Part shown: piece after piece, positions 1 to 9,877 of the stretch
Layout: each line of letters begins with the position of its first letter
How positions within the stretch are numbered: position 1 is the first letter of the stretch
Source of the DNA: a virus
Taxonomy: Duplodnaviria > Heunggongvirae > Uroviricota > Caudoviricetes
Length of the DNA stretch: 9,877 nucleotides
Virus record (IMG/VR): IMGVR_UViG_2531839661_000013
Span: 1 to 9,877 of that record
Strand: one strand, 5' to 3'
Made by a program: the position numbers and the translations under genes
Notes under the pieces: generated by a model
Databases searched by the model: none
What the model was told of the DNA's origin: nothing
The model's input: the letters and a program-made list of their open reading frames with translations, nothing else

Positions 1-1242
1 ATGGCGAGAAAAACACCCCCATTAACCACAGTACAGATCAAAGCAGCCAGACCAGCAGAAAAGGAATACACCCTACAGGACGGCGGAGGGCTTTTTCTCC
101 TGATCAAACCGTCCGGATCAAAACTCTGGAGATTTTCCTACTACCGACCATCGGACAAAAAAAGAATATTGCTGAGTTTTGGATCGCTTGATGATGTTTC
201 CCTGGCTGATGCCAGAAAACGCCGTAGCGAGTACAGGGCGTTAATTCGTGCCGGAACTGACCCGCAGGACCACGAGAGGCAAAAAAGAGAGACAGAGGCC
301 CGAAGACAAGGGAACACGTTCGAAAATGTGGCAACAGCATGGTACCAGGTGAAAATCAGCCAGAATCTGGCCCCCAATACGATTAAAGACATCTGGCGAT
401 CGCTGGAAAAATATGTATTCCCGTTCATCGGCAACACGCCAATAGACACCCTGACCGCTCGCAGGTTCGTTGAGGTGCTTACCCCCATCAAGGAACGTGG
501 CAACCTGGAAACGCTCAAGCGAGTTTTACAGCGTATAAATGAGGTAATGGATTACGCCGCCAATAGTGGGATGATTGATGCCAATCCGGCTATGAATGTG
601 CGTAAGGCGTTCCCCTCCCCTGTAAAAAAACATATGCCAACAATCCGCCCCGAACAGCTGCCGGAGCTTATGCAGGCTTTATCAGTATCGGCAACAGAAC
701 GGCAGACCAGATTACTGATTGAATGGCAGTTACTGACCGTAACCCGTCCCGTTGAAGCATCGTCGGCACGCTGGGAAGAAATCGACATGGAAGCGCAACG
801 CTGGACCATACCCGCCGGACGCATGAAGATGCGCCGCGACCACGTTATCCCGCTTTGTGACCAGGCTATGGCAGTGCTGGAGGCTATGAAACCAATCAGC
901 CACCACCGCGATTATGTTTTCCCGAGTCTGAAAGACCCACAGCAGCCGATGAACAGCCAGACCGCTAACGCAGCATTACGACGCATGGGATTCGCTGGCG
1001 TGCTGGTGTCTCATGGATTACGCGCCATATTCAGCACAGCAGCGAACGAAGAAGGCTTTGAGCCGGACGTAATAGAGGCCGCACTTGCCCACGTCGACAC
1101 CAACGAAGTCAGACGGGCATACAACCGGAGCAACTACATAGAAAAACGCATCGTGCTTATGCGCTGGTGGGGCGAATTTGTCGAGGCTGCGGCGACGGGC
1201 GTAACCCTCGCCAGTGGTAAAAGGGGTATCCGAGCCGTTTAG
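1..1242 (+). CDS. int: P4-type tyrosine integrase (IntA-like site-specific recombinase)
   Basis: 413-aa ORF starting MARKTPPLT...IKAA...DGGGLFLLIKPSGSKLWRFSYYRP, the N-terminal signature of P4/CP4-57 IntA-type integrases. C-terminal catalytic region has HxxR (AHVDTNEVRRAYNRSNY) and HGLRAIFST motifs. Window begins at its start codon, so the att site and target gene lie upstream, outside the window. Confidence 0.92.
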   Translation: MARKTPPLTTVQIKAARPAEKEYTLQDGGGLFLLIKPSGSKLWRFSYYRPSDKKRILLSFGSLDDVSLADARKRRSEYRALIRAGTDPQDHERQKRETEARRQGNTFENVATAWYQVKISQNLAPNTIKDIWRSLEKYVFPFIGNTPIDTLTARRFVEVLTPIKERGNLETLKRVLQRINEVMDYAANSGMIDANPAMNVRKAFPSPVKKHMPTIRPEQLPELMQALSVSATERQTRLLIEWQLLTVTRPVEASSARWEEIDMEAQRWTIPAGRMKMRRDHVIPLCDQAMAVLEAMKPISHHRDYVFPSLKDPQQPMNSQTANAALRRMGFAGVLVSHGLRAIFSTAANEEGFEPDVIEAALAHVDTNEVRRAYNRSNYIEKRIVLMRWWGEFVEAAATGVTLASGKRGIRAV

Positions 1243-1340
1243 CTGTACAGAAAACCAGTAAAAACTACGAAAACCATTTAAAACCGTCGTATAATTGCAT
1301 CACATTTAACGACGAGGCCTTGAAAAATGAAACTGTTAAG

Positions 1341-1571
1341 ATGCAAACAAATTTCAGATGCAATTGCGACGGGCTGCAACTGGCCCTGATGGTTCAGCAT
1401 GAATTTTGGTCAACCTACGATCCGGAGGACAGAACGACGGCCCCATCAAAAAAACAGGTAGTAGATTTCCTGGTATCCCGTGGGGCTTCCAGAAATCTGG
1501 CTGTAAGTATTGATAAGGTTGTACGTCCGGCATCCATGAAGACCGGAGGCAGGCCAAAAAAATGGCGGTAA
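1341..1571 (+). CDS. hypothetical small protein (76 aa from ATG 1341; the track ORF uses a TTG at 1320)
   Basis: ORF co-oriented with int and alpA. A perfect TATAAT lies at 1290-1295 and a strong intrinsic terminator directly follows the stop. No convincing Shine-Dalgarno before the ATG, so the transcript could instead be non-coding. Confidence 0.3.
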   Translation: MQTNFRCNCDGLQLALMVQHEFWSTYDPEDRTTAPSKKQVVDFLVSRGASRNLAVSIDKVVRPASMKTGGRPKKWR

Positions 1572-1581
1572 CAATCCTGAA

Positions 1582-1605
1582 AGCGGCAGAAATGCCGCTT
1601 TTTTT
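1582..1605 (+). terminator. Rho-independent terminator
   Basis: Stem AGCGGCA (1582-1588), loop GAAA, stem TGCCGCT (1593-1599), then a T7 run. Confidence 0.6.
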
Positions 1606-1630
1606 ATAAATCCCTTTCAAATCATCAATA

Positions 1631-1723
1631 TAAAAAACGGTGTATACCGTTTAAAAACGGTGAGTACTGTTTTTCCCTGCATCCGATGATTTACCGTATT
1701 TCTCACCGGAATACACCGGATTA
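1631..1723 (+). promoter_or_regulatory. repeat-rich putative control region upstream of alpA
   Basis: Direct repeats AAAAACGGTGTATAC (1633-1647) and AAAAACGGTGAGTAC (1653-1667), the first embedded in the dyad AAACGG-TGTATA-CCGTTT. Tandem CACCGGAATA / CACCGGATTA at 1704-1723, just 5' of the alpA RBS (GAGG 1726-1729). Confidence 0.35.
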
Positions 1724-1738
1724 ATGAGGTAAATCACG

Positions 1739-1945
1739 ATGGAAGCAATCAAAAAAGTCATCTTTCGCCAGGAAGTAAAAAAACTTATCCACATTAAGGC
1801 AGACAGCACGCTGCAAAGCATGATCAACGCCGGAGAATTCCCGCAGGGTTTTCGTGTCGGTTTGCGCCGTCGCGGATGGTATGAGGAAGACGTAATCGCA
1901 TGGATGAAAGAACGCGAACAAGAAGCGCGCGGAACGACCGCTTAA
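1739..1945 (+). CDS. alpA: AlpA-family phage/satellite transcriptional regulator (MerR-like HTH)
   Basis: 68-aa protein with the AlpA pattern: hydrophobic segment plus HTH (VIFRQEVKKLIHIKADSTLQSMINAGEFPQ), then GxRxxGWxEEDVxAWM. RBS GAGG sits 9 nt upstream. Confidence 0.85.
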   Translation: MEAIKKVIFRQEVKKLIHIKADSTLQSMINAGEFPQGFRVGLRRRGWYEEDVIAWMKEREQEARGTTA

Positions 1946-1970
1946 CATATATAGGGCAAATGATGAACAT

Positions 1971-1998
1971 AAAAAAAGCGGCCCCGAAATGGAGCCAC
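1971..1998 (-). terminator. putative intrinsic terminator for the leftward small-gene cluster (weakly bidirectional)
   Basis: On the minus strand: GGCUCC-AUUUC-GGGGCC (6-bp stem with one G-U pair), then GC and a U7 run. Lies between the convergent alpA and the 2067-2270 gene. Confidence 0.4.
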
Positions 1999-2066
1999 CT
2001 TTCTGAACAATTAACCCGCTGCGCCGTATGTGTCAACAATCATAAGCCCGGGCATGATAACCGCGA

Positions 2067-2270
2067 TCAGGCTGGTGGGCAATTATCTTGCTTGTTGGGG
2101 CCGTATTGTGCTGCCATTTTCATCCGTTCAGAACGTGAATATTTTTTTAGAAACTCATCAAGGACAAAAGCGCATGGTGCGAATCTTTCTGATTCATGCT
2201 CGAACGCCATATTTTCGTGCTCTCTGTTCGTTTTTTGCGATGGTGTATTGGTTGATTCTTTGTTGGTCAT
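2067..2270 (-). CDS. hypothetical small protein (67 aa), module-2 partner, paralog of the 2616-2843 product
   Basis: Begins ATGACCAACAA (MTNK...), identical at nucleotide level to the start of ORF 2616-2843. N-terminal pattern P-x-Q-x-T-x-x-E-x-E is shared between the two. Preceded by the conserved leader. Confidence 0.5.
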   Translation of the reverse strand: MTNKESTNTPSQKTNREHENMAFEHESERFAPCAFVLDEFLKKYSRSERMKMAAQYGPNKQDNCPPA

Positions 2271-2323
2271 TGTGTGTACCTGTAAAGCAATGCGCCGGAG
2301 TTCCTCACGCCACGGCGCTGATG
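2260..2323 (-). promoter_or_regulatory. conserved leader / translation-initiation element, copy 2
   Basis: 45-bp core (2279-2323) matches 2852-2896 at 42 of 45 positions. Contains the dyad GCGCCG-N15-CGGCGC. The 11-mer TTGTTGGTCAT (reverse complement ATGACCAACAA) at 2260-2270 is identical in both copies. Confidence 0.55.
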
Positions 2324-2327
2324 TTTT

Positions 2328-2501
2328 TTATCCTTTGGGTTCAATACCGCGTTGCTGTAATTCTTTTCGGAGTACTCGCTTGATCCAGGTGGCTAAAGAA
2401 GTGTCACCGTCTGCTTTCGCTGCCTCTTCAAGTTGTGCTCTGAATTCTTCTGGTAGCCGCATTTGGTATGGAGGCGATCGCTTTTCCAATGGTGTTGACA
2501 T
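2328..2501 (-). CDS. Arc/MetJ-type ribbon-helix-helix DNA-binding protein (57 aa)
   Basis: Hand translation of the minus strand gives MSTPLEKRSPPYQMRLPEEFRAQLEEAAKADGDTSLATWIKRVLRKELQQRGIEPKG. The segment RLPEEFRAQLEEAAKADGDTSLATWIKRVL is a classic RHH beta-strand, helix, turn, helix pattern. AAGGG lies 8 nt before the ATG. Not in the supplied ORF track because it is under the length cutoff. Confidence 0.7.
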   Translation of the reverse strand: MSTPLEKRSPPYQMRLPEEFRAQLEEAAKADGDTSLATWIKRVLRKELQQRGIEPKG

Positions 2502-2541
2502 GGTAATTACCCTTAATTACTATAGTTACATGGTAATTACC
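2502..2541. promoter_or_regulatory. putative operator: two perfect 10-bp palindromes GGTAATTACC
   Basis: GGTAATTACC at 2502-2511 and 2532-2541, 30 bp centre to centre, with a third TAATTAC half-site at 2514-2520. Immediately upstream of the Arc-like gene, overlapping its RBS and a candidate -10 (TATAGT on the minus strand). Confidence 0.5.
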
Positions 2542-2560
2542 ATTGTACTTACCGTTATAC

Positions 2561-2596
2561 AAAAAACAACGCCCCGGAAACGGAATAATCCGTTTC
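2561..2596 (-). terminator. possible terminator/insulator between module 1 and module 2
   Basis: Perfect 8-bp hairpin GAAACGGA-N4-TCCGTTTC (2577-2596), followed on the minus strand by CGGGGCGTTGTTTTTT. The U-run starts about 10 nt after the stem, so this is not a canonical terminator. Confidence 0.3.
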
Positions 2597-2615
2597 ATAG
2601 TTCCGTTTTGTGTAC

Positions 2616-2843
2616 TCATCCTGGCGGGCGATTCTTACGGGACTTTAGCCGCCGTGGGCAGCTTGCTAAAAATGCCTCCAACGCGAATAGTCCTGGTTTC
2701 ATTTCTATCGGTATTAGTTGGATATTCAGAGGATTAGCCAGTTCGGCTTCAAGGCGAGCACAGGTTTCTAACTGCCTTTGCCGAATGATTTCATCTTCTT
2801 GCGTCTGCGTGTCTTGTATTGGTAATAGTGTGTTGTTGGTCAT
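2616..2843 (-). CDS. hypothetical small protein (75 aa), module-1 partner, paralog of the 2067-2270 product
   Basis: Begins ATGACCAACAA (MTNN...). Weak RBS (CAGGG) lies inside the conserved leader. C-terminus is basic (RRLKSRKNRPPG). Confidence 0.5.
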   Translation of the reverse strand: MTNNTLLPIQDTQTQEDEIIRQRQLETCARLEAELANPLNIQLIPIEMKPGLFALEAFLASCPRRLKSRKNRPPG

Positions 2844-2896
2844 GGTACTGCCCTGTAAAGCAATGCGCCGTAGTACCTCACGCCACGGCGCTGATA
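2833..2896 (-). promoter_or_regulatory. conserved leader / translation-initiation element, copy 1
   Basis: Paralogous to 2260-2323 with the same GCGCCG-N15-CGGCGC dyad. Sits between the stop of the RHH gene (2901) and the start of ORF 2616-2843. Confidence 0.55.
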
Positions 2897-2900
2897 GTGA

Positions 2901-3080
2901 TTATTCTGATTCTTTGGCCTTGCGACGCTGGCGGCGTTTGATTTCGCCGCGCATGGCAGTAACGATAAATTGTGCGTCTGTTTCGTTTTCTTCTTTTACC
3001 AAATTCATTTCGCTTAAAACGTCTAGAGGTACTCTAGCAGTTTTTTGTTGTGACTTGTTGTTGGTTGTACCTGTTGGCAT
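2901..3080 (-). CDS. putative ribbon-helix-helix-like DNA-binding protein (59 aa)
   Basis: Internal ATG of the 107-aa track ORF, preceded by a perfect AAGGAG with 7-nt spacer. Product MPTGTTNNKSQQKTARVPLDVLSEMNLVKEENETDAQFIVTAMRGEIKRRQRRKAKESE has an RHH-like strand-helix-helix pattern and a basic tail. The N-terminal extension in the track would run across the operator dyads. Confidence 0.5.
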   Translation of the reverse strand: MPTGTTNNKSQQKTARVPLDVLSEMNLVKEENETDAQFIVTAMRGEIKRRQRRKAKESE

Positions 3081-3103
3081 CTCTGTTCTCCTTACTGTTA
3101 GGT

Positions 3104-3207
3104 GGTGTTCAGTATACGGAGAAAAAAAAATAAAAAAAGACTTGAAGTGCAAGTCACCTAAAAGTAACCTAGATTTCAAGGTGACTTGCACCAAAAAACA
3201 ACGCCCC
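3104..3207. promoter_or_regulatory. divergent control region with 13-bp inverted repeats and an A-tract
   Basis: Inverted repeat GTGCAAGTCACCT (3147-3159) / AGGTGACTTGCAC (3179-3191). Nested hairpin GACTTG-AAGTG-CAAGTC (3139-3155). A9-T-A7 tract at 3122-3138. Candidate leftward -10 TATACT (minus strand, 3111-3116). Shared 15-mer AAAAAACAACGCCCC at 3193-3207. Confidence 0.45.
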
Positions 3208-3264
3208 ACAGTGCTGGAACACATGCAGGGCGTCTAACCACAAACACTATAGAGAGGTAAATTT

Positions 3265-3459
3265 ATGGTTGCCGTAAATCATACCCCACGACTAGCACAC
3301 ACACAAACGGCCTTTGTGTGGCGTTTTCTGGCACTGAGTGCCGGAGAATCTCAAATCATCCACGTAACCGCCTGGACGGAACGCGAAGCGCGTAGCCGTT
3401 GCCCGTCCGGTTGTGTCGCTGTATTTGCCGCCCGTATTCGCCAGGGGGTAGGCTTATGA
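3265..3459 (+). CDS. small protein, possibly Icd-like host cell-division inhibitor family
   Basis: 64 aa, RBS GAGAGG 7 nt upstream. Motif AFVWRFLALSAG...VTAWTEREARSR...VAVFAARIR resembles the short Icd-like proteins found upstream of primases in P4-like elements. Family assignment is from memory of the pattern and is not verified. Confidence 0.5.
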   Translation: MVAVNHTPRLAHTQTAFVWRFLALSAGESQIIHVTAWTEREARSRCPSGCVAVFAARIRQGVGL

Positions 3460-3689
3460 GCCAGGAAATCACACTACAACAGGCAGCAGAACGCGCCCAC
3501 CAAATCGAAGTTATTTGCGCACTGGCAGAGGATTACCCTGGCATGATGACCGACAGCGAATCAGGGGCAATCATCGGCTTACTTAAACGCCTTAGCGGTG
3601 AGGTCTGCGTATTCCTGAGCGATGAACAGGAAAGAAGAACGCTTATTTCTAACGAAAAAAAATGCGGAGGGGTACACCATGTGCAATAA
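3456..3689 (+). CDS. hypothetical protein (77 aa)
   Basis: ATG at 3456 overlaps the upstream stop (ATGA). RBS AGGGGG 7 nt upstream. First of a run of translationally coupled genes. Confidence 0.55.
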   Translation: MSQEITLQQAAERAHQIEVICALAEDYPGMMTDSESGAIIGLLKRLSGEVCVFLSDEQERRTLISNEKKCGGVHHVQ

Positions 3690-3939
3690 AACCACACCGG
3701 ACGCAGCCGCCGAAGCCATCAAAACGCTGATGCACGCGCTGATTGATATTTCTGTTATCGCGGACAGGGCACATAAGCACGCCACCAGCGAAACAGAATA
3801 TGCCGGGGCTTTCGTTCCTCACTCACTGGCTGTTATGCAATTTAGTGCTGATATGGCACTGAATGAGGCTAAAACCATCCTGATTACTGATTGTGAAAAT
3901 GGGGGGGGGTTATGCGTGATGATCGTTTTAATTCCCTGA
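3679..3939 (+). CDS. hypothetical protein (86 aa); reading frame crosses a G9 homopolymer
   Basis: ATG 3679 with RBS GGAGGGG. The C-terminus (ENGGGLCVMIVLIP) is translated through the G9 run at 3901-3909, so its 3' end and length depend on the tract length. Confidence 0.45.
   Translation: MCNKTTPDAAAEAIKTLMHALIDISVIADRAHKHATSETEYAGAFVPHSLAVMQFSADMALNEAKTILITDCENGGGLCVMIVLIP
3901..3909. repeat. G9 homopolymeric tract at a gene junction
   Basis: Nine consecutive G directly seen at 3901-3909. The run serves as the Shine-Dalgarno for the ATG at 3912 and lies inside the 3' end of the preceding ORF. Confidence 0.9.
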
Positions 3940-4145
3940 AACAAGAATTTTCCGGCGTTCCTGATGATGCGGCTGATGCGCTTTCGTCAATGCCAGAACT
4001 TATTAGAGCGGCTTTTTTCTTACTTTCCACGAAAGAATATAAATCAACGGGACTTGATGTACTGAATATCGCCGCCGATTATGCGGAATATGTGGCAGAG
4101 GCGCGTTACAGAAGAAAATTTCCTGAGGATGTAAGCCATGCGTGA
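3912..4145 (+). CDS. hypothetical protein (77 aa)
   Basis: ATG 3912 is two nt downstream of the G-run. Acidic, helical-looking sequence with no recognisable motif. Confidence 0.5.
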   Translation: MRDDRFNSLKQEFSGVPDDAADALSSMPELIRAAFFLLSTKEYKSTGLDVLNIAADYAEYVAEARYRRKFPEDVSHA

Positions 4146-4371
4146 TATTTACATTGAAACAATAGACCGCGCATTTAGTGCCCTTGCTTACGCTGAAGGT
4201 ATGTACGAAATATTGCAAATGTGGCTGGAAACATTTGACGATAATGAGCGTGATGTAAAGAAGGCGCGGATTATTAAATCACTGATAACTCTCCTTGAAC
4301 CTGTAATAACAGAGTTGCAGGAAATAGACTTATTGCACGACAGATATAACGAACAGCACACCGGAGAATAA
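4138..4371 (+). CDS. hypothetical protein (77 aa)
   Basis: Start overlaps the upstream stop by 8 nt. Acidic helical protein. Confidence 0.55.
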   Translation: MRDIYIETIDRAFSALAYAEGMYEILQMWLETFDDNERDVKKARIIKSLITLLEPVITELQEIDLLHDRYNEQHTGE

Positions 4372-4376
4372 AAATA

Positions 4377-4676
4377 ATGAAACTTAAATATTCTGGCTTA
4401 ACTGCCAGTGGCAACACTCACCCTAAATTTACGCGCGGTGATATTTACCGCGACCAGTACGGCGGCACGGTAATGATTAAGGGCGTGGCGGGACGGTGCG
4501 TAACTTACCGCCGTGAAGGTTACGAATATGATTGCGTGATGCCTGTTTATCAGTTCCGGCGTGATTTTTCTCTGGTACAGACCGCGCCGCATAACGTGCC
4601 CACCAGCAACGCCAGGGCACGGGCAAACATCCAGAAGCTGAAAACCATGATTAACGGATTCAGGAGTAAAAAATGA
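4377..4676 (+). CDS. hypothetical protein (99 aa)
   Basis: RBS GGAG upstream. Its stop overlaps the primase ATG (ATGA at 4673-4676). Confidence 0.55.
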   Translation: MKLKYSGLTASGNTHPKFTRGDIYRDQYGGTVMIKGVAGRCVTYRREGYEYDCVMPVYQFRRDFSLVQTAPHNVPTSNARARANIQKLKTMINGFRSKK

Positions 4677-6082
4677 AACTGGCACCGAACGTAAAACTAT
4701 TACCGAAAGATAAATACACCGATGCGATTATTTTTGCGGGTATTGATGCTCACTCATTCGCAGAGCATTACATCATTGCACAGGCCAAAAAAGCAGGCGA
4801 TCCAGTCCCTCCCGTTTATCTGGGGCGTTATCAGTTAAGCGAACTGGATAACCTCCAGATTGTTGATGATGGGCGATACAGGGCGACGGTGATACGCGCC
4901 GGAAATATTGAAGAGCCGCAGCTGTTAACCATCGCCACGAAACTGGCGATCGCCGGAGTCCAGGAGGCGCGGCTACTTTCTGAAAATTTCGAATTGCTGG
5001 AGGAATGGAGCGACCAGCTTCCACGGCTTAGGGAGGCATGGGAACGCGGGGAAAGCCTGGTCATGAAAAAAATCCCCCAGCGAAAAACCACGCTACCGAT
5101 GAGCGTTGGATCTACCGGATACGACACACAGCTTGATTACGTGGTAAAGGGGATTATTCCGGCATCGTCGCTTTGCAGCATATACGGGGCGAGCGGTTCC
5201 TATAAATCATTCCTTGCCGGATCGTGGGCGTGTCACGTTTCCACGGGCCGCCAGTGGGGAGGCCGCAGGGTGGCGCATGGCGCTGTTCTCTATGTGGTTG
5301 GTGAAGGCGGTATCGGCGTTCCGCGTCGTGTAAAAGCCTGGGAGGTTGTGCACGATGAGCAGGTGAAAAATCTGTATCTGGTAAACCGTCCCATCTTTCC
5401 GGCGGTCCCGCTTGATGTTGATGAAATGGTTATCGCTGCCCGTCAGGTGGAGCGGGAAACGGGTAAACCTGTACGCATGATTATTCTGGATACGCTGGCG
5501 CGTTGCTTTGGTGGCAATGATGAAAATGATTCCCGTGATATGGGGGCATTTATCCGTGGTTGTGACGAACTGAAACGACGCACAGGGGCTACGGTGCTGG
5601 TGGTTCACCATTCCGGCAAGGATGAGACGAAAGGCGCGCGTGGTTCCAGTGCATTTCGTGCATCACTGGACGCTGAATACCGGATACGCAGGGAGGACGC
5701 AGGAAGCGAAGCGCTGGTTATCTCATGCACCAAAATGAAGGACGCGGAGGAACTCAAAGAAGCCGCATATGACTTACGCGTGGTGGAGCTGTTTACCGAC
5801 GCTGACGGGGAGTTAATCACGTCGCTGGTGGTGGTGGATAAGCCGCGTCCTCCCGTTGAACTGGAGCGCATCGAAGAGGCTGGCAACAAGACGGAGAATC
5901 ATGCTGCGCTATGGGGATGTATCCGGTCACGCACACAGCACGGCGACAAGTGCACGATCCCGCTGTTACGTGACGATATGAAAAAGCTGGGGTACGAAAT
6001 GAAAAACTTCAGCCGCTGGCTACGCAAGCTGGAAAAAGACGCCGTTATTTATATCGACGGTGATGATGTAGGCCCTCTGTAA
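4673..6082 (+). CDS. satellite replication protein: RecA-fold ATPase (RepA/DnaB-like), primase/helicase-like
   Basis: 469 aa. P-loop YGASGSYKSF at 5183-5212 (variant Walker A, GxxGxYKS). Walker B-like hhhhD (MIILDTLA) and downstream VLVVHHSGKDE...GSSAF, typical of RepA-like replicative ATPases. RBS AGGAG 6 nt upstream. An iteron array follows immediately. Confidence 0.8.
   Translation: MKLAPNVKLLPKDKYTDAIIFAGIDAHSFAEHYIIAQAKKAGDPVPPVYLGRYQLSELDNLQIVDDGRYRATVIRAGNIEEPQLLTIATKLAIAGVQEARLLSENFELLEEWSDQLPRLREAWERGESLVMKKIPQRKTTLPMSVGSTGYDTQLDYVVKGIIPASSLCSIYGASGSYKSFLAGSWACHVSTGRQWGGRRVAHGAVLYVVGEGGIGVPRRVKAWEVVHDEQVKNLYLVNRPIFPAVPLDVDEMVIAARQVERETGKPVRMIILDTLARCFGGNDENDSRDMGAFIRGCDELKRRTGATVLVVHHSGKDETKGARGSSAFRASLDAEYRIRREDAGSEALVISCTKMKDAEELKEAAYDLRVVELFTDADGELITSLVVVDKPRPPVELERIEEAGNKTENHAALWGCIRSRTQHGDKCTIPLLRDDMKKLGYEMKNFSRWLRKLEKDAVIYIDGDDVGPL

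Positions 6083-9877: not shown

What the first reader, a model, noticed from the sequence alone, without database searches (positions are those of the whole stretch)
2067..3207. Tandem paralogous two-gene modules: RHH protein, conserved leader, small MTN protein
The leftward cluster is two copies of the same architecture. Module 1 is a putative promoter with 13-bp inverted repeats, a 59-aa RHH-like protein (3080-2901), a conserved leader, and a 75-aa protein (2843-2616). Module 2 is GGTAATTACC operators, a 57-aa Arc-like protein (2501-2328), the conserved leader again, and a 67-aa protein (2270-2067). The four proteins have diverged almost beyond recognition, while the ~64-bp leader with the first four codons is about 93 percent identical. 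That points to selection or gene conversion acting on the non-coding element. In a satellite, a leftward locus like this is where immunity and helper-interference functions would be expected (compare P22 immI arc/ant or P4 epsilon), but these proteins match nothing I recognise.
Basis: partly seen in the sequence, partly recalled or inferred. Interest (0 to 1): 0.85.

Follow-up and report, generated by a model that had tools for sequence, protein, structure and literature searches.

The report
Repeated regulatory cassettes in phage satellite
Two neighbouring copies of a [quoted passage not shown] cassette sit in the control region of an E. coli phage satellite; the leader occurs in about a third of complete E. 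coli genomes, and the opposite strand of the whole region is kept free of stop codons, which suggests a switch mechanism not described before.

Summary
The window is an E. coli phage-inducible chromosomal island (PICI) at tRNA-Pro. Between alpA and the Icd-like gene lie two leftward cassettes. Each has an RHH gene, a 57-nt leader, a 67-75-aa protein and a terminator. The paired proteins are not recognisably similar, but the 44-nt leader cores are 95% identical.

The leader is not private to this element. It occurs in 1668 of 5426 complete E. coli genomes, up to three times per island, always directly 5' of a small gene of one family (motif FALExFL plus a basic tail). It consists of a hairpin supported by covariation and by G·U pairs on the leftward RNA, then AUUGCUUUAC, a weak Shine-Dalgarno sequence and the ATG. 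RHH types and small-protein types are freely reassorted around it. The two modules are therefore recombined cassettes, not a local duplication, and nothing points to gene conversion.

An unexpected result: a 445-codon rightward ORF (1900-3237) runs antisense to the whole cluster, where about 14 stops are expected and none is seen. In 94 distinct relatives, open rightward frames cover a median 99% of the alpA-to-icd interval, and in most they run in frame into the Icd-like domain. Its protein sequence evolves like non-coding DNA, so only openness is selected. Likeliest reason (inferred): AlpA-driven transcripts must be translated across the cassette to avoid Rho termination.

The parts
2901..3080 (-). 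RHH1, a 59-aa YlcI/YnfO-family ribbon-helix-helix protein (first gene of cassette 1)
   Evidence: NF041551 E 4.7e-17, 61.7 bits against a cut-off of 30. phrog_949 E 8.8e-19. PGAP names it WP_001142000.1 YlcI/YnfO. SD AAGGAG lies 7 nt before the ATG. In 59-aa relatives, replacements are conservative in this frame (BLOSUM62 -0.12) but not in the antisense frame (-1.10).
2844..2900 (-). Leader 1, the 57-nt intercistronic element: hairpin 2891-2865, AUUGCUUUAC, SD AGG 2854-2852, then a 7-nt spacer before the ATG at 2843
   Evidence: MFE hairpin; covariation. No Rfam family matches it.
2616..2843 (-). ORF75, a small protein of the FALExFL family (second gene of cassette 1); PGAP does not annotate it in this genome
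   Evidence: Nine homologous clusters, all E. coli and all 'hypothetical'. The C-terminal motif LFALEAFL..PRRLKSRKNRPPG is shared with paralogues in L125-L127. In the last 26 codons about half of the differing codons are synonymous and differences concentrate at codon position 3.
2560..2600 (-). Leftward intrinsic terminator of cassette 1; its tail GGGGCGTTGTTTTTTG is identical to the one at 3207-3192
   Evidence: (repeat D3).
2502..2541 (.). Two GGTAATTACC palindromes (2502-2511, 2532-2541), likely RHH2 operators. They interleave with a rightward sigma-70-like site (TTGACA 2495-2500, TACTAT 2518-2523), and the first abuts the RHH2 start codon (2501-2499)
   Evidence: D2, I3; 10/12 promoter match on the + strand. 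The operator role is an inference.
2328..2501 (-). RHH2, a 57-aa Arc-like ribbon-helix-helix protein (first gene of cassette 2)
   Evidence: phrog_228 'Arc-like repressor' E 4.9e-7. Pfam Arc 16.5 bits (cut-off 20.4) and NF041551 20.1 bits (cut-off 30), both below cut-off.
2271..2327 (-). Leader 2, the 57-nt intercistronic element: hairpin 2318-2292, SD AGG 2281-2279
2067..2270 (-). ORF67, a small protein of the FALExFL family (HESERFAPCAFVLDEFLKKY; second gene of cassette 2)
   Evidence: phrog_21027 E 2.4e-12. Fifteen homologous clusters, all E. coli 'hypothetical'. The AF2 model has three helices, with the motif helix at pLDDT 85-92. No PDB fold match.
1966..2003 (-). Leftward intrinsic terminator of cassette 2; the U-run is on the - strand only
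   Evidence: z -2.8.
1900..3237 (+). ORFX, a 445-codon rightward ORF antisense to both cassettes. Alternative starts are ATGATG at 1960-1965, behind AGGG and just after the alpA stop. It ends 27 nt before the Icd-like ATG and is in the same frame as that gene
   Evidence: 0 internal stops against 13.7 expected; 0 of 20000 simulations reached 1 or fewer. (control genes carry 2.5 stops per 100 codons in the equivalent frame). for the family; no protein-level constraint.
3122..3192 (-). 13-bp inverted repeat that folds as a 14-bp hairpin followed by U-runs, upstream of RHH1. It could be an operator or a terminator/attenuator; its role is unresolved
   Evidence: I2; z -5.7.
3192..3272 (-). Candidate cis-antisense small RNA opposite the Icd-like ribosome-binding site and start. 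The loop of hairpin 1 carries the anti-SD ACCUCUC; hairpin 2 is a terminator
   Evidence: MFE -30.4, z -5.07; weak SymR-like hit, 25.9 bits, E 0.18, below the gathering score. Its existence as an RNA is an inference.
1739..1945 (+). alpA-like HTH regulator; ORFX follows it
   Evidence: Phage_AlpA E 0.003, PGAP HTH regulator. The activator role of AlpA in EcCICFT073 is from PMC6092414.
3265..3459 (+). Icd-like gene, the first conventional gene of the rightward operon
   Evidence: NF033153 E 5.3e-18.

Best explanation
SHOWN. The region is the control zone of an AlpA-type E. coli PICI. It holds two leftward cassettes drawn from a pool that recombines across the PICI family. Each cassette has a promoter/operator, an RHH DNA-binding protein (YlcI/YnfO type or Arc-like), a conserved 57-nt leader, a 57-82-aa helical protein with the motif [FY]xL[ED]xF[LV] plus a basic tail, and an intrinsic terminator. 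The leader forms an RNA hairpin in the leftward transcript. The hairpin starts 9 nt after the RHH stop codon. It is followed by the almost invariant single-stranded stretch GC|AUUGCUUUAC, a weak SD (AGG), a 7-nt spacer and the ATG.

INFERRED, leader. The leader is the translation-initiation and intercistronic processing/stability element of the small gene. The hairpin would protect or attenuate the 3' end of the RHH message, and the weak SD downstream would give low, separately tunable expression of the small protein. GC|AUU fits the RNase E motif. Because it is conserved, the leader also serves as the joint at which RHH/operator specificities and small-protein types are exchanged by homologous recombination.

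SHOWN, opposite strand. The rightward strand of the whole zone, from alpA to the Icd-like gene, is kept free of stop codons in one frame. That frame evolves without any protein-sequence constraint.

INFERRED, opposite strand. AlpA-activated transcripts from P_alpA must cross 0.7-2.9 kb of antisense cassette to reach the Icd-like and replication genes. They are kept translated so that Rho does not terminate them. Convergent leftward transcription, and the fully complementary leftward mRNAs it produces, would oppose this read-through. Together the two directions would form the off/on switch of the island.
For: Element identity: int, alpA, RepA helicase, PerC and a ClpP-capsid fusion lie between tRNA-Pro and yejO.

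Leader distribution: 2708 places in 1668 of 5426 E. coli genomes, and none in 50,697 phage records. In 131 copies from IMG/VR there is always a stop codon 9 nt before the hairpin and an ATG 48 nt after its first base. Arrays of two or three leaders each precede a small gene.

Hairpin: 94% of cells are paired. Four pairs change on both sides (shuffles reach this in 3 of 500). Seven cells are compensatory (0 of 500). Slid controls give 24-56% paired. The wobble pairs are G·U on the leftward RNA, including G20·U32 in 41 of 48 sequences.

Mosaicism: 4 RHH types by 4 small-protein types, nearly all combinations present. Tandem islands share the order ORF75-type then ORF67-type but carry different RHH genes.

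Leftward genes are real: HMM hits, conservative replacements in their frame only, synonymous and third-position excess in the ORF75 tail, and a flip of AT skew.

ORFX: 0 stops against 13.7 expected, while the other + frames carry 20 and 38. Control genes carry 2.52 stops per 100 codons in the equivalent frame. Across 119 distinct contexts the frame is open for a median of 333 codons, against 6-40 in the other frames. In 94 distinct alpA-to-icd intervals the median cover is 99%, and 88 of 94 are covered 90% or more. An ATG, often with an SD, lies 12-60 nt after the alpA stop. In most relatives ORFX runs in frame into the Icd-like domain. Of 150 cluster representatives of the Icd-like family, 94 are long proteins with the domain at the extreme C-terminus, and 77 of these have no Pfam domain in the extension. 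The same layout is found in LR881103. Replacement quality and codon-position spread in ORFX look non-coding.

Precedent from established knowledge: translation of the nested eta/kil genes controls immunity-specific termination in satellite P4 (Forti et al. 1999, cited in PMC10111431). In P1, icd translation is needed for ant transcription.
Against: No expression data exist for any part: no transcript ends, ribosome footprints or RNase sites. Folding energy of the leader is only modestly better than shuffles (z -1.8 and -0.9). The covariation rests on about ten divergent copies. One A·C mismatch on the leftward strand would favour the rightward strand, and symmetrical changes would also fit a DNA palindrome. 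The leader's sequences are nearly all from E. coli, so phylogenetic depth is small; neither the leader nor the small protein was found in GTDB species representatives. No clear sigma-70 promoter was found for either leftward cassette. For ORFX, the + strand shows no C-over-G skew that would mark a strong Rho loading site. A separate promoter just upstream of the Icd-like gene would make read-through unnecessary. In the window ORFX and the Icd-like gene are separated by a stop codon. The function of the small proteins is unknown: no Pfam, PADLOC or PDB match.
Confidence: 0.5

Rival explanations
1. The leader has no RNA function. It is a 'boundary sequence' that survives only because recombinants with a breakpoint there are viable, as proposed for linker sequences between modules of lambdoid phages.
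For: Free reassortment of upstream and downstream types around the leader. A second conserved boundary at the terminator tails. Weak folding z-scores.
Against: Compensatory and G·U changes keep the stem paired. The unpaired GCAUUGCU stretch and the position of the SD are nearly invariant. Divergent islands keep the element in front of each of up to three consecutive small genes, which suggests it is used rather than carried along.
Confidence: 0.15
2. The palindrome GCGCCG-N15-CGGCGC is a DNA site for a dimeric protein (the RHH, AlpA, or Int/Xis) rather than an RNA hairpin.
For: The half-sites are invariant and the spacer is variable. Changes that preserve a palindrome look like covariation.
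Against: Six G·U-type departures on the leftward strand against one A·C. The stem extends through G·U pairs that are not palindromic in DNA. The site lies inside a transcription unit, between a stop codon and an SD. The RHH N-terminal regions differ widely between islands while this site stays the same.
Confidence: 0.1
3. Each cassette is a type II toxin-antitoxin or abortive-infection pair: the RHH is the antitoxin and autorepressor and the small protein is the toxin or effector. The leader only sets their ratio.
For: The gene order (RHH first, small partner second), palindromic operators at the promoter and a location on a mobile element.
Against: No toxin, antitoxin or defence HMM matches; the PADLOC scan gave only a weak Cas8g hit for ORF67 (E 0.0012, 16.7 bits) and no Pfam toxin family matched. 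The small proteins are short, charged helices with no known toxin fold. Arrays of three or four small genes exist without an RHH gene beside each. TA pairs are usually translationally coupled rather than separated by a 57-nt structured spacer.
Confidence: 0.12
4. ORFX is a conventional protein-coding gene, i.e. a true antisense overlapping gene. Its product would be the N-terminal part of a long Icd-like protein, and that product itself is functional.
For: SD plus ATG right after alpA in several types. In-frame fusion to the Icd-like domain in most relatives and in 94 of 150 family representatives. Thirteen of 94 extensions carry a Phage_ASH domain.
Against: Replacements in the ORFX frame are as radical as in non-coding control frames. 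Variable sites are spread evenly over codon positions where ORFX overlaps no leftward gene. No family hit. Length varies from 216 to 765 codons with cassette content. In the window and in about 40% of relatives the extension is cut off from the Icd-like domain by a stop codon or a frame change.
Confidence: 0.12
5. The open antisense frame is a chance 'shadow ORF' produced by the codon usage of the leftward genes.
For: The frame in which third codon positions coincide is the most open antisense frame in general (control genes: 59 stops in that frame against 117 and 67 in the other two).
Against: Even at the control rate, 445 codons should carry about 11 stops, and about 14 are expected by resampling; 0 of 20000 simulations reached 1 or fewer. 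The non-coding parts are stop-free too (P = 0.0004). The property holds in 94 distinct intervals built from non-homologous cassettes.
Confidence: 0.02

Closest known systems
EcCICFT073 and other Gram-negative PICIs (Fillol-Salom et al. 2018, PMC6092414; zone model in PMC10111431)
   Same: The same element type and the same locus. CFT073 carries YlcI/YnfO, the leader and a 57-aa MTDKEL protein between alpA and the Icd-like gene. AlpA is the activator.
   Different: These leftward genes, the leader and the antisense ORF are not described in those papers. [quoted passage not shown] The window has two cassettes instead of one.
Phage P22 immI (arc-ant operon, Mnt, sar antisense RNA); from own knowledge
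   Same: A small RHH repressor gene comes first, with palindromic operators at the promoter. A second gene follows after a regulated intercistronic region. The locus lies apart from the main repressor.
   Different: The downstream gene is a 57-82-aa protein with no Ant, Bro or KilAC domain. No sar-like antisense promoter was found. The conserved structure is on the sense RNA. Here the whole locus is overlapped by a long antisense ORF.
Satellite P4 immunity (CI RNA with seqA/seqC; translation of the nested eta/kil genes controls termination) and P1 immI (c4-icd-ant). References are listed in PMC10111431; the content is from own knowledge
   Same: A satellite or phage early operon headed by an Icd/Kil-type small gene. 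Long and short in-frame nested reading frames. Translation of the promoter-proximal ORF decides whether transcription continues. The immunity determinant is embedded in that translated region.
   Different: No C4, CI or IsrK Rfam hit in the window. Here the embedded determinants are protein genes on the opposite strand. A link between translation and termination is inferred here, not shown. No sequence similarity to P4 was detected.
Type II toxin-antitoxin operons with RHH antitoxins (ParD, CcdA and RelB type)
   Same: An RHH gene first, a small partner second, and palindromic operators that suggest autoregulation.
   Different: No toxin family match. A 57-nt structured spacer with its own SD. 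Partners are reassorted freely.
Boundary or linker sequences of mosaic lambdoid phages (Juhala 2000; Clark 2001); from own knowledge
   Same: Short conserved DNA at gene borders, flanked by non-homologous modules, at which recombinants are joined.
   Different: The leader shows RNA-type covariation and contains the translation start signals.

Membership tests
Gram-negative (AlpA-type) PICI | Tyrosine integrase at one end, inserted at a specific chromosomal site | tested here: met
   Integrase at 1-1242 with Phage_integrase E 3.5e-29. The island lies between tRNA-Pro and yejO in NZ_CP146507.
Gram-negative (AlpA-type) PICI | alpA next to int, a replication module (primase or helicase), about 10-15 kb, no tail or lysis genes | tested here: met
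   alpA-like gene at 1739-1945, RepA/AAA_25 helicase at 4673-6082, and a ClpP-capsid fusion at 7453-9342. In the PGAP annotation of NZ_CP146507, the roughly 10-kb island between tRNA-Pro and yejO carries no annotated tail or lysis gene.
Gram-negative (AlpA-type) PICI | Induction and packaging by a helper phage | not testable with these tools
   Shown experimentally for the relative EcCICFT073 only (PMC6092414).
YlcI/YnfO family (NCBIfam NF041551) | Score above the curated cut-off of 30 bits | tested here: met
   RHH1 scores 61.7 bits, E 4.7e-17.
YlcI/YnfO family (NCBIfam NF041551) | The same cut-off applied to RHH2 | tested here: not met
   RHH2 scores 20.1 bits, below 30.
Arc/MetJ ribbon-helix-helix (Pfam PF03869) | Score above the gathering cut-off of 20.4 bits | tested here: inconclusive
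   RHH2 scores 16.5 bits, below the cut-off, but phrog_228 'Arc-like repressor' matches at E 4.9e-7. It is RHH-like, but membership of PF03869 is not established.
Type II toxin-antitoxin or known defence system | The partner protein matches a toxin or defence family | tested here: not met
   No Pfam toxin family matched at E <= 1, and the PADLOC scan gave only a weak Cas8g hit for ORF67 (E 0.0012, 16.7 bits).
Known RNA families (Rfam 15, including C4, IsrK and SymR) | Match at the gathering score over the leader or nearby | tested here: not met
   There is no hit over 2260-2335 or 2833-2907 even at E <= 1. The only nearby hit is SymR at 25.9 bits against a gathering score of 61, at 3197-3270.
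P22 immI-type arc-ant module | An antirepressor (Ant, Bro or KilAC domain) downstream of the RHH gene | tested here: not met
   ORF75 and ORF67 have no such domain.
P4/P1-type translation-gated early operon | A long ORF nested in frame with the Icd/Kil-type gene at the head of the operon | tested here: inconclusive
   Met in most relatives and in 94 of 150 family representatives. In the window the two share a frame but are separated by a stop codon 27 nt before the Icd-like ATG.
P4/P1-type translation-gated early operon | Translation of the upstream ORF prevents premature (Rho-dependent) termination | not testable with these tools
   Needs reporter or transcript assays with stop-codon mutants and Rho inhibition.

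The most novel reading that the evidence does not exclude
ORFX would be a 'spacer ORF': a reading frame 216-765 codons long that is selected only to stay translatable, not for its product. It would carry ribosomes across an antisense regulatory cassette so that AlpA-driven transcription reaches the Icd-like and replication genes without Rho termination. The convergent RHH cassettes would gate that passage, with the conserved hairpin leaders as structured contact or processing points in fully complementary mRNAs. This would be a protein-plus-antisense version of P4/P1 immunity and the missing 'repressor' logic of Gram-negative PICIs.
Probability: 0.35. Interest if true: 0.85.

Novelty: new variant of a known kind. 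Interest (0 to 1): 0.68.

Why it matters
Gram-negative PICIs are common; this leader alone marks 31% of complete E. coli genomes. They spread virulence and defence genes, yet how they stay silent and switch on is unknown: the literature names only the activator AlpA and no repressor.

This region holds the obvious candidates: diversifying RHH/operator pairs, a family of tiny partner proteins, and a shared RNA leader. It also shows a strong signal, reproduced across the family, that the opposite strand must stay translatable.

If the read-through and translation model is right, it links PICI induction to the translation-gated immunity of P4 and P1. It would also be a clear natural case of selection for an open frame without selection for a protein.

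A practical point: gene callers usually annotate the long antisense ORF (as 'Icd-like, incomplete', 'ash family' or 'hypothetical') and omit the small real genes. The small-protein family is therefore almost invisible in databases.

Tried and rejected
(1) Stop-codon read-through or one disrupted gene. All four ORFs share a frame and both spacers are 19 codons long, but the CFT073-type leader has an in-frame TAA and the genes have separate family signals. Rejected.

(2) A leader promoter on either strand. No acceptable -10/-35 pair was found by eye or by the scan.

(3) A trans-acting partner RNA in the window. Only scattered 9-10-nt complementarities, as expected by chance.

(4) A CsrA or GcvB target. 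Only loose resemblance by eye, not shared by all variants. Dropped.

(5) Taxonomic spread. The small-protein alignment and a loose leader pattern found nothing in 100,044 species representatives.

(6) A multiple-of-three indel test for ORFX. The alignments were swamped by spurious 1-nt gaps at mosaic junctions. Uninformative.

(7) GC skew as a sign of a Rho loading site. No C excess on the + strand.

(8) Structure of ORF67. Helical with moderate confidence (pLDDT 68.5) and no PDB match.

(9) PADLOC, Pfam and PHROGs on ORFX and ORF75. No hits for ORFX or ORF75.

(10) Homology of the Icd-like protein to P4 or P1 in the phage collection. The only hit was one PICI-like record.

(11) The Forti 1999 paper could not be read.


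Full report
WHAT THE WINDOW IS. The 9877-nt window matches E. coli strain 10 (NZ_CP146507) at 100%. There it forms an island of about 10 kb between tRNA-Pro/yejM and yejO. It encodes a tyrosine integrase (1-1242), an AlpA-like regulator (1739-1945), an Icd-like protein (3265-3459), several small rightward genes, a RepA-type helicase (4673-6082), a PerC-like regulator and a ClpP-protease/major-capsid fusion (7453-9342). This is the gene set of a Gram-negative phage-inducible chromosomal island (PICI) of the EcCICFT073 kind (PMC6092414).

CHECK OF THE OBSERVATION. Both intergenic spacers are exactly 57 nt. The repeat finder returns the leader pair, the perfect 13-bp inverted repeat upstream of RHH1 and the GGTAATTACC palindromes upstream of RHH2. 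The 44-nt core of the leader is 42/44 identical, the full spacer is 45/57, and core plus four codons is 54/63. The genes on either side are 60-62% identical at the DNA level, which equals the shuffled expectation of 58.8 +/- 1.9%. They give BLASTP E-values of 1.9 and 0.41.

THE PROTEINS. RHH1 is a YlcI/YnfO-family protein (NF041551, 61.7 bits against a cut-off of 30; phrog_949 at 8.8e-19). RHH2 is RHH-like (phrog_228 'Arc-like repressor' at 4.9e-7) but falls below the curated cut-offs of Pfam Arc and NF041551. ORF67 matches phrog_21027, a family of unknown function; ORF75 matches nothing. Collecting relatives showed that ORF75 and ORF67 belong to one family of 57-82-aa proteins. They have a variable charged N-terminal part, the motif [FY]xL[ED]xF[LV] and a basic tail: HESERFAPCAFALExFLKEY in one branch and FALEDFVDKYPRRLK..NRPPG in the other. 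All database homologues are E. coli 'hypothetical proteins' (15 and 9 clusters). An AlphaFold model of ORF67 has three helices, with the motif helix at pLDDT 85-92, and has no PDB neighbour. No defence or toxin family matches convincingly; the only PADLOC hit is a weak Cas8g match for ORF67.

Several lines show that the leftward genes are real. Amino-acid replacements among relatives are conservative in their frame (mean BLOSUM62 -0.12, -0.06 and +0.36 for three groups), but as radical as in non-coding control frames when read on the other strand (-1.10, -1.04, -0.82). In the ORF75 tail about half of the differing codons are synonymous and differences pile up at codon position 3. The AT skew flips sign across 2001-3200.

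THE LEADER IS A FAMILY-WIDE ELEMENT. A 75-nt leader query finds 2708 places in 1668 of 5426 complete E. coli genomes, including CFT073, O157:H7 and Nissle, and nothing in 50,697 phage records. An IMG/VR scan gave more than 119 loci. In the 131 copies analysed there is always a stop codon 9 nt before the hairpin and an ATG 48 nt after its first base. Upstream lie 44 distinct RHH proteins of four types (YlcI-type proteins of 59, 65 and 101 aa, and Arc-like proteins). Downstream lie the small proteins in four main types. Almost every combination occurs.

About one locus in ten has two or more leaders. In the tandem loci examined, which carry two canonical leader copies, the first cassette carries an ORF75-type gene and the second an ORF67-type gene, but the RHH genes differ from island to island. 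More distant islands have leftward operons of three or four small genes, most with a leader of their own and no RHH gene beside them.

Three conclusions follow. The conserved unit is 'leader plus small gene'. The window's two modules are recombined cassettes rather than a local duplication. Each of its two leaders carries the variant typical of its cassette type, so there is no sign of gene conversion between them. The exact 1.5-kb arrangement of the window is rare: 7 genomes.

WHAT THE LEADER IS. It is not translated by read-through, because an in-frame TAA is present in the CFT073 type. It matches no Rfam family. It folds into a 7-9-bp GC-rich hairpin with a variable 9-13-nt loop. On an alignment of 49 variants, 94% of cells are paired. 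Four pairs change on both sides (C-G to U-A by way of U·G, G-C to U-A), which shuffles reach in 3 of 500 cases. Seven cells are compensatory (0 of 500). Sliding the partner drops pairing to 24-56%. Departures from Watson-Crick pairing are G·U on the leftward RNA, with one A·C exception. This points to an RNA hairpin in the leftward transcript, not to the rightward RNA or a DNA palindrome.

After the stem comes the almost invariant GC|AUUGCUUUAC, then AGG at -10 to -8 and the ATG. The leader is therefore the translation-initiation region of the small gene joined to an intercistronic stem-loop. My inference is that it is a processing/stability and attenuation element that sets the ratio of RHH to small protein. 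GC|AUU fits the RNase E motif RN|WUU (from my own knowledge). Its conservation also makes it the recombination joint of the cassette system. Folding z-scores are weak (-1.8, -0.9) and the number of divergent copies is small, so the structure is supported but the mechanism is not shown.

THE OPPOSITE STRAND. All four leftward ORFs lie in one frame. The + strand carries a 445-codon ORF (1900-3237) antisense to the whole cluster. Resampling synonymous codons and shuffling the non-coding segments gives an expectation of 13.7 stops; none is observed and 0 of 20000 simulations reached 1 or fewer. The other + frames carry 20 and 38 stops. Other genes of the same island carry 2.52 stops per 100 codons in the equivalent antisense frame.

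The property holds across the family. In 119 distinct leader contexts this frame is open for a median of 333 codons (minimum 216), against medians of 6-40 codons for four of the other five frames and 76 for the frame of the leftward genes themselves. In 94 distinct alpA-to-icd intervals (688-2887 nt), open stretches of 100 codons or more cover a median of 99% of the rightward strand, with 88 of 94 at 90% or more. The leftward strand is covered at a median of 37%. The frame opens at or near the alpA stop, with an ATG 12-60 nt downstream and in several types a good SD, for example TAAaggggagcatATG. In most relatives it runs in frame into the Icd-like domain. Otherwise it typically stops within about 30 nt of the Icd-like ATG or overlaps it by 10 nt, with larger gaps in a few islands.

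In a search of 1.84 billion cluster representatives with the Icd-like protein as query, 102 of the best 150 matches are 150 aa or longer. Ninety-four of them carry the Icd-like domain at the extreme C-terminus behind an extension that is rich in Ser, Cys, Thr, Asn and Arg. Seventy-seven of those 94 have no Pfam domain and 13 have Phage_ASH. The induced element LR881103 shows the same layout: a YlcI-type RHH gene embedded antisense in a 324-aa ORF that ends in the Icd-like domain.

Yet the ORFX protein is not conserved as a protein. Its replacement quality equals that of non-coding frames. Where it overlaps no leftward gene, variable sites are spread evenly over codon positions: 7/7/7, 6/6/6, 26/26/26, 23/27/25. 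ORFX has no family match. PGAP labels such ORFs 'Icd-like, incomplete', 'ash family, incomplete' or 'hypothetical', and often omits the small leftward genes. The selection is therefore for an open frame, not for a product.

MECHANISM PROPOSED. These points are shown: the architecture, the conservation, the hairpin covariation, the mosaicism and the stop-free rightward frame. [quoted passage not shown] The rest is inferred. Induced transcription from P_alpA must cross the antisense cassette zone to reach the Icd-like and replication genes, and it is kept translated to escape Rho-dependent polarity. The leftward cassettes, whose terminators are one-directional, oppose it by convergent transcription and fully complementary mRNAs. 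The RHH proteins set the level of that opposition through their operators. The best sigma-70-like site of the region is in fact rightward and interleaved with the GGTAATTACC palindromes. Satellite P4 (translation of the nested eta/kil genes controls immunity-specific termination) and phage P1 (icd translation is needed for ant transcription) are precedents, from established knowledge; the references appear in PMC10111431.

Points against the model: the + strand shows no C-rich skew, an independent promoter for the Icd-like gene is not excluded, and there are no expression data.

COMPARISON AND NOVELTY. The cassette resembles P22 immI (arc-ant) and RHH-led toxin-antitoxin operons in layout but fails their membership tests, since there is no Ant, Bro or toxin domain. 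The read-through logic resembles P4 and P1 immunity, but there is no C4/CI RNA and the determinants lie on the other strand. Neither the leader, the small-protein family nor the antisense ORF is described in the PICI papers I could read or found by literature searches. I rate it a new variant of a known kind. It is a real, widespread and uncharacterised regulatory module, with one feature, selection for a translatable but meaningless frame, that would be unusual if confirmed.

LIMITS. Nearly all sequences are from E. coli, and searches of species representatives found nothing. Covariation rests on about ten divergent copies. Promoters of the leftward cassettes were not identified. The 13-bp inverted repeat may be a terminator or attenuator rather than an operator. 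The function of the small proteins is unknown.

Noticed in passing
window 1900-3237 (+): A 445-codon ORF antisense to all four leftward genes, with no stop codon where about 14 are expected. The same property holds in 94 distinct related islands. Its protein sequence evolves like non-coding DNA.
   Followed up: yes
window 3192-3272 (-): Candidate cis-antisense small RNA opposite the ribosome-binding site and ATG (3265) of the Icd-like gene. It has two hairpins (MFE -30.4, z -5.07), the anti-SD ACCUCUC in loop 1, a terminator at its end and a TATGAT -10-like box about 7 nt upstream. The only Rfam signal is a weak SymR-like hit (25.9 bits).
   Followed up: partly
window 3122-3192 (-): The '13-bp inverted repeat operator' folds as a 14-bp hairpin (z -5.7) followed by two U-runs. 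It looks as much like a terminator or attenuator in front of RHH1 as like an operator.
   Followed up: partly
window 2560-2575 and 3192-3207: A 16-nt exact repeat, CAAAAAACAACGCCCC on the + strand. It is the shared tail of two leftward terminators and a second conserved cassette boundary besides the leader.
   Followed up: partly
window 2495-2523 (+): The best sigma-70-like site of the region points rightward (TTGACA-17-TACTAT, 10/12) and is interleaved with the two GGTAATTACC palindromes. RHH2 may therefore control a rightward promoter that reads antisense through cassette 1.
   Followed up: no
window 2616-2843 (-); L003, L004, L005, L126, L130: Annotation artefact. PGAP omits ORF75 here. In relatives it calls the long antisense ORF 'Icd-like protein, incomplete', 'ash family protein, incomplete' or 'hypothetical protein', often in place of the small real genes.
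   Followed up: yes
Icd-like family (P0025-P0174): Of 150 cluster representatives with the Icd-like domain, 94 are long proteins (150-644 aa) with the domain at the extreme C-terminus. Seventy-seven of those have no Pfam domain in the extension and 13 have Phage_ASH.
   Followed up: yes
L132 (LR881103, vB_KppS-Ant) 3206-4180 (+) and 3813-3610 (-): A 16.5-kb induced element deposited as a phage has the same layout: a YlcI-type RHH gene embedded antisense in a 324-aa ORF that ends in the Icd-like domain. Here the RHH gene is monocistronic, with its own terminator and no leader.
   Followed up: partly
L126 2028-3017; L127 2565-3350; L125 2277-2987: Divergent islands carry leftward operons of three or four paralogous FALExFL-family small genes, most preceded by their own copy of the leader and without RHH genes beside them.
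   Followed up: partly
window 2901-2945 and relatives: The C-terminal tails of the RHH proteins (..RRQRRKAKESE in the YlcI type, ..LQQRGIEPKG in the Arc type) are conserved while the DNA-binding N-terminal parts vary. In all 131 copies the stop codon sits exactly 9 nt before the hairpin.
   Followed up: partly
window 7453-9342 (+), 6532-6804 (+): A ClpP-like prohead protease/major capsid fusion protein and a PerC-family regulator are encoded by the island.
   Followed up: no

Follow-up and report, generated by a model that had tools for sequence, protein, structure and literature searches.

The short hairpin-containing segment that occurs twice in the 9,877-nt stretch of DNA analyzed here (the window) is a genuine feature beyond chance, namely a conserved and apparently undescribed intercistronic element of Escherichia coli PICI satellites, hereafter referred to as the joint. 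It is conserved among related loci, occupies a fixed position between two cistrons, folds more stably on the sense strand than on the antisense strand, is strictly linked to a downstream cistron, and is flanked by genes that have been reassorted around it. In the window, an operon encoding a ribbon-helix-helix (RHH) regulator and a small protein, termed cargo, occurs as two diverged copies in tandem, and each carries one copy of the joint between its two cistrons. Because the entire RHH-joint-cargo module is present in tandem and has diverged, what the first-pass annotation described as a leader present twice represents the best-conserved part of a duplicated two-gene module. Reasoning by analogy with intercistronic hairpins of other operons, we tentatively prefer, as quite possible, the explanation that the joint is an intercistronic mRNA stem-loop combined with a weak translation start, which also acts as a crossover point for the reassortment of regulator and cargo genes.

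The window was 99.4% identical to an approximately 10-kb island located beside tRNA-Pro and yejM in E. coli chromosomes. Its genes (integrase, AlpA-type regulator, Icd-like, DUF4222, RepA-type helicase, PerC, and a ClpP/major-capsid fusion) agree with the gene content of published E. coli and other Gram-negative PICIs (PMC11773190, PMC6092414), and the window represents a PICI-type phage satellite of E. coli with its insertion point beside tRNA-Pro. Two tandem minus-strand operons lie between alpA and the icd-like operon. Operon B consists, in order, of RHH1, joint B, ORF75, and a terminator-like hairpin with a T run (2572-2585, minus strand, from the window terminator scan); operon A consists of RHH2, joint A, ORF67, and a terminator, a GC hairpin followed by TTTTTTT that was read from the sequence (1969-1999, minus strand). 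RHH1 (2901-3080, minus strand) is a 59-aa regulator of the YlcI/YnfO family, as indicated by NCBIfam NF041551 (E = 4.7e-17), phrog_949, and the PGAP annotation, and RHH2 (2328-2501, minus strand) is a 57-aa Arc-like or YlcI-like regulator with matches to the phrog_228 Arc-like repressor (E = 4.9e-7) and to NF041551 (E = 4.8e-4, below the curated cut-off). The two cargo-family proteins are encoded on the minus strand by ORF67 (2067-2270; phrog_21027) and ORF75 (2616-2843), the latter without RefSeq annotation in the identical island. ORF75 is a conserved coding gene: all 13 distinct alleles were intact, and their variable sites showed a third-position excess (19/20/37 by codon position). ORF67, ORF75, and the other downstream ORFs of relatives have highly variable N-terminal halves and share a P..F.L[ED].F[LV].K core, and therefore belong to one small-protein family, which was found in E. 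coli only.

Several other elements were observed in the window. Two GGTAATTACC palindromes at the RHH2 start (2498-2544; repeat search) are candidate operators of operon A, distinct from the joint. Over 2495-2544, these palindromes also overlap a plus-strand promoter-like site (TTGACA-17-TACTAT, 10/12) aimed at ORF75, joint B, and the icd-like operon; a face-to-face promoter switch with the palindromes as its operators is a candidate arrangement. The minus strand is strongly structured at 3120-3262 (-47.4 kcal/mol, z = -5.4), a stretch that lies upstream of RHH1 and runs antisense to the sequence immediately before the icd-like gene; its two long hairpins both have a U run behind them, and the Rfam search gave a weak SymR-like hit here (E = 0.18). 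Either a small antisense RNA or two terminators in tandem could account for it. One copy of a direct repeat (6811-6917 and 9348-9454, plus strand; 107 nt, 79%, with almost no differences in the central ~70 nt) comes right behind the PerC gene and the other behind the capsid-fusion gene; the repeat looks like two terminator-like units, each a hairpin with a T run, and contains CCTGGTGGGGTGG. A 445-aa plus-strand ORF (1900-3237), antisense to the four small genes and both joints, matched nothing in PHROG or NCBIfam and is probably spurious; on the same strand, PGAP annotates pseudogenes of Icd-like or BRO-N type in relatives.

The repeat search of the window returned a single direct repeat at the joints, pairing 2260-2334 with 2833-2907 (75 nt, 83% identity, spacing 573). 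The 44-nt core ATCAGCGCCGTGGCGTGAGGAACTCCGGCGCATTGCTTTACAGG, which spans AUCAGCGCC to ACAGG on the minus strand, had its sole matches in the window at 2279-2322 (minus strand, 0 mismatches) and 2852-2895 (minus strand, 2 mismatches), with 0.00 matches in 200 dinucleotide-preserving shuffles, which bears out the claim that the segment is present twice. Much of the first-pass description of this segment was confirmed: both core mismatches fall in what had been regarded as a 15-nt loop, the 8 variable nt followed by ATGACCAACAA occur after the core in both copies, the weak Shine-Dalgarno (SD) sequence ACAGG lies inside the conserved block, and the GCGCCG/CGGCGC stem is present in copy A (2313-2318 / 2292-2297) and copy B (2886-2891 / 2865-2870). 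The start coordinate given there was off by about 1 nt, with AUCAG beginning at 2322 and 2895.

On the minus strand, each copy consists of a stop codon, 9 nt, GCGCCGUGG, a 9-nt loop, CUNCGGCGC, AUUGCUUUACAGG, 8 nt, and AUGACCAACAA, and in both the joint constitutes the 57-nt spacer of a two-gene operon. Copy A (2268-2330, minus strand) extends from the stop TAA of RHH2 (2330-2328) to the ATG of ORF67 (2270-2268), and copy B (2841-2903, minus strand) from the stop TAA of RHH1 (2903-2901) to the ATG of ORF75 (2843-2841). Hairpin A (2292-2318, minus strand) is formed by a 5' arm at 2310-2318 (GCGCCGUGG), a loop at 2301-2309, and a 3' arm at 2292-2300 (CUCCGGCGC), with six GC pairs, a bulged upper stem, and a folding energy of -13.7 kcal/mol for a 30-nt segment. 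Hairpin B (2865-2891, minus strand) has 9 bp, with its 5' arm at 2883-2891, loop at 2874-2882, and 3' arm at 2865-2873. The tail AUUGCUUUACAGG follows on the minus strand at 2279-2291 in copy A, where it is unstructured and U-rich with the weak SD at its end, 8 nt before the AUG, and at 2852-2864 in copy B, where it likewise contains the weak SD.

The joint was present in 1665/5426 complete E. coli genomes, at 2706 places, with up to 7 per genome. The INPHARED phage collection contained no match to it, a single scan of genome contigs revealed no relatives, and an exact-pattern scan of one genome per species produced 23 chance hits, in unrelated taxa only. The Rfam 15 covariance-model search of the whole window (E<=1) yielded four weak hits, none at 2260-2334 or 2833-2907; a full-text literature search for the joint sequence found unrelated primers only, and a literature search on YlcI/YnfO found nothing relevant. 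In every inspected context (five annotated regions and the fetched loci), the joint lay within a satellite island. In the five annotated contexts, it directly followed a YlcI/YnfO-type or small hypothetical gene, and the genes upstream of the joint were always RHH regulators of the YlcI/YnfO type. When related loci (approximately 240, from IMG/VR; designated by L numbers) were anchored on the joint, column identity was 0.84-0.92 over the core and about 0.4 at more than 40 nt upstream and more than 140 nt downstream, with the conserved block reaching into the last ~10 codons of the regulator. In locus pairs with both flanks <60% identical, that is, essentially unalignable, the 57 nt from stop to ATG were on average 77% identical; the segment is thus better conserved than its flanking codons, and the pattern of conservation that would have refuted the first-pass proposal was not found. 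Within the joint, an alignment of 27 variants revealed that G15, C16, T19, G21, and G36 are invariant, while the loop flanks and spacer vary. The family is young and narrow, and recent spread together with gene conversion, instead of selection acting on the RNA, could account for its high identity.

The arrangement around the joint was markedly modular. Wherever the hairpin was present, exactly 9 nt separated the stop codon from the stem, whichever stop codon or regulator allele was involved. Among 158 distinct regulator 3' contexts, 137 had the hairpin together with a downstream ORF, 18 had neither, and none had the hairpin alone; the other three, which are dubious, showed a downstream ORF without the hairpin. 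The 18 regulator genes without a hairpin indicate that regulator expression as such does not depend on it, and in this class the regulator gene runs directly into a common 3' region (TAGCCCACCAGC...) that is otherwise found after the cargo gene. The hairpin is repeated between successive cargo ORFs in L218 and L005 and is retained where the tail has been replaced (L190, L077, L218b). Upstream and downstream allele types occurred in many combinations, and linkage between segments was minimal across the hairpin. The joint is certainly a module joint.

Further observations were made at these boundaries. In L190, L227, and L077, a 50-aa lipoprotein-like ORF (e.g., MLKLKKHVPMMVALIITIFLLISCF...) with its own strong SD lies ~57-210 nt past the RHH stop, in the cargo slot behind the hairpin; the slot therefore takes unrelated accessory genes. 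Just after the RHH stop of L262 and L264, GATTAGCGCCGGGCGCCCAG resembles the joint hairpin with its interior deleted and its two arms joined. The window carries exact Chi sequences (GCTGGTGG) at 1163, 2071, 5596, 5824, 6615, and 8494 (plus strand) and at 3782, 4600, and 8666 (minus strand), i.e., nine in 9.9 kb versus 0.24 expected from shuffles, with 0/200 shuffles reaching nine. In related loci, the Chi complement CCACCAGC is also found at the shared 3' boundary that follows the cargo genes; it specifies the C-terminal ..PPA* of ORF67, and the ..PPG* end of ORF75-type proteins derives from the 7/8 Chi variant CCACCAGG. These observations suggest a role of RecBCD/Chi in satellite protection or recombination.

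RNAfold placed a hairpin in both copies, with 9 bp in copy B and 6 bp plus four pairs across two bulges in copy A. Windows of 81 nt folded no better than shuffles (z of -1.0 and -1.6); the 30-nt hairpin alone gave z = -2.0 for copy A and values down to -6 in relatives. Across variants, the stem is GC-rich, comprises 9-11 bp, and has folding energies of -10 to -21 kcal/mol. In the alignment of 27 distinct but closely related variants used for covariation, 92.6% of cells were paired in the 9-bp stem and 87.5% in the 11-bp stem, values reached by 1/500 and 0/500 shuffles, respectively, and pairing dropped to 23-57% when the partner was slid along. Double-sided changes were seen at two pairs of the 9-bp stem (reached by 95/500 shuffles) and at four of the 11-bp stem (25/500), both pairs of the 9-bp stem coming from the single sequence L005b, whose lower stem shows G-C>U-A, C-G>U-A, and G-C>G.U. 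Support from covariation is modest because the family is young and known so far from E. coli only.

The sense hairpin was more stable than the antisense hairpin (mean, -14.7 versus -10.3 kcal/mol) in 25/27 variants; the variants behind this count are not independent, since part of the asymmetry goes back to two G.U pairs of their ancestor. Most stem changes were one-sided C>U or A>G, leaving G.U pairs that are kept in the minus-strand RNA only; such wobble-type changes occur in L210 (three), L162, L163, and L116b, and by a hand count from the alignment ~12/15 independent-looking stem transitions keep pairing via G.U. Pairs are broken in L029 (A.A), L005a (G.A), L049 (U.C), and copy A of the window (U.C). 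Taken from the sequence alignment, these patterns are moderate evidence that a sense-strand RNA stem-loop has probably been under selection. Of the two interpretations first offered for the hairpin, the cis-regulatory RNA survives insofar as sense-strand RNA is the level that best accounts for the hairpin, given the stability asymmetry and the G.U changes; the CGCC-N2-GGCG DNA dyad is not supported, as most relatives read CGCCGTGGTG (GGTG) and the dyad is imperfect.

Intercistronic stem-loops can give the cistrons of one operon different mRNA stability, as exemplified by the REP hairpins of malE/malF and the hairpins of the puf operon. The joint belongs to a known kind of feature and shares with this class a stable sense hairpin between two cistrons of one operon. 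Like the REP and puf hairpins, it is a stable, GC-rich sense stem-loop located directly after the upstream stop and before the next cistron, and its presence only together with a downstream cistron is a further likeness to stem-loops of this type. Unlike REP, it has an unrelated sequence, resides in a satellite island, and is fused to a conserved translation-start tail. By analogy with such stabilizer hairpins, effects of the joint on RNA stability, transcription, translation, and read-through may be envisaged as follows. In the mRNA, its first half would fold into a GC-rich 9-11 bp stem-loop with its base exactly 9 nt past the regulator stop, and its second half (AUUGCUUUACAGG-N8-AUG) would stay open and U-rich, presenting a weak SD for the cargo gene and providing a shared translation-initiation region. 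The hairpin would most likely separate the two cistrons as a barrier, guarding the mRNA of the regulator against 3' decay or processing and uncoupling it from the cargo cistron, with different expression levels of the two genes as the result. Since the joint is the only sequence common to otherwise unrelated regulator and cargo alleles, it would also offer a homologous crossover point, at which genes could be reassorted, duplicated in tandem (as in the window), or lost.

A pure recombination linker, conserved through exchange or homogenization between co-resident satellites, with the hairpin as a relic (e.g., of an old terminator) that has no present RNA function, is somewhat unlikely, though conceivable in so young a family. 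Regulator and cargo alleles are shuffled around the joint, several copies (up to 7) share a genome, the conserved block extends beyond the spacer into the last ~10 regulator codons, the family is narrow and young, Chi or Chi-like boxes occur at nearby module boundaries, and one lineage (L262) shows an internal hairpin deletion. The joint also resembles the module-boundary "linkers" of mosaic lambdoid phages, in which a short conserved stretch at a gene boundary is flanked by non-homologous alleles in many combinations. However, a linker alone explains neither the non-uniform variation within the joint, with its five invariant positions, nor the bias by which stem changes favor wobble compatibility on the sense strand, nor the survival of the hairpin in three lineages in which all sequence 3' of it was exchanged by recombination. 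Internal structure, strand-specific wobble-compatible changes, and a strict tie to the second cistron likewise set the joint apart from the lambdoid linkers.

It is unlikely that the joint is instead a specific operator, at which an island, helper-phage, or host protein, or a small RNA, would bind the stem-loop and/or the AUUGCUUUACAGG tail to switch cargo translation and tie the cargo to helper infection. The loop (GUGAGGWAC in most variants) and the single-stranded tail are conserved in primary sequence to a degree that a hairpin alone would not require, the SD of the cargo gene is weak, and the regulatory region of the island is rich in structured RNA, all consistent with such a site. Nevertheless, the loop is not invariant (UGCGGUGAA, GAGUAA, GAGAGUAA) and does not covary with downstream types, no partner protein or RNA emerged from the analysis, the window repeat search listed no complement to the joint, and the anti-SD complementarity of the loop was no better than that of composition-matched shuffles. 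CsrA sites were rejected, as the GGA motif is conserved in neither the loop nor the SD. Considered as a ribosome standby site, the SD-like loop did no better than composition-matched shuffles and is lost in divergent variants. A pseudoknot between the loop and the pre-AUG spacer was rejected, with 5 bp in copy B only and no covariation across shuffled alleles.

A more ambitious and distinctly unlikely possibility is that Gram-negative PICIs possess, in the joint, a dedicated and hitherto undescribed cis-RNA switch that decides cargo expression and marks the 5' edge of exchangeable cassettes, uniting regulation and shuffling in one 60-nt module. A helper-phage or island factor, or the terminating ribosome, would then act on the stem-loop 9 nt past the repressor stop.

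The terminator, DNA-dyad, ops, and antisense-RNA readings were poorly supported. As a leaky intrinsic terminator or attenuator, the joint would end some transcripts after the regulator gene and leave cargo expression to read-through only, which we consider quite improbable. A GC-rich hairpin does stand right after the stop codon, followed by AUUGCUUU with five U in 8 nt, and variants of the tail tend toward a higher U or A content (AUCGUUUU, AUUAUUUU, AUUGUUUU). Of the characteristics of Rho-independent terminators, the joint thus has the GC-rich stem-loop but lacks an uninterrupted U tract directly 3' of the stem: the tract is broken in AUUGCUUU, the commonest allele has AUUGCUAUG, four lineages (L190, L077, L218b, L210) have the hairpin without a U tract, and the window scan called neither copy. 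A co-oriented SD and AUG within 20 nt downstream also argue against termination at this site.

A DNA-level signal, either the dyad operator CGCC-N2-GGCG or an ops-like non-template hairpin recruiting an RfaH/NusG-type factor to the elongating polymerase, is very improbable. On the non-template strand, CGCCGTGGCGTG of the window matches ops (GGCGGTAGCGTG) at 9/12 positions; the likeness to ops/JUMPStart extends to a possible GT-loop mini-hairpin and a weak SD downstream, in keeping with cargo genes that have weak SDs. Moreover, a possible C:G pair stands in place of the G4.A7 pair of ops, the window has the pause-type G-10/T-1/G+1, and L005a carries GCGGTAGCGT, identical to ops positions 2-11. 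Against this, ops (GGCGGTAGnnTG) has essential G4, G5, A7, and G8, and the window differs at core positions 4 and 7, with C at 4 and G at 7; G4C alone abolishes RfaH recruitment in vitro, as does A7T (PMC5995543). In CFT073, RfaH binding is confined to 8 ops sites, each of them in a 5' leader, and ops-like sites that lie downstream of translated genes are passed over (PMC9765446). The joint site is not in a 5' leader but follows a translated RHH gene, 9 nt past its stop, and such islands are not part of the published RfaH regulon (PMC5995543, PMC9765446). In addition, dyad position 9 is T in most relatives and ops position 12 is A in many, and a 12-nt signal leaves the conserved complementary 3' arm 15 nt away unexplained.

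An antisense RNA target or gene resembling P22 sar in the arc-ant spacer, with a plus-strand transcript covering the cargo ribosome-binding site, is scarcely credible: the layout is that of the immI arc-ant region (an Arc-type RHH repressor gene, a ~60-nt spacer, and a second gene in the regulatory region of a mobile element), and the plus-strand hairpin of copy A is followed by TGATGTTTTTTAT, but the window scan found no plus-strand promoter-like site inside ORF67 (2067-2270) or ORF75 (2616-2843), the plus-strand T run occurs only behind EPKG-type regulators of one allele class, the plus-strand hairpin is the weaker one in 25/27 variants, and, unlike arc-ant/sar, the joint has no antisense promoter, conserved antisense terminator, or Rfam sar match and is followed by genes for small proteins, not Ant. 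Other candidates were rejected. An integron attC site would carry GTTRRRY or RYYYAAC, which occur in neither copy on either strand; this class needs IntI, and PGAP annotates the integrase of the island, which lies beside tRNA-Pro, only as an "integrase domain-containing protein." A stop-codon read-through fusion would fit the window, where both copies of the joint form an open frame continuous with the cargo ATG, but several relatives carry in-frame stops (TAG in L029 and L005a, TAA in L200, TGA in L239). A leader mini-ORF (UUG...UGA overlapping the AUG) has no conserved start, and by inspection a lambda-type nut site (boxB plus boxA) has the wrong order and loop, with UGCUUUA only vaguely boxA-like.

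The quiescence of Gram-negative PICIs is unsettled, and whether they possess any global repressor has been described as unclear (PMC6092414). The region described here holds candidate repressors, the RHH genes, as well as a slot for small, fast-evolving accessory genes. An element of 60 nt that occurs in about one-third of complete E. coli genomes, is absent from Rfam, and always lies at the repressor-to-cargo junction provides a concrete handle on both: it could be mutated to probe the balance between repressor and cargo expression and used as an anchor to catalogue cargo genes. Even if the joint were a recombination linker only, it would still explain how the modules of these satellites are reassorted.

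Follow-up and report, generated by a model that had tools for sequence, protein, structure and literature searches.

Two identical palindromes stand directly in front of a small gene for an Arc-like RHH protein of 57 aa in the window (the whole stretch of 9,877 nucleotides analysed here), and the question raised by this locus is which molecule reads these palindromes and which promoter they would control. The 10-bp palindrome GGTAATTACC occurs exactly at 2502-2511 and at 2532-2541, and the 30 bp from start to start bear out the distance of three helical turns that the initial annotation of this DNA had given for two identical copies. With at most one mismatch allowed, GGTAATTACC has three matches in the window against 0.14 expected, and a count of three was reached in 0 of 200 shuffles. 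The repeated unit is longer than 10 bp, being part of a 14-nt direct repeat, ACATGGTAATTACC. The proximal operator candidate, O1 (2502-2511), is a perfect 10-bp palindrome, GGTAATTACC, and directly adjoins the ATG of the Arc-like gene (2499-2501, minus strand); the distal one, O2 (2530-2543), is a perfect 14-bp palindrome, ATGGTAATTACCAT, whose core is the GGTAATTACC at 2532-2541. A third and degenerate site, O3 (TGTACTTACC, reverse complement GGTAAGTACA, at 2544-2553), agrees with the consensus at 8 of 10 positions and lies 12 bp from O2. A "third TAATTAC half-site" had also been described between the two copies; it is present at 2514-2520, but it is not conserved, as the related loci L002 and L003 carry ctttattgctat and ctaacatatgat there, and it overlaps the -10 element of a rightward promoter, P_R, which is described below. 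Elsewhere in the window, the lone extra match to the palindrome is a one-mismatch site, TGTAATTACC at 6784-6793, which is compatible with chance.

The window is identical (100%) to a part of the genome of E. coli strain 10 (NZ_CP146507), where the element adjoins a tRNA-Pro gene. With the gene set of capsid-encoding PICI-type satellites (bioRxiv 10.1101/2022.09.08.507074), the window represents a phage satellite of this type from E. coli, integrated beside tRNA-Pro. It opens with an integrase gene (1-1242, plus strand) and an AlpA-like gene (1739-1945, plus strand), followed by a 67-aa ORF of the leftward block (2067-2270), the Arc-like RHH gene of 57 aa (2328-2501, minus strand), which is presumed to encode the repressor reading O1-O3, and, again in the leftward block, an unannotated 75-aa ORF (2616-2843) and a YlcI/YnfO-family gene (2901-3080), which encodes a second RHH-type regulator. 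The rightward operon comprises an Icd-like gene (3265-3459), a RepA-type helicase (AAA_25; 4673-6082), a PerC-like gene and a ClpP-like protease/major-capsid fusion (7453-9342), the PerC-like gene standing between the helicase and the capsid fusion. An Rfam scan that covered the entire window (E <= 1) found no immunity RNA of the P4 CI or P1 C4 type, and its sole match was SymR-like and sub-threshold (3197-3270, minus strand; 25.9 against 61 bits). In the literature searched, which left most subscription journals outside, we found no description of an RHH regulator of such satellites or of the palindrome site, and a prior description may exist. The "putative repressor" of EcCIMP1 is a PerC-like protein and unrelated.

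The Arc-like ORF is WP_000106747.1 in RefSeq, where it is labelled "hypothetical protein". It matches PHROG 228, "Arc-like repressor", with an E-value of 4.9e-7 over residues 6-55, and Pfam Arc (PF03869) with an E-value of 0.0079 and 16.5 bits, which is under the gathering score of 20.4. We collected 93 clustered homologues of about 57 aa with 57-96% identity from Enterobacterales, Pasteurellaceae, Orbaceae (Gilliamella), and Aeromonadales, some of which are named "Arc family DNA-binding protein" by NCBI, and some "HicB family" by JGI. Residues 20-55 are near-invariant among them, and the N-terminal arm and strand are variable. An AF2 model built with 43 homologues (pLDDT 81) places two helices, at 17-30 and 35-49, behind an extended N-terminus; DSSP called no beta-strand in this monomer model, and the sheet would form only in the dimer. 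The top 50 Foldseek matches in the PDB are nearly all RHH proteins (AmrZ, Arc, CopG, NikR, and antitoxins), with TM scores of 0.5-0.65 but E-values of 0.5-4. In a BLASTP comparison with the Arc sequence (23% identity), the segment PPYQMRLP pairs with PQFNLRWP, the DNA-reading strand of Arc. A PDB sequence search with the family profile returned designed helical-repeat proteins as its top matches, which are spurious, and AmrZ only at an E-value of 0.73. The model and the profile matches are consistent with an RHH fold for the 57-aa protein, although this assignment is a soft one.

The initial annotation had made its reading depend on the palindromes recurring in homologous loci, and they do recur in most of the regions compared. 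The sample consisted of 60 loci (one genome per species), four E. coli loci (L002-L005), Pmp8 (a 15-kb "Pasteurella phage" record), and an IncR plasmid, and it yielded 53 distinct upstream regions, drawn from four gammaproteobacterial orders. We counted as a palindromic site any 10-mer in which 4 or all 5 of the pairs are palindromic, for which the background is 3.7%. By this measure O1 is palindromic and ends 0-1 nt ahead of the start codon in 43 of the 53 regions, O2 is palindromic in 35, and both are so in 31. The O1-O2 spacing is 31 bp in 22 regions and 30 bp in 15 (together 37 of 53), the others ranging from 26 to 36 bp. L003 is an instructive case: the gene itself is only about 71-73% identical at the DNA level and the intervening 20 bp have diverged, yet both palindromes are perfect and keep their spacing of 30 bp. 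O2 forms a high-information block in the footprint alignment, and in 36 of 47 distinct loci the best O3-like 10-mer is placed 11-12 bp away from it; with a limit of at least 7/10 identity, an O3-like site is present in 37 of 47 loci as against 8.6% of composition-shuffled controls. Within about 370 kb of loci, exact copies of GGTAATTACC, TGTAATTACA, and GGTATATACC, the last two being variant palindromes of relatives, all fall within Arc-like control regions except two sites. The palindromes are absent from two Pantoea homologue loci (L054 and L058). Among 5,426 complete E. coli genomes, 565 (about 10%) match part of a query spanning 2320-2620, and 387 cover at least 80% of it; beyond E. coli, related control regions occur in Enterobacterales, Pasteurellales, Orbales, and Aeromonadales. 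Where the module stands apart from int and alpA it still has its sites; an IncR plasmid fragment flanked by IS elements is one such case.

The conserved layout is superimposed on a promoter that points away from the Arc-like gene. P_R, by sequence a strong sigma-70 promoter, has its -35 element, TTGACA, at 2495-2500 on the plus strand, across the first three codons of the Arc-like gene, which is read from the opposite strand, and its -10 element, TACTAT, 17 bp further on at 2518-2523, so that O1 fills the spacer and the predicted start, at about 2530-2531, falls at the edge of O2. In the window P_R matches the consensus at 10 of 12 positions. Two promoter-like sites were counted in 1.6 kb against 1.9 expected, and P_R alone is thus not above chance in the window; its credibility comes from its conservation across loci and not from the window score. 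Nearly all loci have TTGACA in the same place, and in most a -10-like hexamer follows 17-18 bp on; the whole of P_R matches at 10-12 of 12 positions in 36 of the 53 distinct upstream regions. In the -10 element the T-A---T pattern is kept while the neighbouring bases vary (L002, L003, and the footprint alignment), and O2 starts 7-9 nt beyond it, at the predicted start point. The Ser2 codon of the Arc-like gene is TCA in 47 of 47 loci and codon 3 always starts with A, under ATG, TTG, or GTG starts; since the TCA and the A-initial codon 3 are invariant whatever the amino acid or the start, selection appears to act here at the DNA level.

The promoter of the Arc-like gene itself is less distinct. 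A putative leftward promoter, P_L, would have its -10 element, TACAAT, at 2542-2547 (minus strand), wedged between O3 and O2 and overlapped by O3, and its -35 element, TTGTTT, at 2564-2569 (minus strand), in a T-run after a conserved GC hairpin arm. With TTGTTT-16-TACAAT it matches at 8 of 12 positions in the window, is weaker and less uniform than P_R, typically reaches 8 of 12 across loci, and lacks clear definition in loci of the TGTAATTACA class. Two bases of its -10 element, T and A, are high-information columns of the footprint alignment, in which a "GCGTTG-TTTT" block is also conserved. O2 lies over the predicted starts of both promoters. A Shine-Dalgarno-like AAGGG of the Arc-like gene, read directly at 2510-2514 (minus strand), shares 2 nt with O1, and GGG or AGGG is found ahead of O1 in most loci of the class to which the window belongs (class A, below). 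The overlap with the ribosome-binding site and promoter of the Arc-like gene, as described initially, therefore stands in part, with 2 nt shared with the former and a weak but plausible promoter of its own, but the best-conserved promoter at the sites is on the opposite strand.

Conceivably, palindromes in such a region could be a matter of composition, the AT-rich repeats being parts of overlapping promoter elements with no dedicated binder; the region is AT-rich, it holds many promoter-like hexamers, and TAATTA resembles a -10 element. We consider this scarcely credible, given that the observed count was reached by none of the shuffles, that the paired sites are kept across four orders while their flanks diverge, and that the palindrome changes symmetrically between clades.

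The relatives indicate what P_R is for. The Arc-like gene of L002 (an O157:H7-type element), L003, and L005 faces an operon of an Icd-like gene and a helicase/primase (RepA or primase) about 130 bp off, and in other genera the first genes past P_R are Phage_ASH or a primase-helicase with Zn_Ribbon_Prim, Toprim_3, D5_N, and DUF927. Many loci carry an integrase on the far side of the Arc-like gene. The regulator is thus divergent from the replication operon, as judged by position only, in L002, L003, L005, and many other loci, and this arrangement is interrupted in the window. As P_R heads the Icd-like/primase-helicase operon in most relatives, the sites would be more than an autoregulatory operator. 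The comparison supports the operator part of the earlier proposal of an "autoregulatory operator", but the sites would not be merely autoregulatory, the conserved target being the promoter of the replication operon.

The same neighbourhood bears on another use of a small RHH protein. Many RHH proteins are antitoxins, and the Foldseek matches include VapB, ParD, MazE, and CopA; some homologues carry the JGI name already mentioned, and the window has a small ORF downstream of the gene. The 57-aa protein could accordingly be imagined as the antitoxin of a type II toxin-antitoxin pair with the 67-aa ORF (2067-2270) as its toxin, and the palindromes as antitoxin autoregulation sites. We regard this as very improbable. 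The 67-aa ORF occurs in only 3 of 66 loci (L001, L002, and L004) and has no toxin-family match in profile searches including Pfam and PHROG, and the neighbour that is conserved is a divergent replication operon with a consensus promoter; because the downstream ORF is not conserved, the toxin-antitoxin reading fails.

In the window, P_R does not lead directly into the replication operon, and points antisense into a cassette of 632 bp that holds the 75-aa ORF, the YlcI/YnfO gene, and a second control region, and in which a terminator-like site lies at 3023-3047. The cassette is bracketed by a 16-nt exact repeat, CAAAAAACAACGCCCC, the left copy of which (2560-2575, plus strand) is the truncated start of the conserved leader past P_R, and the right copy of which (3192-3207) is the start of the intact leader of the Icd-like operon. 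The arrangement is uninterrupted in L002, L003, and L005, and L004 has the same cassette with a different joint. The cassette has recombined in between P_R and the replication operon, and the window consequently has two regulator modules stacked one after the other; 11 of the 5,426 E. coli genomes have this arrangement over 80% or more of its length. The second regulator resembles the first in some respects. The 57-aa protein matches the YlcI/YnfO family (NF041551) as a distant relative (E-value 4.8e-4; 20.1 bits against a cut-off of 30), both proteins match PHROG 949, and the YlcI/YnfO gene, like the Arc-like gene, heads an Icd-like operon and is followed by the same 75-nt repeat. Its control region differs, having a 13-nt inverted repeat (3147-3159 and 3179-3191) and no GGTAATTACC. 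A direct BLASTP comparison between the two RHH-type proteins of the window was not significant (E-value 1.9), their kinship being seen only via the shared weak profile matches.

If the Arc-like protein reads the palindromes, variants of the two should be paired, and we compared them across the loci. Proteins with KRSP[QP][YF]QMRL (class A), in this window and in many genera, go with GGTAATTACC; those with KTDQYQ[IL]RL (class B), in Pectobacterium, Brenneria, Yersinia, Cedecea, Tatumella, Buttiauxella, and Limnobaculum, go with TGTAATTACA; and those with KRSPQFPMRL, in Photorhabdus and a Citrobacter, go with GGTATATACC. In these three variants the change is found in both half-sites of both operators. 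The fourth variant, RRGNPPFQFRL (L004, L060-L063, and the plasmid L067), goes with (G)TGTAATTACA(C) or TGTATATACA, and has a degenerate O1, with only O2 being a good palindrome. Variation in the protein is concentrated in its N-terminal arm and beta-strand, a segment that aligns with the DNA-reading strand of Arc. This paired variation of site and protein supports a dyad-symmetric operator that would be read by the adjacent protein. Two limits apply to the match: the palindrome classes are largely clade-like, so that the independent changes number only about 3-4, and the operator lies beside the gene and is inherited with it, so that linkage inflates the apparent agreement between protein and site. 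The link between site centre and protein is also not strict, as Pmp8 (L066) has a class A protein with a TATA-centred O1.

These limits give some room to a different binder, such as an AlpA-type regulator, a helper-phage protein, or a host nucleoid protein, with the Arc-like protein acting elsewhere and merely linked to the sites. Of the regulators of Gram-negative PICIs, AlpA alone has been established by experiment, and their induction requires it (PMC6092414; bioRxiv 10.1101/2022.09.08.507074); AlpA acts as an activator, and the founding paper called the global repressor unclear (PMC6092414). The adjacency and co-inheritance of site and gene, and the centre that does not strictly track the protein in Pmp8, would suit such a factor as well. 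Against it, all four half-sites shift together in 3 of the 4 protein variants, which points to a co-evolving dimeric reader, the segment in which the neighbouring protein varies is the one matched to the DNA-reading strand of Arc in the alignment, and the sites persist without the int/alpA context on the IncR plasmid fragment. Another factor is therefore the less parsimonious explanation compared with the Arc-like reader, and we consider it unlikely.

The variants are also informative on whether the symmetry belongs to DNA or to RNA. The two copies are mutually inverted and could pair in a 12-bp stem with a 20-nt loop (-14.9 kcal/mol, z = -1.98), in which case the stem would make the AUG and ribosome-binding site of the Arc-like mRNA inaccessible, and control would be translational with no DNA operator involved; the symmetric G-to-T and C-to-A changes between clades keep the pairing between the copies. 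The fold is marginal, however, being equalled by 9 of 200 shuffles, and given the predicted promoters no single transcript holds both copies. In Pmp8 (GGTAATTACC and GGTATATACC) and in L035 (GGTAATTACC and GGTACGTACC), each copy is a perfect palindrome and the two copies differ at the centre, which breaks the pairing between copies there and keeps each palindrome. As each copy is palindromic while the centres differ, these loci indicate a DNA dyad and not an RNA stem. The stem would also leave unexplained the fixed placement of the sites around the -35, -10, and +1 of P_R, and we judge it improbable.

From these comparisons of sequences, we propose that the palindromes are operators for dimers of the adjacent 57-aa Arc-like RHH protein within a control switch of the satellite, a reading to which we give a probability of roughly two in three. 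Binding by the Arc-like protein, the transcription starts, the repression, and the logic of the switch are what we infer from the layout. Dimers at O1 and O2 would keep RNA polymerase off P_R, and the replication operon would be silent; dimers at O2 and O3 would limit P_L, the weaker leftward promoter from which the repressor gene would be expressed, and would thereby provide autoregulation. If a high-affinity O1 were filled alone, P_R would be off and P_L free. As P_R and P_L are face to face, with predicted starts about 6 bp apart and overlapping polymerase footprints, the region may behave as a two-state switch.

The spacing of the sites qualifies how the dimers could be arranged. In the RHH dimer-of-dimers of Arc and CopG, the subsites are about one helical turn apart, and not 30 bp. 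The geometry of a dimer-of-dimers, which the initial annotation expected for O1 and O2, does not hold for these two sites, with their spacing of 30-31 bp against about one turn (8-13 bp); only O2-O3, at the 11-12 bp seen in 36 of 47 loci, has the one-turn distance. With their spacing of 30-31 bp, O1 and O2 would require the DNA to loop or bend, or the dimers to bind independently.

As a candidate, well supported by comparison, site and protein together form an RHH repressor/operator pair, that is, a widely conserved candidate repressor for Gram-negative phage satellites with candidate sites located at base-pair resolution on the replication-operon promoter. The natural variants of palindrome and protein offer a small system in which a change of RHH DNA specificity may be followed. 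Tentatively, a broader role is possible, though we hold it to be doubtful as a whole: the 57-aa protein may be the master repressor of a large group of Gram-negative satellites, which helper induction, either directly or via AlpA, would defeat, and its variants may be immunity groups. If true, this would cover the capsid-forming PICIs of O157:H7-type E. coli, and a division of co-resident satellites into immunity groups would account for stacked double modules such as that of the window and bear on the coexistence or exclusion of satellites within a cell.

Among solved structures, the best aligned to the 57-aa protein is AmrZ of Pseudomonas aeruginosa (PDB 3qoq), with 32% identity over 44 residues and a TM score of 0.61-0.67, at a Foldseek E-value of only 0.64. 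AmrZ is an RHH protein whose N-terminal arm is extended, a form that the 57-aa protein probably shares. It serves as a global regulator encoded on the chromosome and has an oligomerisation region at its C-terminus, whereas the 57-aa protein has only a short conserved tail, RGIEPKG. In genomic position the closest parallel is with Stl/Rpr of the Gram-positive PICIs (SaPIs), where the regulator gene is divergent from the excision/replication operon and the regulator acts on the promoter of that operon (PMC6092414). The Arc-like gene resembles it in position and presumed role, and differs in that protein family and size are unrelated.

The arrangement of promoters recalls the temperate phages P2 and 186, in which lytic and lysogenic promoters stand face to face with overlapping footprints and repressor sites flank the lytic -10. 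The likeness lies in the opposed promoters with overlapping footprints, P_L being the putative one of the two, and in the sites that flank the -10 of P_R. The P2 and 186 switches use helix-turn-helix repressors, and in 186 the starts are tens of base pairs apart; here the protein is probably of RHH type and the predicted starts of P_R and the putative P_L are only about 6 bp apart. The nearest counterpart of the protein is Arc of phage P22 (immI, Pant), a small RHH protein, as the satellite protein probably is too, of similar length (about 53-57 aa for the two) and likewise beginning with an arm and a beta-strand. Arc is among the top structural matches in Foldseek, at weak E-values. The Arc operator sits between the -35 and -10 of the repressed promoter, and Arc also limits its own synthesis; O1 is placed in the spacer of P_R just as the Arc operator is in its promoter. 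Arc binds one 21-bp operator as two dimers, with subsites 11 bp apart, whereas the satellite has two to three separate palindromes, with 30-31 bp between O1 and O2 and 11-12 bp between O2 and O3. The satellite differs further in that its candidate repressor gene runs opposite to the operon that it would repress and has its own start codon inside the -35 element of that operon.

An exact 16-nt direct repeat (CAAAAAACAACGCCCC; 2560-2575 and 3192-3207) brackets positions 2576-3207 of the window, and the 632-bp cassette between its copies carries a 75-aa ORF, the gene of a second RHH-type regulator (YlcI/YnfO family) and a second control region. The repeat looks like a recombination joint inside the conserved leader, one that apparently leaves two stacked regulator modules ahead of a single replication operon. 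The same cassette is found in the homologous E. coli locus L004, but with a different joining point. The 75-aa ORF (2616-2843, minus strand) is absent from the RefSeq annotation and had no family match; nevertheless, it may be a real gene because it is 99% conserved in L004.

Paired modules were also found in the Photorhabdus loci (L037-L041), where one strand carries two Arc-like modules (at about 1760-1940 and 2980-3156) at a distance of 1.2 kb, with a pair of small, oppositely oriented genes in between; both modules start with a TTG codon and have GGTATATACC sites. Module stacking therefore recurs beyond E. coli. Resistance plasmids (K. pneumoniae IncR plasmid NZ_CP089007, 2900-3150; 120 plasmid records) carry a class D Arc-like module complete with hairpin, sites and a GTG start, flanked by IS26 and IS903B and without integrase or primase context nearby. 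In the O157:H7-type element of E. coli strain 472 (L002; 2561-3154), the Arc-like gene is unannotated in RefSeq, which instead places an ‘Icd-like pseudogene’ across it on the opposite strand; many annotations are therefore without the regulator.

A GC-rich hairpin followed by a T-run (3197-3270, minus strand), present at the equivalent position in most fetched loci, lies immediately upstream of the putative -35 of the regulator and is oriented as an intrinsic terminator of leftward transcription would be. There is no obvious transcript to be terminated at this position. The same stretch gave a below-threshold SymR-like Rfam match (25.9 bits, E 0.18), and it may fold into a leader-RNA structure or encode an RNA antisense to the Icd-like gene at its 5' end. 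The Icd-like protein itself (3265-3459) matches the NCBIfam Icd-like family (E 5e-18) as well as PHROGs named ‘transcriptional repressor’ (phrog_1743, E 7e-23; phrog_6196, E 2e-17), and its usual name may be misleading as to its role. A lone operator copy with one mismatch (TGTAATTACC, 6784-6793), close to the PerC-like gene's 3' end, is compatible with chance.

The stop codons of the two RHH-type genes of the window are each followed by a copy of a 75-nt direct repeat (2260-2334 and 2833-2907; 83% identity), which contains a GCGCCG...CGGCGC hairpin and extends into the first codons of the next small ORF (MTN...). Upstream of the YlcI/YnfO-family gene is a perfect 13-nt inverted repeat (GTGCAAGTCACCT / AGGTGACTTGCAC; 3147-3159 / 3179-3191), a candidate for the second module's operator. 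At the equivalent place, L004 has GTGTTNAACAC palindromes instead.

Follow-up and report, generated by a model that had tools for sequence, protein, structure and literature searches.

A candidate two-layer switch of repressor operators and a predicted cis-antisense RNA at the head of a satellite replication operon

How is the rightward replication operon of a small genomic island controlled from the 184 bp that separate its first gene from the nearest leftward gene? The window that we analyzed (the whole stretch of 9,877 nucleotides, IMG/VR record IMGVR_UViG_2531839661_000013, positions 1 to 9,877) is a ~10-kb island beside tRNA-Pro in E. coli, between yejM and yejO. A preliminary description of this DNA had taken the interval for the probable switch region between the leftward genes and the rightward replication operon, a view that our analysis supports, with the 13-bp dyad in the interval behaving as an operator pair. 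We consider it reasonably probable, judging from the features set out below, that the interval is a compact two-layer switch heading the replication operon of a PICI/P4-like island, in which repressor operators are combined with a predicted antisense RNA.

PICI/P4-like elements are recognized by an integrase, AlpA, a replication module and helper-exploiting genes in an island of 10-15 kb beside a tRNA gene. The window, beside tRNA-Pro, carries an integrase gene (1-1242, plus strand), an AlpA-like HTH gene (1739-1945, plus strand; a weak Pfam match, E = 0.003), a RepA-type helicase gene, PerC and a protease/capsid fusion, consistent with a PICI, a capsid-forming PICI or a P4-like satellite. Portal and terminase genes are absent from the island as annotated by RefSeq in a 99.4%-identical locus of E. 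coli strain 10 (NZ_CP146507.1, in which window position x corresponds to 1414926 + x), and a BLAST search of 3100-3470 against 50,697 phage records returned no match. The leftward genes are a small gene (2067-2270), a gene for an Arc-like protein of 57 aa (2328-2501), which lies to the left of a second control region that we call module 2, and a gene for a 59-aa protein of the YlcI/YnfO family (2901-3080, minus strand), whose Shine-Dalgarno sequence AAGGAG (3088-3093, minus strand) can be read in the sequence 7 nt before the ATG at 3080. The rightward operon is headed by an Icd-like gene of 64 aa (3265-3459, plus strand) with the Shine-Dalgarno sequence GAGAGG (3252-3257); it scores 64.8 bits with the NCBIfam model phage_ICD_like, against a cut-off of 25, and the RefSeq annotation is concordant. 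Behind it follow DUF4222, the RepA-type helicase, PerC and the ClpP-protease/capsid fusion. The divergent gene starts that had been reported, at 3080 (minus strand) and 3265 (plus strand), agree with both the list of open reading frames and the annotation of the 99.4%-identical locus.

The 59-aa protein (WP_001142000.1) is a predicted ribbon-helix-helix (RHH) repressor. It matches the NCBIfam model NF041551 (YlcI/YnfO) with 61.7 bits, more than twice the curated cut-off of 30, and YlcI/YnfO homologues, 119 in number, occur across Enterobacterales. Its predicted fold resembles RHH proteins, with low fold-search scores. A sequence search of the PDB with the YlcI alignment gave no match, and topic searches of the literature turned up no description of what the YlcI/YnfO repressor does.

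Between the two divergent genes lies a perfect 13-bp inverted repeat, GTGCAAGTCACCT (3147-3159) and AGGTGACTTGCAC (3179-3191), with 19 nt between its arms, at exactly the coordinates previously given for it. When the intergenic 184 bp were shuffled 5000 times with dinucleotides preserved, a repeat of this length came up once, and the longest repeat averaged 6.5 bp. Perfect inverted repeats of at least 10 bp occur only three times in the whole window, and the sole comparable one elsewhere, ATGGTAATTACC (2500-2511/2532-2543), lies in module 2. There are two further dyads. One, GACTTG/CAAGTC (3139-3144/3150-3155), shares bases with the left arm and has not been kept in relatives; the other is a strong stem-loop at 3200-3234. 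Dyads that could answer to the "nested hairpin" of the preliminary description thus exist, but the term is ambiguous. We also considered the small hairpin GACTTG/CAAGTC with its T-run as a terminator, and rejected it for its lack of conservation.

The arms of the repeat are best read as two predicted operators, O1 (3147-3159) and O2 (3179-3191), of the adjacent 59-aa YlcI/YnfO RHH protein. Each arm presents an 11-mer of the form GTG-N5-CAC, that of O1 having the core GTG-CAAGT-CAC. Among viral contigs and E. coli genomes we gathered loci related to this one, which gave about a dozen versions of a common architecture: a small gene pointing left is followed by an A-rich tract, TTGnnn, one site, TAnnnT and another site. 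The cores of the sites are locus-specific: CAAGT in the window, TATTT in locus L002a, CGATT in L003, GTGTAAGAC in L016 and TGTGATTCA in L013, while the core GGTAATTACC is the version found beside the Arc-like protein. In each of twelve related modules, the module's own core is repeated two to six times at the same positions, and the 10-mer right after the -35 occurs on average 3.9 times in its own control region versus 0.69 times in those of the other modules. In L003, L017 and L025, O2 is a direct rather than an inverted copy of O1, so the conserved property is not the ability to form a hairpin, which argues for DNA sites and against an RNA hairpin.

The type of repressor tracks the type of operator. 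The Arc-like 57-aa protein always occurs with GGTAATTACC and the YlcI-type protein with GTG-N5-CAC, which, together with the enrichment of each 10-mer in its own control region, upholds the earlier suggestion that the operator specificity of the interval is unlike that of the GGTAATTACC sites of module 2. A Mantel comparison of protein (N-terminal sequence) and operator was positive (r = 0.5-0.7), but such a correlation can arise from linkage alone, so we do not rely on it as main evidence and regard the repetition within each locus as the stronger argument. A third, O3-like site, GGTGGTGTTCAG (3101-3112), overlaps the leftward -10 and start region. At this position relatives carry the same site as O1 (GGTGTATTTCAG vs GGTGTATTTCAC in L002a, GGTGCGATTCAG vs GTGCGATTCAC in L003), and in both of these loci the third copy overlaps the leftward -10. 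In the window the site is degenerate, the 11-mer GTGGTGTTCAG (3102-3112) matching the O1 11-mer at only 7 of 11 bases, which makes autoregulation doubtful here.

The promoters that these sites would control can be proposed from hexamers and their conservation. The candidate leftward promoter, P_L, has the -10 TATACT (3116-3111, minus strand) with a predicted start at about 3103-3106 and no match to a -35; the sequence of its -10 region, CAGTATAC, is kept in all YlcI-type modules. The putative rightward promoter, P_R, consists of the -35 TTGAAG (3142-3147, plus strand), whose TTG is invariant in alignments A1 and A4, and the -10 TAACCT (3165-3170, plus strand), with a spacing of 17 bp and a predicted start at about 3177-3179. 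Either hexamer would account for the candidate -10 noted before. The A9-T-A7 tract, likewise present as described (3122-3138), lies between these back-to-back promoters and resembles an UP element, which is an A/T-rich sequence at -38 to -59 that matches the subsite consensus. It falls at about -55 to -39 of the predicted P_R start. The consensus of the proximal UP subsite is AAAAAARNR, to which 3131-3139 conforms at 8 of 9 positions, given a placement that depends on the predicted start. An A-rich tract ending in ...AAAAAG directly before the -35 is kept in YlcI-type modules.

The preliminary description had found no convincing sigma-70 promoter for the rightward operon and had deduced an activator-dependent one. 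The observation holds to the extent that a strict sigma-70 scan of 2800-3600 finds no promoter: the -10 of P_R in the window is weak (3/6 matches) and P_R falls below the scan threshold, the best sigma-70 match in the whole window being the TTGACA-17-TACTAT of module 2 (10/12). However, all 12 modules carry TTGnnn-16/18-TAnnnT at the same place, mostly with 17 bp, and O1 follows directly after the -35. Since this arrangement recurs in all 12 modules, the deduction of activator dependence is not needed and we regard it as unsupported, although AlpA may still act here. In a MAFFT alignment, the operator regions of YlcI-type and Arc-type modules proved not to be homologous, and the promoters were for this reason re-derived within each type. 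We read TTGAAG-17-TAACCT as a predicted, positionally conserved, sigma-70-like rightward promoter bracketed by O1 and O2. With a start at about 3178, O1 would occupy the P_R spacer and O2 would cover about +1 to +13, so that repeated short sites overlap the regulated promoter next to the repressor gene, as is typical of RHH repressors.

The last third of the interval (3192-3264) is part of a conserved, predicted minus-strand RNA rather than operator DNA. This putative cis-antisense RNA of ~78 nt (3192-3270, minus strand) would run from 3270 to about 3193, stopping just short of O2, and covers the 5' UTR, the Shine-Dalgarno sequence and the AUG of the Icd-like gene. A covariance model, R1, which we built from 39 sequences, matches the window at 3273-3182 on the minus strand with 73.3 bits (E about 1e-12). 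The modelled structure comprises hairpin 1 (3236-3270), in which the 5' AACCAUAAAU pairs with GUUUGUGGUU and the loop carries the anti-Shine-Dalgarno sequence CCUCUC; hairpin 2 (3200-3234), a stem-loop flagged as terminator-like; and a U-rich tail, GUUUUUUG (3192-3199), ending just before O2. The conserved element extends past the coordinates of the preliminary description and was absent from its reading.

Hairpin 1 always closes between the extreme 5' end, A[G/A]CCAU, complementary to the start codon and the codon after it, and an invariant UGGUU. The sequence of its inner stem is wholly different between families and pairs in every one of them. Among 37 distinct sequences, the loop has 7 nt in 24 and contains an anti-Shine-Dalgarno-like tetramer in 25, and the median z-score is -2.9. 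Across the alignment, 95.6% of the cells at paired positions are paired (97.5% in hairpin 2), and 10 of the 13 pairs of hairpin 2 show compensatory changes. The observed values for pairing and covariation were reached by none of 500 shuffles, a significance inflated by the relatedness of the sequences and by the fitting of alignment A5 to the modelled structure; no slid structure comes near them.

The strand on which the structure is conserved can be read from the wobble pairs. Paired positions hold 129 G·U cells and 0 A·C cells, so the same pairs are 81.8% intact on the plus strand versus 95.6% on the minus strand. The minus strand also folds more stably in all 52 distinct sequences, by a mean of 8.2 kcal/mol, in a test that needs no alignment and is therefore free of alignment bias, though not of relatedness. 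Plus-strand matches to R1 are partial and score 13-19 bits, against 40-86 bits for full-length matches on the minus strand. The sequence features, their conservation, the covariation and the strand of the RNA structure are direct observations, and a conserved structure on the antisense strand supported by covariation is what is generically expected of a cis-antisense RNA.

Such an RNA should also have its own promoter at a fixed distance from its 5' end, and a -10-like box is present at such a distance. The candidate antisense promoter has the -10 TATGAT (3278-3283, minus strand), which lies inside codons 5-7 of the Icd-like gene, and a weak -35-like TTGTGT (3301-3306, minus strand) 17 bp upstream, which is not conserved outside the enterobacterial families; like P_L, it is without a convincing -35. 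In all 12 true families, TAnnnT precedes the predicted 5' A by 7 nt (once by 6 nt), even though the encoded amino acids differ, a combination that is the signature of a -10 element. The box is rare at other offsets: of 30 offsets tested, 22 had it in no family and five in one, and offset 28 had it in three. At the other end of the RNA, hairpin 2 in the window has an 8-bp inner stem inside a 14-bp hairpin followed by UGUUUUUUGG, as expected of an intrinsic terminator. Across the family, a mean of 6.9 of the 12 nt downstream of GGGG in the second stem are U, versus 32% U overall, and in many relatives the tail is only moderately U-rich and interrupted.

Several other readings of the interval have to be weighed against these observations. 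The dyads might act at the level of DNA only: the inverted repeat would be an operator, proteins would bind the other hairpins as well, and the rightward operon, having no sigma-70 promoter of its own, would need an activator such as AlpA. The empty sigma-70 scan and the weak -10 of the window would fit this account, as would the AlpA-like gene with its weak Pfam match, but it does not explain why the TTGnnn-16/18-TAnnnT arrangement recurs at the same place in every module, and no AlpA site is known or detectable in the interval. Moreover, the stem at 3200-3234 is kept by G·U changes that are valid only in a minus-strand RNA, and 129 such cells with no A·C are not the behavior of a protein-binding DNA palindrome; we therefore think this account unlikely. 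The 13-bp repeat could instead be a minus-strand RNA terminator or attenuator before the repressor gene, its large hairpin (3191-3147) competing with GACUUG/CAAGUC followed by U7AU9. A minus-strand scan does flag 3155-3139 plus TTTTTTTATT as terminator-like, and the 13-bp stem dominates the minus-strand fold. The small hairpin, however, is missing from L002a and L003, the sites of L003, L017 and L025 are direct repeats unable to pair, and further copies of the cores, a third or even a fourth, lie elsewhere in the region; the conserved TATACT downstream of the U-run, which gives the repressor gene a candidate promoter of its own, also argues against attenuation. To this proposal we give very little credence.

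Two further alternatives concern the conserved hairpins themselves. A hairpin with the invariant UCUAACCA might act in the sense strand, either as an element of the icd mRNA 5'-UTR (stabilizing, processing or a self-sequestering operator) or as a divergent RNA of the C4/CI type. In favor of this, there is a loose likeness to RNase P substrates such as C4 in the invariant ...ACCA and the GC-rich stem of 7 bp, P4 has a C4-type RNA directly before its Icd-like ORF, and a mirror-image hairpin can form in the mRNA. Yet the Rfam models C4, isrK and c4-a1b1 are strong in P4, L002 and L005 and find nothing in the window, the plus strand would carry the 129 cells as A·C mismatches and is the less stable in 52/52 sequences, R1 scores it far lower than the minus strand, and the TAnnnT box fits a leftward transcript only, which together make a sense-strand role quite improbable. 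The minus-strand structure might also act as single-stranded DNA, as a priming or packaging signal, since G·T pairs are tolerated there too; the island encodes a RepA-type helicase, and a Pseudomonas prophage has the element between terS and the terL-side genes. Nevertheless, a -10 at a fixed distance, an anti-Shine-Dalgarno loop, a position exactly over a translation start, and a tail rich in U belong to a transcript rather than to a DNA signal, and we find a role as single-stranded DNA scarcely credible.

Under the two-layer reading, we infer the activity of the three promoters, the binding of the repressor and the resulting regulation as follows. In the first layer, the back-to-back P_L and P_R would share the A-tract, P_L (-10 TATACT) driving the 59-aa YlcI/YnfO RHH protein and P_R the Icd-like gene with the replication genes behind it. 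Repressor bound to O1 and O2 would exclude RNA polymerase from P_R, and the degenerate third site over P_L may provide autoregulation. In the second layer, a promoter within the first codons of the Icd-like gene would fire leftwards constitutively and yield the ~78-nt RNA, whose 5' hairpin would display the anti-Shine-Dalgarno sequence in its loop and the anti-AUG in its stem, and whose second hairpin and U-run would terminate it just short of O2. As the full complement of +15 to +93 in the P_R transcript, the RNA could block Icd translation or lead to cleavage of the duplex. By polarity, a block of Icd would silence leaky expression of the operon, including the replication genes. Once P_R is derepressed, convergent transcription over about 90 bp may suppress the antisense promoter.

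The closest overall design among known systems is that of P22 immI. There the order is mnt - Pmnt/Pant - arc - sar RNA - ant, with small RHH repressors at divergent promoters, and sar is a short cis-antisense RNA over the ribosome-binding site of a gene that is kept off in the lysogen. RHH repressors, divergent promoters and an antisense RNA from a promoter inside the rightward unit would be common to both. The window has no sequence or Rfam relationship to P22 immI, however, and its target is an Icd-like gene heading a satellite replication operon; also unlike P22 immI, its repressor belongs to the YlcI/YnfO family and its RNA would start inside the target ORF. In coliphages 186 and P2, face-to-face promoters give transcriptional interference. 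The window is alike in that a lytic-type promoter would face an opposing one across about 90 bp, and firing of either could suppress the other, but its opposing transcript would be a short terminated RNA rather than a repressor mRNA, and interference is a prediction here.

Comparison with Rfam gave only sub-threshold matches in the window, with none to RF01695, RF01394, RF03163 or sar at E up to 1. Among the Rfam models, SymR (RF01809) alone aligns over the full length of the window RNA, at 25.9 bits (E = 0.18); the gathering score being 61, the window RNA is not a member of this family. SymR/SymE is alike in design, with a ~77-nt cis-antisense RNA whose 5' hairpin and terminator hairpin lie over the Shine-Dalgarno sequence and AUG of a harmful gene, and differs in genetic context and target. 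An identity with the C4, CI or IsrK immunity RNAs was excluded, since the corresponding models match nothing in the window while giving 74.9 and 60.8 bits in P4 and 75-78 and 62-66 bits in L002 and L005, which served as positive controls.

P4 carries an IsrK-like and a C4-type (CI) RNA directly before its own Icd-like ORF, and C4/CI is a processed sense-strand RNA that pairs with sites in its own leader (PMC3632133). The c4-icd-ant arrangement of P1/P7 and the IsrK(seqA)/CI arrangement of P4 resemble the window in placing RNA control before an Icd or Icd-like ORF that heads a lysogeny or replication operon. The C4/CI RNAs of P4 and P1 are sense-strand RNAs, whereas the window RNA is predicted to be antisense, and neither set of models crosses over: R1 has no match in P4 and the C4 and IsrK models none in the window, which points to a different RNA solution at the same regulatory position. 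Loci L002 and L005 carry both systems in tandem, in the order RNA module, truncated icd start, isrK, C4 and second icd.

Control of Gram-negative PICIs is described mainly as activation by AlpA, the master activator (PMC11773190); a term search of that paper found no mention of antisense RNA. The AlpA-regulated PICIs EcCICFT073 and EcCIMP1 share with the window an integrase, an AlpA-like protein, PerC, a replication module, a tRNA site and Icd/Ash-like genes, and they differ from it in that the window has repressor modules between alpA and the replication operon. If the proposed repressor-operator module and antisense RNA are real, they would add an immunity layer in the style of P22 and P4 to the account of AlpA activation (PMC11773190), and could explain the silence of these islands and the lack of cross-talk between co-resident islands.

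The predicted antisense RNA is widely conserved and apparently undescribed, searches of the literature by exact sequence and by topic having found no description of it; Pichon et al. 2012 proved not to bear on it. Within 3081-3290, the most widely shared part is 3192-3289 and not the operators, with BLAST matches in 976 of 5426 E. coli genomes; roughly one complete E. coli genome in five, those of O157:H7 included, carries the element. A covariance search with R1 gave 80 matches in 100 sources and extended to Shigella, Kluyvera, an enterobacterium, Pseudomonas capeferrum, a Burkholderiales MAG and Aquabacterium. The pattern used to scan the genome collection was too loose, most of its 120 loci being chance matches and about 7 real, so the range of taxa given here is a minimum. 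Beyond the enterobacterial islands, the RNA module is followed by unrelated ORFs, among them ORFs for GIY-YIG-like, ArdC-like and Cys-rich proteins, and in the Pseudomonas prophage it precedes an ORF of 242 aa between terS and terL.

We give about even odds to a broader proposal, that 3192-3270 founds a widespread family, not described before, of cis-antisense "immunity" RNAs of ~80 nt. Its members would form a portable cassette of an antisense promoter, a hairpin against the translation start, the invariant UGGUUAGA and a terminator. Acting jointly with hypervariable RHH repressors, this cassette would determine the off state of PICI/P4-like satellites and possibly also their immunity specificity. 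It would be reused before unrelated genes in prophages of Gamma- and Betaproteobacteria, as an alternative to C4/IsrK and sometimes stacked with it. The RNA is a candidate for a new Rfam family, for which the evidence of covariation and strand is unusually clean.

Module 2 (2495-2575, plus strand) is a paralogous, truncated version of the switch, with the promoter-like TTGACA-17-TACTAT and two GGTAATTACC operators. Of the RNA element, the left arm of hairpin 2 is all that follows the operators; it is joined to an internal piece of a different icd allele, and we regard module 2 as a dead copy of the switch.

The antisense RNA module, a predicted ~78-nt minus-strand RNA (3192-3270) lying over the start of the Icd-like gene, also matches sequences ahead of unrelated genes in the loci L133, L019, L023, L060/L141 and L203 (40-64 bits with covariance model R1), and every ORF preceded by the module in these loci begins ATGGCT. 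The L133 match (L133:7357-7448) lies in a Pseudomonas capeferrum prophage, with terS on one side and a 242-aa ORF, terL, portal, ClpP and capsid genes on the other. Beyond this prophage, the module stands ahead of GIY-YIG-like, Cys-rich and ArdC-like ORFs. In some sister islands, the antisense module is followed at a distance of ~130 nt by an isrK and C4 cassette (P4-type RNA control), which in turn precedes another Icd-like gene. L002 (2558-2743) and L005 (1702-1887) show this stacking of two RNA control systems.

The Icd-like ORF itself contains a terminator-like hairpin (CACACAAACGGCCTTTGTGTG, then GCGTTTTCTG; 3300-3329, plus strand) 35 nt past the ATG; the hairpin overlaps the -35 element of the predicted antisense promoter and is kept in several icd families. 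It could prematurely terminate transcripts from the predicted rightward promoter, in the manner of the P4 and IsrK leaders. Elsewhere, two strong intrinsic-terminator-like hairpins, both on the minus strand, surfaced as weak, partial Rfam matches to ctRNA and Atu_C8: one at 7025-7070 (GGGCGC...GCGCCT, then GTTTTTTTGT) and one at 1963-2000 (GGCUCC...GGGGCC, then a U-run), the latter of which would terminate the leftward small-gene block.

The direct repeat CTGTAAAGCAATGCGCCGnAGTnCCTCACGCCACGGCGCTGAT (~43 nt) occurs twice, at 2280-2322 and 2854-2896, each copy directly 3' of one of the two leftward RHH genes. Its minus strand contains a GCGCCGT...ACGGCGC stem, and the repressor modules may share it as their 3' end or terminator. 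The operator core GTGACTTG (CAAGTCAC on the opposite strand) has a third occurrence within the repressor gene (3050-3057), coinciding with codons of the repressor's invariant K-S-Q motif, which may be a coincidence or an additional candidate binding site.

A dead paralogous copy of the switch, module 2, occupies the segment at 2495-2620. It contains the best sigma-70 match of the window (TTGACA-17-TACTAT), two copies of the operator GGTAATTACC and, 3' of these, CAAAAAACAACGCCCC, the left arm of the antisense RNA's terminator hairpin, here fused to an internal fragment of another icd allele. Module 2 looks like a recombination scar from the stacking of immunity modules.

The four leftward small genes share one phase and are separated by spacers of 57, 114 and 57 nt. 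A stop-free open frame of 445 codons (1900-3237, plus strand) spans all of them in antisense orientation and terminates at a TAA within the invariant TCTAACCA. An open frame of this length was unexpected, and its translation looks non-protein-like. In relatives, its counterparts are labeled by PGAP as "Icd-like, incomplete" pseudogenes.

Among the island's genes is a ClpP-like protease/major-capsid fusion (7453-9342); portal and terminase genes are absent. The gene content does not match the full set of a capsid-forming PICI. The island boundary lies ~400 bp past the window end, before yejO.

Follow-up and report, generated by a model that had tools for sequence, protein, structure and literature searches.

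A putative RNA-gated, Icd-led early operon with exchangeable small genes and a length-polymorphic poly-G tract in a PICI-lineage satellite of Escherichia coli

Introduction

The only control that two published accounts of Gram-negative PICIs describe is the induction of alpA by the helper phage, AlpA being the master activator of such islands (PMC11773190; bioRxiv 10.1101/2022.09.08.507074). A characterisation of their small early genes was not found in these published descriptions. RgdR, a characterised regulator of LEE and motility in EHEC, activates LEE1, represses motility and binds DNA weakly; orthologues of it have been reported from the islands of CFT073 and ED1a (PMC3378721).

Two other immunity systems are close in layout. 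In the annotation of P4-type satellites, the ECOR15 locus has the order AlpA, Icd-like, small ORF and primase (bioRxiv 10.1101/2023.04.06.535777, supplement). In phage P7, the annotation names icd and ant1 as C4 RNA targets. The immI mechanism of P1 and P7, as Riedel and co-workers are said to have established in 1993, is an antisense RNA acting on the ribosome binding site of an Icd-family ORF.

Here, we describe six small ORFs at positions 3265–4676 of a 9,877-nt stretch of viral DNA (IMG/VR record IMGVR_UViG_2531839661_000013), hereafter called the window. In the reading that we hold with slightly more belief than doubt, they would make up the promoter-proximal stretch of a PICI/cf-PICI-lineage satellite's early operon, an RNA-gated, Icd-led chain with accessory cassettes.

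Results

Genomic context of the island

The island lies at the E. coli tRNA-Pro, extending from int next to the tRNA gene through to a ClpP/capsid fusion, with yejM and yejO as neighbours, and the region was matched in 1455 of 5426 complete E. coli genomes. The gene order is int, AlpA-like, RHH genes, the six-ORF operon, PerC and the ClpP/capsid fusion. The AlpA-like HTH gene (1739..1945, + strand) takes the canonical position after int and is a "helix-turn-helix transcriptional regulator" in RefSeq; its match to PF05930 (E 0.003, 17.8 bits) falls below the cut-off of 21, and by analogy with the characterised islands it may act as the master activator. Overall, the element has the gene content of a Gram-negative PICI, i.e., int, an AlpA-type regulator (with the sub-threshold match) and a replicase but no lysis or tail genes, together with its size (about 10 kb, in a class of about 10–15 kb) and site-specific insertion, which puts it in the PICI/cf-PICI lineage of satellites and not with P4.

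The int, AlpA-type HTH, small genes, replicase and PerC-family gene, as well as the size and the insertion at a tRNA or fixed att site, are shared with the E. coli PICIs and cf-PICIs (EcCICFT073, EcCIED1a, EcCIEDL933, EcCIMP1 and OI-51/CP-933C). In contrast to them, the island's late module consists only of a ClpP-protease/major-capsid fusion (PF25209 + PF00574) and one 93-aa gene, which falls short of a cf-PICI. The Icd-like/small ORFs/DUF4222/RepA block is identical to that linked to a complete cf-PICI-type head module in one relative (L002) and to capsid, decoration and TerS genes in OI-51 of O157:H7. The equation of OI-51 with EcCIEDL933 was considered and rejected: OI-51 has only capsid, decoration and TerS, whereas portal, protease and connectors figure in the published description of EcCIEDL933 (bioRxiv 10.1101/2022.09.08.507074).

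Organization of the six-gene chain

On the + strand, ORFs of 64, 77, 86, 77, 77 and 99 aa follow each other as ORF1 (3265..3459), ORF2 (3456..3689), ORF3 (3679..3939), ORF4 (3912..4145), ORF5 (4138..4371) and ORF6 (4377..4676), and run into a RepA-family helicase (AAA_25) gene (4673..6082), the last member of the chain, with successive junction spacings of −4, −11, −28, −8, +5 and −4 nt. A preliminary description of this DNA had noted six packed small ORFs of 64–99 aa. That they are genes is confirmed by a PHROG family match for each (E 1e-28 to 1e-49), by a RefSeq locus of 99.9% identity that annotates all six as CDS and by purifying selection on diverged pairs (dN/dS ~0.1–0.3), the ORF2 pairs being too alike for a verdict. 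That description was correct on the ATGA overlaps (3456 and 4673) and on the overlap of 8 nt, ATGCGTGA, at 4138, and the ribosome binding sites it found plausible are so at all seven starts, with SD/anti-SD duplexes of −6.6 to −11.1 kcal/mol that rank in the top 1–16% of the 219 ATGs of the window (mean −3.3). An 11-nt overlap at 3679, a 28-nt overlap at 3912 and a 5-nt gap at 4372–4376 had gone unmentioned.

The junctions are kept across alleles: ORF1/ORF2 is −4 and ORF2/ORF3 −11 in 17 of 17 each, ORF5/ORF6 is +5 in 67 of 67, and the ATGA junction (−4) of ORF6 and Rep is found in 76 of 76 loci, whatever the Rep type; ORF4/ORF5 is −8 in 55 alleles and +1 in 12. From this conserved overlap or abutment of stop and start codons, the chain is predicted to be a translationally coupled operon. 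As each downstream gene has a good SD of its own, the coupling may be partial; as the single coupled chain is led by an Icd homologue, translational control of the first cistron would likely control all of it.

Comparing all families against each other with hhalign revealed no paralogy among ORF1–6. Scans of the six proteins with Pfam, NCBIfam, PHROGs and PADLOC gave names only to ORF1 (Icd) and ORF6 (DUF4222), PADLOC defence-system models had 0 matches for ORF1–6 and Rep, and PDB sequence and profile searches with ORF1, ORF2, ORF5, the fused ORF3-4 profile and Rep returned nothing significant. A consensus promoter scan did not find a + strand promoter.

The Icd-family leader and a predicted antisense RNA

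The first product had been described as Icd-like, rightly so: it matches NF033153 well above the cut-off of 25 (64.8 bits, E 5e-18, residues 17–60; P7 Icd itself scores 52.7 bits) and aligns directly with Icd of phage P7 (43% identity over 42 aa, pairwise E 3e-7), although a tblastn search of all phage records failed, on its own, to reach P1/P7. ORF1 has a dN/dS of ~0.2, and its ATGA overlap with ORF2 matches the P7 icd/ant1 junction. By sequence, ORF1 is a true homologue of P1/P7 Icd.

Over the start of this gene, a cis-antisense RNA of ~80 nt is predicted on the − strand (3191..3271). It covers the SD (3252–3257) and ATG (3265) of ORF1 and comprises a 5′ hairpin (3270–3236) with the anti-SD in its loop, a terminator hairpin (3234–3200) and a U-tail (3199–3191). 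The − strand folds with an MFE of −30.4 (z −4.4), compared to −19.6 (z −2.5) for the + strand. The same fold recurs in all 25 distinct variants, and a covariance model recovers 78 copies, every one on the − strand; in the alignment fitted to this model, from which the structure counts come, 97.5% of cells are paired, 10 of 19 pairs are compensatory and 0 of 500 shuffles are as good. The structure is thus conserved, and we infer that the RNA is expressed and gates ORF1. A candidate promoter (3278..3306, − strand) combines −35 TTGTGT (3306–3301), a 17-nt spacer and −10 TATGAT (3283–3278). The −10 reads TATGAT, TATAAT or TATGCT in 25 of 25 distinct variants, though the ORF1 N-termini differ; the −35 matches the consensus at only 3 of 6 positions, and a strict consensus scan missed the promoter.

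The best Rfam match of the predicted RNA is SymR (RF01809; 25.9 bits, E 0.18), far below the gathering score of 61, which places it outside that family at the Rfam threshold. The layout resembles SymR/SymE control in that an RNA of ~77–80 nt with two hairpins, a predicted one in the island, runs on the opposite strand across the SD and the start codon of a gene with toxic potential, but ORF1 is unrelated to SymE. The comparison with the P1/P7 immI operon (c4 RNA, icd, ant1/2) is closer in the target: an Icd-family ORF heads an ATGA-coupled operon, an antisense RNA (a predicted one in the island) is directed against the ribosome binding site of this ORF, and bona fide C4 and IsrK-like RNAs lie directly ahead of the Icd-like ORF in relatives, the C4 RNA (RF01695) scoring 71.5 bits in L048 and 77.6 bits in L002 and occurring in two further loci. 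In contrast to P1/P7, the window has no Rfam match to C4 / P4-CI RNA at E <= 1, the predicted RNA is encoded in cis by the opposite strand whereas that of P1/P7 is a processed same-strand RNA, and the genes after ORF1 are not antirepressor homologues.

The notion that the RNA motif is a mere leader or attenuator of an RHH gene is weakened by extra copies that overlie duplicated icd 5′ stubs and by O157:H7, where the motif stays on the Icd-like start with no RHH gene adjacent. In the EHEC strain TW14359, the segment over the Icd-like start that corresponds to 3271–3191 lies at about 1538481–1538560 of NC_013008.1. A literature search for an sRNA in OI-51/CP-933C found nothing, which does not prove absence. 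The divergent intergenic region also holds a perfect, unstranded 13-nt inverted repeat (3147..3191, arms 3147–3159 and 3179–3191), which might be an operator, and a divergent YlcI/YnfO-family small gene lies beside this switch region (2901..3080, − strand; NF041551 E 2e-16; RefSeq-annotated). Neither the predicted RNA nor the variable G-run considered below figures in the preliminary description.

Comparison with P4

The small genes were initially placed where P4 carries its helper-manipulating genes. The order is indeed analogous, because P4-type satellites are annotated as AlpA, Icd-like, small ORF and primase, and the operon resembles the left (early) operon of P4 in its regulator, its Icd-like region under RNA immunity (predicted here), its small ORFs and its replicase. 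However, the element as a whole is not P4-like: psu, delta, sid, epsilon and the alpha primase were not found in the island by Pfam, PHROG, NCBIfam or RefSeq products, a homologue of orf151 is likewise lacking, and the capsid strategy differs because the island encodes its own capsid protein.

It had to be weighed whether the small proteins are dedicated helper-manipulating factors which, like P4 epsilon or delta, derepress or trans-activate a helper prophage. Their position between an AlpA/Vis-type regulator and the replicase is that of the P4 early genes, where P4-type satellites have an Icd-like ORF too, the operon start of some relatives bears an annotated "ash family" ORF, and fast allele turnover fits helper-specific interactions. 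Nevertheless, we consider this reading unlikely, given that none of the proteins resembles a P4 gene product by sequence or by profile, that psu, sid, delta and the alpha primase are missing from the island, and that characterised Gram-negative PICIs are induced via AlpA and not by helper derepression (PMC11773190; bioRxiv 10.1101/2022.09.08.507074). Moreover, the "ash" and "long Icd-like" CDS annotated in relatives span IsrK-like and C4 RNA genes, and we flag them as a probable annotation artefact rather than as proteins.

ORF2–5 as exchangeable orphans

ORF2–6 had been said to carry no recognisable motif. This does not apply to ORF6, which has a DUF4222/RgdR domain (see below), but stands for ORF2–5, since remote-homology searches returned no informative homologue or homologue of known function for them; nor did the homology searches reveal the ORFs to be housekeeping proteins of known function. 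ORF2 matches phrog_1478 (E 3e-28) and is optional, being carried by 17 of 82 related loci, a set retrieved by ORF4 and therefore biased in its presence/absence statistics; its slot in relatives is empty or filled by another small gene or by a C4-RNA plus a second icd cassette. ORF3 matches phrog_5146 or the N-half of phrog_2512 and occurs in alleles of ~90% and ~50% identity, plus an unrelated 137-aa allele, while ORF4 matches phrog_24341 or the C-half of phrog_2512, with a dN/dS of 0.1–0.25 at high divergence. ORF5 (phrog_2196, E 3e-33; dN/dS ~0.15–0.3) is either absent from relatives or 66–100% identical, and the named matches among its best 120 of 421 are all Escherichia hypothetical proteins. 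A minimal operon, Icd-like/~230 bp/DUF4222/Rep, is found in E. albertii.

Structure prediction, which had been proposed for each product, gave a confident core for ORF6 but was weak for the fused ORF3-4, for which the AF2 model was all-helical with a pLDDT of 60, too weak for a fold search; ORF3 was predicted, with low confidence, as two long helices. An exhaustive profile search with ORF3-4 reached 63 representative clusters among 1.84 billion proteins, and the longer matches had no Pfam domain, hence no Rosetta-stone fusion. ORF2–5 appear, from these comparisons, to be orphans restricted to Escherichia, which relatives have exchanged or lost. As they have neither an informative homologue nor a confident fold, the role assigned to them is drawn from their evolutionary behaviour only: cassette-like turnover fits a role in conflict, and interference with the helper or the host is plausible.

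Transposon data also fit such a role: in a related Icd-led operon of ECOR61, at 8940–9675 of contig QOYT01000045.1, insertions in the Icd-like gene and the next two overlapping small genes suppress a death triggered by a phage protein. The same data raise the question of whether the Icd-led block serves in abortive infection or superinfection exclusion, as a module that senses a phage protein and stops the cell via its Icd-like effector. In the ECOR61 locus, where the Icd-like gene is linked to further genes including a primase, expression of the phage orf24 leads to growth arrest, relieved by those insertions, and EcCIMP1 contributes to superinfection immunity. We regard this as distinctly improbable: no PADLOC defence model covers any of the six proteins, the reconstituted ECOR61 effect is described as muted, and, with the satellite's own replicase last in the chain, the arrest may be simply satellite induction.

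ORF6 and the RepA-family helicase

ORF6 matches PF13973 (DUF4222; E 2e-23) and has the features published for RgdR (PMC3378721), with 99 aa and the R20-G-D motif at residues 20–22 (sequence MKLKYSGLTASGNTHPKFTRGD...); it can be assigned to the RgdR/DUF4222 family. It resembles RgdR (ECs1581) of EHEC O157:H7 in length, domain and motif, on which this comparison rests, and in its location just upstream of the replicase in a satellite-like island; many carrier strains of the island have no LEE. AF2 predicted an SH3/KOW-like barrel with a C-terminal helix (core pLDDT >90), for which Foldseek returned only generic SH3/KOW/Tudor barrels, none at E <= 1e-3. A scan of genome contigs with DUF4222 returned only Shigella and E. 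albertii.

The gene downstream, at first taken for a primase, is a helicase. Its sole Pfam domain is AAA_25 (PF13481, E 1.6e-43, residues 151–318), no primase catalytic domain was found with Pfam, the match to phrog_864 is weak (E 0.022), and RefSeq names the product "helicase RepA family protein"; some relatives have primase-family genes in its place. ORF2–6 might be ordinary replication accessory proteins of this helicase, such as a loader, origin-binding or SSB-like partners. The stoichiometric coupling into the helicase gene, the invariant ORF6–Rep junction with any Rep type, the iterons just downstream of rep, the nucleic-acid-binding-type barrel predicted for ORF6 and the weak DNA binding of RgdR (PMC3378721) all speak in that direction. 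Still, for the group as a whole we find it hard to credit, as relatives keeping ORF1, ORF6 and Rep have ORF2–5 absent or replaced, and ORF2–5 neither co-vary with the Rep type nor resemble any replication protein.

A poly-G tract at the ORF3/ORF4 junction

A length-polymorphic poly-G tract (G9, 3901..3909, + strand) sets the frame of ORF3 and doubles as the SD of ORF4, the strongest duplex of the operon (−11.1 kcal/mol). In the G9 state, residues 1–77 of ORF3 are conserved and the last 9 are the 5′ end of ORF4 read out of frame, while in G7 and G10 relatives, ORF3 and ORF4 are fused into one protein of 154/155 aa, a form seen in many E. coli proteins. Overall, the tract varies from G7 to G11 and differs between loci with identical 600-nt flanks, the window differing from L001 by a single G with flanks identical. 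Complete genomes show the same states, in agreement with their one- or two-CDS annotation. Such a frame-changing homopolymer polymorphism among close relatives is one feature of phase-variable loci, and tract length is predicted to toggle ORF3/ORF4 between split and fused forms.

Since some platforms are error-prone on homopolymers and one G is the sole difference between the window and its two closest matches, the lengths could be sequencing or assembly errors and the split or fusion biologically unreal. That is very unlikely. Control runs in the same loci are steady (A8 in 16 of 17, T6 in 59 of 59), ~14 independent complete O157:H7 genomes sampled all have G7 and a single fused CDS while O55:H7 has G8, the interrupted tracts GGGGTGGG and GGGGGTGG preserve the 8-nt frame, and the second, unrelated ORF3 allele likewise has a G-run of variable length at its end. 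We also considered a +1 frameshift of the prfB type at GGGGGGGG-UUAUGCGUGA and dropped it because re-pairing from GCG to CGU is poor.

C-terminal switching in Helicobacter canadensis is a property of a simple-sequence contingency locus (PMC2823697). The island shares with such loci (the poly-G of Klebsiella rmpA, H. canadensis) a coding-region tract, of G7–G11, with frame-changing length differences among close relatives. However, it yields split or fused forms and an alternative tail instead of ON/OFF states, and it is known from comparison between relatives, with G7 stable in the O157:H7 clone. That constancy means that the tract is not highly unstable at G7 and that its variation may be nearly neutral. 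A literature search for poly-G tracts in PICIs found nothing, which is no proof of absence.

Discussion

The six ORFs would open the early (regulation and replication) operon of a ~10-kb E. coli satellite at tRNA-Pro, a single coupled chain with the Icd homologue first and the RepA-type helicase last. RNA is the most likely means of control at the first cistron: a small − strand RNA, made constitutively and perfectly complementary to the SD and start codon of ORF1, would silence both the potentially toxic Icd-like leader and its coupled genes as long as the island is at rest. Activation triggered by the helper phage, through AlpA by analogy with the characterised Gram-negative PICIs, would out-titrate this RNA, whereupon ORF1 may arrest host division. 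ORF6, as a small barrel of the nucleic-acid-binding type, would work with the replication/regulation core, possibly re-tuning LEE and motility genes of the host as the side effect known from EHEC. ORF2–5 would be exchangeable all-helical accessory cassettes, whose most likely role is to tune how the satellite interacts with individual helpers or hosts, and the putatively hypermutable poly-G tract would switch ORF3/ORF4 between split and fused.

A broader proposal is tentative and more doubtful than the operon reading itself: that E. coli PICI-type satellites have an undescribed layer of RNA immunity gating an Icd leader and with it the whole operon, replicase included, and a poly-G contingency switch. 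The cis-antisense sRNA would be supplemented in some islands by a C4 cassette of the P1/P4 type, and the switch would turn two small proteins into one fusion, or give ORF3 a new C-terminus, and so diversify the interaction with helper or host within a clone.

Such islands occur in about one in four complete E. coli genomes, including O157:H7, where RgdR, a gene of the six-ORF block, already connects the regulation of virulence with carriage of a satellite. As experimental targets, the four orphan cassettes and the putative G-tract switch are defined and cheap. An RNA gate on the Icd-led operon, if true, would give a concrete handle on PICI control and link PICIs, by mechanism, with the immunity systems of P1 (immI) and P4.

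Gene order and coupling of the operon

The block comprises six small genes and a replicase gene, all on the plus strand: ORF1 (3265–3459, 64 aa), ORF2 (3456–3689, 77 aa), ORF3 (3679–3939, 86 aa), ORF4 (3912–4145, 77 aa), ORF5 (4138–4371, 77 aa), ORF6 (4377–4676, 99 aa) and the Rep gene (4673–6082, 469 aa). These coordinates agree with the overlapping arrangement of small ORFs in the preliminary description, which correctly placed the ATGA junctions at 3456 and 4673 and the 8-nt ATGCGTGA overlap at 4138 and did not mention the 11-nt overlap at 3679, the 28-nt overlap at 3912 and the 5-nt gap before 4377. SD/anti-SD duplexes, including those of the six ribosome-binding sites it had judged plausible, were −6.6 to −11.1 kcal/mol at all seven starts, against a mean of −3.3 kcal/mol over all 219 ATGs in the window. 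Each of the six ORFs matched a PHROG family (E 1e-28 to 1e-49), dN/dS was about 0.1–0.3 in diverged homologue pairs (ORF2 pairs being too similar to judge), and all six are annotated in a RefSeq locus of 99.9% identity, which argues that they are genes and not chance reading frames.

Beginning with an Icd homologue and ending with the replicase, the genes form one coupled chain, and the junction spacing was conserved across 80 related loci, even between differing flanking alleles. It was −4 for ORF1>ORF2 and −11 for ORF2>ORF3 (17/17 loci each), +5 for ORF5>ORF6 (67/67) and −4 for ORF6>Rep (76/76). Where ORF2 is absent, ORF1 joins ORF3 at −11 in 37 loci and at −8 in 8, and the ORF4>ORF5 spacing was −8 in 55 loci and +1 in 12.

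ORF1, ORF6 and Rep as the core

ORF1, previously called Icd-like, indeed passed the NCBIfam Icd model with 64.8 bits (cut-off 25) and shared 43% identity over 42 residues with Icd of phage P7 (E 3e-7), the alignment conserving FxWRF...TExEARS..P.G...AR. In P7, the icd stop and the ant1 start overlap by ATGA, the same geometry as at the ORF1/ORF2 junction, and the annotation gives icd and ant as targets of a C4 antisense RNA. The window operon would work similarly to P1 immI, by Icd-led coupling under antisense control, here predicted.

The remaining five products had been described as lacking motifs. This held for ORF2–5, without matches in Pfam, NCBIfam or PADLOC and without a significant PDB sequence match, but not for ORF6, which contains DUF4222 (E 2e-23). 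ORF6 has this domain, the length of 99 aa and R20-G-D in common with RgdR (ECs1581) from OI-51 of O157:H7, a regulator reported to activate LEE1, repress motility and bind DNA weakly, with orthologues in CFT073 and ED1a islands (PMC3378721; PMC10877973). In its AF2 model (pLDDT 77, core >90), five strands form an SH3-like barrel that is joined by a C-terminal helix, the best PDB neighbours being Spt5 KOW domains at a non-significant level. The gene after ORF6, taken earlier for a primase, has only an AAA_25/RepA helicase domain; primase-family genes fill the Rep slot in some relatives. Since the ATGA coupling of ORF6 to the replicase was invariant in all 76 scorable loci, regardless of replicase type, and an E. 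albertii operon is cut down to an Icd-like gene, about 230 bp, DUF4222 and Rep, we consider ORF1, ORF6 and Rep to be the core.

Within 190 nt after the rep stop (6083–6272), and nowhere else in the window, there are six copies of AAAGTGAGG, four exact and two with one mismatch. A 27-nt direct repeat (6077–6103 and 6245–6271) spans four of them. This cluster is likely an iteron-type replication origin.

Predicted antisense RNA at the start of ORF1

A promoter-like TTGTGT-17 nt-TATGAT was read from the minus-strand sequence at 3306–3278. The 81-nt RNA predicted to begin about 7 nt after TATGAT (3271–3191, minus strand) consists of a 10-bp hairpin, whose loop CCUCUC is the complement of the ORF1 SD (3252–3257), and a second hairpin, G+C-rich and 15 bp long, followed by a U-tail. 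The folding energy was −30.4 kcal/mol (z −4.4) on the minus strand versus −19.6 (z −2.5) on the plus strand, where many G-U pairs of the fold would become A-C mismatches. The best Rfam match was SymR with 25.9 bits, far below the threshold.

This structured minus-strand element, which overlies the first ribosome site and has features like those of a promoter and a terminator, is conserved: all 25 distinct variants from related loci retained a box reading TATGAT, TATAAT or TATGCT and the design of two hairpins with a U-tail, even in two variant groups whose 5' hairpins are unrelated in sequence and whose ORF1 N-termini differ. When 14 of these variants were used to build a covariance model, it found 78 copies in about 70 loci, in every case on the minus strand. 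In the alignment fitted to this model, 97.5% of cells were paired and 10/19 pairs showed compensatory changes, and an independent MAFFT/RNAalifold result agrees; none of 500 shuffles was as good, and slid controls were about 40% paired. Locus L002 has additional copies of the motif over duplicated 5' stubs of icd-like ORFs, and in O157:H7 it lies on the Icd-like start with no adjoining RHH gene, so that the constant association is with the Icd-like translation start. We consider it rather probable that the RNA is made, and propose only tentatively that it gates the operon. No description of it, or of the G-run discussed below, was found in the searchable literature, which is weak negative evidence.

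In three relatives (L048, L055 and L005), the ORF2 slot is occupied by a segment resembling a C4 target, together with a C4 RNA (71.5 bits, gathering 45) and another Icd-like ORF, which is coupled to ORF3 at −11. No C4 RNA is present in the window, where ORF1 seems to have arisen by a deletion between the two icd repeats. The 185-aa "ash / long Icd-like" ORF of L002 spans an IsrK-like RNA (66 bits) and a C4 RNA (77.6 bits); because it is read across both, such long CDS are probably annotation artefacts. Probable annotation artefacts of an RNA immunity cassette are L002 7003–7560, L048 2590–2860 and L086 7675–8268, the last without an Rfam match. The cassettes of relatives suggest that in these satellites, as in P1 immI, RNA gating recurrently acts on Icd-family ORFs that lead coupled operons.

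Upstream of the L002 operon, an [RHH gene - antisense-RNA motif - icd 5' stub] cassette occurs in tandem triplicate (5267–7010), which suggests a recombination-driven build-up of switch modules. The truncated stubs (5578, 6256) end at CACACACAAAC, found in the window just before a terminator-like sense-strand hairpin, CACACAAACGGCCTTTGTGTG then GCGTTTTCTG, at 3300–3320 (ORF1 codons 12–19). A second ORF1 allele group has another hairpin (CCCGC..GCGGG) in the same place, and this region might serve as an attenuator or mark a recombination joint. Between the divergent YlcI/YnfO gene and ORF1 lies a perfect 13-nt inverted repeat, GTGCAAGTCACCT / AGGTGACTTGCAC (3147–3159 / 3179–3191, arms 19 nt apart), which may be an operator bound by AlpA or the RHH protein. 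A 75-aa minus-strand ORF (2616–2843, MTNNTLLPIQDTQTQEDEII...), which RefSeq does not annotate, has two tandem copies with few changes in L002 (5667–5894, 6345–6572), each with an RHH gene, and may be a missed gene.

Middle genes and the G-run

ORF2–5 have no detectable mutual relationship, and the named organisms among their best 120 listed matches were all Escherichia. Among 1.84 billion representative proteins, an ORF3-4 profile found no more than 63 clusters, none with a known domain. The middle genes are mosaic: ORF2 occurs in 17/82 related loci, ORF3 has alleles close to 90% or close to 50% identical, together with an unrelated one of 137 aa, and ORF5 ranges from 66 to 100% identity and is absent in 15; the constancy of ORF4 is biased by its use for retrieval. 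Such cassette turnover with conserved junction sequences would be expected of accessory genes facing variable partners. Helper or host interference is a reasonable guess for ORF2–5, and a conflict role as such appears somewhat unlikely. The only genetic evidence comes from a related operon, that of ECOR61: the cell death that a phage accessory protein set off there was suppressed by transposon insertions in an Icd-like gene and two adjoining overlapping small genes, with the Icd-like protein judged the likely effector (bioRxiv 10.1101/2023.04.06.535777).

The ORF3/ORF4 junction carries a frame-switching G-run, G9 in the window (3901–3909, plus strand), separated from the ORF4 ATG by two bases. 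In related loci whose flanks are the same, the tract was G7 in 17, G8 in 23, G9 in 9, G10 in 3 and G11 in 2, against control runs constant in 16/17 (A8, 240 nt upstream) and 59/59 (T6). With G8 or G11 there are two genes with the ATGCGTGA overlap; with G7 or G10, ORF3 and ORF4 become one fused protein of 154/155 aa, that of phrog_2512; and G9 gives the 28-nt overlap, with a 9-residue out-of-frame tail on ORF3. The 78 scorable junctions were split with the 8-nt overlap (40), fused (23), split with the 28-nt overlap (12) or split with a 2-nt gap (3). Interrupted tracts, GGGGTGGG and GGGGGTGG, maintain the 8-nt frame, and the unrelated 137-aa ORF3 allele also ends in a G6–G10 run ahead of the same ATG. 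The AF2 model of the fused protein is all-helical with low confidence (pLDDT 60). The A8 control run, near the ORF2 end (3655–3662), is A7 in one locus, and a 224-aa database protein (P0113), an ORF2-ORF3-ORF4 fusion, is consistent with A7 plus G7.

Tract length differed in 3/15 locus pairs with identical 600-nt flanks and in 11/12 with 1–2 flank mismatches; one G is the exact sole difference between the window and its closest matches. Tract lengths inferred in complete genomes fit the annotation of one or two CDS: the O157:H7 genomes sampled, about 14, were all G7 (fused) and O55:H7 was G8. The polymorphism is therefore not sequencing noise; it is real and consistent within lineages, and the tract is not wildly unstable at G7. 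Adaptive switching is possible. As the G-run supplies ORF4 with the strongest SD of the operon, it may be kept as a ribosome site, ORF3 frame changes being largely tolerated.

Island and lineage

The window covers almost an entire island, a sequence that E. coli strain 10 carries between tRNA-Pro (next to yejM) and yejO. Its genes are, in order, the integrase; a small HTH gene at the position of AlpA (Pfam AlpA E 0.003, sub-threshold); three annotated small minus-strand genes, two resembling ribbon-helix-helix (RHH) regulators (YlcI/YnfO family; weak Arc match) and one without a match; the ORF1–ORF6 operon and then a 91-aa gene; a PerC-family gene (6532–6804; PF06069, E 1e-43); a 629-aa ClpP-protease/major-capsid fusion (7453–9342); and a 93-aa gene (9596–9877). 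The fusion is the sole structural gene, followed only by the 93-aa gene, and the island may represent either a minimal type of satellite that encodes a capsid or a decayed satellite. A 107-nt direct repeat of 79% identity, including GCCGCCTTTTTTGCGGGTCCTCCTGG, lies directly downstream of the PerC-family gene (6811–6917) and of the fusion gene (9348–9454), perhaps as a terminator, packaging or regulatory site. The PerC-family gene shares the island with the RgdR homologue ORF6; homologues of both modulate LEE expression: Pch/PerC and RgdR do so in EHEC, and EcCIMP1 has a PerC-like protein that represses LEE1.

The P4-like position assigned earlier is supported by synteny with the P4 early operon. 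The island itself was placed neither in P4, whose hallmark genes are absent from it, nor in cf-PICI by the membership test. The same early block is joined to a complete cf-PICI-type head module (capsid, protease, portal, closure, connector, HNH) in L002, to capsid / decoration / TerS in O157:H7 OI-51 (L086), and elsewhere to helicase- or primase-type replicases; the region was matched in 1455/5426 complete E. coli genomes. On this evidence, the block is the early module common to the E. coli PICI/cf-PICI satellite lineage. We are highly confident of the reality of the genes and of this family and lineage assignment. The block is a further copy of a widespread, annotated, functionally unstudied module of an already known satellite lineage.

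Proposed mechanism

In the resting island, the antisense RNA would block translation of ORF1 and hence of the whole chain. AlpA is the helper-induced master activator in characterised PICI/cf-PICI members (PMC11773190; bioRxiv 10.1101/2022.09.08.507074), and helper-triggered AlpA activity would here increase sense transcription. The Icd-like protein would then arrest division, ORF6 and Rep would act at the iteron region directly downstream, and ORF2–5 might modulate helper or host interactions. Overall, the chief interest of the block lies in the putative RNA gate and the possible G-tract switch, both of which are directly testable.

Follow-up and report, generated by a model that had tools for sequence, protein, structure and literature searches.

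A poly-G tract of variable length at the junction of two small genes in a phage-satellite-like element of Escherichia coli

In Campylobacter jejuni, the neighbouring genes cj0031 and cj0032 are split or fused by a poly-G tract, and only the fused frame is functional. In coupled overlapping genes, such as the coat and replicase genes of RNA phages and various E. coli operons, the Shine-Dalgarno (SD) sequence of the downstream gene lies within the upstream coding region and is sometimes masked by a hairpin, while in prfB and dnaX SD-like elements stimulate ribosomal frameshifting. Phase variation by homopolymeric tracts is documented for the poly-G tracts of the lgt genes of Neisseria (PMC2192423) and such tracts are also described in Bordetella (PMC1891110) and in a general survey (PMC2831843). 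Text searches of the literature retrieved no description of the poly-G tract considered here, which bears a likeness to each of these systems.

The DNA analysed (the window) is a stretch of 9,877 nucleotides from a viral sequence record. The tract is a homopolymer of exactly nine G on its plus strand (positions 3901–3909), set in the surrounding letters GATTGTGAAAAT GGGGGGGGG TTATGCGTGA or, in a longer reading of the same junction, GATTGTGAAAAT-GGGGGGGGG-TTATGCGTGATGATCG. It lies inside the open reading frame (ORF) 3679–3939, where it encodes Gly-Gly-Gly near the C-terminal end of the product, and stands 2 nt 5' of the ATG at 3912 that opens the next ORF, of which it is the predicted SD; the repeat is thus situated both in coding sequence and at a putative expression signal. 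A GGAGGTGGC-type sequence would be a non-slippery synonymous counterpart of the run. The initial annotation had placed a nine-G run at this gene junction and derived from it the effects of a longer and a shorter tract on the reading frames, and both the position and the frame arithmetic were found to be correct. Although G9 is the sole G/C run of at least seven in the window, a G9 is present in 18 of 200 dinucleotide shuffles of the same stretch, so that the run alone is not statistically remarkable. Its significance comes from the comparison with homologues and not from the window alone, and a G run occupies the junction in every homologous locus recovered.

The upstream small gene, termed the N module (3679–3939, plus strand), encodes in the window a protein of 86 aa ending ENGGGLCVMIVLIP*, and its ATG at 3679 is the start also chosen by PGAP in relatives. 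The downstream small gene, or C module (3912–4145, plus strand), encodes a protein of 77 aa beginning MRDDRF and has an ATG of its own, 2 nt past the run; the exact C-module protein occurs on 991 contigs. The two ORFs share an overlap of 28 nt. Searches of Pfam gave no match to the N or the C protein, and in PHROGs the N, C and fused forms matched only families of unknown function, the single locus being split over PHROG 5146 (N), 24341 (C) and 2512 (fused). PGAP is similarly inconsistent, annotating the locus as a pair of hypothetical proteins, as a single fused protein or as a 'frameshifted' pseudogene. The AlphaFold2 model of the fused forms, built from a 21-sequence alignment, is all-helical and places the junction in a linker that is not helical (pLDDT 51, pTM 0.34).

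Tract length among relatives was read by a tract-agnostic scan, the pattern of which fixed only the flanks. A first sample, ascertained via a pattern in the conserved block described below and drawn from IMG/VR and three E. coli genomes, comprised 94 loci (G7 in 24, G8 in 36, G9 in 19, G10 in 4, G11 in 2 and an interrupted run in 9), and an independent sample of metagenome contigs comprised 53 (G7 in 10, G8 in 27, G9 in 12, G10 in 1, G11 in 0 and an interrupted run in 3). Combined, the 147 loci include 34 with G7, 63 with G8, 31 with G9, 5 with G10, 2 with G11 and 12 interrupted runs, the tract being uninterrupted in 135 (~92%). Classed by frame, with interrupted runs assigned by total length, ~50% belong to the G8 class, ~24% to the G9 class and ~27% to the fused class. 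The lengths follow a smooth distribution with a single peak around 8, and no period-3 enrichment of tract lengths was detected among the 147 loci. With the protein clusters included, the full range extends from G7 to G13.

Elements that are otherwise nearly identical differ in tract length as well. The two closest complete genomes (L001 and L002) have G8 and two ORFs of 79 and 77 aa, and a third (L003) has G7 and a single annotated CDS of 154 aa; between positions 1 and 5313 the window is identical to L001 save for one G. Among 75 loci with 1250-nt flanks, all pairs with 1–12 flank differences have unequal tract lengths, as do 2 of the 13 pairs with identical flanks, and Fitch parsimony requires 35 changes on the 75 tips against 36.3 for shuffled tips, which amounts to no phylogenetic signal. 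Six complete genomes with the same element, of which at least four have been serotyped as O111, differ over 5.5 kb only by G9 versus G10, one SNP and one A-run indel; in the PGAP annotation the G10 form is a 148-aa protein, and the G9 form is marked as a 'frameshifted' pseudogene. Compared across homologues, the tract is therefore variable and not fixed at one length, and it shows the polymorphism among close relatives that characterizes an SSR phase-variable locus. The description of the run as prone to slippage in the initial annotation agrees with these lengths of 7–13, near-identical elements included, as seen in assemblies.

Such variability invites the reading of the junction as an adaptive contingency locus, in which reversible, high-frequency length changes would generate subpopulations that benefit the satellite or its host by bet-hedging. 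The alternative states would be split, tail-extended or fused N and C proteins, or an altered coupling to the RgdR-like and RepA genes downstream. The uninterrupted tract in 135 of the 147 loci, the lack of phylogenetic signal in its length, the difference among six genomes whose element is otherwise almost identical and the commonness of all three frame classes (~27% fused, 50% standard split and 24% extended) are consistent with it, but the lengths are smooth and unimodal around 8 without enrichment at multiples of three, and this reading appears possible though on balance unlikely.

A sequencing or assembly error had also been offered as the source of the nine-G run. The exact 86-aa protein of the G9 state is identical on 76 contigs from several sources, and on that ground G9 appears to be a real allele, not a one-off error. 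The same N-module sequence is found in three states, as the G8 form in 114 contigs, as the G9 form in 76 and as the G7 fusion in 26. G9 makes up ~21% of loci (31/147), a share close to one in five in isolate-derived and metagenome samples alike, short-read metagenome assemblies included. For the element of the O111 genomes, three of the six genomes read have G9, as do, to judge from span lengths, most of ~30 records. An A8 run located 240 nt upstream (3655–3662) is steady, being A8 in 18 of the 19 loci that have it and A7 in one. The error explanation thus fails for the allele itself, although the read-out of this particular window may still err: the two closest complete genomes are the same as the window over 5.3 kb apart from G8, and homopolymer miscalls do occur in complete assemblies, as an A9/A10 difference in one of the six genomes illustrates. 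Weighed against the recurrence of G9, it is nevertheless improbable that the true sequence is G8 and the ninth G a homopolymer miscall. More generally, some of the length differences among assemblies could be homopolymer miscalls, and some miscall noise in complete genomes is likely. The A-run difference (A10 versus A9) lies at ~4492 of L227 (strain 2013C-4081, serotype absent from the record), in the gene after the C gene, and affects one of six otherwise identical genomes; PGAP labels it 'frameshifted', and it is probably a homopolymer miscall.

The length of the tract sets the architecture of the product, which is an N protein of 79 aa, one of 86 aa, or a fusion of 154–156 aa. With G8, the commonest allele, the N protein has 79 aa and ends ENGGGYA* (P0173) at the TGA within ATGCGTGA (3917–3919, plus strand), a stop known from the annotation and sequence of L001 and L002 that is out of frame in the window. 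With G9, the window's own state, the N protein is +1-shifted, the tail LCVMIVLIP replaces YA, and the stop in use is the TGA at 3937–3939 (plus strand), 25 nt beyond the downstream start codon. The G7 allele encodes a fusion of 154 aa (ENGGVMRDD) and the G10 allele one of 155 aa (ENGGGVMRDD; P0037), and the protein clusters add G11, G12 and G13 forms (ENGGGGYA, ENGGGGLCVMIVLIP and ENGGGGVMRDD), the G7, G10 and G13 alleles together accounting for the N–C fusions of 154–156 aa. The in-frame fusion predicted for a tract one G longer thus exists as a natural allele. The shorter form predicted for the loss of one G likewise occurs naturally, as the 79-aa protein with the expected ENGGGYA end, but the supposed truncation is the modal state and the G9 of the window the variant.

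A fused lineage found on 36 contigs reads GGVIRDD at the junction and has lost the internal start codon, which suggests that in this lineage the fusion is presumably functional and adds to the points in favour of a contingency locus. At greater distance (37–50% identity), homologues are mostly separate N proteins of 77–84 aa, without the Gly tail and many of them ending HA, and separate C proteins of 75–77 aa; fused distant homologues are few, one example being a protein of 141 aa at 54% identity.

Which of the frames is the reference state can be judged from other junctions. The stop/start overlap ATGCGTGA recurs at 4138–4145, where the C gene meets the next small gene of the operon (4138–4371, plus strand; PHROG 2196), and this joint reads CATGCGTGA (4137–4145), the upstream protein ending SHA* (VSHA*) and the downstream one beginning MRD. 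The C gene is linked by the same ATGCGTGA to another upstream gene in a second arrangement, context B (context A being that of the window). From these two occurrences, the frame ending at the TGA of ATGCGTGA is the standard junction of the operon. The G8 allele recreates this overlap (xATGCGTGA) as it is used elsewhere in the operon, and, as judged from the sampled loci, G8 is the modal state and the window carries a +1 allele. The stop that overlaps or abuts the next start in coupled gene pairs is accordingly found as ATGCGTGA in G8 and as the 28-nt overlap in the window.

Context B was revealed by a narrow species-level scan with C-module homologues, which gave a single locus, in Escherichia ruysiae. 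There, the N-module homologue and the C gene are separated by a gene of 128 aa (L095, 2622–3008), and the same arrangement is present in 13 of 75 protein-anchored IMG/VR loci (e.g. L110, L116 and L172), for a total of 16 junction sequences. The junction reads ATTCA-G6-TAAAC-ATGCGTGA, and the upstream protein ends GGKHA*. The run ranges from G6 to G9 and is G6 in 12 of the 16 junction sequences, hence short and mostly stable; with G7 the 128-aa gene ends at the TAA, and with G8 it is fused to the C gene, the predicted junction being IQGGVNMRDD. In a 167-aa protein (P0129), the context-B gene and the C module are fused at a CTGCGTGATGAT repeat that the two have in common.

The initial annotation also took the G run for the SD of the downstream gene, and this remains plausible as a prediction. 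The predicted duplex of the run with the 3' end of 16S rRNA has a free energy of -11.1 kcal/mol, the strongest of the operon (neighbours, -6.6 to -10.7), and the run probably doubles as the SD of the C gene. The spacer between the run and the ATG is TT (2 nt) in the window context and UAAAC (5 nt) in context B with its G6. Since the spacer of the window context is only 2 nt long, at least seven Gs would be needed for a workable SD pairing distance, which would account for a long and hence mutable tract.

The first 13 codons of the C gene (3912–3950, plus strand) form a block conserved at the nucleotide level. In 75 loci anchored via the C protein, the minor-allele fraction at third positions is 0.005 over codons 1–13 as opposed to 0.135–0.213 over codons 14–68, so that synonymous sites vary ~30-fold less in codons 1–13 than in the remainder of the gene. 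The block follows two unrelated upstream genes, those of contexts A and B. It could reflect a constraint of RNA structure or initiation, or else a recombination joint between gene modules. Selection for mutability of the tract was also considered from its non-G sites (1.2% per site, against 18–37% minor alleles at four-fold sites of the flanks), and this test was rejected, the adjacent ~40 nt of coding sequence being equally invariant and the tract inseparable from the conserved initiation block.

A local RNA hairpin is predicted at 3904–3937 (plus strand; dG -11.5 to -13.9 kcal/mol, z -1.6 to -2.9), in which UAAUUCCCU (3929–3937) forms the 3' arm and the opposite arm consists of the 3' portion of the run, the UU spacer and the A of the AUG, so that both the SD and the start codon would be covered. 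It is predicted in contexts A and B alike, the UAAAC spacer and UUCA flank of context B using the same 3' arm in a longer stem. The 40 distinct junction sequences vary almost only in run length and at one T/G site, leaving no covariation to test, a larger context of 131 nt folds no better than its shuffles, and no Rfam match was found in the window (E <= 0.1). Together with the conserved synonymous sites, a hairpin that masks the SD and AUG would, as a hypothesis, fit translational coupling of the N and C genes.

Fused proteins might in principle also be made from any template, by programmed ribosomal frameshifting (-1 on G GGG GGG in G9, or +1 in G8) or by slippage of RNA polymerase, in which case the length of the tract in the DNA would be of little matter. 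The heptamer G GGG GGG does permit perfect re-pairing of tRNA-Gly, as a slippery sequence should, the run is itself an internal SD-like element, and fused proteins exist in many lineages, there as DNA-encoded alleles. The frame relation of N and C is not conserved, all three relations being common (27%, 50% and 24%), which argues against a dedicated frameshift. Most distant homologues are, in addition, separate genes, and no significant downstream stimulatory structure was found: the 131-nt context folds no better than its shuffles (z = +0.81), and the sole local hairpin uses the run as an arm. Documented slippage of E. coli RNA polymerase, moreover, concerns A/T runs (PMC6260861), whereas the run here is G. 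Programmed frameshifting or transcriptional slippage is thus unlikely, and the chance that recoding explains the fused forms is slender.

The explanation preferred here, at a probability of about 0.62, takes G9 as a heritable allele of a slippage-prone poly-G tract that serves as SD and Gly linker and varies in length because the variation is tolerated. The tract sits where two small genes meet, within the early or replication operon that an integrative, phage-satellite-like E. coli element carries. The SD role and the short spacer would keep the tract long, and hence mutable, and length changes would build up by replication slippage. In every frame the N module would be translated and the C gene would keep its own SD and ATG, so that both modules would be delivered and changes in length would be tolerated, a tolerance that the allele frequencies suggest. 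Such a change would alter the tail of N, the covalent linkage of N and C, or the site of upstream termination relative to the C start, and the likely effect would be modest (on tail, linkage and coupling efficiency) and not on/off.

The phase-variable or frameshift-controlled switch put forward in the initial annotation found no support, both modules being encoded in all three frames and the lengths being unimodal without period-3. The same fact, that neither module is abolished in any frame, weighs against an adaptive contingency locus, as does the behaviour of context B, where a 5-nt spacer goes with a G6 SD and the run is short and mostly stable; and since conservation of the tract is inseparable from that of the whole 50–60 nt initiation block, the SD role is the simpler account of it. 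On the other side, sister elements carry a second variable G run in the next gene and a third before another start codon, which, like the uninterrupted tract in ~92% of loci, would also be compatible with selection for mutability. Taken at its fullest, as a selected mutational switch on a phage satellite, one of several in the element family and a contingency locus in E. coli, this account seems doubtful.

The second run, found in sister elements and absent from the window, reads CATGCCGAACA-Gn-ATTTATTTTCTG and falls within the gene next after C; its motif begins 308 nt downstream of ATGCGTGATGATCG, a motif in the start region of the C gene. The run is carried by L033, L043, L054, L059, L060, L068, L207 and L208, and the eight distinct contigs have G8 (four), G9 (two), G7 (one) and G5 (one), of which G8 and G5 are in frame while G7 and G9 break the frame. 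The third is present at ~8894 of L011 (plus strand) and ~8437 of L033 (reverse strand), with G10 in one and G8 in the other; it lies 2 nt before a start codon (GCGATAATTAC-Gn-AT-ATGCCAAAG), in an SD-like layout as at the junction studied.

The element itself is best seen in L001, an E. coli locus 99.4% identical to the window and annotated by PGAP, where it is an integrated element of ~10 kb beside a tRNA-Pro gene and downstream of yejM. Its genes are an integrase, an AlpA-type regulator and three leftward small genes, then a rightward run of overlapping genes consisting of an Icd-like gene, a hypothetical gene, the two junction genes, another hypothetical gene and a DUF4222 gene. The overlapping small genes are followed by a RepA-family helicase, PerC and a fusion of ClpP protease and major capsid protein. 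The replication gene for the helicase (4673–6082, plus strand) ends the overlapping run in the PGAP annotation of L001. By gene content, the element resembles a P4-like or capsid-forming phage satellite, and is here called phage-satellite-like. Two copies of a 75-nt direct repeat (2260–2334 and 2833–2907; 83% identity) each span the start region and leader of a leftward small ORF (2067–2270 and 2616–2843), and a plus-strand ORF of 445 aa in the same region (1900–3237) looks spurious, as PGAP annotates leftward genes there in relatives. All 49 substitutions and the remaining indels between the window and L001 lie after 5313, nearly all within ~1 kb (5314–6292) that takes in the 3' half of the gene for the RepA helicase together with the spacer behind it, a pattern typical of a recombination patch. 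The locus family is present in 1120 of 5426 complete E. coli genomes, the tract itself having been read in ~10.

Two genes downstream of the G run, the gene at 4377–4676 (plus strand) encodes a DUF4222 protein of 99 aa (Pfam E = 2e-23, over residues 16–68) with A10 and an RGD at residues 20–22 (R20-G21-D22). The RgdR/ECs1581 family comprises prophage-borne proteins of ~99 aa with an RGD at residues 20–22 and a conserved core at 20–68 (PMC3378721); RgdR/ECs1581 activates type III secretion of the LEE, represses motility and is encoded on the cryptic prophage CP-933C (PMC3378721). The protein of the window fits this published description. The element of the window (~10 kb), with its integrase, AlpA-type regulator, small ORFs, 99-aa RGD DUF4222 protein, helicase, PerC and capsid genes, resembles CP-933C or a defined cf-PICI by gene content.

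Reading-frame polymorphism driven by homopolymers is considered rare in E. coli, and here it is common, recurrent and carried by a widespread satellite family, in an operon that also holds an RgdR-like regulator and a replication helicase. For annotation, recognition of the tract removes the noise that comes from one locus being spread over three PHROG families and labelled inconsistently by PGAP. Should tract length influence coupling or the linkage of the proteins, it would be an inexpensive means of making satellite behaviour heritably heterogeneous; otherwise, the locus would show cleanly, in nature, how a gene junction can be constructed to render frameshifts harmless. Were the tract a switch, it would toggle split, tail-extended and fused early proteins together with the coupling into the RgdR-like regulator and RepA helicase, and subpopulations might differ in satellite induction and helper exploitation, or in the regulation of virulence and motility of the host. 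The locus is in either case a tractable candidate for repeat-mediated heterogeneity on a mobile E. coli element.

Set against the systems described at the outset, the junction shares with SSR contingency loci a run of at least seven G in or beside coding sequence, a length that differs between close genomes and shifts the frame, and a presumed origin in replication slippage, a likeness drawn here from assembled sequences. It departs from them in that no frame is OFF and both modules stay encoded, that the host is E. coli, in which such loci are uncommon, that the carrier is phage-satellite-like and that the run doubles as a predicted SD. As at cj0031/cj0032, tract length determines whether neighbouring ORFs yield a single protein or two, but here the split state is the commonest, distant homologues are mostly separate, and the downstream ORF has its own start. 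Coupled gene pairs provide a counterpart to the ATGCGTGA overlap, to the SD in the last codons of the upstream gene and to the predicted hairpin over SD and AUG, yet the SD of this junction is a mutable homopolymer and the coupling geometry is polymorphic, coupling and hairpin both being predictions. Frameshift and slippage sites, such as those of dnaX, prfB, the phage lambda G/GT genes and IS elements, likewise have a slippery homopolymer where frames could join; here, unlike at those sites, the frame relation is unconserved, no stimulatory structure accompanies the run, the run consists of G, and in many alleles the fusion takes place at the DNA level. In mechanism, the locus belongs with the hypervariable loci based on homopolymeric tracts and with cases in which a tract governs the fusion or fission of genes.
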